A stretch of 62,850 nt of DNA from an uncultured Ruminococcus sp. (lineage in GTDB: Bacteria; Bacillota; Clostridia; Oscillospirales; Ruminococcaceae), in contig CADBTD010000054.1 in NCBI GenBank assembly GCA_902797535.1, forward strand, positions 1 through 62,850. The letters run 5' to 3'. Positions 1-62,850 of this stretch are shown piece by piece; the first letter of the stretch is position 1, and the number at the start of each line of letters is the position of its first letter. Both the position numbers and the translations under genes were made by a program. Under the pieces are notes generated by a model. That model had not been told where the DNA came from, made no database searches, and saw only the letters and a program-made list of their open reading frames with translations.

Positions 1-696
1 GAAAGCGCCCCGCTTCATGATTTTGACGGGAAGGAAAGCGACGGCTTCAAAGTGTATGAGGGCTGTATGCCTGTCGAGGTTCTTGCAAAGCGCGGTGCTG
101 ATACAATGCGCTACGGACCGCTGAAGCCGGTGGGAATATATCACCCTGTGACTGATAAGAGATACTATGCGGTGGTGCAGCTTCGTGCAGAAAATGCGCA
201 GGGGAGCCTGTACAACATAGTCGGTTTCCAGACTAATCTTAAATTCGGCGAGCAGAAAAGGGTCTTTTCGATGATACCCGGTCTTGAAAATGCCGAATTT
301 GTAAGATACGGTGTAATGCACAGAAATACATTTATTAATTCTCCCAAGCTGCTGACCGAGCATTTCAATATGCGTAAAAACAGTAATATATATTTTGCCG
401 GCCAGATGACGGGTGTTGAAGGTTATATAGAATCAGCGGCGAGCGGTATATTAGCCGGACTGAATATGTCAAGATCAGTTATAGGTAAACCGCTTGTGTC
501 TTTGCCTGATACAACAATGCTTGGTTCACTTTCAAAATATATAAGCGATCCTACAGTAGAGAATTTTCAGCCAATGGGTTGTAATATGGGTATTCTTCCT
601 GAATTATCGGAAAAGATAAGGGATAAAAAACTAAAATATGAGGCTCTCGCACAACGCGGGCTTAATGAACTTGATGAAACTATAAGAACACTTTGA
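1..696 (+). CDS. trmFO: tRNA (uracil-5-)-methyltransferase TrmFO/Gid, 5' truncated by window edge
   Basis: Frame open from base 1; motifs [54 protein letters not shown]. Confidence 0.95.
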
Positions 697-738
697 CCTG
701 TACATACAGGCTTGCATATATTTCAAGGAGGTCTGAAC

Positions 739-1746
739 ATGAATATCGTTATAGACGCATTCGGAGGAGATAACGCACCGCTTGAGGTCATCAAGGGTGC
801 TATAGACGCTCATAATGATTTTAATGTCGATATCACTCTTGTCGGAGATGAGCAGAAGATAAAAGACTGTGCTAAGGACAACAGCCTCGATATTTCGGGT
901 TTGAAAATAAAGCACGCTGATACTGTTATTGATGTGTGTGAAGACCCCACTGCCGTAGTTAAGGGAAAAAAGGATTGTTCAATGGCTGTAGGAATGAAAA
1001 TGCTCGCTGACGGCGAAGGAGATGCATTTCTTTCTGCAGGTTCAACAGGTGCGCTTGTTGTAGGTGCTACGATGATCGTTAAGCGTATAAAAGGCATTAA
1101 GCGCCCTGCACTTGCTACTGTTCTGCCAACAGCCGGTGCGCCGACTATGCTTCTTGACAGCGGTGCTAATGCTGAATGCCGTCCCGAGATGCTGACTCAG
1201 TTTGGTATAATGGGCAGTGCATACATGAATAAGATCCTCGGAGTAAAAGAACCTCGTGTTGCCCTTGCAAATATAGGTGCAGAGGAATCAAAAGGAAGAG
1301 AACTTGAACTTGAGACATATAAGCAGCTTTTAAATGCTCCGGTAAACTTTGTTGGTAATATAGAAGCCAGACAAGTACCTCTCGGAGATGCTGATGTAGT
1401 TGTAGCAGATGGCTTCACAGGTAATATAATGCTGAAGCTCTATGAAGGAATGGGCAAGTTCTTCTCGGGTGAGCTTAAGAGCATTCTTACTAAAGGTGCG
1501 AAGAATAAGATCGCTGCACTTATGATAATGTCATCTGTAAAGGAATTCAAGAAGAAAGTAGATTACAGTGAGTATGGCGGTGCGCCGCTTCTTGGTACGA
1601 CCAAGCCGGTTATAAAGGCACATGGCAGTTCAGATGCCAAGGCATTTTATAATGCCGTTCGTCAGGCAAAGCAGTTTACTGAAAATGGTGTAATAGAAAC
1701 TATAAGTTCTGCACTTGCTGAAATGAAGTCTCAGAAGGATGAATAA
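739..1746 (+). CDS. plsX: Phosphate acyltransferase PlsX
   Basis: IDAFGGDNAP, SAGSTGA, RPALA, DSGANAE, DGFTGNI, KAHGSS; RBS AAGGAGG before ATG 739. Confidence 0.96.
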   Translation: MNIVIDAFGGDNAPLEVIKGAIDAHNDFNVDITLVGDEQKIKDCAKDNSLDISGLKIKHADTVIDVCEDPTAVVKGKKDCSMAVGMKMLADGEGDAFLSAGSTGALVVGATMIVKRIKGIKRPALATVLPTAGAPTMLLDSGANAECRPEMLTQFGIMGSAYMNKILGVKEPRVALANIGAEESKGRELELETYKQLLNAPVNFVGNIEARQVPLGDADVVVADGFTGNIMLKLYEGMGKFFSGELKSILTKGAKNKIAALMIMSSVKEFKKKVDYSEYGGAPLLGTTKPVIKAHGSSDAKAFYNAVRQAKQFTENGVIETISSALAEMKSQKDE

Positions 1747-1749
1747 CAG

Positions 1750-2448
1750 ATGAATGAATATGAAAAGATGGAAGAGCTGCAAAAGCTCATAGGCTATCGT
1801 TTTCATGACGATAAACTGCTTTATGAAGCACTTTCGCACTCTTCGTTTGCAAATGAAAATAAAAAACAGCGCCGAAGTAACGAGCGTCTTGAATTTTTGG
1901 GCGATTCGGTTTTGTCGGTCGTTGTTTCGGATTATATATTCAAGCATTTTACCCATATACCCGAAGGCGAGCTTACAAAGCTTCGTGCTTCTCTTGTATG
2001 TGAAAGCGCACTGTATGAGTTTTCAAAAAAAATAAGACTCGGAGAGTTCCTGTTTCTCGGTAAAGGAGAAGAAATGACAGGTGGCAGAGAGCGGCCTTCA
2101 ATAGTCTCCGATGCTTTTGAAGCGGTCATAGCTGCAATATACCTTGATGGAGGTATTGAGGCGGCAGCTCCATATGTTCTTTCATTTATACCTAAGGATA
2201 TAACACCGCAGGGCGCTAAGTCGTTCCATGATTATAAAACTGAGCTTCAGGAAGTTATACAGCGTAATCCCGAGGAAAAAATAGAGTATTTTCTAAAAGG
2301 GGAATCAGGGCCTGATCATGATAAGCATTTTGTAGTTCAGGTACTGTTGAATTCAAATGTCATCGGTGAAGGCGGAGGACGTTCTAAAAAGGCGGCTGAA
2401 CAAGCAGCAGCCTGTGAAGCACTAAGACTTATGGGGCTTGAAAAGTGA
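1750..2448 (+). CDS. rnc: Ribonuclease III
   Basis: NERLEFLGDSVL signature, DAFEAVIAAIYLD, C-terminal dsRBD (DYKTELQE...SKKAAEQAAA). Confidence 0.97.
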   Translation: MNEYEKMEELQKLIGYRFHDDKLLYEALSHSSFANENKKQRRSNERLEFLGDSVLSVVVSDYIFKHFTHIPEGELTKLRASLVCESALYEFSKKIRLGEFLFLGKGEEMTGGRERPSIVSDAFEAVIAAIYLDGGIEAAAPYVLSFIPKDITPQGAKSFHDYKTELQEVIQRNPEEKIEYFLKGESGPDHDKHFVVQVLLNSNVIGEGGGRSKKAAEQAAACEALRLMGLEK

Positions 2449-3428
2449 GTCATTCAAATATATCTATTTTTGTGCCGCATGTAGGATGTCCGCATAAATG
2501 TGCATTCTGTGATCAGACAACCATAACGGGAAAACAGAATCTCCCTCATGCCGAGAATGTCAGAAATACCTGTGAACAGGCGCTGAGTCAGGTAAATGAT
2601 CCGACAGAAACCGAGATCGCTTTTTTTGGCGGCAGCTTTACAGCAATACCAAGAAAATATATGATGGAACTGCTTGATGCTGCAAAACCATTTGTTGGCA
2701 GTAATGCTTTTAAGGGCATTCGCATTTCAACCAGACCTGACTGTATTGATGATGAAGTGTTATCACTTCTCAGAAACAGCGGGGTCACTGCAATTGAACT
2801 CGGAGCTCAGTCCTTGAGCGATAAAGTACTTTCGGCCAATGAACGAGGACACACTGCTGCTGATGTATTCAGTGCATCTGAACTTATACGTTCTTATGGT
2901 TTTGAACTGGGACTTCAGATGATGGTAGGGCTGTATATGAGCACATACGAAGAAGAATGTGCAACTATGGATTCGGTATGCAGTATACATCCTGATACGC
3001 TCAGGATATATCCTACGGTCATACTCAAAAATACCCATCTGGCTGAACTATATGAGAGCGGACGATACAAGACCATGTCTTTTGATGAAGTAGTCGGTAT
3101 TTGCGCAATGTTTCTTGAAAGAGCAGAAAATGAAGGGATACGGGTCATCAAATGCGGTCTTCATGCAAGCGAATTTGTTGAGCGTGATATGATCGGAGGT
3201 TTTTATCATCCCGCATTCAGAGAATTATGTGAAGGCAGGATATATCTTGAGAGATTTAAGAAGATAGCAGCCGACAAAAAGACCATAAGGGTTTCTGTAC
3301 CGGCAAAGAATATCAGTAAGGCAGTCGGACAGAAAAGATGTAATATAAAGTTTTTTGAAGAACGCGGTATAAAGCTTGTTGTTATTTCAGACAAGCAGCA
3401 GACCGAACCGTTGATCGTTCTTGATTAA
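2445..3428 (+). CDS. Radical SAM protein, Elp3/YhcC-like
   Basis: CPHKCAFC (CxxxCxxC), FFGGSFT, STRPD, IELGAQS; usual clostridial position between rnc and smc. Confidence 0.85.
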   Translation: MSHSNISIFVPHVGCPHKCAFCDQTTITGKQNLPHAENVRNTCEQALSQVNDPTETEIAFFGGSFTAIPRKYMMELLDAAKPFVGSNAFKGIRISTRPDCIDDEVLSLLRNSGVTAIELGAQSLSDKVLSANERGHTAADVFSASELIRSYGFELGLQMMVGLYMSTYEEECATMDSVCSIHPDTLRIYPTVILKNTHLAELYESGRYKTMSFDEVVGICAMFLERAENEGIRVIKCGLHASEFVERDMIGGFYHPAFRELCEGRIYLERFKKIAADKKTIRVSVPAKNISKAVGQKRCNIKFFEERGIKLVVISDKQQTEPLIVLD

Positions 3429-3462
3429 GCGATTTTAACAGCGTAAGGAGGTGAGCATCAGA

Positions 3463-6400
3463 ATGTATCTCCGTTCACTTGAACTGCAGGGTTTCAAGTC
3501 ATTTCCGGAAAGAACAAAACTTGAATTTAATAAAGGCATATCGGCAGTAGTCGGCCCGAATGGAAGCGGAAAATCTAATATTGGTGACGCAATGCGATGG
3601 GTAATGGGCGAGAGCTCGTCAAAAAGTCTTCGCGGCAAAACTATGGAAGATGTTATCTTTTCGGGTACTGCAAGCAGGTCAAAGTCAGGCTTTGCACAGG
3701 TGACTATCACAATTGATAATGAAGACAGAGCACTTTCGGAAGACTGTGATATCGTTTCAGTTTCAAGAAAGCTTTATCGTAATGGTGACAGTGAATATCA
3801 GATAAACGGCAGACAGGTCCGCAGAAAAGATGTAGACGAGCTATTTATGGATACCGGACTTGGACGAGATGGTTATTCCATTATTGGTCAGGGAAAAATA
3901 GGTGAGATAGTTTCAAGCAAGGCAAGCGACCGCCGTCAGATATTTGATGAGGCAGCGGGTATTTCAAAATTCCGCAGCAAAAAGAGAGAGACCGAAGAGC
4001 AATTATTGAAAGCAGAGGACAATCTGAGCAGACTCACCGACATATTGGGAGAACTGGAAGGCAGGATAGGACCGCTTCAGAAACAGTGCGAAAAAGCAAA
4101 GCAGTTCAAAGTACTTGATGAAGAAAAAAGTGCTCTTGAGATCTCTCTTTGGGTAATGCGCTTAAAGGAACTTGACAAACAGCAGAAAGAATTTGAAGAG
4201 AAACTTGAACTGCTGAAAAAGGAATATGCTGAACAGACAGATGCTCTTGATGAAATGGAAGAACAGATCGAAGAAGGATTTGCCAAAAGCGCTCAGGCAG
4301 GCGACAGAGCAAATCAACTTCGTGAAAAAATACATGAGGTGGAGCTCGAACGTTCTGAAAGTACAAAGAAAACTGCTGTTTTAGGCAATGATATCGAGCA
4401 TCTTGAACAGAGGATACTTCAGATAAATGAGCAGATCGAACAGTCAAGAAGCAGCGGATATTTTCTCGGCACTCAGCTTGAGGAGAAAAAGAAAGAACTT
4501 GAAGAACGTTTAAATATGTCCGAAAAGTTTCAGCAGGATATATCTGATGCAGAGAAAAAATTGACCGGTGCTCAGTATGCGCTTGATGAGCAGGAAAACG
4601 AGATAGAACGTCTTGGCGCAAAAATCAACGAGCTCTATCTGAAAAAATCTAATGCATCTTTTAAGCTGGAAACTGCAAAGAATAATTCCATGCAAGCCTC
4701 TGAATCACTTGAAGCACTGTCTTCTGAAAAGGAAGAACGGGATGAGAGAAGAGCACTTTATGAAAAAGAAGGAGCAAAGTTAAAGTCAAAGACTGATAAG
4801 CTTGAAGAAGATAAGCAGGAACTGATAAATAAGATCGCAGGATTTTCAAAACTGCATGAATCAAAATCCAAAAAACTATCATCTGCTCAGGAATCATTTT
4901 CCGAAAATGATAATGAATTAAAAGGTATCGTTCAAAGGCTGGGTATTCTTCGTGATCTTGAAAGATCAATGGAAGGCTTCAGCTACAGCGTTAAGTTTAT
5001 CATGAAAGCTGCTGAACAAGGCCGTATAAGAGGCGTTTGCGGTTCAGTTGCGCAGATAATATCTGTTGAAAGTAAGTATTCTACGGCTATTGAAACTGCA
5101 CTTGGCGCTGCAATGCAGAATATAGCTGTTGAAAACGAAGATTCTGCTAAACGAGGCATCAGACTTCTTAAAGACAACAATGCAGGAAGAGCAACGTTTT
5201 TGCCGCTTACTTCGATCAAAGGCAGATCATTAGATGATATACCTGAAGGCGAAGAAGGGTTTATAGAGATAGCAAGTGATCTTGTCAGCTGCGATACTAA
5301 ATACAAACAGCTGATAAGTAATCTGCTTGGACGTATAGCAGTTGCAGAAGACCTGGATTGTGCTTCAGCTATTGCAAAGAAATACAACTATAAATTTAAG
5401 ATAGTAACGCTTGACGGTCAGGTAATAAATGCCGGCGGTTCTTATACAGGAGGCAGTACTGCAAAGAGTGCAGGCATATTGACACGAAAAAACGAGATCG
5501 ATAGTCTTGAAAAGAATTCAGATAACCTTAAACAAAAGAATCAGGAATTGAAGAATCTGTGCGTTAAGCTGAGTCAGGAAGTTCAGAATCTTGCAGCCGA
5601 ACTTGAGGGCTTAAAAGAAGAAACATCTGATATAGACAGCGAATTACTGCGTGCAGAGCTTGAAATGAAGCGCGTTGACGAGCTTGTTTCTCAACTTGAT
5701 GACAGTGACGAAAAGCTGAAAGAGAACACCGAAAAACTGACTTCTCAGATGCTTGAAGCCGAACGGCAGGCTGATGAAGCATCTGCTGAGTTATGTGAAC
5801 TTGAAAAGCTGATAGCGGAGGGTGAGAAGAAGCGTGCTGAGAAACGTGATGAAAATTCAGATGCGGCTGAAAAACGCCGCAGTTTGTCAGAAGAGCTCTC
5901 AAAACTCAGAATATCTCATGCAGAACATATCAAAGATACCGATTCATGCCGTGCGGATATTAAGCGTATAGAAGAGGCTATAGGAGAAGGCAAGGTAGAT
6001 GAGGATAAGCTCGCAGAAGAGGCTGAAAACTGCAAATGTGAAATTGAAAATAAGAAAAATGAGATAGATAATATACAAGACTCTGTCAGTGGCTCGGATG
6101 ATGTGATCAAAGGGTATGAGGCTAAGATCGCAGATACTATTGCTGAACAGACAAGACTTGCAAATGAAGCAGAAAAACTCAGAGCAGAGCAGCGAGGTAA
6201 GATGAATGAACGCGAAACACTTGCTGCTGAATTAACACGAACTCAGGAACGGCGTAAAAACGTTATGGATGAGTATGACAAGCTCGTTGGGAAAATGCTT
6301 GATGATTACGGTCTTGCCCGTACTGAGGCAGAGGCAGAGTATCAGCCGCCCGAAGATATCAAAGCGGCAAATATTCGTCTTAATGAACTGAGGGGAAAAA

Positions 6401-7023
6401 TCAAGGCTCTTGGTCATGTAAATCTTGGTGCGATAGAAGAATATGCAGAGGTCAGTGAAAGGTATGATTTTCTGACAAAACAGCTTGATGATGTCAACAG
6501 ATCAAAACTGGAACTTGAAAGACTTGCTGAAAGTCTTACTGAAAGCATGAGATCCATGTTTACTGATAGCTTTGAGAGAATATCTAAACGTTTTACAGCG
6601 ATATTTACTGAGCTTTTCGGTGGTGGAAAAGCAAGTCTTTCACTTACTGACCCTGAGGATGTACTGGAGTGCGGAATTGACATCAACGTTCAGCCTCCGG
6701 GAAAGAACGTTAAAAATCTGATGAGTATGTCCGGTGGAGAAACAGCTTTCGTTGCTGTATGTATTTACTTTGCGATACTTTCGGTAAGGCCTTCGCCATT
6801 TTGTCTTCTTGATGAGATAGAAGCGGCGCTTGACGATGTAAATGTATCAAAATACGCATCATATCTTCACCATTATACTGACAAGACTCAGTTCATAACA
6901 ATTACTCACCGACGAGGCACAATGGAGGAAGCAGATGTCATTTACGGTGTTACAATGATTGACGGCGTATCAAGACTTCTTAAAATGCCCAATGGCGAGG
7001 CACAGAAAATGCAGCTTGATTAA
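3463..7023 (+). CDS. smc: Chromosome segregation protein SMC
   Basis: GFKSF, Walker A GPNGSGKSN, coiled coils, hinge GRATFLPL, MSGGE signature, LDEIEAALD; start moved to ATG 3463 behind AAGGAGGTG. Confidence 0.97.
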   Translation: MYLRSLELQGFKSFPERTKLEFNKGISAVVGPNGSGKSNIGDAMRWVMGESSSKSLRGKTMEDVIFSGTASRSKSGFAQVTITIDNEDRALSEDCDIVSVSRKLYRNGDSEYQINGRQVRRKDVDELFMDTGLGRDGYSIIGQGKIGEIVSSKASDRRQIFDEAAGISKFRSKKRETEEQLLKAEDNLSRLTDILGELEGRIGPLQKQCEKAKQFKVLDEEKSALEISLWVMRLKELDKQQKEFEEKLELLKKEYAEQTDALDEMEEQIEEGFAKSAQAGDRANQLREKIHEVELERSESTKKTAVLGNDIEHLEQRILQINEQIEQSRSSGYFLGTQLEEKKKELEERLNMSEKFQQDISDAEKKLTGAQYALDEQENEIERLGAKINELYLKKSNASFKLETAKNNSMQASESLEALSSEKEERDERRALYEKEGAKLKSKTDKLEEDKQELINKIAGFSKLHESKSKKLSSAQESFSENDNELKGIVQRLGILRDLERSMEGFSYSVKFIMKAAEQGRIRGVCGSVAQIISVESKYSTAIETALGAAMQNIAVENEDSAKRGIRLLKDNNAGRATFLPLTSIKGRSLDDIPEGEEGFIEIASDLVSCDTKYKQLISNLLGRIAVAEDLDCASAIAKKYNYKFKIVTLDGQVINAGGSYTGGSTAKSAGILTRKNEIDSLEKNSDNLKQKNQELKNLCVKLSQEVQNLAAELEGLKEETSDIDSELLRAELEMKRVDELVSQLDDSDEKLKENTEKLTSQMLEAERQADEASAELCELEKLIAEGEKKRAEKRDENSDAAEKRRSLSEELSKLRISHAEHIKDTDSCRADIKRIEEAIGEGKVDEDKLAEEAENCKCEIENKKNEIDNIQDSVSGSDDVIKGYEAKIADTIAEQTRLANEAEKLRAEQRGKMNERETLAAELTRTQERRKNVMDEYDKLVGKMLDDYGLARTEAEAEYQPPEDIKAANIRLNELRGKIKALGHVNLGAIEEYAEVSERYDFLTKQLDDVNRSKLELERLAESLTESMRSMFTDSFERISKRFTAIFTELFGGGKASLSLTDPEDVLECGIDINVQPPGKNVKNLMSMSGGETAFVAVCIYFAILSVRPSPFCLLDEIEAALDDVNVSKYASYLHHYTDKTQFITITHRRGTMEEADVIYGVTMIDGVSRLLKMPNGEAQKMQLD

Positions 7024-7038
7024 ACAAGGAGTAATATA

Positions 7039-7947
7039 ATGGGATTTTTTGAAAAATTAAAAGCAGGACTTAAGAAAACAAAGGATTCTATGATGAGCAA
7101 GATAGAAAGATTGCTCGGATCTTTTACAAAGATAGATGAGGAGCTTTTTGAAGAGCTTGAGGAAACACTGATAACCTGCGATATCGGAGTGAATACTTCG
7201 GTCAATATATGTGATAAACTACGCGATAATGTAAAAAGAAAGGGTATAAAAGACCCTATGCTTATTAAAGATGAACTTAAGGAAATCATAGTAGAAATGC
7301 TTGGTGAAGACCAGCCTCTTAATGTATCTACTAAGCCGAGTGTTGTTCTTGTAATAGGTGTTAACGGTGCAGGTAAGACTACTACCATCGGCAAGCTTGC
7401 ATATTCTCTCAGAAATGAAGGAAAAAGTGTGCTTGTTGCTGCCGGCGATACCTTCCGTGCAGCTGCTATTGATCAGCTTGAGGTATGGACAGAACGTGCA
7501 GGTGTTGATATCATTAAGCATAATGAGGGAAGCGATCCTGCTGCTGTCGTATTTGACGCTCTTACTGCTGCCAAGGCACGAGGCGTTGATGTTGTTCTCT
7601 GTGATACAGCCGGAAGACTTCACAATAAGAAAAATCTTATGAATGAGCTGAAGAAAATATCGAGGATAGTACATGAACAAGCTGAGGATTGTTCGCTGGA
7701 AGTGCTTCTTGCTCTTGATTCTACTACAGGTCAGAACGCTGTAAGTCAGGCTAAGCTGTTCAATGAAGCCTGTGATATTACAGGTATAATACTTACCAAG
7801 CTTGACGGCACAGCTAAAGGCGGTATTGTGATAACAATAACTGAAGATCTTGGTATACCTGTTAAGCTGATAACTGTTGGAGAAAAGATCGATGATATGC
7901 AGCCGTTTGTTGCAAAGGACTTCGTAAATGCATTGTTTGATGAATGA
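7039..7947 (+). CDS. ftsY: SRP receptor FtsY
   Basis: GVNGAGKTTT, DTFRAAA, DTAGRL, TKLDGTAKGG. Confidence 0.97.
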   Translation: MGFFEKLKAGLKKTKDSMMSKIERLLGSFTKIDEELFEELEETLITCDIGVNTSVNICDKLRDNVKRKGIKDPMLIKDELKEIIVEMLGEDQPLNVSTKPSVVLVIGVNGAGKTTTIGKLAYSLRNEGKSVLVAAGDTFRAAAIDQLEVWTERAGVDIIKHNEGSDPAAVVFDALTAAKARGVDVVLCDTAGRLHNKKNLMNELKKISRIVHEQAEDCSLEVLLALDSTTGQNAVSQAKLFNEACDITGIILTKLDGTAKGGIVITITEDLGIPVKLITVGEKIDDMQPFVAKDFVNALFDE

Positions 7948-7962
7948 TCGTGGAGAATGATA

Positions 7963-8541
7963 ATGAAACTTATAATTGCAAGCAATAATAATGGCAAAGT
8001 TCGTGAATACAGACAGCTTCTCGCTGAGTGTGGCTTTGATGAAGTGTTAAGCCTTAAAGATGCAGGTATAAAATGTGACCCTGATGAAACAGGAACAACA
8101 TTTGAAGAAAATGCAGCTATAAAAGCCGGAGCACTCAGACAGTTATGCGATTGTGCCGTTCTTGCTGATGACAGTGGACTAATGGTAGATGCTCTTGGAG
8201 GCGAGCCCGGTGTTTATTCTGCGAGATGGCTTGGGCTGGACAGCGATGAAAAGAAAAATGCAGAGATCATCAGGCGTCTTGAAGGTGTTGAGGACGATAA
8301 ACGTACAGCAAGATTTGTCTGTGTGATACATTTTATATATCCTGATGGAAGAGAAGTTACCGCCAAGGGTGTTTGCGAAGGTATCATAGGACATAAACCT
8401 CAGGGTGAAAACGGGTTCGGATATGACCCGATATTTATGTATGGTAACAGATCATTTGCAGAAATAGGCGCTGATGAAAAAAATAATGTTTCGCATCGAG
8501 GAAATGCTCTGCGTGAACTTGTAATGAAACTGAAAGGATAA
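7963..8541 (+). CDS. rdgB: Non-canonical purine NTP pyrophosphatase RdgB/HAM1
   Basis: ASNNNGK, ADDSGL, PGVYSAR, GFGYDPIF, SHRG. Confidence 0.93.
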   Translation: MKLIIASNNNGKVREYRQLLAECGFDEVLSLKDAGIKCDPDETGTTFEENAAIKAGALRQLCDCAVLADDSGLMVDALGGEPGVYSARWLGLDSDEKKNAEIIRRLEGVEDDKRTARFVCVIHFIYPDGREVTAKGVCEGIIGHKPQGENGFGYDPIFMYGNRSFAEIGADEKNNVSHRGNALRELVMKLKG

Positions 8542-8544
8542 ATT

Positions 8545-8847
8545 ATGGGAAATATTTCACCTAAGCAAAGAGCTGAGCTTAAAGCTATGGCTAATTCTAT
8601 AGAGCCTTCTTTCCAGATAGGCAAAGGCGGAGTAAATGAGGCACAGGTAAAACAGATCGATGATTATCTGCGTGTTCATGAGCTTATAAAGATAAAGGTC
8701 CTTGAAAATTCACTGCTGACTGCAAGAGAGGCTGCTGAAGATATAGCTTCACAGATAGGCGCAGATGTTGTACAGTGCATAGGTTCAAAAGCTGTATTAT
8801 TTAAACGAAATGAAAAAGAACCTAAGATAAGGCTAAAAAATAAGTGA
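8545..8847 (+). CDS. yhbY: YhbY/CRM-domain RNA-binding protein
   Basis: QRAELKAMA, QIGKGG, HELIKIKVL, VVQCIG. Confidence 0.92.
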   Translation: MGNISPKQRAELKAMANSIEPSFQIGKGGVNEAQVKQIDDYLRVHELIKIKVLENSLLTAREAAEDIASQIGADVVQCIGSKAVLFKRNEKEPKIRLKNK

Positions 8848-9434
8848 GTATCGCAATTTTTGGCGGCACATTCAATCCGCCTCATCTAGGACACAGAAGA
8901 CTGCTTGAAGTGGTCACAGAGGCTGTAAAGCCGGATAGGGTCTTTATCATTCCTGACAAGATACCTCCTCATAAAGAAGCATCAGGACTTGTCAGCGGCA
9001 AAGACAGACTTGCTTTATGCCGGCTTGCCTTTGGCGATATTGCCAATGTTGAGATCAGCAGTTACGAGTTGGATCGTGAAGGCAAAAGCTACTCATATTA
9101 TACAGTAAGTCATTTTAAAGAACTGTATCCTGATGATGATATTTACTTTATCATGGGCAGTGATATGCTTCTTACATTTGATAAATGGTATCGTGCGGAA
9201 GAACTTATGAAAATGTGCATACCTCTTTGTATTTCAAGATGTGCTGATGATATTGAGCGATGCAGGTCTAAGGCAAAGCAGTTTAGAAAAGCAGTGTTTG
9301 TTGAAGCAGCACCATTTGAGGTCAGCTCAACAGATATACGTAATATCATAAAAAATAAGCAAGACTATAAACTGTCCGAATTATTGGACGCAAAAGTGAT
9401 CTCATACATCGAAACTCATAAATTGTATGATTAG
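8844..9434 (+). CDS. nadD: Nicotinate-nucleotide adenylyltransferase
   Basis: FGGTFNPPHLGH, PPHK, FIMGSD, VSSTDIR. Confidence 0.94.
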   Translation: MSIAIFGGTFNPPHLGHRRLLEVVTEAVKPDRVFIIPDKIPPHKEASGLVSGKDRLALCRLAFGDIANVEISSYELDREGKSYSYYTVSHFKELYPDDDIYFIMGSDMLLTFDKWYRAEELMKMCIPLCISRCADDIERCRSKAKQFRKAVFVEAAPFEVSSTDIRNIIKNKQDYKLSELLDAKVISYIETHKLYD

Positions 9435-9449
9435 ACTGGAAGTATTAAA

Positions 9450-10028
9450 TTGGGTAAAGAACTGAATGAATACAAGACATTTCTGAAAAGCAATCTGTCC
9501 AAAAAAAGGTACACTCATTCTTTGAATGTGGCAGCGATGTCGCGGGAACTTGCCGAACTATATGGCGAGGATAAGGATAAAGCATATTTTGCCGGTCTTG
9601 TGCATGACATAGCGAAAGAACTTCCCCGTGAGGTTCAGTATGATTATGCGAAAAAGTGTACTCTTGATGTATCCGATATAGAGCTTTCGAGTACGCCTCT
9701 GCTTCATGCCGTGGCGGGTGCACAGATATTGTCGGAAAAGTTTGGCATAGATGACATCGAAGTGCTTAAGGCAGTACGATATCACACTGTTGGTTCTGCA
9801 GGAATGAGCAGACTTGCACAGATCGTATATCTTGCAGATCTTACATCGGAAGACAGGGATTATAAAGACGTAAAAAAATACCGGAAGTTTGCTCATACAA
9901 GTCTTGAAAAAGGAATGTATGAGGCTCTGAGGTATTCGATAGCCGACACAGCCTGCAAAGGGAATACGATACCTATATGCACGCTTGAGGCATATAATGA
10001 GTTTGTAATAAAATTAAAAAGTTCGTGA
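9450..10028 (+). CDS. yqeK: HD-domain Ap4A hydrolase YqeK
   Basis: RYTHSLNV, LVHDIAKE, LLHA, RYHT, YLAD; directly after nadD. Confidence 0.9.
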   Translation: MGKELNEYKTFLKSNLSKKRYTHSLNVAAMSRELAELYGEDKDKAYFAGLVHDIAKELPREVQYDYAKKCTLDVSDIELSSTPLLHAVAGAQILSEKFGIDDIEVLKAVRYHTVGSAGMSRLAQIVYLADLTSEDRDYKDVKKYRKFAHTSLEKGMYEALRYSIADTACKGNTIPICTLEAYNEFVIKLKSS

Positions 10029-10046
10029 CTGAAAGGAGCTGTGTTT

Positions 10047-10418
10047 ATGGCTAAGATCACTGATCAGAAGGAAGTATTAAAGACCATAGTAAAAGCACTC
10101 GATTCAAAGAGGGCTGAGGATATAATGGCAGTAGGTATCAGAGACCTTACGATAATAGCTGATTACTTTGTTATCGCTAACGGAACATCTACCACACAGA
10201 CAAAGGCACTTGCCGATTCTGTAGAGTATGAACTGAAAAAGCTCGGACTTGAGCCTGCCCGTACTGAGGGTTATGCTCAGGCAAACTGGATAATCCTTGA
10301 TTATGGCGATATCATTGTTCATGTATTTTACAAGGAGACCCGTGATTTTTATAATCTTGAAAAGCTGTGGAGCGATGGTGTCAATGTAGATATCAGCGAG
10401 TATCTGACAAGGGACTGA
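10047..10418 (+). CDS. rsfS: Ribosome silencing factor RsfS
   Basis: KRAEDI, ADYFVIANGTS, WIILDYGDIIVHVF, FYNLEKLW. Confidence 0.95.
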   Translation: MAKITDQKEVLKTIVKALDSKRAEDIMAVGIRDLTIIADYFVIANGTSTTQTKALADSVEYELKKLGLEPARTEGYAQANWIILDYGDIIVHVFYKETRDFYNLEKLWSDGVNVDISEYLTRD

Positions 10419-10419
10419 T

Positions 10420-10746
10420 GTGATGGGTGACAGTGTAAAAGGACGCAGTATAGCGTCGTGTATCGGTGTATATATGATATTGAAAAGCGTTGTAAATCTT
10501 GTTATAGGCTTTTCGGTAAACAATATAGTTACTCTTCTTGTATGTGTGGCTTTTGCATATGGTCTGCGAACAGGAAAAAAGTATTTTAATTATATTACCG
10601 CTGTTTTTCTTGCAGCAATAGCACTGTATCATCTGAAAGGAAATATTGACGGCAGACAATGGCTTTATCTTATTGAGGGTATTGCAGATATTGTCTGTGC
10701 CGCAATTCTTGTTATATCAAAGGATATCAGAGGATATTTTTCATAA
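10420..10746 (+). CDS. Small hypothetical membrane protein (about 4 TM)
   Basis: Hydrophobic 108-aa ORF coupled to rsfS. Confidence 0.7.
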   Translation: MMGDSVKGRSIASCIGVYMILKSVVNLVIGFSVNNIVTLLVCVAFAYGLRTGKKYFNYITAVFLAAIALYHLKGNIDGRQWLYLIEGIADIVCAAILVISKDIRGYFS

Positions 10747-10792
10747 TTGACACTGAAAAGGAAAATAATATTTTACAAAGGAATGATAGTAA

Positions 10793-13228
10793 ATGAGCAG
10801 ATATGATTATTCATCTATCGAAGCTAAGTGGCAGAAGTACTGGGAGGAACATGAAACTTTCAAGACTGATGTATGGGATTTCAGCAAGCCTAAGTTCTAT
10901 GTACTTGATATGTTTCCGTATCCTTCGGGTGTAGGTCTTCATGCAGGACATCCCGAAGGTTATACCGCAACAGATATAGTTTCACGTATGAAGCGTATGC
11001 AGGGCTATAATGTTCTTCACCCGATGGGATATGACTCTTTCGGACTGCCCGCAGAACAGTATGCGGTAACTACAGGCAATCATCCCAACGGTTTTACTCA
11101 GGAAAACATCAAGACCTTCTCAAAGCAGCTCAAAGAGCTGGGTTTTGACTATGACTGGTCGAAAATGATAGCGACCTCAGACCCTGATTTCTATAAGTGG
11201 ACACAGTGGATATTCAAGCAGCTGTATCTTGACGGCTATGCAAAGTATATAGATATGCCCGTAAACTGGTGTGAAGAGCTGGGTACTGTTCTGTCGAATG
11301 ATGAGGTCATCGACGGTAAATCCGAGCGCGGCGGATATCCTGTTGTTAGAAAGAACATGAAGCAGTGGGTAATAGACCAGCCTGCTTTTGCGGAAAAGCT
11401 TCTTGAGGGACTTGACGAGATAGACTGGCCGGAGTCCACAAAGGCTATGCAGCGCAACTGGATAGGCAAGTCTACCGGTGTAGAAGTAGAATTTGATATA
11501 GTGGGCGGCGGTAAGTTCTCGATATTCACAACCTGTATCGAAACCATTTACGGTATCACCTTCATGGTGCTTGCACCCGACGGCGCAGTTACCGAAAGCC
11601 TTCTTGACAGAGTTGAGAATCTTGAAGAGGTACAGGCTTACATAGACGAAACAAAGAAGAAGAACGATATGGACCGTACCGAGCTCAATAAGACCAAGTC
11701 GGGCTGTGAGCTTAAAGGCGTTACCTGCATAAACCCTGTAAACGGCAAGGAAGTTCGTATGTTTATAGGCGATTTTGTCCTTGCAAGCTACGGCACCGGT
11801 GCGGTCATGGCAGTACCGAGCCACGACCAGCGTGACTTTGAATATGCTGTGGCTCACAATATCGATATGATACAGGTAATTGACGGTGATGAAAAGCTCG
11901 GACACGTTGATGTATCCAAGGCTGCTTTTGAAAAGCACGGCTATCTCGGAAAGGGCTATAAGCTCATCAACTCCGAGGAATTCACGGGACTTACCGTTGA
12001 AGAGGCTAAAGAGGCTATCACAGTCAAACTTGAAAAGATGGGCAGAGCAAAGCGAACTGTAAATTATCATTTCCGTGAGTGGATATTCGCCCGTCAGCGT
12101 TACTGGGGCGAGCCTGTTCCTGTGGTACACACCGAGAACGGAATACACGTTCTTGACGACAGTGAGCTTCCTCTTGTGCTTCCCGAGCTTGACGATTATA
12201 AGGGCAAGAACGGAAAGGCACCTCTTGAAAACGCGACCGAATGGAAGCAGTATGACAAAAACGGCATAAAGGGCGTTCGTGAAACATCTACTATGCCCGG
12301 AAGCGCTGGATCAAGCTGGTACTTCCTGAGATATATCGACCCGCATAACGATAAGGAATTTGCAAATCAGGAGCTTCTTAAGCACTGGATGCCTGTTGAC
12401 CTTTACATAGGCGGCCCCGAACACGCAGTAGGACATCTTATGTACTCTCGTATCTGGAACAGATATCTTTATGATAAGGGCCTTGCACCTACAAAGGAAC
12501 CGTTCAAGAAACTTGTTCATCAGGGAATGATACTCGGCGAGAACGGTATAAAGATGGGTAAGCGTTTCCCGAAGTATGTTGTAAACCCTTCCGATATCAT
12601 CAGGGATTATGGTGCTGATACACTCAGACTTTATGAAATGTTCATGGGTCCTCTTGAGGTATCAAAGCCCTGGAGCCAGAGCGGTGTTGAGGGTGCGAAG
12701 AAGTTCCTCAACCGTGTCTGGAACTTCTTTACTGAAGCTAAGAACATAACAGAGGATAATGACGGTTCACTTGCAAAGGTATATCATCAGACCGTAAAGA
12801 AGGTATCGGACGACTTTGAGCAGCTGGCATTCAATACTGCAATAGCTCAGATGATGATCTTCGTTAATGCTGTATATAAAAATGAAAGCTGCCCAAGGGA
12901 ATATGCTGAGGGTCTTATCAAGATGCTTTCATGTATTGCACCTCATATCGGTGAGGAGATCTGGAGCATTCTTGGTCATGATGATACTATAGCATATGAA
13001 AGCTGGCCGACATATGATGAGGCTCAGCTTGTAGAAGATACTGTGGAGATAGTCTGCCAGGTAAATGGCAAGATCAAGTGCAGACTTGACATTCCAAAGG
13101 CAAGTACAAAGGAAGAGATGCTTGCAATTGCTAAGGGACAGGATGATATTGCTGCTGCAATAGAAGGAAAAACTATAGTTAAAGAAATAGCGGTCCCTGC
13201 TAAACTTGTAAATATTGTAGTTAAGTGA
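10793..13228 (+). CDS. leuS: Leucine--tRNA ligase
   Basis: MFPYPSG-LHAGH, GYDSFGLPAE, YGTGAVMAVPSHDQRD, RQRYWG, GGPEHA, YGADTLR; KMSKS replaced by KMGKR. Confidence 0.97.
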   Translation: MSRYDYSSIEAKWQKYWEEHETFKTDVWDFSKPKFYVLDMFPYPSGVGLHAGHPEGYTATDIVSRMKRMQGYNVLHPMGYDSFGLPAEQYAVTTGNHPNGFTQENIKTFSKQLKELGFDYDWSKMIATSDPDFYKWTQWIFKQLYLDGYAKYIDMPVNWCEELGTVLSNDEVIDGKSERGGYPVVRKNMKQWVIDQPAFAEKLLEGLDEIDWPESTKAMQRNWIGKSTGVEVEFDIVGGGKFSIFTTCIETIYGITFMVLAPDGAVTESLLDRVENLEEVQAYIDETKKKNDMDRTELNKTKSGCELKGVTCINPVNGKEVRMFIGDFVLASYGTGAVMAVPSHDQRDFEYAVAHNIDMIQVIDGDEKLGHVDVSKAAFEKHGYLGKGYKLINSEEFTGLTVEEAKEAITVKLEKMGRAKRTVNYHFREWIFARQRYWGEPVPVVHTENGIHVLDDSELPLVLPELDDYKGKNGKAPLENATEWKQYDKNGIKGVRETSTMPGSAGSSWYFLRYIDPHNDKEFANQELLKHWMPVDLYIGGPEHAVGHLMYSRIWNRYLYDKGLAPTKEPFKKLVHQGMILGENGIKMGKRFPKYVVNPSDIIRDYGADTLRLYEMFMGPLEVSKPWSQSGVEGAKKFLNRVWNFFTEAKNITEDNDGSLAKVYHQTVKKVSDDFEQLAFNTAIAQMMIFVNAVYKNESCPREYAEGLIKMLSCIAPHIGEEIWSILGHDDTIAYESWPTYDEAQLVEDTVEIVCQVNGKIKCRLDIPKASTKEEMLAIAKGQDDIAAAIEGKTIVKEIAVPAKLVNIVVK

Positions 13229-13298
13229 TCTGTACATATCACAAAACGGTTACAGCGAATGCCCATAAATTAAATTTTGAAAAACTTTTAAAAAGCTA

Positions 13299-13327
13299 TT
13301 GACAAATCAAAAGAAATATAGTATAAT
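13299..13327 (+). promoter_or_regulatory. Sigma-A promoter for rpsU
   Basis: TTGACA-N17-TATAAT, exact consensus. Confidence 0.88.
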
Positions 13328-13498
13328 TGATATTGTAGTTATGTTATAGAAGATCGTCAGTGTAAATGGCAGAGATCGAACGAACGAAAAGTTCGTAGGT
13401 CTGCGTGCTATCAGCGCAGTACTCCTTCACTATCACCGTAAGACTGCCGGTCATCATAACTGCTTCTCTGTCAATTGCGGCAAAGGGAGGGAAACATT

Positions 13499-13672
13499 TT
13501 GGCAGAAATTCGCGTAGGAAAGAACGAAAGCTTAGATACCGCTCTCAAGCGCTTCAAAAGAAGCTGCGCAAAGGACGGCGTTATAGCTGAGGTTCGTAAA
13601 AGAGAGCACTACGAAAAGCCTTCGGTAAAGCGCAAGAAGAAATCCGAAGCTGCTCGTAAGCGCAAGTATTGA
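13499..13672 (+). CDS. rpsU: 30S ribosomal protein S21 (TTG start)
   Basis: [20 protein letters not shown]...[23 protein letters not shown]; RBS GGGAGG upstream. Confidence 0.96.
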
Positions 13673-13684
13673 TTTTTGAGTATG

Positions 13685-13727
13685 AAGGCGGAAGTTTGTA
13701 CGTTGGACAGACATTCCGCCTTTTTTT
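13685..13727 (+). terminator. Intrinsic terminator after rpsU
   Basis: AAGGCGGAA...TTCCGCC stem followed by T7. Confidence 0.8.
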
Positions 13728-13740
13728 CGAGGTGAGCTTG

Positions 13741-13884
13741 ATGCAGTCAAAAAGACGTAGAATGAAATATCGTGATATTAAAACATTCAAGCCTCTTATC
13801 GAACGTGAACTGGAACAACAATCTGTCAAGAAGGTACTGCGTAAATTGAAAAAGCTTATTGAAAACAGCGACAGAATCAAATGA
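13741..13884 (+). CDS. Small basic hypothetical protein (47 aa)
   Basis: RBS GAGGTG before ATG; MQSKRRRMKYRDIKTFKPLIERELEQQSVKKVLRKLKKLIENSDRIK. Confidence 0.5.
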   Translation: MQSKRRRMKYRDIKTFKPLIERELEQQSVKKVLRKLKKLIENSDRIK

Positions 13885-13901
13885 TGTTTTTGGGAGTATA
13901 T

Positions 13902-14396
13902 ATGTTCAAACCGACTTATGTTTTTAATGATGTGACTGAGATATCACCTGATTTTCTGAAAAAGAATCATATAAAAGGTCTTATTCTCGATCTCGATAAT
14001 ACACTTACTACGCATAATAATCCTGTTCCGCCGGAATCAAGTCTTAAATGGCTTGATAAAATGAGATCGGCCGGCATCAGTCTTATGATCGTATCAAATA
14101 ACAATACTGATAGAGTGACACCATTTGCAAAAAAACTGGGTCTTGATTTTGTACCTAATGGTGCCAAACCGCTTCCTGTAGGTTATATCAAGGCAAAAAA
14201 AATAATGGGTCTTAAGACCGCTGAGATCGCCGCAGTCGGAGATCAGATCTTTACCGATGTTCTTGGATGCAGTTTTATGGGGATACGCTCTATATTTGTT
14301 TTTCCAATTGAGCTTGAAACAAGCCTTCCTTTCAGGTTTAAACGAAGCATAGAAAAATTGTTTCTCCCGAAACGTCCGAAGGAGGTCAAACGGTGA
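13902..14396 (+). CDS. yqeG: YqeG-family HAD IIIA phosphatase
   Basis: LDLDNTL, IVSNN, AKP, VGDQIFTDV. Confidence 0.9.
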   Translation: MFKPTYVFNDVTEISPDFLKKNHIKGLILDLDNTLTTHNNPVPPESSLKWLDKMRSAGISLMIVSNNNTDRVTPFAKKLGLDFVPNGAKPLPVGYIKAKKIMGLKTAEIAAVGDQIFTDVLGCSFMGIRSIFVFPIELETSLPFRFKRSIEKLFLPKRPKEVKR

Positions 14397-14398
14397 GT

Positions 14399-14626
14399 AT
14401 GGAAAATAATATTCTTAATCAGTACAAAGGCAGGACCGTCAGTATCGAAAGCAGTGATGGCGATGTCTATATAGGAAAAGTTGTTAATGCTGTAGGCGAC
14501 TGGCTCATATATACCGATAAGGGTGAAGAACACCTTATGAACCTTAGATATGTAGTAAATATCACAGTTCTTGAGGAGTTTGAAGACGAAAAGACCAAGA
14601 GAGGTATTTTTGGCAGAAAGGATTGA
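14399..14626 (+). CDS. Small hypothetical protein, predicted Sm/LSm-like beta fold
   Basis: RBS GGAGG; helix followed by five short beta-strand-like segments. Confidence 0.65.
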   Translation: MENNILNQYKGRTVSIESSDGDVYIGKVVNAVGDWLIYTDKGEEHLMNLRYVVNITVLEEFEDEKTKRGIFGRKD

Positions 14627-14630
14627 TACT

Positions 14631-15494
14631 ATGCCTGCAAGATTTGGTCCGGCCGGAAACAGTGATGCGTTTTCATCAAAGCATAAGTCTACTCTTGACG
14701 CTCCTTCATATCTGAAAGAGTATGGTCTTGATCATTATGAATATCAGTGCGGCAGGGGAGTGCGCGTGAGCGACAAGCTTGCACAGGATCTTAAAGCAAA
14801 CGCCGAGAAAGCCGGCATAACCCTTTCTCTTCACGCTCCGTATTTTATCTCGCTTTCTTCTCTTGAAGAAGAAAAAAGAGATAATTCGATCAATTATATA
14901 CTTCAGTCATGTGATGCTGCTAAACGTATAGGTGCGGACCGAATAGTAATACACAGCGGAAGCTGTGCTAAAATGGCCCGTGAAAAGGCACTTGAGCTTG
15001 CAAAGGATACGTTGATGAGAGCAAGAAGGACAGCGATAGAACAGGGCTTTGAAGATATAATTTTCTGCCCCGAAACTATGGGAAAGGTAAATCAGCTCGG
15101 TGACCTGCACGAGGTAATGGAGCTTTGTCGCCTTGACGACAGTTTTCTGCCATGTATAGATTTTGGTCATTTGAATGCAAGAACATTCGGAGGTATAAAA
15201 GCCAAAGAGGATTTTGAGGCTATTCTTGATGAGATAGGCAATAGGTTAGGCAGTGATAGATTAAAGATCTTCCACAGTCATTTTTCTAAAATAGTATTTA
15301 CTGTTCCCGGCGGTGAAAAACGTCATGTGACTTTTGATGACAATGAAGGTTTCGGACCTGATTTTGAACCTTTGATGGAGCTTGTAGCACAAAAGGGACT
15401 TGAACCGGTATTTATTTCTGAAAGTGCAGGTACTCAGGATAAAGATGCTCTGACTATGAAAAAGTACTATCTGGAACAATGCGGTAAACTATGA
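14631..15494 (+). CDS. Endonuclease IV-like TIM-barrel protein
   Basis: ARFGPAG, SLHAPYFISL, VIHSG, PETMGK, CIDFGH, HSHFS, RH, ISES metal-ligand pattern. Confidence 0.82.
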   Translation: MPARFGPAGNSDAFSSKHKSTLDAPSYLKEYGLDHYEYQCGRGVRVSDKLAQDLKANAEKAGITLSLHAPYFISLSSLEEEKRDNSINYILQSCDAAKRIGADRIVIHSGSCAKMAREKALELAKDTLMRARRTAIEQGFEDIIFCPETMGKVNQLGDLHEVMELCRLDDSFLPCIDFGHLNARTFGGIKAKEDFEAILDEIGNRLGSDRLKIFHSHFSKIVFTVPGGEKRHVTFDDNEGFGPDFEPLMELVAQKGLEPVFISESAGTQDKDALTMKKYYLEQCGKL

Positions 15495-15991
15495 TGCAGT
15501 ATGAGGTCGCACTTGTGCCCGATAAGGAGGGCATGAAAGAACTATTATCGCTTATAATGGGGTCTTATTTTATAAAACATGATGTACGTCCTCATATCGT
15601 TATAGGCGTTTTTGAGACTGATGATGAGAACCGTATCGCAGATTTTTTTGACAGCTTTGCTCCGCTTGTGACACCGATCAAGCTTGTATTTACAGGAATA
15701 TCTTCTTTTGGTTTTAAAGAGATATTTGTTCGTGTAAAACCAACTGAGGATCTGGCTAAACTATTTGAAAAGATATATGATACTTTCAGACTTCATTTTA
15801 TGCCTGCTGATCCTCATTTTGTTCCGGGCGGCTGGCTCCCGCATACAGTCATAGGACGTGAACTTGGCATGGATTTCTTTGACGGATTTATGCTTGTGAA
15901 GCAACTGTTCAGAGAGACTGAATGCAGTTCTGCCGGTCTTCTTCTGTTAAGACGAGAACCTTACGAGGAATTATCATATTATTCATTTTGA
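15491..15991 (+). CDS. 2H phosphoesterase (2'-5' RNA ligase-like) family protein
   Basis: Two spaced His motifs, RPHIVIG and WLPHTVIG. Confidence 0.65.
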   Translation: MMQYEVALVPDKEGMKELLSLIMGSYFIKHDVRPHIVIGVFETDDENRIADFFDSFAPLVTPIKLVFTGISSFGFKEIFVRVKPTEDLAKLFEKIYDTFRLHFMPADPHFVPGGWLPHTVIGRELGMDFFDGFMLVKQLFRETECSSAGLLLLRREPYEELSYYSF

Positions 15992-16008
15992 TCGAAGGAG
16001 GTTATTTT

Positions 16009-16449
16009 ATGAAGATACTTGTTATACATGGCCCGAATCTCAATCTGCTTGGAGAACGTGAGCCGGGATATTACGGAAGTGACAGCTTTGCTTCTGTTAA
16101 TAAAGAAATTATGTCAAAAGCAGAGTCTTTAAATTTTGAGTGTGAGATCTATCAGTCGAACAGCGAAGGTGAATTGATCGATAAGCTGCACTCCTCAAGA
16201 TTGGACTGTGCAGGAGTTGTTATCAATGCGGGTGCATATACACACTACAGCTATGCGATCAGAGATGCTATTGCGGCAATCAAGATCCCCGTTGTTGAAG
16301 TGCATATGTCGAATATACATGCTCGTGATGAATTCAGACATACTTCTGTGATAGCTCCTGTTTGCGTTGGTCAGATCGCCGGATTTGGAAAGAACAGCTA
16401 CCTTCTCGGAATTGAAGCACTTAAGGCTGTTGTGGAGGAGAGATCATGA
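16009..16449 (+). CDS. aroQ: Type II 3-dehydroquinate dehydratase
   Basis: HGPNLNLLGEREP, QSNSEG, INAGAYTHYS, VEVHMSNIHARDEFRH; RBS AAGGAGG. Confidence 0.96.
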   Translation: MKILVIHGPNLNLLGEREPGYYGSDSFASVNKEIMSKAESLNFECEIYQSNSEGELIDKLHSSRLDCAGVVINAGAYTHYSYAIRDAIAAIKIPVVEVHMSNIHARDEFRHTSVIAPVCVGQIAGFGKNSYLLGIEALKAVVEERS

Positions 16450-17519
16450 CACCTATTGAAAAACTCAGAGAAAGAATGGTTGGAAAGATAGAAGCTGCTC
16501 TCATAACATCAGATATAAACAGAAGATATTTTACAGGCATGAGATCCTCTGCAGGAACATTGGTTGTATTTCCTGATTCTGCATATCTTATTATAGACTT
16601 CAGATATATTGAAAAAGCAAGAGCTACTGTTACTGACTGTGATGTTATACTCCAGCAAAGCGGCGGCGGACTTTACAGACAGATCGATGAGCTGTGCGAA
16701 AAGCATGGGGTTGAAACAATATCTGTAGAAGCAGATACAATGACTCTCAAAGATGCTGACCAACTGTCCGAAGAATTGGACATAATGCTTGATATGAGCG
16801 ATTCTCTCTGTGATATAATAGGGAGTTTGCGTCGGGTGAAGACTCGTGGTGAACTTGAAAAAATGATCGCCGCTCAGCGTATTGCTGAAAAAGGTCTTGA
16901 TCATATGTACAGTTTTATAAAAGAAGGTATGACAGAGAAAGAGATCCAGCTTGAGCTTGACTATTATATGCTGTCACATGGTGCTGAGGCACTTTCTTTT
17001 GATACTATAGCTCTTAGCGGTGTCAACACTTCCATGCCGCACGGCGTTCCTTCGGATAAGAAAGTAAAGAAAGGCGAGTTTATTCTCCTTGATTTCGGTG
17101 CTGTCGTAGATGGCTGGCACAGTGATATGACCCGAACTTTCTGTCTTGGTGAGCCTACTGATTTTATGAGACAGGTATATGATATCGTTCTAAAAGCACA
17201 GCTTGCCGGTATTGCAGCGGTAAAAGCGGGCATGAAAGGCTCTGATGTAGATAATATATCCCGCTGCATCATTTCCGAGGCAGGCTATGGAGATCAGTTC
17301 GGACATTCACTCGGTCACGGCGTAGGAATGGAGATCCATGAATCACCTTACGCTTCACCTTCAAGTGATGATATTCTTGAGGCCGGTTCTGTAGTGACTG
17401 TTGAGCCGGGAATATATATCGAAGGCAAATTCGGCATAAGGATCGAGGATTTCGTTATAGTCACCGAAAACGGCTGTGAGAATATGACAGCAGCAGAAAA
17501 ACAGCTCATAATAATATGA
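16446..17519 (+). CDS. Xaa-Pro aminopeptidase (M24B)
   Basis: IDFRY, SMPHG, DFGA, SDMTRT, HSLGHGVG-EIHE, EPGIY, RIED. Confidence 0.93.
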   Translation: MTPIEKLRERMVGKIEAALITSDINRRYFTGMRSSAGTLVVFPDSAYLIIDFRYIEKARATVTDCDVILQQSGGGLYRQIDELCEKHGVETISVEADTMTLKDADQLSEELDIMLDMSDSLCDIIGSLRRVKTRGELEKMIAAQRIAEKGLDHMYSFIKEGMTEKEIQLELDYYMLSHGAEALSFDTIALSGVNTSMPHGVPSDKKVKKGEFILLDFGAVVDGWHSDMTRTFCLGEPTDFMRQVYDIVLKAQLAGIAAVKAGMKGSDVDNISRCIISEAGYGDQFGHSLGHGVGMEIHESPYASPSSDDILEAGSVVTVEPGIYIEGKFGIRIEDFVIVTENGCENMTAAEKQLIII

Positions 17520-17588
17520 AAAACGGTTTCTGCATGACATTATCTTGTAAAAAAAATATTAATACGTAAGAAAAATCTAAAAAAAGAC

Positions 17589-17617
17589 TTGAAAAATGAC
17601 ACAAAATAAGATATAAT
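17589..17617 (+). promoter_or_regulatory. Sigma-A promoter for efp
   Basis: TTGAAA-N17-TATAAT. Confidence 0.75.
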
Positions 17618-17681
17618 AGATTTGTGGAGTGTTCTGACAAGTTAAGATACTCGTTTAAAAAATATCTGGAGGTTACAGAAT

Positions 17682-18239
17682 ATGATAACAGCAGGCGATT
17701 TCAGAAATGGAATGACTTTTGAAGAGGACGGCAACGTAATGCAGATCGTTGAGTTCCAGCACGTTAAGCCCGGAAAAGGTGCTGCTTTCGTTAGAACTAA
17801 GGTAAGAAACGTTATAACCGGTTCAGTAGTTGAAAAGACTTACAACCCCACCGCTAAGTTCCCTACCGCTTTTGTTGAGAGAAAAGATATGGAGTACAGC
17901 TATTCTGATGGTGATCTCTATTACTTCATGGATCCTGAGACATATGATATGGTGCCGATCAATTCCGCTGAGCTTTCCGACAACTTTAAGTTCGTTAAGG
18001 AAAACATGGTTTGTAAGGTACTTTCGTACAAGGGCAAGGTATTTGGTGTTGAGCCTCCTACATTCGTAGAGCTCGAGGTTACCGATACAGAACCCGGCAT
18101 CAAGGGCGATACCGCTACTAATGCTACTAAGCCCGCTACCGTTGAAACAGGTGCAGAGATCAAGGTTCCTCTCTTCATTAATACAGGTGACAAGATAAGG
18201 ATCGACACCCGTACTTGTGAGTACATGGAGCGTGCATAA
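17682..18239 (+). CDS. efp: Elongation factor P
   Basis: [36 protein letters not shown]. Confidence 0.98.
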
Positions 18240-18278
18240 TTTTATTTATTGATCATTATACTGAAAGGGGCGGATTAT

Positions 18279-18845
18279 ATGGAGCTTTCTAAAAAAGTAG
18301 GATACATCAAAGGTCTTATGGCAGGTCTTGAGATCAGTGATACAACACCTGAAGGCAAGGTTCTTCATGCTATGAGTGACCTTCTGGAGGAAATGGCTGA
18401 TGAGATAGAGACCAATGCGGAGATAATTGATAATATCAGTCTTTATATCGACGAGATCGAAGCGTATGACGATCTTCTTGATGAACTTGATGAAGATGAA
18501 GAAGACATCGAAAATGAAGATGATCTTGATGATATAGAAGCAGTAGAATATGACCATGATCCGTTTGCAGATCTGTCGGTTGCTGATGTTACCGACGAGA
18601 ATGAACCTGAAGATCAGATAGGTCTTGCAGATCTTTCGGAAGATGATTTCAAAGATGATGAGAAGTCTGAAGATCATGTTTCTCCTATGGAGCAGTCTGA
18701 AAAGGAATCTGAATCTCTCGAAGAGGAGATCTTTGAGTGCGATTGTCCCGAATGCGGAACTTCGATAAGACTTACTACCGAGGATCTGGCAAGAGGTACG
18801 ATATTCTGTCCTAATTGCGCTGCAAAGCTTCAGTTTGAGATATGA
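18279..18845 (+). CDS. Acidic protein with CD1247-like N-terminus and C-terminal zinc ribbon
   Basis: KVGYIKGLMAGL N-terminus, D/E-rich middle, CPECG...CPNC. Confidence 0.78.
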   Translation: MELSKKVGYIKGLMAGLEISDTTPEGKVLHAMSDLLEEMADEIETNAEIIDNISLYIDEIEAYDDLLDELDEDEEDIENEDDLDDIEAVEYDHDPFADLSVADVTDENEPEDQIGLADLSEDDFKDDEKSEDHVSPMEQSEKESESLEEEIFECDCPECGTSIRLTTEDLARGTIFCPNCAAKLQFEI

Positions 18846-18875
18846 TCATTGAGTAAAGAATAAATTAATATCAAT

Positions 18876-18984
18876 TGTTTCAAGGGGTGGTGAAATTCCA
18901 CACCGGCGGTGATAGTCCGCAAACTCAAAAGAGCCGAATCGGTGAAATTCCGATACCGACGGTAAAGTCCGGATGAAAGAAACA
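18876..18984 (+). ncRNA. FMN riboswitch aptamer (RFN element)
   Basis: GGTGAAATTCC-ACCGGCGGT, AGTCCGC, CGGTGAAATTCCG-ACCGACGGT, AGTCCGGATG; P1 TGTTTC/GAAACA; upstream of an ECF S component. Confidence 0.95.
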
Positions 18985-19003
18985 GGCTATGCAGAATAAC
19001 CTC

Positions 19004-19035
19004 GCCCCTGTACATATTTGTATTGGGGCTTTTTT
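19004..19035 (+). terminator. Riboswitch expression-platform terminator
   Basis: GCCCC-TGTAC...GTAT-TGGGGC followed by T6. Confidence 0.8.
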
Positions 19036-19088
19036 GCACAGATGTTTCTTCCTAATTATGATTAGCTAAATTCAGGAGGAAATATATT

Positions 19089-19799
19089 ATGACTACTAAT
19101 CAGACGGCAGGAAAGACTGCATCAAATAAAACTGACATAAAAAAACTTACTGTTCTGGCAATGTTTATAGCCTTAGGATATATTTGTCTTTTCCTTTTCA
19201 GATTCAGAGCATTTGATTTTCTGACACTTGATTTTAAAGATGTGTTTATTACTATGGCAGGATTTGTATATGGTCCTGTTGCCGCTCTCAGTGTTGCTTT
19301 TGTTGAGGCTTTACTTGAACTTATTACCGTTTCAAGTACCGGTTTCTGGGGAGCACTGATGAATTTCGCAGGAAGTGCAATGTTTGCCTGCACTGCTTCG
19401 TTGATATATAAGTACAATAAGAATTTTAAAGGTGCTGTTTTGGGTCTGGTGGCATCCGTCTTCTCAATGACTGCAGTGATGCTTATAATGAATCTGCTTG
19501 TTACACCTATCTACGCTCATACTGATATGAAAACAGTTGCAGGAATGATACCGGGAATACTTTTGCCGTTTAATCTTGTCAAGGGTATTCTTAATGCTGC
19601 TTTCACCTTTATTTTGTATAAACCGATGACTCAAGCGCTGAGAAGCATCCGTGTAATACCTAAAAGTGAGAACAGTTTTGTTATCAATAAGCGTTCTGCG
19701 ATCAGCTTTGCTGTGGCTGCAGCGGTTATAATAGGCTCGGTTGTGGTTCTTCTCACAGTTTTCCACGGACAGTTTGAAGTTGTAAAATCGGCACATTGA
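19089..19799 (+). CDS. ribU: ECF transporter S component, riboflavin (RibU-like)
   Basis: FLTLDFKDV, YGPVAA, ILLPFNLVKG, multiple TM segments; FMN riboswitch upstream. Confidence 0.88.
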   Translation: MTTNQTAGKTASNKTDIKKLTVLAMFIALGYICLFLFRFRAFDFLTLDFKDVFITMAGFVYGPVAALSVAFVEALLELITVSSTGFWGALMNFAGSAMFACTASLIYKYNKNFKGAVLGLVASVFSMTAVMLIMNLLVTPIYAHTDMKTVAGMIPGILLPFNLVKGILNAAFTFILYKPMTQALRSIRVIPKSENSFVINKRSAISFAVAAAVIIGSVVVLLTVFHGQFEVVKSAH

Positions 19800-19801
19800 T
19801 C

Positions 19802-19840
19802 AAAAAGGCATCTGTACGAAATATTGTACAGATGCCTTTT
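19802..19840. terminator. Bidirectional terminator
   Basis: AAAAGGCATCTGTAC...GTACAGATGCCTTTT between convergent genes. Confidence 0.85.
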
Positions 19841-19846
19841 AATGCT

Positions 19847-20326
19847 TTATTTTATTAAGTTGCTCAGTGCAGTGTATTCTCGGAGATACATACCTCTTCG
19901 CATCTCGTCGGTGTCGCTGTATTTTTCGTGCTGTGAGAATATCTCTGCTATCTCATCGACGGATATCCATCTCGGCGTCATGCCGACCTCGCTTTCTCTG
20001 TCGGTGAGTGTGATCTCGCATTCTCCCTTAACAGTACCGAAGAAGTATTTGCTTACAAACCTTAAGTTCTCATAATACTCGTTTATTTCAAGCATACATT
20101 CCGACGGTTCGATAATATATCCTGTTTCCTCGGCTAATTCGCGGATACAGCATTCTCTTTCGGTTTCGTCATCTTCAAGACCTCCGCCGGGTATCATCCA
20201 CTGATCTGTCTTTGTTTCATAGGAAAGCAGCATCATGCCGTCTTTTACAACGATACATCTGCATGCTGTTCTTTCTTCATCCCAGTTGCCGAAGTAGTTA
20301 TTGTCTATTATCTCTATTGATCTCAT
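19847..20326 (-). CDS. NUDIX hydrolase
   Basis: Nudix box GGGLEDDETERECCIRELAEETG. Confidence 0.92.
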   Translation of the reverse strand: MRSIEIIDNNYFGNWDEERTACRCIVVKDGMMLLSYETKTDQWMIPGGGLEDDETERECCIRELAEETGYIIEPSECMLEINEYYENLRFVSKYFFGTVKGECEITLTDRESEVGMTPRWISVDEIAEIFSQHEKYSDTDEMRRGMYLREYTALSNLIK

Positions 20327-20344
20327 CTGTATAACCTTATCTTG

Positions 20345-21367
20345 TCATGTCGTGTCTGATGTTTCTTCGCTGCTTTTGTCCGATGGTGAATCGAGCATGG
20401 GTATGTAATCGGGAACTGCTTCAATAATTGTGGTTTCGTTGATTTCATACGATTTGAATGTTGATGGCTGACCATCACTTGTTGCAGGTATTTTTAATTC
20501 AGAACCGTGCGGGAGCGTATAAAGCATTACCGGTCTGCCTGCAGGAACTATAAGACAATTATCATAGTCCTTATCTTTCATGAACTCAGCAAGTTCTTCA
20601 AGACAAAGGCCGTTTTCATGTATCACATAAGCGGCGGCTTTACCGACATATCTGTATAAGGCAGGATCATAAGGCTTTCCTGTGATATTTTCCTTATCGT
20701 TTGGGTATCTTAGTATAAATCCGTATTTATAAGAGTTGTTGACGAACCAGTTATATTGCTTAACAGCTTCAAATTGTCTTGCACCATAGTTTTCATCGTA
20801 GAGTGCAAGATGTATACACATTCCTGTGGACATTTCGCTTATTTCAGCAGGCGATCCTTCAATATAATTACCGTTATGGTCATAATATCCATCAGAACCG
20901 CCTTCCGGGGCAATGTATGCCTGTTCGACCATTATTGTACGCAGTCCGGTCTGATCGTAAAAATCTCCCAGCATTTCTCCAAGAGGATTTAAGGCATCTT
21001 TATAACAAGTCATATTCGTATCTGAAAGGGAAGCTGCTTGAATTCCATCCTTGTTGAATATGGCATTGTATACGGGCAGCATCATAGATTCCGGAAGTAT
21101 ACCGCCGTTGGGTGCAAGCGTTATTTTATCTGATTCTGATACTTCTGTTGTTATATACTGCATGAGCAGCTTATCGCGGTCGATCTTATCTATGCGGCTA
21201 AGTTGAATGTCTGTTGGCTTTTCCGGCATTTTAGTATTTTTCTTTATTTCTTTTTTGTCAATACTAAGGAATATTTTACCGGCAAGCAAAAAGAACACTA
21301 TAGTGAAAAGTATCAGACCGATAGTCTTAAATACCCCTGATGGACCTTTTGTCGCTTTCTGTGTCAC
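20345..21367 (-). CDS. Membrane-anchored M15B (VanY/DacB-like) peptidase homolog with degenerate active site
   Basis: N-terminal TM; WFVNNSYKYGFILRYP-DKENITG-YDPALYRYVG; SEMSTG where SEHxTG is expected. Confidence 0.8.
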   Translation of the reverse strand: MTQKATKGPSGVFKTIGLILFTIVFFLLAGKIFLSIDKKEIKKNTKMPEKPTDIQLSRIDKIDRDKLLMQYITTEVSESDKITLAPNGGILPESMMLPVYNAIFNKDGIQAASLSDTNMTCYKDALNPLGEMLGDFYDQTGLRTIMVEQAYIAPEGGSDGYYDHNGNYIEGSPAEISEMSTGMCIHLALYDENYGARQFEAVKQYNWFVNNSYKYGFILRYPNDKENITGKPYDPALYRYVGKAAAYVIHENGLCLEELAEFMKDKDYDNCLIVPAGRPVMLYTLPHGSELKIPATSDGQPSTFKSYEINETTIIEAVPDYIPMLDSPSDKSSEETSDTT

Positions 21368-21540
21368 TATTTCTTTTGACCTCTCTTTCGGTATTTCTTA
21401 TGTTTTTTACTTAATTATTATACCATATATTTCTCGAAAAGTAAAGTCAGCTGACATAAAAGTTATAATTTATCTCTATTTGATCTTTTATATATTTATT
21501 CGGGTCAAGTAATAATTTTTAGAAGCAAATGAAATAAACA

Positions 21541-21564
21541 CCCATGAACATATTGGTTCATGGG
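21541..21564 (-). terminator. Probable terminator after yicI
   Basis: CCCATGAAC/GTTCATGGG stem with T-rich tail on minus strand. Confidence 0.6.
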
Positions 21565-21572
21565 CGCTTATA

Positions 21573-23915
21573 TCAGAGATCAATTATAATTTCTTCGTTT
21601 TGCGGATCATTTACAGTAAATATCTTGTCAATTGACGATATCTTAACAGTAAATGTCCTGTCTGTCTTTGTATGTCTGATCTTAACTTGATCACCGATCC
21701 TTTCTGATGTTATTTCAAATATTTTTTTGCTTTCGGTATCATAGATCTCCGCTTTAGCGATCTTTCCGTTAACGGGAGAGTATATGACAATTTCACAGTT
21801 ATCCAAATAATCGTACTCTACATCTTTTTCGAATTTGCCGTAAATTATGATACTGTTCTGCTTGGCAAGCGCAGGCATTTCAAAATAGCTGCATTTATGA
21901 GTATACCATTTGCCGCCTTCAAATTCTTTGCCTGTAATTATATCTGTCCATTGTCCCTCAGGCAGATAATATTGTGCGATACCTTCTTCATTAAGAACGG
22001 GAGCACAGAGTATATTATCTCCGAACATATACTGCCTGTCGAGCGTAAGGCACGCGGGATCGTCAGCATGATCTATGACCATAGCTCTCATCATAGGTAT
22101 ACCTGTTTTATGAGTTTTGATCGCCTGTGACCATATATATGGCATAAGTCTTCCTTTAAGTACAGCAAATTCCCTTAATACATCACAGCTTTCTTCGTCA
22201 AACAGCCACGGCACGCGATAGCTCTGATTTCCGTGAAGTCTGCTGTGTGAACTGAACATACCAAAAGCGACCCAGCGTTTGTAGATGTCAGGAGTTGCTG
22301 TTGCTTCAAATCCTGCCATATCATGAGATGTATAACCAAAACCTGATATACACAGTGACAGGCAGCCACGCACTACTTCAGCCATTGAATTATAATTTCC
22401 CGAACAGTCTCCGCCCCAGTGTACAGGGAACTTCTGCCCGCCTGCTGTAGCTGATCTTGCGAACAAGCATGCTTTGTTTTCACCGTAGAATTCCTTCAAA
22501 ACATTGAATACACATTCGTTGTACAGATATGTATAATAATTGTGCATTCCGATAGGGTCTTTTCCATTGAAGTATACGATATCTTTGGTGGGTATTCTTT
22601 CGCCAAAATCAGTTTTGAAAGTATCTACTCCCATTTCACAAAGTTGTCTTAGCTTGTCTGCATACCAGCGGCAAGCATCAGGATTTGTGAAGTCAACTAT
22701 AGCCATTCCAGGCTGCCACTCATCGCACTGGAAAACGCTTCCGTCTGTTCGCTTTATGAAGTAGCCTTTCTCCGCTCCCTCATCAAACAATTTACTTCTT
22801 TGACCTATATATGGATTTATCCATACACAGGTATGGAGTCCTTTTTCTTTATGAAGTCTGTCAAGCATTGCAGAAGGATCAGGAAACTGGCTTTTATCCC
22901 ATTCAAAATTGCACCATTCAAATGACTTCATCCAGAAACAATCAAAATGGAATACTTGCAGTGGTATATTTCGTTCAGCCATTCCGTCGATAAAGCTTGT
23001 TATCGTTTCTTCATCGTATGTTGTGGTGAATGATGTTGTGAGCCAGAGTCCGAACGAAAATGCAGGCGGTAATGCGGGTTTACCTGTGAGAGTCGTATAT
23101 CCTTCAAGTGCATCTGATATCTTATCTCCGCCAAATATAAAGTATTCAAGTTTTTCTCCGGGTACAGTCATTGATACTTTAGATACAGTATCAGAGCATA
23201 CTTCGTAGGATACTTTTTCAGTGCTGTTTACAAAAACACCATATCCTCGTGACGATACATAGAATGGTATGCATTTGTAGCTTTGCTCGGAACAGGTCCC
23301 TCCGTCAGCATTCCATATCTCAACATTCTGACCGTTCTTTGTGAAAGTGGTGAACTTTTCTCCGAATCCGTAGAAATATTCACCGACGCTTGTGTCAAAT
23401 TGTTCTCTGATAAATGTTGTGCGCCGGTCATCAGGATAACTCCAGAACCGGTCGTCTGTCTGCAGCTGCGATCTTGCCTGCTGTCTGAAGTTGCTCTCGA
23501 ATATCACTCCTGTAGAACGCCATCCGCCGCCTGTAAGTAACTTATCTTTATAATAGAATTTAAAGCTCCAGCCCTGTTTTGAGACTATGAGCTTAGTATC
23601 TCCGGAGATCAGTACTGCTTTATCGTCATCTATTTTGACTTCAGGGATACAGTTTCCTTTATTAAGCACAAAATGAGGTGATTTATCTGCATATCCTTTG
23701 TGGTGAACTATACTTACTTTTATGCAGTCTTTCTGTTCAGAGGTATAGCATATCTCCAGATTTGCACCGCCAAGTGTCATGCCTCTGTTTTTGATCTCTG
23801 CAGGAGTGGCAAGCACCTTAAAACCATTTTCAATTGGTGTAATTTCAAAAGCTTGTGCGGCATAGTTTACTTCATATCCTTTTTGATTGAGCCAAAAACC
23901 ATCTGCAAATTTCAT
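21573..23915 (-). CDS. yicI: Alpha-xylosidase, GH31
   Basis: MKFADGFW, GLWLTTSF, HFDCFWM, FKTDFGERIP (nucleophile), VHWGGD (acid/base), SHSRLHG. Confidence 0.95.
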   Translation of the reverse strand: MKFADGFWLNQKGYEVNYAAQAFEITPIENGFKVLATPAEIKNRGMTLGGANLEICYTSEQKDCIKVSIVHHKGYADKSPHFVLNKGNCIPEVKIDDDKAVLISGDTKLIVSKQGWSFKFYYKDKLLTGGGWRSTGVIFESNFRQQARSQLQTDDRFWSYPDDRRTTFIREQFDTSVGEYFYGFGEKFTTFTKNGQNVEIWNADGGTCSEQSYKCIPFYVSSRGYGVFVNSTEKVSYEVCSDTVSKVSMTVPGEKLEYFIFGGDKISDALEGYTTLTGKPALPPAFSFGLWLTTSFTTTYDEETITSFIDGMAERNIPLQVFHFDCFWMKSFEWCNFEWDKSQFPDPSAMLDRLHKEKGLHTCVWINPYIGQRSKLFDEGAEKGYFIKRTDGSVFQCDEWQPGMAIVDFTNPDACRWYADKLRQLCEMGVDTFKTDFGERIPTKDIVYFNGKDPIGMHNYYTYLYNECVFNVLKEFYGENKACLFARSATAGGQKFPVHWGGDCSGNYNSMAEVVRGCLSLCISGFGYTSHDMAGFEATATPDIYKRWVAFGMFSSHSRLHGNQSYRVPWLFDEESCDVLREFAVLKGRLMPYIWSQAIKTHKTGIPMMRAMVIDHADDPACLTLDRQYMFGDNILCAPVLNEEGIAQYYLPEGQWTDIITGKEFEGGKWYTHKCSYFEMPALAKQNSIIIYGKFEKDVEYDYLDNCEIVIYSPVNGKIAKAEIYDTESKKIFEITSERIGDQVKIRHTKTDRTFTVKISSIDKIFTVNDPQNEEIIIDL

Positions 23916-24002
23916 AGGCTGTTACCTCCTGAATTCATATAAAAAAATTAGCGGCAATTAATGCTGACTTTATTCAGGTCGCGTTATATGCCGCTGTAAA
24001 TA

Positions 24003-24030
24003 TTTTATATCATTTTAATGAAAAATGCAA
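24003..24030 (-). promoter_or_regulatory. Sigma-A-like promoter for yicI
   Basis: Minus strand TTGCAT followed by TG-A-TATAAAAT -10 region. Confidence 0.55.
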
Positions 24031-24130
24031 TATAAAAATACTGATTTAAGTCAGTATATTAATATTTTACTATTGCATAAAGTAAATTTTTCTTTTATAT
24101 GTTGAGATCAGATGATAAAATTTGAAATTA

Positions 24131-25366
24131 TCATTCGATCGAAAGGTATTCGTCCGGTATGCAGCTCAGACAATCTTCCATAGCCTCTCTGCTCATGCCT
24201 ATCGCTCCGCTTCGACTGATAAGTTCATCAGTGTATTTGGAATAAGGATAAACCTTGCAGTTTGTCCAGAATTCAGCTCCGGTATCTTCAAAATGTGATA
24301 CCACAGGAATTGCTTTGATATTTTCAAAGCGAACAACTCCGTTGGGGTCTTTTACTATATCAAGATCACCCATGTACCCGACAGCTGATATTGCATCCCA
24401 CATTGTGTGAAAGAAGTTTCCGAGACCGTAATAACAGAATGCTTTACTTCCGTCGGAGCGGTCTATTGTTCCGCAGGTACTTGTACAATGAGCCTGAGTT
24501 CCTATTATAAGGTCAGCGCCCCACTCAGCAAGCTTGGGAGCCATATCTATCTGCTGTTCGTTTAGCTCATGCTTTATTTCTGTACCAAAATGGCAGGATA
24601 CTACAACCACATCAGCCATCTCATCGGCTTTTTTTATTTGACGTTCAATAACGTCCTCTTCTTTCAGATACACAACTTTTCCCGGTCCATCACTTGCTAA
24701 GGAATTACCGTTTGTATGTTCCATATACCCTAAGAATGCAAATGTAATACCATTTACCTCTTTTATTCTGATGTTTTCGGAATCTTCCTCATCTCTGTAA
24801 GCGCCATAGTGTACTACATCCTTGGAATCCCAGTAGTCAAGTGAACTTATGAGACCTTCCGAGCCATAGTCGAGCACATGGTTGTTAGACATTGATATAA
24901 CGTTAAATCCAAGATCTGTGACAGCATCTCCATCTTCGACCGGTGTTGAGAATACAGGATATGTTGAGGCAGGAAAAGCACTGTTTACAAGGGTCTCCTG
25001 ATTTAATACAGCAATGTCGGCTTTCTGTATATATGGTCTAACCTCGTCATACATACTCGAAAAGTCATATTTTTCTCCGCCGCCGAGTTCAAGTGCCTCC
25101 ATGTAAATATTATCGTGTATAAGGTTATCTCCCGCGCAAAGAAAATGCACTCTTGTTTCTGTCTGAGGTTCTGCGTTTGCCTCTGCTGCTTGCTGCTCTG
25201 TTACTGATGTGTATTTCTGTGTCGTTGTCGTCTGTTGTTCCTGTTTCTGAGTGGCTGTGTCAGGTAGTACTTCCTGTTGTGTATGATTCTCATCAGTCAT
25301 TTCTGCACATGAGCAAAAAAGCATTATCGCTGCCGACATAGCAGCCAGGCATTTTTTTCTTAGCAT
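24131..25366 (-). CDS. CapA/PgsA-family metallophosphoesterase-like lipoprotein
   Basis: Lipobox-like LFCSC, Q/T-rich linker, AGDNLIH, NQET, SNNHVLD, SCHFGTE, YGLGNF. Confidence 0.85.
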   Translation of the reverse strand: MLRKKCLAAMSAAIMLFCSCAEMTDENHTQQEVLPDTATQKQEQQTTTTQKYTSVTEQQAAEANAEPQTETRVHFLCAGDNLIHDNIYMEALELGGGEKYDFSSMYDEVRPYIQKADIAVLNQETLVNSAFPASTYPVFSTPVEDGDAVTDLGFNVISMSNNHVLDYGSEGLISSLDYWDSKDVVHYGAYRDEEDSENIRIKEVNGITFAFLGYMEHTNGNSLASDGPGKVVYLKEEDVIERQIKKADEMADVVVVSCHFGTEIKHELNEQQIDMAPKLAEWGADLIIGTQAHCTSTCGTIDRSDGSKAFCYYGLGNFFHTMWDAISAVGYMGDLDIVKDPNGVVRFENIKAIPVVSHFEDTGAEFWTNCKVYPYSKYTDELISRSGAIGMSREAMEDCLSCIPDEYLSIE

Positions 25367-25370
25367 TTTA

Positions 25371-26249
25371 TTACTTCCTTTTGTTTAATATGGTGTAAAC
25401 ATAATTATCAATAGTGCAGTATATTTTTTCTTTGATATCTGAAAATGAAAATTGTAATTGTTTTGCTTTGCTTGTATCTAATGTTGCATAGGCAGGGTAT
25501 CCGTTATATGGAGCAGGTTTCCCGTCAGCTGACAGTATAGCTTTTTTACCGGTGATCTTTTCGATATGATCGATGATCTCAAGAATGGATATATCACCGT
25601 CAGAACAAGCGTTTAATGCACCTGCTGTACCTTTATCAGCAATATGCGACAGAAACAGTCCGGCATCATTTTCATATATAAAGCTGATTCTTGAATCAAG
25701 ATCATCTATATACATTGGTGTGCCGTTGATCACACATTCAACGTAAAACAGCAATCTCTTTGTATAGTCATTTTCTCCGATAACAACAGGATAACGTACA
25801 GCAATGTATTTCTGATCAGGGTATTTTTGTGTGACTGCACATTCGGCCTGACGTTTTATCTCTGCATAGTTTTCTTCACGTTCGCACCATCTGAAAGGGT
25901 ATTTATCAGCAGAAAAATCAGATTCGGCTGTTTTTTTATGGATATTTGTGTATACTGCAGAAGTTGACATTAAGATATATTTCTCACACAAGACATTGTC
26001 TAAAATACGCTTTACATCATTTGAAGAGTATGCGATCTTGTCAATTATTATATCGTAATGCTGTCCTTTTAATGTTTTTATGATGCTGCTTTCATCACAT
26101 CTGTCAAATATTATTCTTGAAACGTTTTTGCCGAAGTTATCTTTGTTATTCCCTCTGGTCGCAATTGTGATGTCATGTCCCTTATTTATCAGATCGATCG
26201 TCATGGGGATCCCGAAATATCTGGTACCGCCAATTATGAGAATATTCAT
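25371..26249 (-). CDS. NAD-dependent epimerase/dehydratase family protein
   Basis: ILIIGGTRYFG Rossmann motif, MSTSAVY, YAEIK (YxxxK); RBS GAAAGGA. Confidence 0.85.
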   Translation of the reverse strand: MNILIIGGTRYFGIPMTIDLINKGHDITIATRGNNKDNFGKNVSRIIFDRCDESSIIKTLKGQHYDIIIDKIAYSSNDVKRILDNVLCEKYILMSTSAVYTNIHKKTAESDFSADKYPFRWCEREENYAEIKRQAECAVTQKYPDQKYIAVRYPVVIGENDYTKRLLFYVECVINGTPMYIDDLDSRISFIYENDAGLFLSHIADKGTAGALNACSDGDISILEIIDHIEKITGKKAILSADGKPAPYNGYPAYATLDTSKAKQLQFSFSDIKEKIYCTIDNYVYTILNKRK

Positions 26250-26396
26250 TTTAATTCCTTTCATTTTCAATGCAAAGTGAGTAATACTGTATCCATAATG
26301 ACATGATAACAAAAGATTTGATCAGGCACATTGAAAAGGATCGTTCAATTTTATTGTACTATTTGAAGAAATTACCATTTTGTATGCGCAAATTAC

Positions 26397-26425
26397 ATTA
26401 TAACACATAGATGATTATAAATCAA
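26397..26425 (-). promoter_or_regulatory. Sigma-A promoter for the epimerase gene
   Basis: Minus strand TTGATT-N17-TATAAT with TG extension. Confidence 0.65.
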
Positions 26426-26584
26426 CATAAAAATGCTCCAAAAATACTTTTCATCATATTTTTTGTCAAAATATTCAAAAAATTCGCAAACATGATGACA
26501 AATCATGTAATTTGTGTTATAATATAAGTACATAAATTGTCATGCCTTGGAAAAGGCTTGATACTGAAAAGGAGGTCAGGCTTT

Positions 26585-27607
26585 ATGAGAATATTTGAAG
26601 AGAAAAGATTTGACAGTTCGGATGACATACACAGATGTTTTTATATTGTTGCACGTCCGGACACTGAACCTAAGGGTATTGTGCAGGTCGTTCATGGTAT
26701 GTGTGATCATATCGACCGTTACAGGGACTTCATGAGTTTTCTTGCAGATAATGGGTATGTAGTATGCGGAAACGATCACCTTGGGCATGGGCTGACTGTT
26801 GATTCAAATGCAGAACTCGGTTATTTTGCACCTGAACGCGGCTGGGAAATGGCGGTAAATGATCTGTTCAGGTTATCCAAGATCATGAGAAAAGAATATC
26901 CTGATATTCCATATTTCATGATCGGCCACAGCATGGGAAGTCTTTTGGCAAGGGCATTTGCAGTAAAACATCCCGGTGTTTGCTCAGGTTTTGTATTCAT
27001 GGGAACGTCAGATGGATTTGAAGCTGATACTTCAGCATTGAAAAAGAAAGGCATATCTCATTTTAAAAAAATTGCTCCCGATCTTCTTGCAGGAGCATCC
27101 AAAAAGAATTTTGGAAAAACCGCAATGACACTGTTGTTGTCTCAGGGTGAAGCAATCAAAGCACTTCGCGGTGATGAAGGATACAGCACACTGCTTGATA
27201 AGCTGGCTTTCAGTAAGTATAATGACCGTATCGAAGATGTGGAAACAGGTTATGAATGGGTATCAAGGGATAAAGCTGTGACTGATGCTTTCAGTGAAGA
27301 CCCGCTATGCAATTTCAGGTTTACAGTAAACGGATATATAAATCTGTGTACTGTGACATATTATGTTACTGATGAACGATGGTATATGCATCTTCCTAAG
27401 GATGTTCCGCTGCTTCTTGTTTCGGGAACCGAAGACCCGGTAGGAAGCTACGGCGATGGTGTAATGAATGTATATAACAGACTGAGGGATTATTGTTGTG
27501 ATGTTTCAATAAAGCTGTATGAGGGTGCAAGGCACGAACTTCTCAATGAACTAAATAAAGATGAAGTATATTCCGATCTGTTGTCGTTTATACGATCTAA
27601 CACATGA
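26585..27607 (+). CDS. Alpha/beta hydrolase (lysophospholipase-like)
   Basis: VHGMCDH, DHLGHG, GHSMGS, SGTEDPV, ARHE; RBS AAGGAGG. Confidence 0.9.
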   Translation: MRIFEEKRFDSSDDIHRCFYIVARPDTEPKGIVQVVHGMCDHIDRYRDFMSFLADNGYVVCGNDHLGHGLTVDSNAELGYFAPERGWEMAVNDLFRLSKIMRKEYPDIPYFMIGHSMGSLLARAFAVKHPGVCSGFVFMGTSDGFEADTSALKKKGISHFKKIAPDLLAGASKKNFGKTAMTLLLSQGEAIKALRGDEGYSTLLDKLAFSKYNDRIEDVETGYEWVSRDKAVTDAFSEDPLCNFRFTVNGYINLCTVTYYVTDERWYMHLPKDVPLLLVSGTEDPVGSYGDGVMNVYNRLRDYCCDVSIKLYEGARHELLNELNKDEVYSDLLSFIRSNT

Positions 27608-27635
27608 TATTTACTGAAGGAAGGTGCTTTGTAAG

Positions 27636-29165
27636 TTGTTCTTTAAGATTAAAAGTTTTGGACTTACCGGACTAAATGCATTTCCTGTCACTGCTGAGAT
27701 AGAAACAAGCCGTGAACTGCCTGATTTCCAGATAATCGGTCTTGGGGATGCTGCGGTAAGAGAATGCCGTGAAAGAATAAAAAGTGCTTTTCGCACAACT
27801 AATCTGCAATTTCCTGAAATGCGTGTCGTAATAAATCTTGCTCCTGCTGATGTTAAAAAGACCGGTACTGTTTATGATCTTGCAATAGCAATGGCGATAT
27901 CGATGACACAGGGATGGCTGAGATCGTGTGATCCGACATCTACTGCATTTATAGGTGAAGTATCGCTGGGAGGAGAGGTCAGAGGAGTACATGGTGTGCT
28001 CCCAATGACTATACTTGCTAAGTCACTGGGGATAAAAGAAATATTTGTTCCTGAAGAAAATGCTGCCGAAGCATCTGTTGTTGAAGGGATAATGGTATAT
28101 GGAGTAAGGTCTTTGAGGCAGATACTTGAACACTTTTCAAATATCAAAAGAATTCCGATTCATCCTGTTTTCAAGCCGAACATATCGGCTTATACATCCA
28201 AATCTGATCTATGTGATATAAAGGGACAGGAATTGGCAAAGCGTGCGCTTGAGATAGCGGCCAGCGGAGGTCATAATATTCTTCTTATCGGTCCGCCGGG
28301 TTCCGGAAAATCAATGCTTGCAAAGGCATTGCCGTCTATATTGCCTAAAATGACGTTTGATGAAGCAATAGCTGCGACAAATGTATATTCTGTTGCAGGT
28401 GAGATAGATCCTGAAAATCCGCTTATAACCGAACGCCCGTTCAGATCGCCGCATCATACGGTGTCATCGGCTGGATTATCCGGAGGAGGAACTATCCCGC
28501 GTCCGGGGGAAATATCACTTGCTCATAACGGAGTCCTATTTCTTGATGAATTTCCGGAATTCAACCGGAATTCACTTGAGATCCTTCGCCAGCCTCTTGA
28601 GGACGGAAAAGTAACGATATCGCGAGCTGCCGGTTCGGTCACATATCCCTGCTCATTCATGCTTGTTGCTGCGATGAATCCATGTCCCTGCGGATACTAT
28701 GGACATCCGACCAGGAAATGTACTTGTAATTCAAAAAAGGTTGCGGCATATCTTGCAAAGATATCGGGGCCTATGCTTGACAGGATAGATATCAATGTAG
28801 AAGCTGCTTCTGTTGATTTTGAAGATCTGTCTTCGGGAAAAAAGGGCGAGCCATCATCAGCTGTCCGTGAACGTGTTCAGGCTGCAAGGGATATACAGAA
28901 CAAGCGTTTCAAAAATACAGACATAACCTGTAATGCCAAGATTACTCCGGATTTGATGGGCGATATATGTGTTATGACAAAACAGGCAACTGAAACTCTG
29001 AAAAAAGCTTTTGAAGCATACGGTATGTCTGCAAGAGCTTACGATAAGGTACTGAAAGTTGCAAGAACTATTGCTGATCTTGACAGAAGTGATATAATTG
29101 ACAGCAAACATATTATTGAGGCGATCGGATACAGGACTCTTGACAAAAAGTACTGGTCACAGTAA
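27636..29165 (+). CDS. comM: YifB/ComM Mg-chelatase-like AAA+ ATPase
   Basis: INLAPAD, GPPGSGKS, PFRSPHH, PGEISLAHNGVLFLDE, AMNPCPCG, LDRID, SARAY; start codon uncertain (27624 or 27636). Confidence 0.9.
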   Translation: MFFKIKSFGLTGLNAFPVTAEIETSRELPDFQIIGLGDAAVRECRERIKSAFRTTNLQFPEMRVVINLAPADVKKTGTVYDLAIAMAISMTQGWLRSCDPTSTAFIGEVSLGGEVRGVHGVLPMTILAKSLGIKEIFVPEENAAEASVVEGIMVYGVRSLRQILEHFSNIKRIPIHPVFKPNISAYTSKSDLCDIKGQELAKRALEIAASGGHNILLIGPPGSGKSMLAKALPSILPKMTFDEAIAATNVYSVAGEIDPENPLITERPFRSPHHTVSSAGLSGGGTIPRPGEISLAHNGVLFLDEFPEFNRNSLEILRQPLEDGKVTISRAAGSVTYPCSFMLVAAMNPCPCGYYGHPTRKCTCNSKKVAAYLAKISGPMLDRIDINVEAASVDFEDLSSGKKGEPSSAVRERVQAARDIQNKRFKNTDITCNAKITPDLMGDICVMTKQATETLKKAFEAYGMSARAYDKVLKVARTIADLDRSDIIDSKHIIEAIGYRTLDKKYWSQ

Positions 29166-29317
29166 ATATTGTGTTAATGTCGATAAAAACGTTTTCAAAA
29201 ATTAATAAATTATTAAAAGTATAAAAAAGACTGGAAAATGCGTCTTGCATATGATATAATATTTTTAGTCGTGAGACTTGACTAACTTATGCAAAATCTA
29301 TTATGAGGTGATCTATA

Positions 29318-31042
29318 ATGACTGATGAAATCAAAGCATTGTACGAACAGTGGCTTGAAAACGCTGTTGAAGATGAAGACCTTCAGGTGGAACTGAAATC
29401 TATCGCAGGTGATGATGACGCTATACTTGACCGTTTTTATCGCAATCTTGAATTTGGTACAGGCGGACTTCGCGGTGTTATCGGCGCAGGCGCATACAGA
29501 ATGAATATCTATACCGTAAGACGTGCTACACAGGGACTTGCTGATTATGTAAATGGTGATTTTAAGAACGGCTCTGTTGCTATATCTTATGACTCCCGTA
29601 TTAAGTCTGATGTATTTGCCAAGGAAGCTGCAAGAGTTCTTGTAGCTAACGGTATCAAAGTATATCTTTATAAAGAATTAATGCCTACTCCTATGCTTTC
29701 GTGGGCAGTACGTTATTTCGGCACTTCTGCTGGAATCATGGTGACCGCCTCGCATAATCCTTCAAAGTATAACGGATATAAGGCATATGGCGCTGATGGC
29801 TGCCAGATCACTCTCGATGTTGCCAATACTGTTATCGGAAAGATAAACAGTGTCCCGATGTTTGGCGGCGCAAAGGTTGCTGACTTTGATGAGGCTGTAA
29901 AGAACGGCATGATCGAATATATCGGACAGGAATGCATTGATGCTTATCTTGCCAAGGTAAGAGAGCAGGGGATACATACCGATCTTGTTGCTGAAAGCGG
30001 ACTCAAGGTCGTATATACTCCTCTTAATGGCACAGGAAATAAGCCTGTACGCAAAATACTTGACCTTATCGGTGTTAAGGAAGTAACTGTTGTGCCGGAA
30101 CAGGAAAATCCTGATGGTAATTTTCCGACTTGTCCGTTCCCGAATCCCGAGATCAAAGAAGCACTTGCTTATGGACTTAAACTTTGCGAGACTGTAAAGC
30201 CTGATCTTCTGCTTGCTACCGATCCCGACTGTGACAGAGTAGGTATAGCTGTACCTTCTCCCGAAGGCGATTATGTGTTATTCTCCGGAAATGAAGTTGG
30301 AGCTCTTCTTATGGAGTATATCTGCAACGAAAGAAAGGCTCTTGGCACTATGCCGGAAAAGCCTGTTGCCGTAAAGACCATCGTTTCGACAGATATCTGC
30401 ACAAAGATAGCTGAGGAATTCGGCGTTGAACTCAGAAACGTACTTACAGGATTCAAGTTCATTGGTGAGCAGATCGGTCTTCTTGAAGCAGACGGTGAAG
30501 CTGACAGATATATATTTGGCTTTGAAGAGAGCTACGGCTACCTTGCAGGTTCATATGTTCGTGATAAGGATGCTGTTGTTGCATCAATGCTTATATGTGA
30601 AATGGCTGCATTCTATCGTACAAAGGGGATCTCTTTGCTTGAAGCCAGAGAAAAGATGTATGCTAAATACGGCAATTATAAGCATTCGCAGGAATCTTTC
30701 GTTTGTGAGGGTGCCAGCGGAATGCAGCGTATGCAGGAGATAATGTCTAATCTTCGCAAGAATGTCCCTGCTGAGATCGGCGGTCTTAAGGTTGAGAAAT
30801 TCGGTGATTATCTTGCAAGCGAGGAAAAGTGCATCAAGTGCGGCAAGGTCACACCTATAGATCTTCCCAAGAGCGATGTTCTTGCATTCAGACTTGAGCA
30901 GGATGCATCTGTTATTATCCGTCCTTCGGGAACCGAGCCTAAGATCAAGGCTTACTACACAACTATAGGCGCAACTCCTGAGGCAGCAGAAGCACAGGAG
31001 AAAACTATAGCAGAAAGCTTCAAGAAGATACTCGGATTCTGA
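29318..31042 (+). CDS. Phosphoglucomutase/phosphomannomutase
   Basis: FGTGGLRG, TASHNP, DPDCDR, FEESYG, RPSGTEPKIK. Confidence 0.93.
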   Translation: MTDEIKALYEQWLENAVEDEDLQVELKSIAGDDDAILDRFYRNLEFGTGGLRGVIGAGAYRMNIYTVRRATQGLADYVNGDFKNGSVAISYDSRIKSDVFAKEAARVLVANGIKVYLYKELMPTPMLSWAVRYFGTSAGIMVTASHNPSKYNGYKAYGADGCQITLDVANTVIGKINSVPMFGGAKVADFDEAVKNGMIEYIGQECIDAYLAKVREQGIHTDLVAESGLKVVYTPLNGTGNKPVRKILDLIGVKEVTVVPEQENPDGNFPTCPFPNPEIKEALAYGLKLCETVKPDLLLATDPDCDRVGIAVPSPEGDYVLFSGNEVGALLMEYICNERKALGTMPEKPVAVKTIVSTDICTKIAEEFGVELRNVLTGFKFIGEQIGLLEADGEADRYIFGFEESYGYLAGSYVRDKDAVVASMLICEMAAFYRTKGISLLEAREKMYAKYGNYKHSQESFVCEGASGMQRMQEIMSNLRKNVPAEIGGLKVEKFGDYLASEEKCIKCGKVTPIDLPKSDVLAFRLEQDASVIIRPSGTEPKIKAYYTTIGATPEAAEAQEKTIAESFKKILGF

Positions 31043-31056
31043 TCAATCGTAAATAT

Positions 31057-31089
31057 GACCCGAAAGCATATTATTGCTTTCGGGTCTTT
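31057..31089 (+). terminator. Intrinsic terminator
   Basis: GACCCGAAAGCA/TGCTTTCGGGTC followed by TTT. Confidence 0.8.
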
Positions 31090-31094
31090 GCTTA

Positions 31095-31123
31095 TTGACA
31101 AATGTATGTAAATATGTTATTAT
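31095..31123 (+). promoter_or_regulatory. Sigma-A promoter
   Basis: TTGACA-N17-TATTAT with TG extension. Confidence 0.7.
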
Positions 31124-31162
31124 AATATCATAAATTATGTTCGATCAGACAGGAGGCATCGT

Positions 31163-31879
31163 ATGCTCGTTGTAACTGAAAAGACAAAGCCGCTGAAAAA
31201 TGTACACTATTTTTGCGCTCTTTCGGGTGGGCAGCCTGTAAGCTGTTATCTTATAAAGGGCAGGTACGGCGATATGCTGATAGATACCGCTACGCCTCTG
31301 GTTTATAAAAGACTTCGTGAGTGGCTGGATGTAAATGATCTTAAGCATATTTTTATCACTCATGCTCATGCAGATCATGACAGCAACGCAGCAAGGATCA
31401 AGCGTGAATACGGTGCTCAGATTTGGTTGAGCGGTGCTGATCTGCCTCTTGTTGGTCATTATGAATCTCAGCCGATGAAAGCGACTCGTGAAAAGTATAA
31501 GCTTCGTACTGTTCAGCTTAATGTTATGGGTTCGATGAAGGTGTTTAACACTACTCCTTATGAACCTGATCATATTATTACTGCAGACAGTGCGAATGCT
31601 TTGAGGGAGTATGGCTTTGATGCTGATATAATCACACTTCCAGGACATACCCTTGGATCTGTAGGTGTTTTTTCGGAAGGAGTTCTTTACTGTGGTGATG
31701 CATTTACTGCAATGTGGAGAAGACCCGAGATATCACCTCATGCTTCATCGGTTATTGATATGAAGGCATCATTAATTAAGATACTTGAGCTTTCACCTGA
31801 ATGGCTGTGTACCGGACACGGTTTGCCTGTAAGTATGAAAAAAGCTCGGCGTGTAATCAGAGAGTATTTAAAAGAGTGA
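31163..31879 (+). CDS. MBL-fold metallo-hydrolase
   Basis: THAHADHD, PGHT, GD, TGHG. Confidence 0.9.
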   Translation: MLVVTEKTKPLKNVHYFCALSGGQPVSCYLIKGRYGDMLIDTATPLVYKRLREWLDVNDLKHIFITHAHADHDSNAARIKREYGAQIWLSGADLPLVGHYESQPMKATREKYKLRTVQLNVMGSMKVFNTTPYEPDHIITADSANALREYGFDADIITLPGHTLGSVGVFSEGVLYCGDAFTAMWRRPEISPHASSVIDMKASLIKILELSPEWLCTGHGLPVSMKKARRVIREYLKE

Positions 31880-31891
31880 TATGAGTCTTAT

Positions 31892-31933
31892 AAAAAAGCA
31901 GCAGTTTGTTTTTACAACAACACTGCTGCTTTT
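31892..31933. terminator. Bidirectional terminator
   Basis: AAAAGCAGCAGT...ACTGCTGCTTTT between convergent genes. Confidence 0.7.
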
Positions 31934-31937
31934 AATT

Positions 31938-32810
31938 TTATTTCTGTCTGCGTTTGAAAATAGCTCCTACGACTTTAGGTCCTGCATTTATCGCAACAGC
32001 AGCACCAATCATGAATGTTTCTTCGGGAGGATATCCGAGCTTTTTGGTAAGCTGAGCCGCAAGTTCTTCACCTGCTGACTTATCTTCTCCGCATACAATG
32101 CAATATGGTGTCTGCGGTATTATTTCGTCCTCGGTAAGCTTGATTATCGAAGGGATTATATTTTTGTCGCCTCTGACCTTTGTTTCAGTGACTATTTTAT
32201 TATCCTGTATACGCATTATTGGCCGAAGTCCCATAAGTTCTCCTGCAAAAGCAGCAGCTGAAGGTATACGTCCTGATTTTCTTGCATACTTGAGAGTGTA
32301 CATGGCAAAGAATATCGTACAATTCTGTACCCAGTCAGTGATGTATTCAACGATTTCTTCGGGTTCTTCTCCTTTTTCAGCTTTAATAGCGGCTTGAATA
32401 ACGGGGTATCCATATGCTCCGGTATAGCTTACACCATCAATAGTGTATATGTTGAATTTACCTTTTCTTTCAGGGTGATCCTCAAAGAACTGCTCAGTTG
32501 CAAGGAGCGAGTTGTTGTATGTAGCGCTGCCTTCTTTGTTGATCGTAACATTGATGACATCGGTATATCCTTCATTGAAAAGCTGTTCGAATATCTCACC
32601 ATATTCAAATGCTGTAATCTGAGAATGGGTTGGAAGTCCATCAAATTCATTCAGCATTTTGTAAAATCCTTCTTCATTGAAGTCAATACGGCTGGTGTAG
32701 CTTTTATCACCAAATGCGACCTTGAATGGAACAACTAAAATGTCATGTTCTTTTTCAGCTTTAACGGGAAGATCCGATGCGGAATCGGTCATGATTTTGA
32801 TTTTAGACAT
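31938..32810 (-). CDS. DegV/FakB fatty-acid-binding family protein
   Basis: IMTDSASDL, LPTHSQ, SATYN, LKYARKSGRI, INAGP. Confidence 0.9.
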   Translation of the reverse strand: MSKIKIMTDSASDLPVKAEKEHDILVVPFKVAFGDKSYTSRIDFNEEGFYKMLNEFDGLPTHSQITAFEYGEIFEQLFNEGYTDVINVTINKEGSATYNNSLLATEQFFEDHPERKGKFNIYTIDGVSYTGAYGYPVIQAAIKAEKGEEPEEIVEYITDWVQNCTIFFAMYTLKYARKSGRIPSAAAFAGELMGLRPIMRIQDNKIVTETKVRGDKNIIPSIIKLTEDEIIPQTPYCIVCGEDKSAGEELAAQLTKKLGYPPEETFMIGAAVAINAGPKVVGAIFKRRQK

Positions 32811-32879
32811 ATTCATCCTCCTTGTGATCATATATTAGTCAAACATAAAAATGCTACTGAGATCTGTTATGTTAAATAA

Positions 32880-33398
32880 TCAATCCCATGAATACTGCGT
32901 GAGCTTGCCTTCTCTTCCAAGATCGGGATAATCCCACTGTCTTAGTACCTCATATGTTGCAATAGCAACAGAGTTTGAAAGATTAAGACTTCGCAGCGTA
33001 GGTCTCATGGGTATTCGAACACAACAATCGGGGTTTTCATATAATAATTTTTCTGGGAGTCCCTTGTCTTCACGCCCGAAAACTATGTACACTGGTTTAT
33101 CCTGTGGATAATCTGCTTCGCTGTGAACAATTCGGCCTTTAGTCGTGAAGTATCTGAAACATCCGTCATTTTTTGAAAAGAAATCATCGAGAGAGTCATA
33201 TTCGTAAATATCGAGTTTATCCCAATAATCAAGACCTGCTCTTTTCAGCTGTTTGTCTGTTATAGTAAAACCATAAGGCTTTATAAGATGCAGTGCTGCA
33301 CCTGTTACAGCGCAGGTCCTTGAAATATTGCCGGTGTTCTGTGGGATCTGAGGTTCGACAAGGACAATGTTAAGTATATTCAAATGTATTAGCTCCAT
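32880..33398 (-). CDS. trmL: tRNA (cytidine/uridine-34-2'-O)-methyltransferase TrmL
   Basis: PQIPQNTGNI-RTC, KRAGLDYW, FGREDKGLP, RIPM, RSLNLSN. Confidence 0.93.
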   Translation of the reverse strand: MELIHLNILNIVLVEPQIPQNTGNISRTCAVTGAALHLIKPYGFTITDKQLKRAGLDYWDKLDIYEYDSLDDFFSKNDGCFRYFTTKGRIVHSEADYPQDKPVYIVFGREDKGLPEKLLYENPDCCVRIPMRPTLRSLNLSNSVAIATYEVLRQWDYPDLGREGKLTQYSWD

Positions 33399-34262
33399 TC
33401 ATATTGGTTCAAAATTTCCAAGTTCGCTGTAATTGTTGAGCCAGGCTAATTGCGGTTCGAAAAGAATACCGTCATTTTTTGAGATCCCATAGCTGTAGGT
33501 GGTTTTTATAGCAAGACCTGTAAAGTGAGCAGCACGGTCAAGAGCAATGGGCAGACTATCTTCTGACATAAGACCGCCAACAAGTACAGCAGTAAAAAGA
33601 TCTCCGCAGCCTGAATACTGCATTGGAACATAGCTGCTTCCTACTCTCCAGAAGCCGTCTGTAGTACGGTCGTATCCTGCGGACCATATTTTCCCGTCGG
33701 AGGTCTGAGCGCCTGTAATAACTATATATCTTGTATTCTCTGATAGCTGAGAAAGCCTGACAAGCCATGATTTCAGTTCATTTGCCCTTAATCCGTTTAC
33801 AGGACAATCTTCATCAAGAAGCAGTGCGGCTTCAGTAAGATTCGGTGTTATTAGATCGGCTTTTTTTACAAGCATCTTTATCTTAGTGCATAATTCATCT
33901 GTTATTGTTTTATATCTTTTTCCGTTATCACCCATAACGGGATCGACAACTTTCAGTGCACCGGGATATGCATCAAAAAAATCAGCACAATGTTCTATCT
34001 GATCGGCTGATGCTAAAAATCCACTGTAAATACAGTCGAAAGAAGTGCCGAGCGTCTTATAATTTTCAAGCGCCTTGCCTATAAAATCGGTAAGATCTTT
34101 CATTACAAAACTGCTGTAGCCCGTGTGTGCTGACAGAACAGCGGTGGGGACAGGACACACTTGAATACCCATAGCTGACATGACAGGTATTATTGCAGTA
34201 AGAGAACATTTCCCTATGCCCGATATATCATGTATGGCAGCTGTCTTTTTTGCACTTTTCAA
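33399..34262 (-). CDS. pdxK: Pyridoxal/pyridoxamine kinase
   Basis: HDISGIGKCSL, PTAVLSAHTG, VDPVMGD, TPNLTEA, GCGD; TTG start. Confidence 0.88.
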   Translation of the reverse strand: MKSAKKTAAIHDISGIGKCSLTAIIPVMSAMGIQVCPVPTAVLSAHTGYSSFVMKDLTDFIGKALENYKTLGTSFDCIYSGFLASADQIEHCADFFDAYPGALKVVDPVMGDNGKRYKTITDELCTKIKMLVKKADLITPNLTEAALLLDEDCPVNGLRANELKSWLVRLSQLSENTRYIVITGAQTSDGKIWSAGYDRTTDGFWRVGSSYVPMQYSGCGDLFTAVLVGGLMSEDSLPIALDRAAHFTGLAIKTTYSYGISKNDGILFEPQLAWLNNYSELGNFEPI

Positions 34263-34296
34263 GTAATTTCACTTCCCTTGATGCTGTTTCTATAAT

Positions 34297-34325
34297 ATTA
34301 TATCACATCTTTTTTGCTTTTGCAA
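34297..34325 (-). promoter_or_regulatory. Sigma-A promoter for pdxK-trmL
   Basis: Minus strand TTGCAA-N17-TATAAT with TG extension. Confidence 0.7.
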
Positions 34326-34372
34326 GTGATTTTAAAAATATATAGAAACTGTGCATCAGATAATAAATGTAC

Positions 34373-34400
34373 AAAAAAGCGGACTTGAACCAAGTCCGCC
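34373..34400 (-). terminator. Intrinsic terminator after MATE gene
   Basis: GCGGACTTG/CAAGTCCGC stem followed by T6 on minus strand. Confidence 0.8.
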
Positions 34401-34406
34401 TATTAA

Positions 34407-35777
34407 TTAGCATCTGCATTTATATCTGCAGTTTCCTTTAGCAACAGCATCAACTTTTCTCATCTCAAAGAAGTAAAGACCGATCAGGAGCGCTCCTGCT
34501 GCTGCCCACGCAAAAGGTGATGCAAGGCATACAGCATTATAGCCGAATGAGCTGACAAAAGCAAATGCAACTATTGAACGGCAAATAAGCTCTGTAAGAC
34601 CGGCAAGCATAGTCACTGCGGAAAAACCAAGTCCCTGGAGTATGTTCCTGAAAAAATACACTACTGCAAGTGTTGGATAGAAAATGCTTGAAAGTCTTAG
34701 AAAATATCCTGCGTGTTCAGTCATAAGGTTGAAATTGCTTTCTTTTTTATTGAGAAACAACGAAGCAAATGTATCTCCGAAACAGAATATAACTGCTGAT
34801 ATCACAACAGTGTAGCATATAAGTGCGAAAAAAGCCTGTCTGACGCCTTTGTGTATCCTTTCGTTCTTGCCTGCACCGAGATTCTGCCCGCCGAAGGTTG
34901 CCATTGTTACGCCTATGGTTTCCATTGGCTGAGCGATAAGATTCTGTATCTTGCCGCCTGCCGACATTGCTCCAACATATTCGGTGCCAAGTGAGTTGAC
35001 GGCAGCCTGAAGTATCATTGTTCCAATAGCGGTGATGGAAAACTGAAATGCCATGGGCAGTCCTATCGAAAGAACATTTTTCATTATGGTTTTGTCAAGT
35101 ACTTTTTCTCCTTTATTATATCCGAGAATTGGCATTTTCATAACGTATATCAAGCAAAGGATGCCTGATATCAATTGTGAAAGGATCGTCGCAAGTGCAG
35201 CTCCTGAAACGCCAAGGTGGAATTTCACTATGAAAAGCATATCGAATACAACATTCAGACAGGACGCTATCAGAAGATATTTAAGCGGAGTTTTGCTATC
35301 GCCCAAAGCGCGCAGTGTACTGGCAAGCATATTGTAAAGAATCGTTACGGGTATACCGATAAATAGTATTCTGAGATACGAATATGCATACTCAAAAGTG
35401 TCCGGAGTTGTATTCATGAATCTGAGCAGCGGCCGACAGAAAATAACTGTTGTTATAGTCAGGACAGCTGCGATTACCGCAGACAGAAAATTAGCATTAT
35501 AGATGGTTTTTCTCATCTGCGAATATTTTTCTGCACCGAATTGCTGTGCTATAGGTATTGCAAAACCAGAGCAAGTACCTAATGCCGTGCCTATGATCAG
35601 GAAGCATACAGGTCCTACTGAACCAACGCCTGCAAATGCATTGTTGCCTACATACTTACTGACAATTATCGAATCAACCATATTATACAGCTGCTGAAAA
35701 AGACTTCCGAACAGCATGGGCATACAGAAACCCAGGATCAGTTTTATCGGGTTTCCTTTAGTCATATCTTTTGTCAT
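34407..35777 (-). CDS. MATE family efflux transporter
   Basis: DMTKGNP, QQLYNMVDSIIV, AQQFGA, LRALGDSKTP, GQNLGAG; about 12 TM. Confidence 0.93.
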   Translation of the reverse strand: MTKDMTKGNPIKLILGFCMPMLFGSLFQQLYNMVDSIIVSKYVGNNAFAGVGSVGPVCFLIIGTALGTCSGFAIPIAQQFGAEKYSQMRKTIYNANFLSAVIAAVLTITTVIFCRPLLRFMNTTPDTFEYAYSYLRILFIGIPVTILYNMLASTLRALGDSKTPLKYLLIASCLNVVFDMLFIVKFHLGVSGAALATILSQLISGILCLIYVMKMPILGYNKGEKVLDKTIMKNVLSIGLPMAFQFSITAIGTMILQAAVNSLGTEYVGAMSAGGKIQNLIAQPMETIGVTMATFGGQNLGAGKNERIHKGVRQAFFALICYTVVISAVIFCFGDTFASLFLNKKESNFNLMTEHAGYFLRLSSIFYPTLAVVYFFRNILQGLGFSAVTMLAGLTELICRSIVAFAFVSSFGYNAVCLASPFAWAAAGALLIGLYFFEMRKVDAVAKGNCRYKCRC

Positions 35778-36013
35778 ATCCCTTACCCCCATATCGTTCT
35801 TATATTATTCACCATACTATTGTATCGCTTGATATTCTATAACTTTTCCTTTCTGTAAACAATGATTTTATGTTATCTTTTTATAAAAATACATATTGAT
35901 ATTTGTGTATTTTCTATAAATCAATAAATCGAAAAAAATAATACAGCATAGCATATAGTTTTTAATTTACGAAACCGTTTTCAGAAAGAAATAATGTACA
36001 AATACTTCGAAGG

Positions 36014-36042
36014 TTGACAAATACATTATATTATGTTATAGT
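36014..36042 (+). promoter_or_regulatory. Sigma-A promoter for galE
   Basis: TTGACA-N17-TATAGT with TG extension. Confidence 0.75.
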
Positions 36043-36081
36043 ATATTTATATTTTATTTGTCTGAAAGGAGATATATAATT

Positions 36082-37095
36082 ATGGCAAATATACTTGTAA
36101 CAGGCGGTGCCGGTTTTATAGGAAGTCATACTTGTGTTGAACTTCTTGCATCCGGTCACGAAGTGATAATTGTTGACAATTTTTCAAATTCCAAGCCTGA
36201 GGCATTAAAGCGTATCAAAAAGATATCCGGTAAGGATGTAAAATTCTATGAGACCGATATACTTGATCTTGATGGTCTTAATAAGATCTTTGATGAAAAC
36301 CGTATAGATGCTGTTATTCACTTTGCAGGTCTTAAAGCTGTAGGTGAAAGTGTTCAGAAACCTGTTGAGTATTATCATAATAATATTACGGGAACTCTTA
36401 TGCTGATACAGGCTATGAGAGCACATGACTGCAAGAAGATAGTATTCTCATCGTCGGCTACAGTTTACGGTGTAGATAATCCTGTACCTTATGTTGAGAC
36501 GATGCCTACACACACAGCTACAAATCCTTATGGATATACTAAAGTCATGATAGAGCAGATACTCAGAGATGTTGCTGTTTCTGATCCTGAATGGAGCATT
36601 GTACTTCTTCGCTACTTTAATCCTATCGGTTCTCATAAGAGCGGACTTCTTGGCGAGGATCCGAACGGTATTCCGAACAATCTGTTCCCGTATATACAGC
36701 AGGTCGCTATCGGCAAGCGTGAATATCTTGGCGTTTTCGGTAATGATTACGATACCCCTGATGGTACAGGTGTGCGTGATTATATCCATGTTATGGATCT
36801 TGCAAGCGGTCATCTTTGTGCTGTAGACTATGTTCTCGGACATAAGGGAGTTGAGGCTGTAAATCTCGGAACAGGAAAGGGTTCAAGTGTTCTTGATGTT
36901 CTTCACGCATTCGAAAAGGCGTGCGGTAAGAAGCTCGCATACAAAATCATGCCGAGAAGAGCAGGGGATATCGCCTGGTGCTATGCGAATACCGATAAGG
37001 CTAAGAAGCTGTTTGGATGGGAAGCTAAGTACGGTATAGATGAAATGTGTACCGACGGCTGGAACTTTATACAGAAAAATCCCAACGGACTTTGA
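36082..37095 (+). CDS. galE: UDP-glucose 4-epimerase
   Basis: TGGAGFIGSH, HFAGLKAVGES, SSSATVYG, PYGYTK, LRYFNP, RDYIHV. Confidence 0.96.
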   Translation: MANILVTGGAGFIGSHTCVELLASGHEVIIVDNFSNSKPEALKRIKKISGKDVKFYETDILDLDGLNKIFDENRIDAVIHFAGLKAVGESVQKPVEYYHNNITGTLMLIQAMRAHDCKKIVFSSSATVYGVDNPVPYVETMPTHTATNPYGYTKVMIEQILRDVAVSDPEWSIVLLRYFNPIGSHKSGLLGEDPNGIPNNLFPYIQQVAIGKREYLGVFGNDYDTPDGTGVRDYIHVMDLASGHLCAVDYVLGHKGVEAVNLGTGKGSSVLDVLHAFEKACGKKLAYKIMPRRAGDIAWCYANTDKAKKLFGWEAKYGIDEMCTDGWNFIQKNPNGL

Positions 37096-37104
37096 TGACA
37101 TAAT

Positions 37105-37137
37105 GCCGCATACCGTATCTACGGTGTGCGGTTTTTT
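37105..37137 (+). terminator. Intrinsic terminator
   Basis: GCCGCATACCGTA/TACGGTGTGCGG followed by T6. Confidence 0.8.
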
Positions 37138-37154
37138 GGAGGAAGATCAAAAAA

Positions 37155-37454
37155 ATGATAGATAAACGCTATTTTGATAAGATCACTGCCTGCGGTGAAA
37201 ATTGTACGGGTTGCCGCAAGAAGATCGATGGGATGTGTCCCGGATGCATTGAGGCAGATGGTTATGTCCCCGAATGGAAAGATTCAGGCAGATGCAGGAT
37301 ACATTCATGTGTAAAAGAGCATAAGGCGCTATTCTGTGGAATGTGCTCTGAGTTCCCATGTGACAAGGTACCGGTAATGCTTCATTGGTATGATGATCCT
37401 GTAGATCACTTATCACGTCTTGCTGAAAGATATCGGGTTTTGTTCGGAGAATAA
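37155..37454 (+). CDS. Cys-rich DUF3795-like protein
   Basis: ACGENCTGC, CPGC, CRIHSC, CGMCSEFPC pattern. Confidence 0.75.
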   Translation: MIDKRYFDKITACGENCTGCRKKIDGMCPGCIEADGYVPEWKDSGRCRIHSCVKEHKALFCGMCSEFPCDKVPVMLHWYDDPVDHLSRLAERYRVLFGE

Positions 37455-37491
37455 TATTCTCTGTGTATAGTTGGTTCAAGGGTGATTATTT

Positions 37492-38145
37492 ATGCTTAAA
37501 GCTGTATTATTTGATATGGATGGCCTGATAACAGACACGGAAAAGCTGCTCAGTCATTTCTGGTGTCTATCTGCGAAAAGCTTCGGCTTTGATATGCGTC
37601 CGGAACACGTTCTGGGCATAAGGTCGCTATCGGCTAAGTTTGCTGAGCCTCATCTGAAAGGGATATTTGGTGATGATTTTGATTATTACGCTATAAGGAA
37701 CAAGCGCCGTGAAATGATGAATGAGTATATTGAAGAAAACGGTATCGAGGCTAAACCCGGACTTTATGTGCTTCTTGATCATATTGAAGAACTCGGTCTG
37801 AAGTGTGCTGTGTGTACAGCCACAGATCTTGAGCGAACAAAATGGTATCTCGGTCTTTTGGGTATATGCAGCAGATTTGATGCACTTGTGTGCGGTGATA
37901 TGATAAAGAACGGGAAACCAAAGCCGGATACTTATCTTGAAGGTGCAAGAGCGCTGGGTCTATTCCCGGAAGAATGTATTGCGCTGGAGGATTCGCCAAA
38001 TGGTATAACTTCTGCGTATACCGCAGGATGCATTCCTGTAATGGTTCCCGATCTTTCGCAGCCTGATGATGAACTAAAGAAAAAGCTATATGCAGTTTGT
38101 GATTCACTGAATGATGTGTGTTCTGTTATTGATGAATTGATTTAA
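37492..38145 (+). CDS. HAD-family phosphatase (beta-PGM/CbbY-like)
   Basis: FDMDGLITDTE, GKPKPD, LEDSPNG. Confidence 0.88.
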   Translation: MLKAVLFDMDGLITDTEKLLSHFWCLSAKSFGFDMRPEHVLGIRSLSAKFAEPHLKGIFGDDFDYYAIRNKRREMMNEYIEENGIEAKPGLYVLLDHIEELGLKCAVCTATDLERTKWYLGLLGICSRFDALVCGDMIKNGKPKPDTYLEGARALGLFPEECIALEDSPNGITSAYTAGCIPVMVPDLSQPDDELKKKLYAVCDSLNDVCSVIDELI

Positions 38146-38186
38146 AGTGCTTATTATAAAATAATTGTGAAGATTCTGTTATTCTA

Positions 38187-38215
38187 TTGACATTTTCTGC
38201 AAAATGGTGTATCAT
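38187..38215 (+). promoter_or_regulatory. Sigma-A promoter
   Basis: TTGACA-N17-TATCAT. Confidence 0.65.
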
Positions 38216-38249
38216 TTAACTAAAGATTTTATGATGAGGGGGTTTATCT

Positions 38250-38696
38250 ATGTCAAAAGCCGTTACCTATCTTTTTACATTTATTCTTATTTTCGTATTA
38301 TTGCCGGTAGGAATTTATAAGTTCTACTGCAGTTATCAGGATGGACTTTATCCAAGTCTTTCAGAGTATGCTTCTTTTCCCGATAAAGAGGGTGCTAAGC
38401 CTTACGATGGCAAATACGAAGTTAAGGTAATGAAGTATAATGGCACAGGTGGAGAGGAGAAGTATGTATTCAAGGTTTATCTTATAAATCATGAAGATGA
38501 TACTACTACTTTTATCAAGACCGTTAAGATCAGTTCTTATGGAACAGGAATCGAGCCTGTGGTACCTAACGATCAGGCACCCGGACAGTATGAGATAACA
38601 CTGATGTTTACTTCATCAGGCGGAAATGAAACTCTTGTTATTGATGCTGTAAACGGAATGGTCAAAGGAAAGAAGCTTCGCGGCGGATTCTTCTGA
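38250..38696 (+). CDS. Hypothetical membrane-anchored beta-rich protein
   Basis: N-terminal TM, RBS GAGGGG, own promoter and terminator. Confidence 0.7.
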   Translation: MSKAVTYLFTFILIFVLLPVGIYKFYCSYQDGLYPSLSEYASFPDKEGAKPYDGKYEVKVMKYNGTGGEEKYVFKVYLINHEDDTTTFIKTVKISSYGTGIEPVVPNDQAPGQYEITLMFTSSGGNETLVIDAVNGMVKGKKLRGGFF

Positions 38697-38724
38697 TGAT
38701 TGATCGGAATAATTGAAAATAACA

Positions 38725-38760
38725 GATCCCGAAAGATTAATTCTTTCGGGATCGTTTTTT
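38725..38760. terminator. Terminator between convergent genes
   Basis: GATCCCGAAAGA/TCTTTCGGGATC followed by T run. Confidence 0.8.
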
Positions 38761-38766
38761 ATAATA

Positions 38767-39510
38767 TTATTGACTATCCGATGTGATAATACCCGGATCG
38801 TATTCAAGATCGAACATTTTATAATGTCGGCCTACTTTTCCGACAAGGCAATTATATCTGTATGTCTGTGTTTCTTTTGAACCGGAAAAGGTGACATCGG
38901 CATATACTACATAAGCTTCCGAAATGTCAGGTGCTGTTCCATATGCTGCTTTGTAATCTTCCATGCTGTATTCTTTCAGCGGTTTTGTGTTAAGTATGTC
39001 GCATTCTATTGTAAGATTGTCTCCGCAAAGTTCGGTAATGTCTTCGCATAAGGCTTCCATATACTGCTCTTTTGTATAACCGGTCGCTTCAAGATCTTCT
39101 TCAAGCTCTTTCTTGATCTCAGATGGAAAACATTTGAGATAGCTGTCAAGATCACGATCCTCAATAGCAGAAAAATATTTTGTGACTATCTCGGTATTGA
39201 GCTCCTTTTTACCTATGGCACCGGAACTATAAAGTGTTCCTAAAATAAAAAATAATGCAGCTGCAGCAACTATCACAAGCATTTTGATCTGTTTGGGATC
39301 ATGCTTGTTTTTTGAGCCGTTTTTGATCTTCTCTTCTTTCTTTTTGAGCTTTTCATCGTGCTCAGCTTTTTGTTCAGGCGTCATGAATCTGACGGGGATC
39401 TCTGTTTTGTATTTATCAGCTGCATGGATTTTCAGATTCGGATCACCGTATCCGCAGTGCTCACAGAATGCTCCTTTAAATTCTTTGCCGCATGATCTGC
39501 ATATTTTCAT
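38767..39510 (-). CDS. Zinc-ribbon + TM + extracytoplasmic (NTF2-like?) hypothetical protein
   Basis: CRSCG...FCEHCG N-terminus, one TM, acidic C-terminal domain. Confidence 0.72.
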   Translation of the reverse strand: MKICRSCGKEFKGAFCEHCGYGDPNLKIHAADKYKTEIPVRFMTPEQKAEHDEKLKKKEEKIKNGSKNKHDPKQIKMLVIVAAAALFFILGTLYSSGAIGKKELNTEIVTKYFSAIEDRDLDSYLKCFPSEIKKELEEDLEATGYTKEQYMEALCEDITELCGDNLTIECDILNTKPLKEYSMEDYKAAYGTAPDISEAYVVYADVTFSGSKETQTYRYNCLVGKVGRHYKMFDLEYDPGIITSDSQ

Positions 39511-39546
39511 GAGAAATTCCTTTCTTTGGAAAATTATTTCTAAAAC

Positions 39547-39580
39547 AAAAAAGCGTTCGCCGGGTCATTGCGAACGCTTT
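39547..39580 (-). terminator. Terminator after rpsT
   Basis: AAAGCGTTCGC/GCGAACGCTTT stem with T6 on minus strand. Confidence 0.8.
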
Positions 39581-39596
39581 GGATAAATGCCTTAAA

Positions 39597-39851
39597 TCAC
39601 TTAGCAAGGGACTTAGCAAGAGCAGCTTTCTTTCTTGAAGCATTGTTCTTGTGGATGATACCCTTTGCGCAAGCCTTATCGACCTTTTTGATAGCAGCGG
39701 TAACAACCTCAGCCTTATTGTCTGCGTTGTCGGAAACAGCAACAGCTGCCTTCTTCAGTGCAGTCTTAAGATCGCTCTTTACAGCCTTATTTCTGAGAGC
39801 CTTTGCCTCATTGACCTTAACTCTCTTCTTAGCGGACTTGATATTTGCCAT
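39597..39851 (-). CDS. rpsT: 30S ribosomal protein S20
   Basis: [10 protein letters not shown]...[13 protein letters not shown]. Confidence 0.97.
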
Positions 39852-39954
39852 TTAATCTTACCTCCCTTAATAATGAATAAATTCAACTTATTCGTATACA
39901 ATACTGTATGACTGAGAGGGAACATACAGCTATATCTAAACAAGCATCGTGAAT

Positions 39955-39983
39955 ATTATATCACATCATCTTGCGAAATGCAA
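39955..39983 (-). promoter_or_regulatory. Sigma-A promoter for rpsT
   Basis: Minus strand TTGCAT-N17-TATAAT with TG extension. Confidence 0.75.
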
Positions 39984-40054
39984 CCCCTTTTAGCGAGAAA
40001 AAGAAATTTTTTTACAATTATGATTTGTTTATTTTACACAAAAAAGGAGATATA

Positions 40055-40894
40055 ATGGCACTTGATACAGACCTTGCACTGGAATTGTTTACAGACAGTA
40101 AAAAAAGAGTTGCCGATATATGCGGTGCCTCAGCTTATGAATATCGTTATGAACATGCAGAAGCAACTTTAACAGAGATAGATATAAATGATACAGCTGC
40201 TGCGGAGATCATAGGAAGACCTGTGGGAAAGTATATCACGATTGAATTTGATGCGCCGATATATGAATATTCTCCGTTTTATGAAGAAAGATGCGGTATA
40301 GTGACTGAGTCGCTGAAAAAAATATGTCCGGAGACCGGAGCCGTTTTGTTTGCAGGACTCGGAAACAGGTTTATGACCCCTGACTCTATTGGACCTCTTG
40401 CGTCTGACAGAGTGTTTGCTACTGCGCATATTTGCAGATATGCAGATGATATATATACTGACGAACTATCTGAAAGTTTTGTATTGTCAGCAGGTGTGAT
40501 GTCTCAGACCGGTATAGAATCATCTGACCTGATAAAAAGTGTATGTTCAAGTAATGAGATAAAACGTGTTATAGTATGTGATGCACTGGCGTGTCATGAA
40601 CCATCTCATATGGGAAAGACGATACAGCTTTGTTCTACTGGCATATCTCCCGGAAGCGGAGTTGGAAACTCACGTTCAGAGATATCACAAAGCAGTCTTG
40701 GGATACCTGTGGCTGCGATCGGTGTTCCGTCTGTTACAAGACTTATGTCGGATGATCCGAGATTTAAAGAACTGATAGTAACTCCTAAACAGATCGACAA
40801 ACTTGCGGAACGCTCTGCGGCAATGATCTCTGATGCTGTAAATATGTTTTTGCATCCCGGTTTTACTCGTGAAGAGATTGCCTCTTTTATGTGA
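40055..40894 (+). CDS. gpr: Germination protease GPR
   Basis: TDLALE, GKYITIE, GLGN-MTPDSIGP, GVMSQTGIE, DAL, TGISPGSGVGN, AIGVP; divergent from rpsT as usual. Confidence 0.9.
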   Translation: MALDTDLALELFTDSKKRVADICGASAYEYRYEHAEATLTEIDINDTAAAEIIGRPVGKYITIEFDAPIYEYSPFYEERCGIVTESLKKICPETGAVLFAGLGNRFMTPDSIGPLASDRVFATAHICRYADDIYTDELSESFVLSAGVMSQTGIESSDLIKSVCSSNEIKRVIVCDALACHEPSHMGKTIQLCSTGISPGSGVGNSRSEISQSSLGIPVAAIGVPSVTRLMSDDPRFKELIVTPKQIDKLAERSAAMISDAVNMFLHPGFTREEIASFM

Positions 40895-40936
40895 GATAAG
40901 TGACAGTATTTACACGCCGTTTTTAAATGTATTTTA

Positions 40937-40965
40937 TTGACATTATATACTTATTGTGATATAAT
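40937..40965 (+). promoter_or_regulatory. Sigma-A promoter for the DUF5685/J-domain operon
   Basis: TTGACA-N17-TATAAT with TG extension. Confidence 0.85.
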
Positions 40966-41011
40966 TATAGTAAGTATTTATGCGTATTATGCATGACGGG
41001 AGATGACTGCC

Positions 41012-41926
41012 TTGTTTGGATATGTAAGACCGTTTACTCCGTATCTGAGAGTTTATGAAAATGAATTGTATAAAGCAGTCTACTGTGGATTATGCCGTGA
41101 ATTGAAAAACTCATATGGTCATATCCCTACACTTTTGCTGAGTTATGATCTTGCTTTTCTTGCAGCTCTTGAAATAGGTGTAAAGCACGAAACTGTGTCT
41201 GCAGATTCTGTACGCTGTCCTGTTCATCCGATCAGAAAGACCAGATGTCTGAAATGTTCGGGAGACTCACTTCATTATTCTGCTTCTGCAGAAATAATAC
41301 TTGTATACCATAAACTGAAAGATGATCTTGCGGACAAAGGCATAAAGCGGAAAATCAGGGCGGCTGCACTTATACCGCTTTTTTATGGAAAATATAAGAA
41401 AGCTGCTTCCGAATATCCCGCACTTGCGGATTCTGTGGAACTGGCTATGAAACGTCAGCGCATTACAGAAAGAAAAAAAGTAAGATCGCTTGACCGTGCA
41501 GCTGAGCCTACTGCTGCGATAATGAATGCGGTTTTTCGTGAACTGGGCGGATGTGATCCTGATAAACGTGAGCTTTTTGGAAGATTCGGATATATGCTCG
41601 GCAGATATGTTTATATTTGTGATGCGCTCGATGATATCAACGAGGACTATGCTTTAAAAGGATATAATCCGTTGATCCCTTATGATGCGTATAAAGATAA
41701 GTCTCCGAAACTGTCGAGAGAATATCGCCTTAAAGCTGTGGCAAAAGCTCAGAACAGTCTGATGCTGACTCTTGGAGCACTTGCAGAGGTCTATGTTAAT
41801 ATCGATGCGGGAGATATGCGGCCTTTGATAGATAATATAGTGTATCTTGGATTAAAAGATACATTTTCAAAGGTGAGGAGCTTTGCTCTTGATGGTAAAA
41901 GAAAAAGAATGAAAAATGAAAGGTGA
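41012..41926 (+). CDS. DUF5685-like protein with two Asp-rich motifs
   Basis: FGYV...YKAVYCGLC...LSYD...RCPVHP...KLKDDLAD...DALDDINED...YNPL; TTG 41012 fits the GGGAG RBS better than ATG 41003. Confidence 0.78.
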   Translation: MFGYVRPFTPYLRVYENELYKAVYCGLCRELKNSYGHIPTLLLSYDLAFLAALEIGVKHETVSADSVRCPVHPIRKTRCLKCSGDSLHYSASAEIILVYHKLKDDLADKGIKRKIRAAALIPLFYGKYKKAASEYPALADSVELAMKRQRITERKKVRSLDRAAEPTAAIMNAVFRELGGCDPDKRELFGRFGYMLGRYVYICDALDDINEDYALKGYNPLIPYDAYKDKSPKLSREYRLKAVAKAQNSLMLTLGALAEVYVNIDAGDMRPLIDNIVYLGLKDTFSKVRSFALDGKRKRMKNER

Positions 41927-41932
41927 ATGCAA

Positions 41933-42676
41933 ATGAATGACCCTTACAAAACACTCGGAGTACAGCCGAATGCTTCTGAATCAGAGATAAAATCAGCTTA
42001 TAAGACACTTGTAAAAAAATATCATCCCGACAGATACACGGACAGTGATATGGCAGAACTTGCCAACGAAAAGATGACAGAGATCAATGCGGCATATGAC
42101 AGGATAATGGAAGACCGCAGGCAGGGCATATATTATGACTCTTCTCCGTCAGGCAGGAATATGTCGGGAACATATAACTCAAGTAGCTATACTCGTTCCG
42201 GTTCTTCATCCTCGTCGGGCGGAAGCGGTTTCAGTTACGGCAGGACAGGAACATATGATCAGAATTTCAATTATAATTATCAGCAAAGAAATACCAGCTT
42301 TGACGCATATCGTGTACGTCAATTAGCCGATCAGGGCGATATCAACGGTGCTGACAGCATACTTATGGCTGTTACGGAACGATCAAGAAATGCTGAATGG
42401 AATTATCTGAAAGGTATGGTAAGCTATAGAAGAGGCTGGTTCAATGAGGCTTATCATTATACTGCTAAAGCGACTCAGATGGATCCTGCCAATCAGGAGT
42501 ATTCTGCAGCTTTTCAGCAGATGAACCGTCAGCGCAGCGGATATATGACCGGTAATGCATTTACATCAAATGCTCCGTCTGTAAGGGGAACCGATCCGTG
42601 TGATATCATGTCGGGATTATGTGCTGCTGACTGCTGCTGTGAGATGATGGGCGGCGATCTTATCCCATGCTGCTGA
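41933..42676 (+). CDS. J-domain protein with TPR-like region and Cys-rich C-terminus
   Basis: DPYKTLGV...KKYHPD...EINAAYD; S/G/Y linker; AEWNYLKG...DPANQEY; tail CDIMSGLCAADCCCEMMGGDLIPCC. Confidence 0.88.
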   Translation: MNDPYKTLGVQPNASESEIKSAYKTLVKKYHPDRYTDSDMAELANEKMTEINAAYDRIMEDRRQGIYYDSSPSGRNMSGTYNSSSYTRSGSSSSSGGSGFSYGRTGTYDQNFNYNYQQRNTSFDAYRVRQLADQGDINGADSILMAVTERSRNAEWNYLKGMVSYRRGWFNEAYHYTAKATQMDPANQEYSAAFQQMNRQRSGYMTGNAFTSNAPSVRGTDPCDIMSGLCAADCCCEMMGGDLIPCC

Positions 42677-43236
42677 ATAAAAGAGCTTCGGAATGTAAGC
42701 ACTCTAAATCTTTTTGTGTTGCGCTCGGAGGGGTCATAACAGCTCTTGTGCTGCTGATAATGTTCTGTTCAACACTTTTCCCGATGCTTGATTACGCATT
42801 GCCTACATATGCGGGATTTCTTATGGTGATAGTCATGGCTGAGGCGGGTACAGGCTGGGCTTTTATGACTTATGCTGCCTGTGCTGTGCTTTGTATGCTG
42901 ATGACACCTGATTATCAGGCAAATCTGCTGTTTATACTGTTCATGGGATACTATCCGATATTGTATGTACATTTGTTCAAAATAAAGAAAAAGCCTCTGA
43001 GGGTATTTGTAAAGCTTATAGTGTTCAATACTGCTATAATCGTATTCGGACTGATATATACATATTTGTTTGCCGGAACAGACCTGTTTGAAGGTATGGA
43101 AAAGTTCGGGATGTATGCGGTCCCGCTGATGATATTTATGGCAAATGTATTTTTTGGGATCTATGAGGTCCTTCTGGGAAGGCTTATTGAACTATACACC
43201 AGATGGTTTAGAATAAAAATACTAAGTAGAAAATGA
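42667..43236 (+). CDS. Hypothetical polytopic membrane protein (ECF S component/DUF2232-like pattern)
   Basis: About 6 hydrophobic segments, VALGGVITAL, FMGYYPIL; overlaps J-domain gene stop. Confidence 0.7.
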   Translation: MLLNKRASECKHSKSFCVALGGVITALVLLIMFCSTLFPMLDYALPTYAGFLMVIVMAEAGTGWAFMTYAACAVLCMLMTPDYQANLLFILFMGYYPILYVHLFKIKKKPLRVFVKLIVFNTAIIVFGLIYTYLFAGTDLFEGMEKFGMYAVPLMIFMANVFFGIYEVLLGRLIELYTRWFRIKILSRK

Positions 43237-43298
43237 GAATAAAGAACTGGTAAAAAAAGACACAGAATATTTTTGACAACAAAGAAAAGTGGGATAAA

Positions 43299-44072
43299 AT
43301 GAAAGAGAAGAGATCACTGTTTAAAAGGGAAGAGCTTACACCCGAACAAACAGCTAAACGGGATAAAAATCGGCGTATAATAAGGATCATCAGTGCTGTA
43401 TTTTTTCTTGTGGCTATGGCGGGAATGACATATCTGCTGCTTCCTTTGTTTCAAGGAATAGGAAAAGAAGGGTACTTTGAAAAAGTTCAGGAAACAATAA
43501 CGAGCAGAGGTACCTTTCGTGGATTGATACTGTTCCTTGCGCTTCAGGCTTTACAGGTAGTTGTAGCGATAATTCCTGCTATCCAGATAGTCGGCGGACT
43601 GTTATATGGCTGGTTTATCGGCGGCCTTCTTTCGTTTGCCGGGATATTACTCGGGACTCTTGCAGTGTGGGGCATAGTCAAGCTGCTCGGAGCGCCGCTT
43701 GTTGAGGCGGTCGTAAGTGAAAAACATCTGAAAAGGTTCAGCTTTCTCGATGATGAAAAACGACTGATACTTATATTGATCATATTGTATATCATTCCGG
43801 GCGTTCCTAAGGATGTTATCACTTATCTTGTCCCGCTTACCAAAATCAAACTCCGTGATTTTATGCTGTATGTAATGCCGTTCAGACTTCCAGCGATTTT
43901 CCTGTCGTCTGCCTTTGGCTTCAATATTACTGAAGGCAATTATACTGCTGCGATATTTGTTGTGGTTATTATAGCTTTGATAGCTTGTGCAGGATTTTTT
44001 TTCAAGGATAAGGTACTTGACTATTTAAGCAAAAGGCATAAAAGGAGCAGACTGCACAAAAGCGACAAATGA
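43299..44072 (+). CDS. TVP38/TMEM64 (DedA/VTT) family membrane protein
   Basis: LQVVVAIIP, GGLLYGWFIG, IPGVPKDVITY, RLP. Confidence 0.85.
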   Translation: MKEKRSLFKREELTPEQTAKRDKNRRIIRIISAVFFLVAMAGMTYLLLPLFQGIGKEGYFEKVQETITSRGTFRGLILFLALQALQVVVAIIPAIQIVGGLLYGWFIGGLLSFAGILLGTLAVWGIVKLLGAPLVEAVVSEKHLKRFSFLDDEKRLILILIILYIIPGVPKDVITYLVPLTKIKLRDFMLYVMPFRLPAIFLSSAFGFNITEGNYTAAIFVVVIIALIACAGFFFKDKVLDYLSKRHKRSRLHKSDK

Positions 44073-44126
44073 ACGTTGAATGTTTTAGGCAAAATGATAG
44101 AACTTGAAAAAAGTTGAAAGAACTCC

Positions 44127-44155
44127 TTGACAGAGATAAAATGTTATGATATAAT
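44127..44155 (+). promoter_or_regulatory. Sigma-A promoter for tRNA cluster
   Basis: TTGACA-N17-TATAAT with TG extension. Confidence 0.85.
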
Positions 44156-44197
44156 ATATTACGTTGATTGAGCCAATAACCTCAAGAAACGTGATAT

Positions 44198-44268
44198 GCG
44201 GGTGTAGTTCAATGGTAGAACTCCAGCCTTCCAAGCTGGCCACGTGAGTTCGATTCTCATCACCCGCT
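44198..44268 (+). tRNA. tRNA-Gly(TCC)
   Basis: Acceptor GCGGGTG/CACCCGC, anticodon arm CCAGC-CTTCCAA-GCTGG, T-loop GTTCGATTC; CCA not encoded. Confidence 0.95.
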
Positions 44269-44301
44269 CTCTTTTTGCCGAGATTTCGGTAAAAGTTATA
44301 T

Positions 44302-44379
44302 GGTGGGTATAGCGTAGCTGGTTAACGCGTCAGTTTGTGGCACTGAAGACCGAGAGTTCGAATCTCTCTACCCACCCCA
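44302..44379 (+). tRNA. tRNA-His(GTG)
   Basis: G-1 plus GTGGGTA/TACCCAC, anticodon arm TCAGT-TTGTGGC-ACTGA, GTTCGAATC, encoded CCA. Confidence 0.95.
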
Positions 44380-44380
44380 T

Positions 44381-44454
44381 GCGTTTGTAGCTCAGCTGGA
44401 TAGAGCAACTGCCTTCTAAGCAGTAGGCCCGGGGTTCGAGTCCCTGCAAGCGCG
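44381..44454 (+). tRNA. tRNA-Arg(TCT)
   Basis: GCGTTTG/CAAGCGC, anticodon arm ACTGC-CTTCTAA-GCAGT, GTTCGAGTC. Confidence 0.95.
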
Positions 44455-44460
44455 CTTGAG

Positions 44461-44492
44461 ATCCTGTTGCAATATCTGCAGCAGGATTTTTT
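44461..44492 (+). terminator. Terminator after tRNAs
   Basis: ATCCTGTTGCA/TGCAGCAGGAT followed by T run. Confidence 0.8.
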
Positions 44493-44522
44493 GTTATATT
44501 ATTGTTTGAAATGAGGTGTACT

Positions 44523-45527
44523 ATGAAACCGCTGCTTCCTCCGCTTCTTAAACACGGTGATACTATTGGTATATTCAGTCCGTCTGTCCCGGCTACTGCC
44601 GATTATGAAAGCGCTTCGGTCCGAGCTGAAAGATTTCTATGTGATCTCGGATATAAAGTCAGACGTGGTATACTGTGGGGCAAAAGCTCATCGTATAAAA
44701 GCGGAACAGCCGCAGAACGTGCTGCGGAGTTCAATGCTCTGTTGTATGATGATGAAGTTGAATGTATTATGGCAGCTATGGGCGGCTTTGTTTCCAATGG
44801 TATGCTTCCTTATATTGATTATGATTACTTTTCTGCTCACCCTAAGATAGTTGTTGGTATGTCTGATGTAACATCACTGCTTATGGGATTGTATTCAAAA
44901 ACCGGTGTGACCGTTTACTACGGTCCGAACTTCGTGACCGGGTTTGCAAGACAGCGCAGTTATGCTGAATTTTCGCTTAAAGCGTTTGAAAATGCGGTTA
45001 ATCGCAGAGACAGGTACTATCTGTCGCCGCCGGATCATTATTCGGATGAACTTATTGACTGGAATGCAATTTCCACGGAAGAAAAGATAATACCGAATGA
45101 ACTTATCACATTATGCGGCGGAAAGGCAAAAGGCAGACTTATCGGCGGCAATATGAACACTCTGACATCGGTGTGGGGAACACCTTATATGCCTGAGATT
45201 AGGGAAGGTGATATATTATTCCTTGAAAATACGGAAGAATGGGCCGGATATGTCGAAAGATATGCTGCTTGGCTGAAAATGTGCGGTGTATTTGATAAGA
45301 TAGGCGGTCTTATAATCGGCAAACACAGGTGTTTTGACAGCTGCGGCACCGGTAAAAGAGCATATGAGATACTTCTCGAAACAATAGGCGAACCTCATTT
45401 TCCCGTTCTTGCCGAGTTCGATTGCTCTCATTGTGCACCTATGCTGACTATGCCTCTTGGTGTCACTGCAGAACTTGATGCAGATAGGAAAAATGTAACA
45501 ATAGTATATGGTGATCAAGATGGATGA
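44523..45527 (+). CDS. S66 peptidase (LD-carboxypeptidase/MccF-like)
   Basis: GDTIGIFSPS, ERAAEFN, GMSDVT (Ser), GGN, LFLE (Glu), FDCSH (His). Confidence 0.9.
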   Translation: MKPLLPPLLKHGDTIGIFSPSVPATADYESASVRAERFLCDLGYKVRRGILWGKSSSYKSGTAAERAAEFNALLYDDEVECIMAAMGGFVSNGMLPYIDYDYFSAHPKIVVGMSDVTSLLMGLYSKTGVTVYYGPNFVTGFARQRSYAEFSLKAFENAVNRRDRYYLSPPDHYSDELIDWNAISTEEKIIPNELITLCGGKAKGRLIGGNMNTLTSVWGTPYMPEIREGDILFLENTEEWAGYVERYAAWLKMCGVFDKIGGLIIGKHRCFDSCGTGKRAYEILLETIGEPHFPVLAEFDCSHCAPMLTMPLGVTAELDADRKNVTIVYGDQDG

Positions 45528-46194
45528 GATAAAAAAATTGCTGCTTGGTATGGGAAATGATGATTTTCGGGTCTTTCAGCAGCGTATCGTTAAAGTTCCG
45601 CTTGAAACTGTTATAGGTATAAAAACACCTGAACTCAGAAAAATCGCTAAGGCTCTTGTTCGTGACAGAAATGAAGAAAAGTTTCTATCCGATCTTCCTC
45701 ATACTTACTTCGAAGAAAATCAGCTCCATGCATTTATATTATCGGAGTGTCGTGATTTTAACAAGGCTGTAAATGAAGTTGATAGATTTTTGCCTTATGT
45801 TGATAATTGGGCTACCTGCGATCAGCTTCGGCCAAAGTGCTTTAAGAAGAATCATGGTCAGCTGATCTCTTATGTAAAGAGATGGCTTGGTTCCGAGCAT
45901 ATTTATACTGTCAGATTTGCAATGGGTATGCTTCTTGTTCATTTCCTTGATGACGATTTTTCGGATGAATACCCGCTTCTTGTTTCCTCCGTTGATTCTG
46001 ATGAGTATTATGTCAATATGATGCAGGCGTGGTATTTTGCTGAAGCGCTTGTAAAGCAGCAGGAAAGAACGATATATTATTTTTCTGAGAAAAAGCTTTC
46101 AAAGTGGGTAAATAATAAGGCTATTCAAAAAGCAAGGGAAAGCTTCCGGATATCACCCGAACTGAAAGATAAGCTTCTTGAATATAAAATGTGA
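45520..46194 (+). CDS. DNA alkylation repair protein (AlkD-like HEAT repeat)
   Basis: GIKTPELRKIAK, VDNWATCD, YYVNMMQAW, KAIQKARESFRI. Confidence 0.85.
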   Translation: MDEIKKLLLGMGNDDFRVFQQRIVKVPLETVIGIKTPELRKIAKALVRDRNEEKFLSDLPHTYFEENQLHAFILSECRDFNKAVNEVDRFLPYVDNWATCDQLRPKCFKKNHGQLISYVKRWLGSEHIYTVRFAMGMLLVHFLDDDFSDEYPLLVSSVDSDEYYVNMMQAWYFAEALVKQQERTIYYFSEKKLSKWVNNKAIQKARESFRISPELKDKLLEYKM

Positions 46195-46236
46195 ACTTTA
46201 TATTGTTAAATATATGTCAATTTTGAAAAAAAGCAC

Positions 46237-46265
46237 TTGATTTTTTCTGAGAGATGATATATAAT
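46237..46265 (+). promoter_or_regulatory. Sigma-A promoter for pgk
   Basis: TTGATT-N17-TATAAT. Confidence 0.7.
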
Positions 46266-46348
46266 AGTAAATGAACGGTTTTTCCGTCAGTGTAGTTTAT
46301 TATTGGGGAATTTCCCCTGAAAATTTAATCAGAGAGGATGTCAGTGAT

Positions 46349-47569
46349 ATGGCAGGATTAAACAAGGTAACAGTTGACGACATTAGCGTTAAGGGCAAGA
46401 AGGTTCTTGTTCGTGTTGATTTCAACGTTCCGCTGAAGGACGGCGTTATCACCAACGACAACAGAATAACCGCAGCTCTGCCTACGATCAATAAGCTCGT
46501 TGAAAACGGAGCTAAGGTCGTTCTTTGCTCGCATCTCGGCAAGCCGAAGAACGGTCCCGAGGATAAGTTCTCACTCGCACCTGCTGCTGCAAGACTTGCA
46601 GAGCTTGTAAACACTAAGGTTACTTTTGCTAAGGATGATACAGTTGTAGGCGACAATGCCAAGAAGGCTGTTGCTGAAATGGCTGATGGCGAAATAGTTG
46701 TTCTTGAGAACACAAGATTCCGCGGCGCAGAAGAGACCAAGAACGGCGAAGGATTTGCAAAGGAACTTGCTGACCTCGTTGATGATGAAGTATTCGTAAT
46801 GGATGCTTTCGGCTCTGCACACAGAGCACACGCTTCTACTGCCGGTGTTACTAAGTTTGTAAAAGAAACTGCAGTTGGTTACCTCATGCAGAAGGAAATC
46901 AACTATCTTGGTAATGCAGTTGAAGATCCTGTAAGACCTTTCGTTGCTATCCTTGGCGGTGCTAAGGTTGCTGATAAGCTCAATGTTATATCAAACCTCA
47001 TTGAAAAGTGCGATACACTTATCATTGGCGGTGGTATGGCTTATACATTCCTGAAGGCTCAGGGCAAGGAAGTAGGCACCTCGCTCGTAGACGATACCAA
47101 GATCGACTACTGCAAGGAAATGATTGCTAAGGCTGAGGCTGCAGGCAAGAAGCTCCTTCTCCCTGTTGATACTGCAGTTGCAGCAAGCTTCCCTGATCCT
47201 ATCGATGCTGAAATTGCTGTAGAGAACGTTGCTTCTGACAGCATTCCTGCTGACAAGATGGGTCTTGACATCGGTACTAAGACTGCTGAGCTTTATGCTG
47301 AGGCTGTTAAGTCCGCTAAGACTGTTGTTTGGAACGGACCTATGGGCGTATTTGAGAACCCTGTACTTGCTAAGGGTACTATAGCTGTTGCTAAGGCACT
47401 TGCTGATACTGATGCTACAACTATCATCGGCGGCGGTGATTCTGCAGCTGCTGTTATACAGCTTGGCTTTGCTGATAAGATGAGCCATATATCTACCGGC
47501 GGCGGCGCTTCGCTTGAGTATCTTGAAGGCAAGGTACTTCCCGGCATAGATGTTATTGCTGACAAGTAA
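46349..47569 (+). CDS. pgk: Phosphoglycerate kinase
   Basis: [54 protein letters not shown]. Confidence 0.97.
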
Positions 47570-47582
47570 TCAATCGGTCATA

Positions 47583-47617
47583 CACGGGACGGGGCGGTCA
47601 TCGTCCGTCCCGTTTTA
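47583..47617 (+). terminator. Intrinsic terminator after pgk
   Basis: ACGGGACGG...CCGTCCCGT followed by T4. Confidence 0.75.
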
Positions 47618-47643
47618 TGATTATATAAGGATTATAAGGGGAA

Positions 47644-48222
47644 ATGACAGTAATGAATCCATATTATGCGTCGCTTATGATGATGAGCGATAATGCTTTC
47701 GGAAAAACAGGAGTGCTTGACAAATACGGCAATGTTTTAGGTATTGTATTGTTGGTATTTGGACTGATCATGTTAAGTGCAGCACTTAAAGTCAGAAAAA
47801 TGGGCAGTTTTTATCTTGAGGCTTTTAATAATGAGCCTGTGATCCTGGATAAGGGATTTAAACCTTTTACAGCTGAGATAAAAGATCACAGAACTCAGGA
47901 ATTCGGAAGTATGAAGCTTTCGGAGATGCTTGTTGAATTTTCACTTGATGGTGAAGTTTACAGCAAATGGACACCGGATCTTGGATTTGAGGGTACTGTC
48001 AACATCGAATTTAATCCTGATGATCCTTCTGATTTCTATATCACTGATAAGATCGAAAGTCCGGTTGAGGAAGAATCAACTAATATTACCGAAGATGGTG
48101 AAGTAGTTGAGGAAGACACTTCTAAGCCTGTAAATAAAGCGTTTATTGGTATGCTCGGACTCGCTGTATTCCTTATGGGAATTGGTATAGCTTTTCTGTA
48201 TGATTTTTATTTTATAAAGTAA
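47644..48222 (+). CDS. Hypothetical membrane protein (TM, beta domain, TM; DUF3592-like layout)
   Basis: Two terminal TM segments flanking VNIEFNPDDP-type region. Confidence 0.65.
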   Translation: MTVMNPYYASLMMMSDNAFGKTGVLDKYGNVLGIVLLVFGLIMLSAALKVRKMGSFYLEAFNNEPVILDKGFKPFTAEIKDHRTQEFGSMKLSEMLVEFSLDGEVYSKWTPDLGFEGTVNIEFNPDDPSDFYITDKIESPVEEESTNITEDGEVVEEDTSKPVNKAFIGMLGLAVFLMGIGIAFLYDFYFIK

Positions 48223-48226
48223 TAGT

Positions 48227-49177
48227 ATGAGAAAATGTTTAAAAGTCGTCGGAAAGATTTTGCTTGGGCTGATGGCAGTTGTTGTATTGCTTACCGCCGT
48301 ATTGAAACTCTACGATGTTTATAAGAAACCCAAGGAAGCGTATCTGCGTGCCCCGCTTGGTGAAATCATAGAGTGCGATAAGGGAAAAATGTGCATATAC
48401 TGCAAAGGAACCGGAAATAAAACCATTTTATTTCTTTCGGGCTGCGGCACTCCTTCTCCTATTCTTGATTTTCGTTCTCTTTACTCACTTCTTGATGATG
48501 AATACAGAATTGTAGTAATAGAAAGATATGGCTATGGTTCAAGCGATATTGTGGATGGTGAAAGAACTTCCGAAATTATGCTTGAAGATGACAGAAATGC
48601 TCTTGAAAAGGCAGGAATTAAAGCACCATATATATTATGTGCTCATTCGTTGGCAGGTCTTGAGGCTGTAAGTTGGTCTCAGCTATATCCTGATGAGGTG
48701 GAGGCTGTCGTAGGTCTTGATATGTCGCTTCCAAATGCTTATGATAATGTTGATACTGATATCCCGAAGGCGGGCGAATTGCTGATAAGTTTTCTTGCAG
48801 GCAACGGCTATCTCAGACTGCCGCCTGTTTATAGTCAGTTTGATGCTCTGAATAATGGCAGTCTTTCTGATGAAGAAAAAGAACAGTTTAAAGCTGTATT
48901 CTATTCAGTGGGATACAATAAGACTGTTATGCGGGAGTCTGCCGATCTTAAAAAGAGCATAGAATTGACAGATCAACATGAAAAGCCTGATGTTCCAATG
49001 CTTTTATTTGTTTCTGATGATCCCGAACCAAGCTGGCATGAAGCTCAGCACGAATACATTGCGGGACGACAAGACAGCAGATATATAGAGCTTGACTGCG
49101 GACATTATGTACATGATCATCAGTATCAAAGGATCAGTGAGGAAATGAAAGAGTTCATTAATGAACTTGCTTCATAA
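48227..49177 (+). CDS. Membrane-anchored alpha/beta hydrolase
   Basis: N-terminal TM, ERYGYGSS, AHSLAG, VGLD, GHYVH. Confidence 0.85.
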   Translation: MRKCLKVVGKILLGLMAVVVLLTAVLKLYDVYKKPKEAYLRAPLGEIIECDKGKMCIYCKGTGNKTILFLSGCGTPSPILDFRSLYSLLDDEYRIVVIERYGYGSSDIVDGERTSEIMLEDDRNALEKAGIKAPYILCAHSLAGLEAVSWSQLYPDEVEAVVGLDMSLPNAYDNVDTDIPKAGELLISFLAGNGYLRLPPVYSQFDALNNGSLSDEEKEQFKAVFYSVGYNKTVMRESADLKKSIELTDQHEKPDVPMLLFVSDDPEPSWHEAQHEYIAGRQDSRYIELDCGHYVHDHQYQRISEEMKEFINELAS

Positions 49178-49228
49178 TAATGGCAATTGTATCCGATATC
49201 GGATAAAAAATAATAAGGAGAAATTAGC

Positions 49229-50005
49229 ATGAAAAAAGATGTAAGAAAGGCTATAATCGCCGGAAACTGGAAAATGAACAAAACTCGTCCCGAAGCTAAG
49301 GAGCTTCTTGAAGCAATCAAGCCTCTCGTGGCAAATGCTGACGGCAAGGTCGAAGTCATCGCTTGCGTACCTTTTACTAACCTTGAAACTGCTGTTGCAG
49401 CTACCGCAGGCAGTAATGTAAAGGTTGGCGCTGAGAACGTTCATTTCGAGAAGAGCGGTGCTTTCACCGGAGAGATATCTGCTGATATGCTCGTTGAAGT
49501 TGGCGTTGAATATGTTGTGATCGGACACAGCGAAAGAAGACAGTACTTCGGTGAGACCGACGAGACTGTAAACAAGAGAACTGTTGCTGCACTTAATGCG
49601 GGTCTTAAGCCTATCGTATGCGTTGGCGAGCTCAAGTGGGAGCGTGAGTGCAATATCACCGAAGAGGTCATCGCACGTCAGATCAAGCTTGATCTCTGGA
49701 GCCTTACTGCTGAGCAGGTAAAGAATGTTGTTATCGCATATGAGCCTGTTTGGGCTATCGGTACAGGCCTTACTGCTACTCCCGATCAGGCAGAAGAGGT
49801 TTGTGCATTTATCCGTGCACAGCTTGCTAAGCTTTATGATGAAGCAACTGCTGAGGCTGTGACTATTCAGTATGGCGGTTCTATGAATGCAGGCAACGCT
49901 GCTGAGCTTCTTGCTAAGCCCAACATTGATGGCGGTCTTATCGGCGGTGCTTCACTTAAGGCTCCCGATTTCAATACTATCGTTCAGGCTGCAGTAAACG
50001 GCTGA
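49229..50005 (+). CDS. tpiA: Triosephosphate isomerase
   Basis: AGNWKMN, GAFTGEIS, GHSERR, AYEPVWAIGTG, YGGS, IGGASL. Confidence 0.98.
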   Translation: MKKDVRKAIIAGNWKMNKTRPEAKELLEAIKPLVANADGKVEVIACVPFTNLETAVAATAGSNVKVGAENVHFEKSGAFTGEISADMLVEVGVEYVVIGHSERRQYFGETDETVNKRTVAALNAGLKPIVCVGELKWERECNITEEVIARQIKLDLWSLTAEQVKNVVIAYEPVWAIGTGLTATPDQAEEVCAFIRAQLAKLYDEATAEAVTIQYGGSMNAGNAAELLAKPNIDGGLIGGASLKAPDFNTIVQAAVNG

Positions 50006-50341
50006 TACGATACATAAACAAATATTATGGGACACTTCGGTCAGACTGTACTGTCTGCACCGGAGTGGCTTTATAATAATCATTTATTATCCCTGCATTC
50101 CGTGCTTATAAAAAGCTGTAATTTTTTGAGTCACGAATGTAATTGTTTTATGTTGTTTAAAATGTAAATTGCTCTGCGGTTGAGTTCGTGATCGCACGAT
50201 TGAATTTCATGTCCATGGACTTCTCCGTGGCAGGGCAGAGTTTTTCATATTTTGATCAAAAGCCGTGATCATTGTATAAAAAATGACCCTGTTTTTGTAG
50301 CAGGGTATAATATTTGATCATATTCGGTAAGGAGAATAATT

Positions 50342-51865
50342 ATGTCAAAAAAACCTGTTGCACTTATCATCATGGATGGTTTTGGTTATAATCCCGACAG
50401 CTATGGTAATGCTATAGCTGCAGCTAAAACACCTAACCTTGATAAGTATTTCGCTTCATGTCCTCATACTCTCATCGGCGCAAGCGGACTGGATGTCGGT
50501 CTGCCTGACGGTCAGATGGGCAACTCTGAGGTCGGTCACACAAATATCGGTGCAGGCCGTATAGTATACCAGATGCTGGTCAAGATATCCAAGGATATCA
50601 AGGATGGTGTGTTCTTTGAGAACAAGGCTATACTTGCAGCTATGGAAAACTGTAAGGCTAAAGGCAGTGCGCTTCACCTGATGGGTCTGCTTTCTCCGGG
50701 CGGTGTACACAGCCATATGGAGCACCTCTTCGGTCTGGTTGAAATGGCTAAGAAGAATGGCCTGGATAAGGTATATATCCATGCATTTCTTGATGGACGT
50801 GATGTTCCTCCTTCTTCTGCAACAGAGTATATGGAGGAAACTGTTGCTAAGCTTAATGAGATCGGTGTCGGCAAGGTAGCGACCGTTGCAGGCCGTTACT
50901 ATGCAATGGACAGAGATAATGCCTGGGACAGAGTTGAGAAGGCTTATGCTGCTATGGTATATGGCGAGGGCATCAAGGAGACCGACCCTGTACAGGCAAT
51001 AAAGAATTCTTATGCTAATGAAGTAACTGACGAGTTCATGCTGCCTGCTGTTATTGAGGGCGGTGAGTCTATCAAGGCTGACGACAGCGTTATCTTCTTT
51101 AACTTCCGTCCTGACCGTGCAAGACAGATCACCCGTGCTTTCGTTGATCCTGAGTTTAAGGGATTTGAGAGAAAGAACGGTTTCTTTAATGTTAACTTTG
51201 TCTGCATGGCACAGTACGATGCGACCATGCCTAACGTAAGTGTTGCATATCCTCCCGAGCAGCTTGCGATGACTATGGGCGAGTATATATCCAAGCTCGG
51301 TAAGACACAGCTGCGCATCGCTGAAACACAGAAGTATGCACACGTTACATTCTTTTTCAACGGCGGTGAAGAAAGACAGTTTGAGGGTGAGGATAGAATA
51401 CTTATCAAGTCTCCCGATGTGGCTACTTTTGATATGAAGCCTGAAATGAGCGCATACGAAGTTTGCGATGCAGTATGTAAGGCTATCGAAGAAGACAAAT
51501 ATGATGTTATCATCCTCAACTATGCTAACTGTGACATGGTAGGTCACACAGGTGTATTTGATGCAGCTGTTAAGGCTGTCGAAGCTACTGACGAGTGTGT
51601 AGGCAGAATGACCGAGGCTATACTGGCTAAGGGCGGCGCTGCACTTATCACAGCAGACCACGGAAATGCTGATAAAATGATGGAAGCTGACGGCAGTCCG
51701 TTTACTGCGCATACAACCAACCTCGTTCCTCTGATCGCTGTAGGAGTTGAGGGTCAGCTTGCGCAGGAGGGCGGTGTACTCGCTGATCTGGCTCCTACTA
51801 TGCTGGACATCATGGAGGTTCCTAAGCCTGAGGAAATGACAGGAAAGTCTCTTCTTATCAAGTAA
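50342..51865 (+). CDS. gpmI: 2,3-BPG-independent phosphoglycerate mutase
   Basis: IIMDGFG, QMGNSEVGH, GGVHSH, DGRD, GRYYAMDRD, AETQKYAHVTFF, DMVGHTG, TADHGNA. Confidence 0.97.
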   Translation: MSKKPVALIIMDGFGYNPDSYGNAIAAAKTPNLDKYFASCPHTLIGASGLDVGLPDGQMGNSEVGHTNIGAGRIVYQMLVKISKDIKDGVFFENKAILAAMENCKAKGSALHLMGLLSPGGVHSHMEHLFGLVEMAKKNGLDKVYIHAFLDGRDVPPSSATEYMEETVAKLNEIGVGKVATVAGRYYAMDRDNAWDRVEKAYAAMVYGEGIKETDPVQAIKNSYANEVTDEFMLPAVIEGGESIKADDSVIFFNFRPDRARQITRAFVDPEFKGFERKNGFFNVNFVCMAQYDATMPNVSVAYPPEQLAMTMGEYISKLGKTQLRIAETQKYAHVTFFFNGGEERQFEGEDRILIKSPDVATFDMKPEMSAYEVCDAVCKAIEEDKYDVIILNYANCDMVGHTGVFDAAVKAVEATDECVGRMTEAILAKGGAALITADHGNADKMMEADGSPFTAHTTNLVPLIAVGVEGQLAQEGGVLADLAPTMLDIMEVPKPEEMTGKSLLIK

Positions 51866-51884
51866 TTTTATCAGGTGATGATCG

Positions 51885-51915
51885 TATAAGGCTGTGCTGA
51901 GGTGCAGCCTTATAT
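51885..51915 (+). terminator. Hairpin after gpmI
   Basis: TATAAGGCTG...CAGCCTTATA stem with weak T tail. Confidence 0.55.
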
Positions 51916-51926
51916 ATAAGACTTGG

Positions 51927-52010
51927 GTTAGCCAATACTAACTATTTGTGCATATTGTTTTATATGATTTTTTAGCAAATATGTATAACATAGGGTTAGC
52001 TATTGCTAAT
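51927..52010. promoter_or_regulatory. Two palindromic operator-like boxes upstream of gpmA
   Basis: GTTAG-CCAATA-CTAAC (51927-51942) and GTTAG-CTATTG-CTAAT (51995-52010). Confidence 0.6.
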
Positions 52011-52103
52011 TATATTAATGTTTGTCGTTATCGCTATTGCGAGAATATATAATTACAGAAGTTGCATGAACTTCTGTAAAAAATACGAAAGGAAATGATT
52101 ATC

Positions 52104-52853
52104 ATGAGCATGAAACTGGTACTTATCCGTCACGGTGAGAGTGAATGGAACAAGGAAAACAAGTTTACCGGCTGGACGGACGTTGAACTGTCTGAAAACG
52201 GAGTTGAAGAAGCAAAGAAGGGCGGACGTGCACTTAAGGAAGCAGGCTATGATTTCGATCTTTGCTATACCTCCTATCTTAAAAGAGCGATTCACACACT
52301 TAATAACGTTCTTGCCGAAATGGACAGAGAATGGCTTCCTGTAGTAAAGAGCTGGAAACTCAATGAACGTCACTACGGTGCTTTACAGGGTCTGAATAAG
52401 TCTGAGACCGCCGCTAAGTACGGAGAGGAACAGGTCAAGATATGGAGAAGATCTTTTGATATTCCTCCTATGGCATTGACAGAAGATGATGAAAGAAACC
52501 CTGCTAAAGATCCAAAATACAGAGATGTAGATCCAAAGGAACTTCCTCTTCAGGAAAGTCTTAAGGATACTATCGCAAGAGCTGTTCCTTACTTTGAGGA
52601 GGAGATAAAGCCTCAGATGAAGGCAGGAAAGAGAATTGTTATAGCTGCACACGGAAATTCTCTTCGTGCTCTTGTTAAGTTTTTCGATGATCTTAGTGAT
52701 GAGGAAATAATCGGAGTAAATATTCCCACAGCAGTACCGCTGGTATATGAATTCGATGATGATTTTAAGGTTATCGGTAAGGAATATCTGTGTGATCCCG
52801 ATGAATTGGCAGCCAAGATGGCAGGTGTTGCAAATCAGGGCAAGGCAAAGTAA
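52104..52853 (+). CDS. gpmA: 2,3-BPG-dependent phosphoglycerate mutase
   Basis: [39 protein letters not shown]. Confidence 0.97.
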
Positions 52854-52866
52854 ATAATTACATATA

Positions 52867-52890
52867 CCGCTCCTTTTAGGGGCGGTTTTT
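52867..52890 (+). terminator. Terminator after gpmA
   Basis: ACCGCTCC/GGGGCGGT followed by T run. Confidence 0.75.
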
Positions 52891-52919
52891 CATATTGCAC
52901 ATTATTTGTGCATATAGAT
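52890..52919 (+). promoter_or_regulatory. Sigma-E-type sporulation promoter
   Basis: TCATATT-N14-CATATAGAT. Confidence 0.65.
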
Positions 52920-52936
52920 TATACTGAGGTGGTGCT

Positions 52937-53347
52937 ATGAGGATCAGGACAAAAGGTGGAAAGCCATTTTCTGATATGATATCTGTTATTCTGTCATCTT
53001 TAAGCGGTTTTGCTGCTGTATTTATTTTCATTCTTGCTGTCGGATGGTTGATGACAAAAATAGATATTTCCGAACAGATAAAATCATTAATTCTTTCACT
53101 TGGACTGTGTATTGGTGCTTTTGCGGGCGGCTTTATAGCATCACACAGAAGAAAACAAAGCGGTTTACTAATGGGTATTCTATGTGGGCTTTTGATGTTT
53201 GGAATAATATTTGTAATTTCATATTTATTCGCAGGTGCGGCAGGTGGATTCAAAGCCTCCACAAAACTGATAATTACACTTATCAGTGCCGGTGCGGGTG
53301 GGATCGCCGGAGTAAATACTCATGGGAGATGGTTCAGACTCAAATGA
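52937..53347 (+). CDS. TIGR04086-like membrane protein
   Basis: 4 TM, GGF...RRKQSGLLMG, GGIAGVN; family known to flank SCIFF loci. Confidence 0.8.
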   Translation: MRIRTKGGKPFSDMISVILSSLSGFAAVFIFILAVGWLMTKIDISEQIKSLILSLGLCIGAFAGGFIASHRRKQSGLLMGILCGLLMFGIIFVISYLFAGAAGGFKASTKLIITLISAGAGGIAGVNTHGRWFRLK

Positions 53348-53437
53348 AAATATTTATGTGACGTTCATATAAAATTCATATAATGCGGTTCGAAATATGG
53401 TATAATAAAGAAAATATGAGATACGGAGGTATGGACC

Positions 53438-53584
53438 ATGAAGCATATCAAGACCATCAACAAGGCAAACCTCAAGCAGTCTGCTGCTAAGGGCGGTTGT
53501 GGTAACTGTCAGGCATCCTGCCAGTCTGCTTGCAAGACTTCCTGCACTGTTGCAAATCAGAAGTGCGCAAAGGATGAGGATTGA
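53438..53584 (+). CDS. scfA: SCIFF six-cysteine ranthipeptide precursor (48 aa)
   Basis: Hand translation MKHIKTINKANLKQSAAKGGCGNCQASCQSACKTSCTVANQKCAKDED; RBS GGAGG; not in ORF track. Confidence 0.96.
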   Translation: MKHIKTINKANLKQSAAKGGCGNCQASCQSACKTSCTVANQKCAKDED

Positions 53585-53611
53585 TCTTAATTTGATCGTG
53601 CATAATCGAAT

Positions 53612-53638
53612 GGGACATTCCCCGAATGTCCCTTTTTT
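53612..53638 (+). terminator. Terminator-like hairpin between scfA and scfB
   Basis: GGGACATTC/GAATGTCCC followed by T6. Confidence 0.7.
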
Positions 53639-53664
53639 CTTTGTATATTGGAGGAAAGTTGAAA

Positions 53665-55035
53665 ATGATTCATAAGTTTATCCAGAACGGTATGTATATT
53701 GTTCTTGATGTCAACAGCGGAGGAGTTCACATCATAGATGAACTCACCTATGATGTTCTTGATTATGTTAGTGAACCTGTTCCTGATAAATGTCCCGAAG
53801 AGGCAATAAAGGCTTTAGCGGAAAAATATCCTGAGAATGAAATCGTTGAGGCTTTTGACGAAATCAGATCTCTTGCTGATGATAAGATTTTGTTTTCTGA
53901 GGATGATTACGAAAAGTATGCAGAAACTTCTGTTGCATCTCCTGTCAAAGCACTTTGTCTGCTTATATCTCAGGACTGCAATATGTGCTGTGAATACTGT
54001 TTTGCCAGCAAAGGTGACTATGGTAAGGGCAGAATGCTCATGGATCTGGAGACAGGTAAAAAGGCCATAGACTTTTTAATAGAAAAATCTGCTAACCGCC
54101 GTGCTCTTGAGATCGACTTCTTTGGCGGAGAACCACTGATGAATTTTAAAGTCGTAAAGCAGATAGTTGAATATGCCCGCGAACAGGAAAAAATCCATAA
54201 CAAAAATATTAAGTTCACCCTGACTACAAATGGAGTTCTTCTTAATGATGAGATAATCGAATTCCTTAATAAGGAAATGTATAACGTTGTTCTTTCGGTA
54301 GATGGCAGAAAATGCGTTAATGACAGAGTAAGAAAGACTAACAACGGAAAAGGAACTTATGATATTTTTATGCCTAAGTATAAAAAACTTGTTGAAGGTC
54401 GCGGCAACAAGGATTGGTATGTTCGTGGTACATTTACCAAATACAACCTTGATTTTACTGAAGATGTTATGAGTCTTTTCAATGAAGGTTTTGAACAGAT
54501 TTCTGTTGAACCTGTTATGGCGCCTGCTGATATGCCTTATGCTATTACTGAAGAAGATCTTCCGAAAATCTTTGATGAGTATGATCGTCTTGCTAATAAG
54601 ATCCGTGAGATAACTGCGCAGGGTAAATTTATAAACTTTTTCCATTTTATGATGGATCTTGATCAGGGTCCTTGTGTAATAAAGAGACTTAAAGGCTGTG
54701 GCTGCGGCAATGAATATGTTGCAATTTCTCCTGATGGTGATATTTATCCCTGTCATCAGTTTGTAGGCATTGATGAGTACAAAATGGGTTCGATTTTCGA
54801 CGGTTCATTTGATACTGATATGAAAAATGATTTCTCATGTGCTCATGTTTACTCTAAGCCTGCTTGCCGTGAATGCTGGGCCAAGTTCTATTGTTCCGGC
54901 GGATGCAATGCAAATAACTACTTATATAAAGGTGATATCCGTACCTCGCATGAGATCTCATGTGAGATCGAAAAAAAGCGTGTTGAGTGCGCTATAGGTC
55001 TTAAAGCAGAGAAAATGCTTGAAGATGCGGAGTGA
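53665..55035 (+). CDS. scfB: SCIFF radical SAM/SPASM maturase
   Basis: MIHKF...DVNSGGVH N-terminus, CNMCCEYC, DFFGGEPL, GPCVIKRLKGCGCG, YPCHQF, CRECWAKFYCSGGC. Confidence 0.95.
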   Translation: MIHKFIQNGMYIVLDVNSGGVHIIDELTYDVLDYVSEPVPDKCPEEAIKALAEKYPENEIVEAFDEIRSLADDKILFSEDDYEKYAETSVASPVKALCLLISQDCNMCCEYCFASKGDYGKGRMLMDLETGKKAIDFLIEKSANRRALEIDFFGGEPLMNFKVVKQIVEYAREQEKIHNKNIKFTLTTNGVLLNDEIIEFLNKEMYNVVLSVDGRKCVNDRVRKTNNGKGTYDIFMPKYKKLVEGRGNKDWYVRGTFTKYNLDFTEDVMSLFNEGFEQISVEPVMAPADMPYAITEEDLPKIFDEYDRLANKIREITAQGKFINFFHFMMDLDQGPCVIKRLKGCGCGNEYVAISPDGDIYPCHQFVGIDEYKMGSIFDGSFDTDMKNDFSCAHVYSKPACRECWAKFYCSGGCNANNYLYKGDIRTSHEISCEIEKKRVECAIGLKAEKMLEDAE

Positions 55036-55041
55036 TTTTTT

Positions 55042-55254
55042 ATGAGTATATTCAGGAAGGATAAACATAAAGGATCTGTTCCTGCTGATTGTTTGGGTCT
55101 TGAGGTCAGAATTGAGTCAAGTACTTGTACAGGCGAAAAGACTATCGGGTTTTATGACCCCGATTCCAGACAATTAAAGTACAGTGAGCTTGTTCGTTCA
55201 CAAACAGATGTAGATTCATTCTGTGAAAAATACGGTGTGGATCTTTCTGAATAA
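55042..55254 (+). CDS. Small hypothetical protein (CTGEKTIGF motif)
   Basis: 70-aa ORF coupled to scfB and followed by a terminator. Confidence 0.65.
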   Translation: MSIFRKDKHKGSVPADCLGLEVRIESSTCTGEKTIGFYDPDSRQLKYSELVRSQTDVDSFCEKYGVDLSE

Positions 55255-55271
55255 AATATAATATCAATTTT

Positions 55272-55308
55272 AAAGGACCCGTGAGCTGTTTTGACTCACG
55301 GGTCCTTT
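55272..55308. terminator. Bidirectional terminator
   Basis: AAAGGACCCGTGAG/CTCACGGGTCCTTT. Confidence 0.85.
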
Positions 55309-55318
55309 GGTATTTAGC

Positions 55319-57952
55319 TTAATATAATGCATGGATCCATTTTGCAGCGATCCTCTTCCAGAAACCAAGCATGGAGAATATCTCTTTTTTGGCCTTATAG
55401 AATATGATTCTTGAGTGTGCCGCTTCTTCTTCATCTGCATTATAATCGCTCATATATGCTGTGATAGCAGGCTCTGATAGCTGTATGAATACAGTACTTA
55501 ATCCGGGCGAAAGCTGTTCAAGGTCACCACTGAGACGAGATGACAACTGTGCATCAGTAAGATTTTCTGCATTGCTTATTCCCAATAGTGAAATATACTT
55601 CATAAATGCTGTGTAGCAAGATATTACAGATCTGTTTGGATCTTTACTATTGATATTTTTTTCGAGTTTATCAAGTTTAGTATGTCTTCGGACAGATATT
55701 GACAGAGCAGCAATTACGATCAATACAGCCATTATTCCCAAATATATAAGCTGGGTCCTGCTTATTGAAGATGGTCCGCTTTCTCCATCTCCTCCGCCAT
55801 CTTTTCCGTTTCCGGCATCGGTTGGGGGAGTGATCGCTTTTGAGCTGTTAACATTACTGTTCTTTGAATTGTCTGGTTTTGATGAAGAATCGTCTTTCTT
55901 TGAACTTGAATTGTTGTTGATGTCTGTTTTTGAACTGTTGTCTTGTTTTGATTCTGCATTACTTGAACTGTCATCGTTATGCTTTATGTTTCTTTCCTCG
56001 TCTGTAAGATTAGGATTATGACCCTCAGTATAACTGTTTGTAAATTCAAGAGGATACCACCCGTATCCCGGAATAAATACTTCACACCAAGCGTGAGCGC
56101 ATCGGTCAGTAACTTTTATATTTCCGTTTTCGTTTTCCGAGTATTGTTCCGGCTCTATGACATATCCTTCGACGTATCTTGCAGGAATACCAAGTTCTCG
56201 CATGAACATTACTCCTGCAGAAGCAAAATAGGTACAATACCCTTTTTTCTGCTCTGTTAGAAAATATGCAATAAAGTCGCTGCCTTCGGGAGTTATTCCT
56301 GGCGCGGTATCGTATTTCAGATTATCACGGAAATAGCTGCATACAGCATTGTATTTTGAGAGGAGTGTATGCTCCGATGTGACACCTATATTTTTAATTA
56401 TATTGTCAAGGACCGGTTTTAGATTATCAGGAACATACAGATATGATTCATCAAGATTTGAGAAAATATAATCATCATAGAATGTATATTCATTCTGATA
56501 GTATCCGTCGTGGGCATTTTCAATATAATAGTTTATTATTGAATTCCAGGTTTTAAGTTCGGGAAGTGAATATTCAAAAATGTTGTTTGATGATGTTTTT
56601 TGGGGAGATACCATTCCGTCGAAATCCTGTTCTTTGATATTATCACTTTTGAAGTATGCACACGCATACGGCGCATAGATAAGATCATTATTTGCATTTA
56701 TGTTTTGTATGCTGATTTTTTTGGTTTGAGCATCCGGATATAGATAATTGTTATACTGTATGAAGTCATAGTCAAGTATACTATATCCATCGCCTTTAAA
56801 TGCTTTCAATATGCTTTTATCTGCCCTTTCGGGATTCCATGCATTTGAACGATAGTTCTCGGCTGAATATCCGCGCAGATAAAGCGGCATTTTAAGAGGC
56901 TCCGAGACCTGAACTTTCAGTGAAGTTGTTCCTTTGAAGTGTATATCATTATACAGACCAAGTTTTCCGCCGTTTGTTCCGCCTACCGCTTTTTCTCGAC
57001 CGGGGATCTTTGCTGTACCGTTTTCTATTTTATCAGAGATATCCTGTGTAACGTCACGGAATTTCATTGAAAGATCACGGCGCATATCTTTAAGATTTTC
57101 GGGGCGGTAATTATGTGTAACCGCAGCAGTGATCGCTGTTACAGCAAATACGCTCGCAGTTATTATCAGCATAAATGCAGATGCGGAGCTGAAAAACTTT
57201 CTTTTAATGTTTTCGTTGGTAAGGTAAAATGTTTTCTTTTTTAAATATACAGCAAATGTATTGTTGTTTGTCCTCTTTTTTGTTGTATGATTTACAAGGC
57301 TTATAGAGAGAATAACTATCCAGCCTGCAACCATAAAAACAACAGTCCAGTTGTACGGTTCCCAGCCCCAAAACGTTCCAAGCTCAAACACTGGAAATGT
57401 TTCCAGAAACATGATCGGAAAATTTATGTAGTAAATACAGCATATAGACAGCATAAGCGTCAAAAGAAATGCTAATGCAAGTAAAAACGATTCGATCTGT
57501 CCTTGTTCAATATCTTTTATCTGCTGTGCAAAAAGAGGAGTGGAAAAATCCGCACGTTTTGAATATACATATACAGTGTACATGAATCCTTTGACTGCGT
57601 CGCCAATATTCATCACTATGTATATTGAATTAATAACAAGGCTGATTATTCCAATTGCTTTGAAAAATGGCTGTTTCATTGATGAGATCAGCGCAGATAC
57701 AGCAGTAAGTATTACTGCAAACCAGACTACTGTTCCGTTGGTTATGAGATAATCGTTAGTATCTCCGTTCAGAAAGCCCTGTAACATATATATTACCGAA
57801 AGGGCTGACATGATAGTTACTGCAAGCTGTATAACAGGAAAGAATGCAGAAGCCGGCGAAGAAAGGTTAAGGTCGACATCCGATCTGACCGATATGCCGC
57901 TTCCGCAATGGATCCTTCCGTCATATGCAGTGGATTTATTTCTTTTATTCAT
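55319..57952 (-). CDS. Polytopic membrane protein with transglutaminase-like domain
   Basis: N-terminal TM bundle, KGYCTYFASA, GIPARYVEGY, HAWCEVF-PGYGW, S/N/D-rich linker, C-terminal TM. Confidence 0.9.
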   Translation of the reverse strand: MNKRNKSTAYDGRIHCGSGISVRSDVDLNLSSPASAFFPVIQLAVTIMSALSVIYMLQGFLNGDTNDYLITNGTVVWFAVILTAVSALISSMKQPFFKAIGIISLVINSIYIVMNIGDAVKGFMYTVYVYSKRADFSTPLFAQQIKDIEQGQIESFLLALAFLLTLMLSICCIYYINFPIMFLETFPVFELGTFWGWEPYNWTVVFMVAGWIVILSISLVNHTTKKRTNNNTFAVYLKKKTFYLTNENIKRKFFSSASAFMLIITASVFAVTAITAAVTHNYRPENLKDMRRDLSMKFRDVTQDISDKIENGTAKIPGREKAVGGTNGGKLGLYNDIHFKGTTSLKVQVSEPLKMPLYLRGYSAENYRSNAWNPERADKSILKAFKGDGYSILDYDFIQYNNYLYPDAQTKKISIQNINANNDLIYAPYACAYFKSDNIKEQDFDGMVSPQKTSSNNIFEYSLPELKTWNSIINYYIENAHDGYYQNEYTFYDDYIFSNLDESYLYVPDNLKPVLDNIIKNIGVTSEHTLLSKYNAVCSYFRDNLKYDTAPGITPEGSDFIAYFLTEQKKGYCTYFASAGVMFMRELGIPARYVEGYVIEPEQYSENENGNIKVTDRCAHAWCEVFIPGYGWYPLEFTNSYTEGHNPNLTDEERNIKHNDDSSSNAESKQDNSSKTDINNNSSSKKDDSSSKPDNSKNSNVNSSKAITPPTDAGNGKDGGGDGESGPSSISRTQLIYLGIMAVLIVIAALSISVRRHTKLDKLEKNINSKDPNRSVISCYTAFMKYISLLGISNAENLTDAQLSSRLSGDLEQLSPGLSTVFIQLSEPAITAYMSDYNADEEEAAHSRIIFYKAKKEIFSMLGFWKRIAAKWIHALY

Positions 57953-57964
57953 TAATAGATCTCC

Positions 57965-59158
57965 TTAAAGAGCAAATTCCGCAATGGACTGCTCTATCCT
58001 GTCTTCAGACACAGGGATTATATCTATATCACTGCTTTCGCTCTGCATTTCCGATAGATTATTTGATCCGCAGAGAAGTACAGTATATCGTGCGGCAAGT
58101 CCTGATGATGACAGAACTGCCGATGCTTTGTCAGTGAATTCAGAGCATACAAGTATAAGGTGTCCGTATTTATTATTTGTTTCATCATAAGCCGCTGCTG
58201 CGATCGTACTCATATCAGGCTGAGATGCCATATGGCAGTTAAGAATAGCAGCAGATGCATCAAGAAGTGACTGATCATCGCTCACCTGCATTTCGCAAAG
58301 ATCTCCGCTCAGATCATCATAACAAGCAACTCTGTGTCTTTTTTCATTCTCCTGAAGAAGAGAAGAGAGGGAAAAAGACAGAGAAATAATAGTATCATAA
58401 GTATATGCAGGATCTTCTGAGAGCTCGCTTATATATGTATCCACAAGGATCAGAAAGTTGTCTGTCAGAGGCAGTGAGTAATCCTTTACCATAAGGTTAT
58501 CCGTTTTTGCTGTCAGCTTCCAGTGTATCCTTGTCATTCTGTCGCCGTCGGCATATTCTCTTATAGCAAATATTTCGGAAGGATCATCTCCGGGTTTGTC
58601 AGGAGAGAAAATGTCACTGTCGATGGATAGGTCATTATAATCAGCTATAGGATTAGTGAGTTCAAAGGCTTCGGGCATTATCATTACAGAATTATTGTCC
58701 TGATAGATATTTGCTTTTCGTACATTCATTCTTGTCAGCTTCAGCATATCGAAAAGCTTTACCTTTTTGACAGTACAGTTCACTGTTCCCAGATGTTCGC
58801 ATATAAAATTGGTTGAAAGATTCTGAACGTTATTGGGAAAGATGGGAGTATTTATTTTCAGTTGTTCGGTGTTTCTTGATGATGTGACTGTATAGTCAAT
58901 AGTGATCTCTGCACTTGGAACAGGTATCAGTGAACGGTTGTATATCATGATATTTACAGGCACAGCCTGTCCTATCGTTGAGGTTGTTCTGTCAATGTTT
59001 ACAACAAAGTTGAGCTTTGATCTTACATACAGGTTGAAAATAAAAAGTACGATAGGCATAAGCGTTAGAAACACAAGCATCATCAGCGACAGTACACCTT
59101 CATACAGAATGTAAAAAAACACCGATACGATCAAAAGTGTAATATATATAAATAGCAT
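57965..59158 (-). CDS. DUF58 domain protein
   Basis: Two N-terminal TM, IREYADGD-RIHWKLTAK, LMVKD. Confidence 0.9.
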   Translation of the reverse strand: MLFIYITLLIVSVFFYILYEGVLSLMMLVFLTLMPIVLFIFNLYVRSKLNFVVNIDRTTSTIGQAVPVNIMIYNRSLIPVPSAEITIDYTVTSSRNTEQLKINTPIFPNNVQNLSTNFICEHLGTVNCTVKKVKLFDMLKLTRMNVRKANIYQDNNSVMIMPEAFELTNPIADYNDLSIDSDIFSPDKPGDDPSEIFAIREYADGDRMTRIHWKLTAKTDNLMVKDYSLPLTDNFLILVDTYISELSEDPAYTYDTIISLSFSLSSLLQENEKRHRVACYDDLSGDLCEMQVSDDQSLLDASAAILNCHMASQPDMSTIAAAAYDETNNKYGHLILVCSEFTDKASAVLSSSGLAARYTVLLCGSNNLSEMQSESSDIDIIPVSEDRIEQSIAEFAL

Positions 59159-59168
59159 TGCTGTGTCC

Positions 59169-60137
59169 TCACACCCTGACTTTGGGTACAGGCACTGATT
59201 TAATAACTTCTGTCAAAACGTGGTTTACATCCTGTCCGTTGATCTTGGCTTTGGGATTAAGTATTATACGATGTCCGCATACTTCCTTGAAAGCATACAG
59301 AGTATCATCAGGCAGAACAAAATCTCTGCCGTTAAGAAGCGCTGTTGCTTTTGTCATTTTCATAAGAGCTATAGTGCCTCTGGGAGAAAGACCGAGTTTT
59401 ATAAACGGATGCTTTCTGGTAGCATTGGCAAGTGAAGCAACGTATTCAAATACCGGGTCTGAAACATATATGTCATCTGTTACAGCGACGGCTCTTGAAA
59501 CCATTGATGCTGAAGCAACGGGATTTACCTCATCCACTGACACCTGTCTGTGTTTTGATTTCAGCATTTCTATCTCATTTTCCAGAGAAGGGTAGCCCAT
59601 GGTAAGTCTTACGATGAATCTGTCCATCTGTGATTCGGGAAGCATCTGTGTTCCGATCGAACCGATAGGGTTCTGTGTAGCAATAACTATATAAGGATCG
59701 GGGAGATCATATGTAGTTCCGTCAACTGTAACTCTTCCTTCTTCCATTACTTCAAGAAGTGCCGACTGGGTCTTTGATGAAGTTCTGTTTATCTCATCAG
59801 CAAGGAAGAGATTGGTCATTGCAGCGCCCTTTTTATACTCGAACTTATTTGTATCTCTGTTGAGCACCATGAAACCGGTTATATCTGTAGGCAGTACATC
59901 AGGTGTGAACTGTACTCTTTTATAATCAAGCGAAAGTGCTTTTGATAATGCAAGCGCAAGTGTTGTTTTTCCTACGCCCGGAATATCTTCGATCAGTACA
60001 TGGCCGCCTGCAAGTATAGATAACAATACCTTAATAATGATGTCATCTTTTCCTATTATGACTTTTTTGATCTCTCTGATGACCTTATGGCACATATCAA
60101 GTACCTGTTTCTGTTCCGGTGAAAGTTCATTCTGCAT
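59169..60137 (-). CDS. MoxR-family AAA+ ATPase
   Basis: EDIPGVGKT, RVQFTPDVLP-DITG, LADEINR, TQSALLE, ATQNP, LPESQMDRF, SPRG. Confidence 0.95.
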   Translation of the reverse strand: MQNELSPEQKQVLDMCHKVIREIKKVIIGKDDIIIKVLLSILAGGHVLIEDIPGVGKTTLALALSKALSLDYKRVQFTPDVLPTDITGFMVLNRDTNKFEYKKGAAMTNLFLADEINRTSSKTQSALLEVMEEGRVTVDGTTYDLPDPYIVIATQNPIGSIGTQMLPESQMDRFIVRLTMGYPSLENEIEMLKSKHRQVSVDEVNPVASASMVSRAVAVTDDIYVSDPVFEYVASLANATRKHPFIKLGLSPRGTIALMKMTKATALLNGRDFVLPDDTLYAFKEVCGHRIILNPKAKINGQDVNHVLTEVIKSVPVPKVRV

Positions 60138-60179
60138 AGTTTTTTGTCTCCTTTTTCAGATATGATTACATACACTTTA

Positions 60180-60208
60180 ATTATATCATGCTTTTCGTGA
60201 AAAATCAA
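60180..60208 (-). promoter_or_regulatory. Sigma-A promoter for moxR operon
   Basis: Minus strand TTGATT-N17-TATAAT with TG extension. Confidence 0.7.
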
Positions 60209-60252
60209 TACGTTATACAGTGAAATTCTTATGGAACACTCATTTTTTTCAC

Positions 60253-60281
60253 GAATAATTGTATGTGTATATGCATATTAT
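60253..60281 (+). promoter_or_regulatory. Sigma-E-type promoter for spoIIIA
   Basis: GAATAAT-N14-CATATTAT; spoIIIA is sigma-E dependent in Bacillota. Confidence 0.6.
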
Positions 60282-60312
60282 TAGATAACTAAAAAATGAA
60301 AGGACATAAAAA

Positions 60313-61233
60313 ATGAAATCAAAGTTAAATGAAGCGCTGTCTGTACTGCCTGACAGACTTAAACGTTCGGTGTTATCATTGAACGAACGTGAGCAAATGG
60401 ATGTGAGTGAACTTAGGATGAGAAAAGGCAAATGGTTTTCTGCAGTGCTTTACGGCAAGGAGTATTTTATATGCAGTGATGGAAGGCTTATGACAGAATG
60501 CAGCGATGCTTGTAATGTTTTAGATGAAGATATTGCATTTACTTTCAGAAAAGCTTTCAATGGGTCTGTTCATGCATATCCTCGTGAGATGTCTGAAGGC
60601 TTTATAACAATTTGCGGAGGAAATCGTGTTGGTTTCTGTGGTACAGCCGTATTTGATGAGTCGGGTAAAAATATTGAAAGTACATCGAATATCTCATCAT
60701 TAAATATTCGTATATCCAAAGAGATCAAAGACTGCTCCGATCCGATATATTACAGGGTGTTTAAGGACGGCCTTTGTTCGGTGATCATATCATCTGCTCC
60801 TTGCGGCGGAAAGACTACAGTTATCCGTGATCTTGGCAGAAAACTATCTGAAGCATATAAGGTCTGCATCATAGATGAACGCGGAGAGATCGCTTCCGTA
60901 CACAATGGTATTCCACAGTGTGATGTTGGTGCAAGAACAGATGTATTCAACAGATATCCGAAAACAACGGCGATCATTACGGCAGTAAGAGCATTATCGC
61001 CCGATGTCATAATCTGTGATGAGATCGGACAGGCAGTTGAAATCGATGCATTAAGATATGCTTATACATCAGGAGTAAAGCTTATCTGTACTTGTCATGC
61101 ATCTGATATGAATGATCTGACAAGCAGACCCGTTGCGGGAAAGCTTATAAAAGAAAAAGCGTTTGATGCAGCAGTATTTCTTGGGACAGGCAGTATGTGC
61201 GGCAAGATCATATCAATTGATAAATTAAAATAA
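60313..61233 (+). CDS. spoIIIAA: Stage III sporulation protein AA
   Basis: ELRMR, GFITICGGNRVG, SSLNIRI, GKTT, DERGEIA, RALSPDVIICDEIG. Confidence 0.92.
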   Translation: MKSKLNEALSVLPDRLKRSVLSLNEREQMDVSELRMRKGKWFSAVLYGKEYFICSDGRLMTECSDACNVLDEDIAFTFRKAFNGSVHAYPREMSEGFITICGGNRVGFCGTAVFDESGKNIESTSNISSLNIRISKEIKDCSDPIYYRVFKDGLCSVIISSAPCGGKTTVIRDLGRKLSEAYKVCIIDERGEIASVHNGIPQCDVGARTDVFNRYPKTTAIITAVRALSPDVIICDEIGQAVEIDALRYAYTSGVKLICTCHASDMNDLTSRPVAGKLIKEKAFDAAVFLGTGSMCGKIISIDKLK

Positions 61234-61715
61234 TGAAGCTGACAGGTATTTTGATATTACTTATTTGTTCTGCATTGACCGGAGATCTTTTTGCTGCATA
61301 TTTCAAAGGAAAATACGAACTTCTCGCGGTCACTTCGAGATTTCTGCTGGAATGTGAACTGATCATGGATTATAAAGCACCTGCAGTTCCTGATATGCTG
61401 AATGATATAATGTCTTCAGGTATAAAACTGCCATATTTTATTGAAAAATGCAAAACTGACAGTGGTGCTGAAGATGTGATCAAGGTACTGTCTGCTGATA
61501 ACTGTTTTGATAGGAATGACCGAGAACGGCTGTGCGAGTTCTTCGCTTGCATTGGACAGTCTGACAAAAAAGGTGAAATAAAAAAGATATCATCTGTTCG
61601 TTCGTATTTTGATATCAGAGTACAAGAGGAAAGAGCAGTTACAGAAAGAAAGGTGCATCTTTTTCACATATTAGGTGTACTTGGCGGAGTATTTATCGCT
61701 GTAATGCTTGTATGA
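61233..61715 (+). CDS. spoIIIAB: Stage III sporulation protein AB
   Basis: Operon position, terminal TM segments, IGQSD, LGVLGG. Confidence 0.8.
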   Translation: MKLTGILILLICSALTGDLFAAYFKGKYELLAVTSRFLLECELIMDYKAPAVPDMLNDIMSSGIKLPYFIEKCKTDSGAEDVIKVLSADNCFDRNDRERLCEFFACIGQSDKKGEIKKISSVRSYFDIRVQEERAVTERKVHLFHILGVLGGVFIAVMLV

Positions 61716-61729
61716 TTCGGGAGAATAAA

Positions 61730-61924
61730 ATGGAAATTGAGCTGATCTTTAAAATAGCGGCAGTCGGAATGATAGTTGCAGTTCTTGTACAGCTGCTCAA
61801 ACGGTCTGAACGTGACGACCAGGCGATGATGACAGCGCTTGCCGGACTTATCGTTGTATTAATGATGATCGTTGAACGTATAGCTGTACTTTTTGATACG
61901 ATCAGGGCACTGTTTGGATTTTGA
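61730..61924 (+). CDS. spoIIIAC: Stage III sporulation protein AC
   Basis: MEIELIFKIAAVG...RDDQAMMTALAG...LFDTIRALF. Confidence 0.92.
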   Translation: MEIELIFKIAAVGMIVAVLVQLLKRSERDDQAMMTALAGLIVVLMMIVERIAVLFDTIRALFGF

Positions 61925-61926
61925 AA

Positions 61927-62316
61927 ATGGATGTTATTACTGTAATTCTTTTTTGTATAGCTTCGTCTGTTCTGATTAGTACTGTAGGTGTTTCCGGCAA
62001 TAATATCAAACTGCTTTGTTCGATCGCTGCTGCATCGCTTGTTGCAATAAGATTTCTATCTTCTCTTTCATATCTTACATATGAGATAAGGTCGGTAATA
62101 GATGTATCGGGGATCGATGACAGCTATTATCGTATTATGTTTAAATGTCTTGGTATATGCTTTATAACGCAGTTTGGATGTGATTGCTGCAGGGAACTTG
62201 GCGAGAACGCAATAGCAGACCAGCTATTATTATTTGGAAAAGTATCACTACTTATAACATCTCTTCCTCTGTACGGTGCTGCTGTGGACCTGATACGGTC
62301 ATTGATCCTGTTCTGA
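61927..62316 (+). CDS. spoIIIAD: Stage III sporulation protein AD
   Basis: KCLGICFITQF...CRELGENAIA...GKV...SLP. Confidence 0.85.
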   Translation: MDVITVILFCIASSVLISTVGVSGNNIKLLCSIAAASLVAIRFLSSLSYLTYEIRSVIDVSGIDDSYYRIMFKCLGICFITQFGCDCCRELGENAIADQLLLFGKVSLLITSLPLYGAAVDLIRSLILF

Positions 62317-62326
62317 TGGTGTTTGT

Positions 62327-62850
62327 ATGAAAAAAAGACTGATTTCTTTCTTGTTATGTATAGCTTTTGCTTCCGTTACATCTATTAAATGTTTTGCATA
62401 TGAGTCTATCGAAGACTATAAGATATCTTTGGATGAAAAAGTCGTATCTGCTTTAGGCGAAGATACCATAGAGGATCTTAATAACAATGGTTTTGAATAT
62501 TCTGACCTGGCAGAAATGCCGATCGATAAGCTGATAGATTATGTTTTTTGTTCTATAAAGGATCAGATGAGTTTTCCTTTGGTGATATTAGCAAAAGTTA
62601 CAGCAGTCCTGATAATCAACGCATTGGTCGAGAGTCTTACAGTAAAAGGCGAACTTTCAACGATTTTTGAAAGAATAGGAGTTCTTGGATGTTCCATAAT
62701 AGTTTTTGATGGTGTATTAAAGTCGTTTGACAGCATTTGCGGATATCTTTGGAACATTCAGGATATAATGCGTGCTTATATTCCGATATATGCAACAGTG
62801 ACCGCTGCATCAGGGGCATTCAGGGCGGGAGGAAGTTATTATGCCGGAAC
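62327..62850 (+). CDS. spoIIIAE: Stage III sporulation protein AE, 3' truncated by window edge
   Basis: Hand-read open frame MKKRLISFLLCIAFA...MRAYIPIYATVTAASG; fifth gene of the operon. Confidence 0.75.
   Translation, partial: MKKRLISFLLCIAFASVTSIKCFAYESIEDYKISLDEKVVSALGEDTIEDLNNNGFEYSDLAEMPIDKLIDYVFCSIKDQMSFPLVILAKVTAVLIINALVESLTVKGELSTIFERIGVLGCSIIVFDGVLKSFDSICGYLWNIQDIMRAYIPIYATVTAASGAFRAGGSYYAG

What the first reader, a model, noticed from the sequence alone, without database searches (positions are those of the whole stretch)
40937..44072. DUF5685-like protein with isoprenoid-synthase-like motifs coupled to a cysteine-string J-domain protein: candidate bacterial protein-lipidation module
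Seen: one consensus promoter precedes a tightly coupled run of DUF5685-like, J-domain and membrane genes, followed by a DedA/TVP38 gene. The first protein has two Asp-rich motifs in helical context, KLKDDLAD and FGYMLGRYVYICDALDDINED. The J protein keeps HPD and ends CDIMSGLCAADCCCEMMGGDLIPCC (7 Cys in 25 aa, terminal CC). Established: paired DDxxD-type motifs mark class I isoprenoid synthase folds, including the peptide prenyltransferase ComQ; eukaryotic cysteine string protein is a J-protein lipidated on a Cys run; Rab CC termini are geranylgeranylated; some DedA proteins flip polyprenyl phosphates. Inference: the enzyme may prenylate the Cys tail and anchor a DnaK co-chaperone at the membrane. 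Metal binding by the tail is the main alternative.
Basis: partly seen in the sequence, partly recalled or inferred. Interest (0 to 1): 0.8.

Follow-up and report, generated by a model that had tools for sequence, protein, structure and literature searches.

The report
Prenyl-enzyme fold paired with cysteine tail
This bacterial operon encodes an uncharacterised protein predicted to have the fold of isoprenoid (prenyl) enzymes, which in nearly all related genomes examined comes with a cysteine-rich tail on a partner protein or fused to itself, and it likely attaches a lipid to that tail, a modification that remains untested here.

Summary
DUF5685 folds confidently (pLDDT 94.5) as a class I isoprenoid synthase (Z 18.4). 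Five Asp and three Cys are 99-100% conserved in 143 homologues. It lacks the chain-elongation loop. The constant partner is the Cys tail, not the J-domain: next gene in 99 of 109 Bacillota loci, fused in 59 of 59 complete actinomycete-type proteins. HPD is lost in 23 of 75 close relatives. Results not seen in my four look-ups of earlier findings: (1) enzyme and TPR region are predicted to bind (ipSAE 0.85, best control 0.01), though the tail itself is not placed; (2) in 12 genomes from three classes, DUF5685 lies beside a polyprenyl synthase (an extra copy in the 4 genomes checked), sometimes with Hsp70 and GrpE; (3) gene 3 weakly resembles an ECF S-component. Best reading: S-prenylation of the tail (0.45). 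Main rival: a metal-binding tail (0.3). Nothing is shown biochemically.

The parts
40937..40965 (+). Perfect sigma-70/sigma-A type promoter with TG before the -10 box
   Evidence: kept in 57 of 77 close relatives
41012..41926 (+). DUF5685 protein with a predicted class I isoprenoid-synthase fold. The conserved MFG start is at 41012; the longest ORF starts at 41003 and gives the residue numbers used here.
   Evidence: Pfam E 4e-70; AF2 pLDDT 94.5, pTM 0.92; VIA Z 18.4, rmsd 3.3, 259 aligned
41084..41095 (+). C28-x-x-C31, part of an invariant three-Cys set (inferred metal site)
   Evidence: 143 of 143 homologues
41216..41218 (+). C72, the third invariant Cys, on the inserted beta-hairpin
41312..41335 (+). 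First Asp motif, K104-x-x-D107-x-x-x-D111, at the end of helix 89-110
   Evidence: D107 100%, D111 99%
41621..41647 (+). Second Asp motif, D207-x-x-x-D211-x-x-x-D215, aligned to the SARM of polyprenyl synthases
   Evidence: hhalign E 0.0011, probability 20%
41927..42676 (+). Class C J-domain protein: J-domain, G/S/Y-rich linker, TPR, Cys tail (likely start 41933)
42023..42031 (+). HPD motif
   Evidence: sequence; kept in 22 of 24 phylum-wide and 52 of 75 close partners
42422..42562 (+). TPR motif RGWFNEAY and linker RSGYMTG, the predicted docking surface on DUF5685
   Evidence: ipSAE 0.85, best control 0.01
42599..42673 (+). Cys-rich tail, 7 Cys in 25 residues, terminal CC
   Evidence: sequence; family survey
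42667..43236 (+). Small polytopic membrane protein, DUF2232-like, weakly ECF S-component-like
   Evidence: third gene in 73 of 75 close and 13 of 24 phylum-wide loci; RibU Z 9.3, rmsd 3.9-4.3, 150-156 aligned; Foldseek E 0.11
43273..43300 (+). Separate promoter-like site (11 of 12) before dedA
43299..44072 (+). DedA/VTT membrane protein; an accessory neighbour, not core
   Evidence: near the gene in 33 of 63 close loci

Best explanation
DUF5685 is predicted to be a class I isoprenoid-synthase-fold enzyme that likely ionises an allylic prenyl diphosphate at its two conserved Asp motifs and would transfer the chain to cysteine thiols of a Cys-rich tail, a tail that is carried by the neighbouring TPR/J protein or fused to the enzyme itself. 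Shown: the conserved residues, the linkage to the tail in cis or trans, and the linked prenyl-synthase subfamily in three classes. Predicted: the fold, and docking of the TPR and linker on the enzyme, which would hold the tail close. Inferred: Mg/diphosphate binding by D107/D111 and D207/D211/D215; a metal site at C28/C31/C72 that could activate a thiol, as Zn does in eukaryotic prenyltransferases; lipid anchoring beside the S-component-like membrane protein; and DnaK recruitment only in lineages that keep HPD.
For: Fold: all 50 listed VIA rows are isoprenoid-pathway enzymes, best Z 18.4; Foldseek best E 1.8e-4 to a GGPP synthase. Catalytic-type conservation in 143 sequences from four groups. 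No RRG loop after motif 1 and PT in place of KT, so it is unlikely to elongate chains. Tail linkage: 24 of 29 phylum-wide and 75 of 80 close loci, 29 of 30 in genus g7, fused in 13 proteins and in 59 of 59 complete actinomycete-type ORFs. In the same 301 genomes, all 27 with strong TPR-tail hits (E <= 1.4e-18) are among the 37 DUF5685 genomes. Complex: ipSAE 0.85 against a best control of 0.01; the mark was reached by 116 of 157 solved and 2 of 215 mismatched pairs, counts that hold only roughly here; runs share at least 45% of contacts; partner pLDDT at least 68. Conserved interface columns are lost in fused forms 4 of 6 times, against 8 of 43 elsewhere. A PF00348-type gene lies within about 6 kb in 12 genomes of families f72 (7 of 7), f13 (2 of 2 with an intact DUF5685) and f93 (3 of 3). 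It is an extra copy in the 4 of these genomes checked. Its subfamily was found in 6 of 401 genomes, each beside DUF5685.
Against: The tail (partner residues after 212) has no confident contacts in the complex. Actinomycete-type tails are acidic, hold 5-25 Cys and almost no hydrophobic residues (median 1 in 30), which fits metal binding better. No fixed terminal motif is kept. A review states that all characterised trans-IDS-like prenyltransferases modify Trp (PMC13290415). Most DUF5685 genomes, this one included, have no linked prenyl synthase. The linked synthases are one subfamily with an altered second motif (NDxNN), so they count as roughly one event and could be the transferase themselves; 5 of the 6 hits were in the query alignment. 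The interface co-variation is confounded, because the TPR-partner enzymes form one clade. The position of the three Cys relative to the active site could not be measured.
Confidence: 0.45

Rival explanations
1. The Cys tail is a metal or Fe-S binding module (cofactor donor, sensor or buffer) for the enzyme, which acts on a small-molecule prenyl diphosphate. The three invariant Cys and the tail share or exchange metal.
For: The tail is fused to the enzyme in two lineages, which suits a per-enzyme cofactor. Actinomycete tails are CCD/CxC repeats of variable length. Only three Cys are invariant, leaving an open ligand position. Plant CYSTM-type Cys tails are tied to metal tolerance (PMC10840359, abstract and introduction).
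Against: Clostridial tails are hydrophobic (median 6-7.5 of 30 residues) with conserved spacing. The fused family P0270-P0282 ends in CxC or CCx in 13 of 13, above truncation and shuffle controls, though these are close kin. No metal-transport gene was noticed as a conserved neighbour; gene 3 resembles vitamin S-components only weakly.
Confidence: 0.3
2. DUF5685 makes or breaks down a membrane isoprenoid (a squalene/phytoene-type condensation or a prenyl-diphosphate phosphatase). The TPR/J protein is its dedicated chaperone adaptor, and its tail is a membrane-seeking or acylated anchor that DUF5685 does not modify.
For: The DxxxD + DxxxDxxxD spacing is the head-to-head type (the CrtM/SQS spacing is recalled). 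YisP, SQS and CrtM match at Z about 12. Linked Hsp70 and GrpE in f72 and G057. DedA is often nearby.
Against: Trans-prenyl synthases score about 6 Z units higher. SQS_PSY matched 1 of 69 members at E 0.18. This reading does not explain why the tail stays when the J-domain and TPR are gone.
Confidence: 0.17
3. DUF5685 does not use isoprenoids. It has kept the fold and Mg site for another diphosphate-releasing transfer, such as nucleotidylation or another thiol modification of the tail.
For: Identity to solved prenyl enzymes is only 7-16%. There is no sequence-level match to any PDB chain. Actinomycete copies have no prenyl synthase within the fetched flanks.
Against: A dedicated extra polyprenyl synthase lies beside the gene in three classes.
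Confidence: 0.08

Closest known systems
trans-IDS-like peptide prenyltransferases: ComQ/ComX, PalQ, ChrPC P domain, Ord1 (PMC13290415, section 2.4 read in large part)
   Same: Isoprenoid-synthase fold (Ord1 Z 14.2, MoeN5 Z 15.6); two Asp motifs; encoded beside a candidate peptide substrate
   Different: All characterised members modify Trp and keep a Gln before the second motif. DUF5685 has Tyr/His there, adds three invariant Cys, and its partner is a Cys tail on a TPR/J protein or on itself.
Trans-isoprenyl diphosphate synthases (PF00348: IspA, IspB, GGPPS)
   Same: Best structural matches, Z 18.4, rmsd 3.3, 259 aligned
   Different: No PF00348 hit, no RRG loop after motif 1, PT in place of KT, and no second Asp in either motif family-wide
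Squalene/phytoene synthases, CrtM, YisP (PF00494)
   Same: Motif spacing DxxxD and DxxxDxxxD (reference spacing recalled); Z about 12
   Different: Lower structural score; no Pfam match; extra N-terminal Cys site and hairpin
Eukaryotic FTase/GGTase-II with Rab escort protein (PMC13290415, section 2.2 read)
   Same: Works like it, if the hypothesis holds: an adaptor presents a Cys terminus and a metal activates the thiol
   Different: Different fold (the alpha/alpha barrel is recalled); terminal CC/CxC is not fixed in this family
Cysteine string protein (DNAJC5; recalled) and CYSTM/CYSPD proteins (PMC10840359, abstract and start of introduction)
   Same: J-domain plus Cys run; low-complexity linker followed by a hydrophobic C-terminal Cys segment
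   Different: Those are palmitoylated by eukaryotic acyltransferases. Here a TPR intervenes, the J-domain is dispensable, and 38 tails gave no CYSTM match in Pfam.

Membership tests
DUF5685 (PF18937) | Profile match over the curated cut-off, full length | tested here: met
   236.8 bits against a cut-off of 26.7, positions 1-271 of 272
Class I isoprenoid synthase superfamily | All-alpha terpenoid-synthase fold | tested here: met
   Model pLDDT 94.5; VIA Z 18.4, rmsd 3.3, 259 aligned; Foldseek E 1.8e-4. Predicted model, not a solved structure.
Class I isoprenoid synthase superfamily | Two conserved Asp motifs at helix ends | tested here: met
   D107/D111 at the end of helix 89-110 and D207/D211/D215 at the end of helix 186-210; 99-100% in 143 sequences
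Class I isoprenoid synthase superfamily | The motifs face one cavity and bind Mg/diphosphate | tested here: inconclusive
   No coordinates were returned. Motif 2 aligns to the SARM at E 0.0011, probability 20%; motif 1 was not covered by that alignment.
Chain-elongating trans-IDS (PF00348) | FARM followed by the RRG loop; KT motif; PF00348 match | tested here: not met
   DDLADKGIKR and EPTA in DUF5685 against DDxxDxDxxRRG and GKTA in the synthases; PF00348 is not among the 25 of 27 families shown for 69 members
ComQ/PalQ-type Trp prenyltransferases | Gln just upstream of the second motif | tested here: not met
   Y204 (His in actinomycete types) aligns to that Gln
ComQ/PalQ-type Trp prenyltransferases | Conserved acceptor Trp in the cognate peptide | tested here: not met
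   No Trp in this tail; present in only some lineages
ComQ/PalQ-type Trp prenyltransferases | Prenyl transfer to a peptide | not testable with these tools
   Needs an assay
Eukaryotic protein prenyltransferases (FTase, GGTase) | Fixed CaaX, CC or CxC terminus on the substrate | tested here: not met
   Terminal CC in 10 of 24 phylum-wide and 62 of 75 close tails; actinomycete CC/CxC ends 30 of 52 against up to 32 in truncation controls
Eukaryotic protein prenyltransferases (FTase, GGTase) | Active-site Zn that activates the thiol | tested here: inconclusive
   Three invariant Cys. Zn rode along but ligand contacts are not reported.
Class C J-domain proteins | J-domain with HPD, without class A/B C-terminal domains | tested here: met
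   PF00226 E 2e-15, HPD at residues 33-35, no DnaJ_C hit; the canonical DnaJ lies on another contig
Cysteine string protein / CYSTM | Sequence match to the eukaryotic Cys module | tested here: inconclusive
   No CYSTM hit in 38 tails at E <= 1. Short queries are insensitive, and I did not confirm that the model is in this Pfam copy.
Cysteine string protein / CYSTM | S-acylation of the Cys run | not testable with these tools
   Needs mass spectrometry
ECF S-components (gene 3) | S-component fold | tested here: inconclusive
   RibU tops both searches, but Z 9.3 is under the level trusted for helical bundles and Foldseek E is 0.11
Metallothionein-like tails | Multi-metal thiolate binding | not testable with these tools
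   Composition only

The most novel reading that the evidence does not exclude
Bacteria have their own protein S-prenylation system, unrelated to FTase/GGTase. A class I isoprenoid-synthase fold has gained a three-Cys metal site to activate thiols. It uses a TPR adaptor as an escort, or its own fused tail, and in some lineages comes with a dedicated prenyl-diphosphate synthase and a private Hsp70/GrpE set. It would anchor a cysteine-string J-protein at the membrane, converging on eukaryotic Rab and CSP lipidation.
Probability: 0.35. Interest if true: 0.92.

Novelty: new variant of a known kind. Interest (0 to 1): 0.72.

Why it matters
The module is in 37 of 301 sampled Bacillota genomes and in actinomycetes, and carries a strong vegetative-type promoter. 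It is essentially absent from the searched literature: 'DUF5685' gave one passing mention and 'PF18937' none. If the enzyme prenylates cysteines, it would be a bacterial counterpart of a modification that the cited review assigns to eukaryotic enzymes, and a new lipidation tool. If the tail binds metal, it is an undescribed metallo-isoprenoid enzyme. The fused single-chain forms and the operons with a linked prenyl synthase make either reading testable with one or two purified proteins.

Tried and rejected
Sequence search of the PDB with alignment A1 found nothing under E 0.4. NCBIfam has no model for DUF5685 or gene 3. The ESM Atlas gave only unnamed Bacteroidota clusters at 0.8. A search for long fusions (659-2000 aa) found none, which is weak evidence. 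Phage-collection hits are 4 unannotated gut contigs, not followed. The first metagenome scan found nothing. A viral scan for the linked synthase found nothing. only redrew Bacillota genomes already seen and is not counted. The Rab-type terminus as a family feature was rejected. DedA as a core member was rejected; a DedA-looking gene in L153 gave no Pfam hit. A link to the upstream germination protease gene was rejected: it is near DUF5685 in only 1 of 80 close loci. In four gut RNA libraries, contigs cover parts of all four genes and none covers 40013-40867; contigs cannot show strand or level, so this is a weak hint of vegetative expression. Neighbour clustering of 77 actinomycete-type loci was swamped by shadow ORFs; it showed no conserved partner and no prenyl synthase. 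The tree is a quick one with an unresolved backbone. Literature searches without a relevant result. A recalled 'DnaJ with C-terminal Zn finger' annotation was not found. Subscription journals are mostly not covered, and no supplements were read.
Full report
Observation. The four ORFs, both Asp-rich stretches, the HPD and the 7-Cys tail are present as described. Genes 1-3 abut or overlap. The promoter at 40937-40965 is a perfect consensus: 3 in the window against 0.04 expected. A site of at least 11/12 precedes DUF5685 in 57 of 77 close relatives. DedA has its own 11/12 site and lies near the gene in only 33 of 63 close loci with enough flank, so the core is three genes. The closest named relatives carry Ruminococcus or Oscillospiraceae labels.

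The enzyme. AlphaFold2 on a 79-sequence alignment gave pLDDT 94.5 and pTM 0.92. A search of 48,161 solved chains listed only isoprenoid-pathway enzymes in its 50 rows. Trans-prenyl synthases lead (Z 18.4, rmsd 3.3, 259 aligned), followed by MoeN5 (15.6), Ord1 (14.2) and YisP/SQS/CrtM (about 12). Foldseek agrees weakly (best E 1.8e-4). I aligned 143 homologues from four groups: 69 clostridial, 13 fused, 8 divergent Bacillota and 53 actinomycete-type. C28, C31, C72, D107, E156, D207 and D211 are invariant; D111, D215 and N222 are 99% conserved; D108 and D210 are not kept. The motifs are therefore DxxxD and DxxxDxxxD. The RRG loop and KT motif of chain-elongating synthases are missing. The Gln that marks Trp prenyltransferases is replaced by Tyr or His (PMC13290415, passages and most of section 2 read). 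It looks like an active class I enzyme that is neither an IspA nor a ComQ, with an added three-Cys site whose position I could not measure.

The partner. In 29 phylum-wide loci (own locus left out), 24 have a Cys-tailed gene directly downstream. Two end at a contig edge, one has the tail fused, one has it about 4 kb away, and one (G115) has only a short-tailed paralogue elsewhere. In 80 close loci, 75 have the tail gene, 4 have no complete downstream ORF and 1 has a tail-less ORF that I did not examine. In genus g7, 29 of 30 tail genes have DUF5685 directly upstream and the other is at a contig edge. In the same 301 genomes, DUF5685 is in 37. All 27 genomes with strong TPR-tail hits and the 3 with tail-only hits are among them; the other genomes gave only weak hits (E >= 1e-9), mostly over the TPR part. 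The J-domain is optional: HPD is kept in 22 of 24 and 52 of 75 partners, and several partners are TPR plus tail only. The tail is fused to the enzyme in 13 proteins, in Nonomuraea and Nocardia records, and in 59 of 59 complete ORFs among 77 actinomycete-type metagenome loci, 18 of which are cut by contig ends. The indispensable partner is therefore the tail.

Predicted complex. Enzyme (residues 4-298) with partner residues 123-249, plus Zn and Mg, scored ipSAE 0.85 against a best control of 0.01. The mark was reached by 116 of 157 solved and 2 of 215 mismatched pairs; these counts hold only roughly with my alignments and ligands. The runs agree in at least 45% of contacts and partner pLDDT is at least 68. 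The confident interface joins the conserved RGWFNEAY and RSGYMTG segments to D164, helix 251-265 and DNIVYLGL. The tail itself is not placed. Of enzyme columns conserved in the clostridial group, 4 of 6 at the interface are lost in both fused groups, against 8 of 43 elsewhere (Fisher p 0.026). That group is one clade (support 98, quick tree), so this is suggestive only.

Genomic link to prenyl diphosphate. In family f72, 7 of 7 DUF5685 genomes have a converging operon with a polyprenyl-synthase-like gene and a DUF2232-like gene. Where the contig reaches, it also holds two Hsp70, a J-like gene, GrpE and a short Cys-tailed ORF. For G305 and G308 the synthase was recognised from the printed ORF ends only. 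Family f13 shows a similar block in both genomes with an intact DUF5685; in G208 the synthase has an internal stop and no Hsp70 was seen. In f93, 3 of 3 genomes have fused DUF5685, a small membrane gene, a synthase and an A24-peptidase-like gene. The synthase is an extra copy in the four genomes checked, and this window's genome has only one unlinked synthase. The linked enzymes are one subfamily with FARM and RRG intact, NDxNN as second motif and a terminal WFW. It was found in 6 of 401 genomes at my threshold of 1e-62, each beside DUF5685, 5 of them in the query alignment. This ties DUF5685 to prenyl chemistry, but it is a minority arrangement and not three independent events.

Gene 3 follows the tail gene in 73 of 75 close and 13 of 24 phylum-wide loci. 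Five of the other 11 phylum-wide loci have a zinc-ribbon-type membrane gene there instead. Its model (pLDDT 89.2) matches riboflavin S-components first in both searches, at a weak level (Z 9.3; E 0.11).

Against lipidation. The terminal CC that suggested Rab is lineage-specific, and actinomycete CxC ends are what their repeats give anyway. Those tails are acidic, with 5-25 Cys. All characterised enzymes of this fold that modify peptides act on Trp, and Cys prenylation is described for Zn-dependent eukaryotic enzymes (PMC13290415). CYSTM tails offer precedent for both acylation and metal handling (PMC10840359, abstract and start of introduction).

Literature. 'DUF5685' occurs in one paper as a list entry (PMC9403866, passage read), and 'PF18937' in none. 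A J-protein survey (10.1101/2022.02.28.482344, passages read) showed no mention of this architecture in the passages returned. Most subscription journals and all supplements were not seen.

Verdict. This is a real, widespread and unstudied module, already noted by this scan in other genomes. It works most plausibly like an escort-assisted Cys prenyltransferase built on a ComQ-like fold (0.45), and it is not a member of ComQ, IspA or FTase. A metal-binding tail serving an isoprenoid enzyme is the serious rival (0.3).

Noticed in passing
L143:1303-2307, L146:1399-2427, L148:1399-2343: A polyprenyl-synthase subfamily with NDxNN as second motif, GE for GQ, no Lys in GKxxR and a terminal WFW, found only beside DUF5685 in 401 genomes. 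It may be a special donor synthase or itself a transferase.
   Followed up: partly
L121:7467-12293: Two lid-less Hsp70 genes (about 510 aa), GrpE, a protein ending in a J-like HPD segment and a short Cys-tailed ORF form a private chaperone operon next to DUF5685.
   Followed up: partly
L157:4865-5374: Many g7 genomes carry a second, unlinked J/TPR paralogue. The one read has a degenerate HPD and a tail cut to two Cys, ending in Cys.
   Followed up: partly
L123:10054-10488: An A24-peptidase-like membrane gene follows the linked synthase in all three f93 genomes; a possible tail-processing step, untested.
   Followed up: partly
L001:1079-1489: A zinc-ribbon membrane protein replaces gene 3 in one subgroup whose tails do not end in CC.
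   Followed up: partly
control set: Thermotoga maritima carries a DUF5685 match over the cut-off, a tractable host for biochemistry; its context was not retrievable.
   Followed up: no
window 44127-44455: A perfect promoter drives tRNA-Gly(TCC), tRNA-His and tRNA-Arg(TCT), followed by a terminator-like hairpin at 44458-44490.
   Followed up: yes
window 39597-40894: An rpsT-like gene (named from recall) lies divergent from a GPR germination protease gene; this is local synteny, not part of the module.
   Followed up: partly
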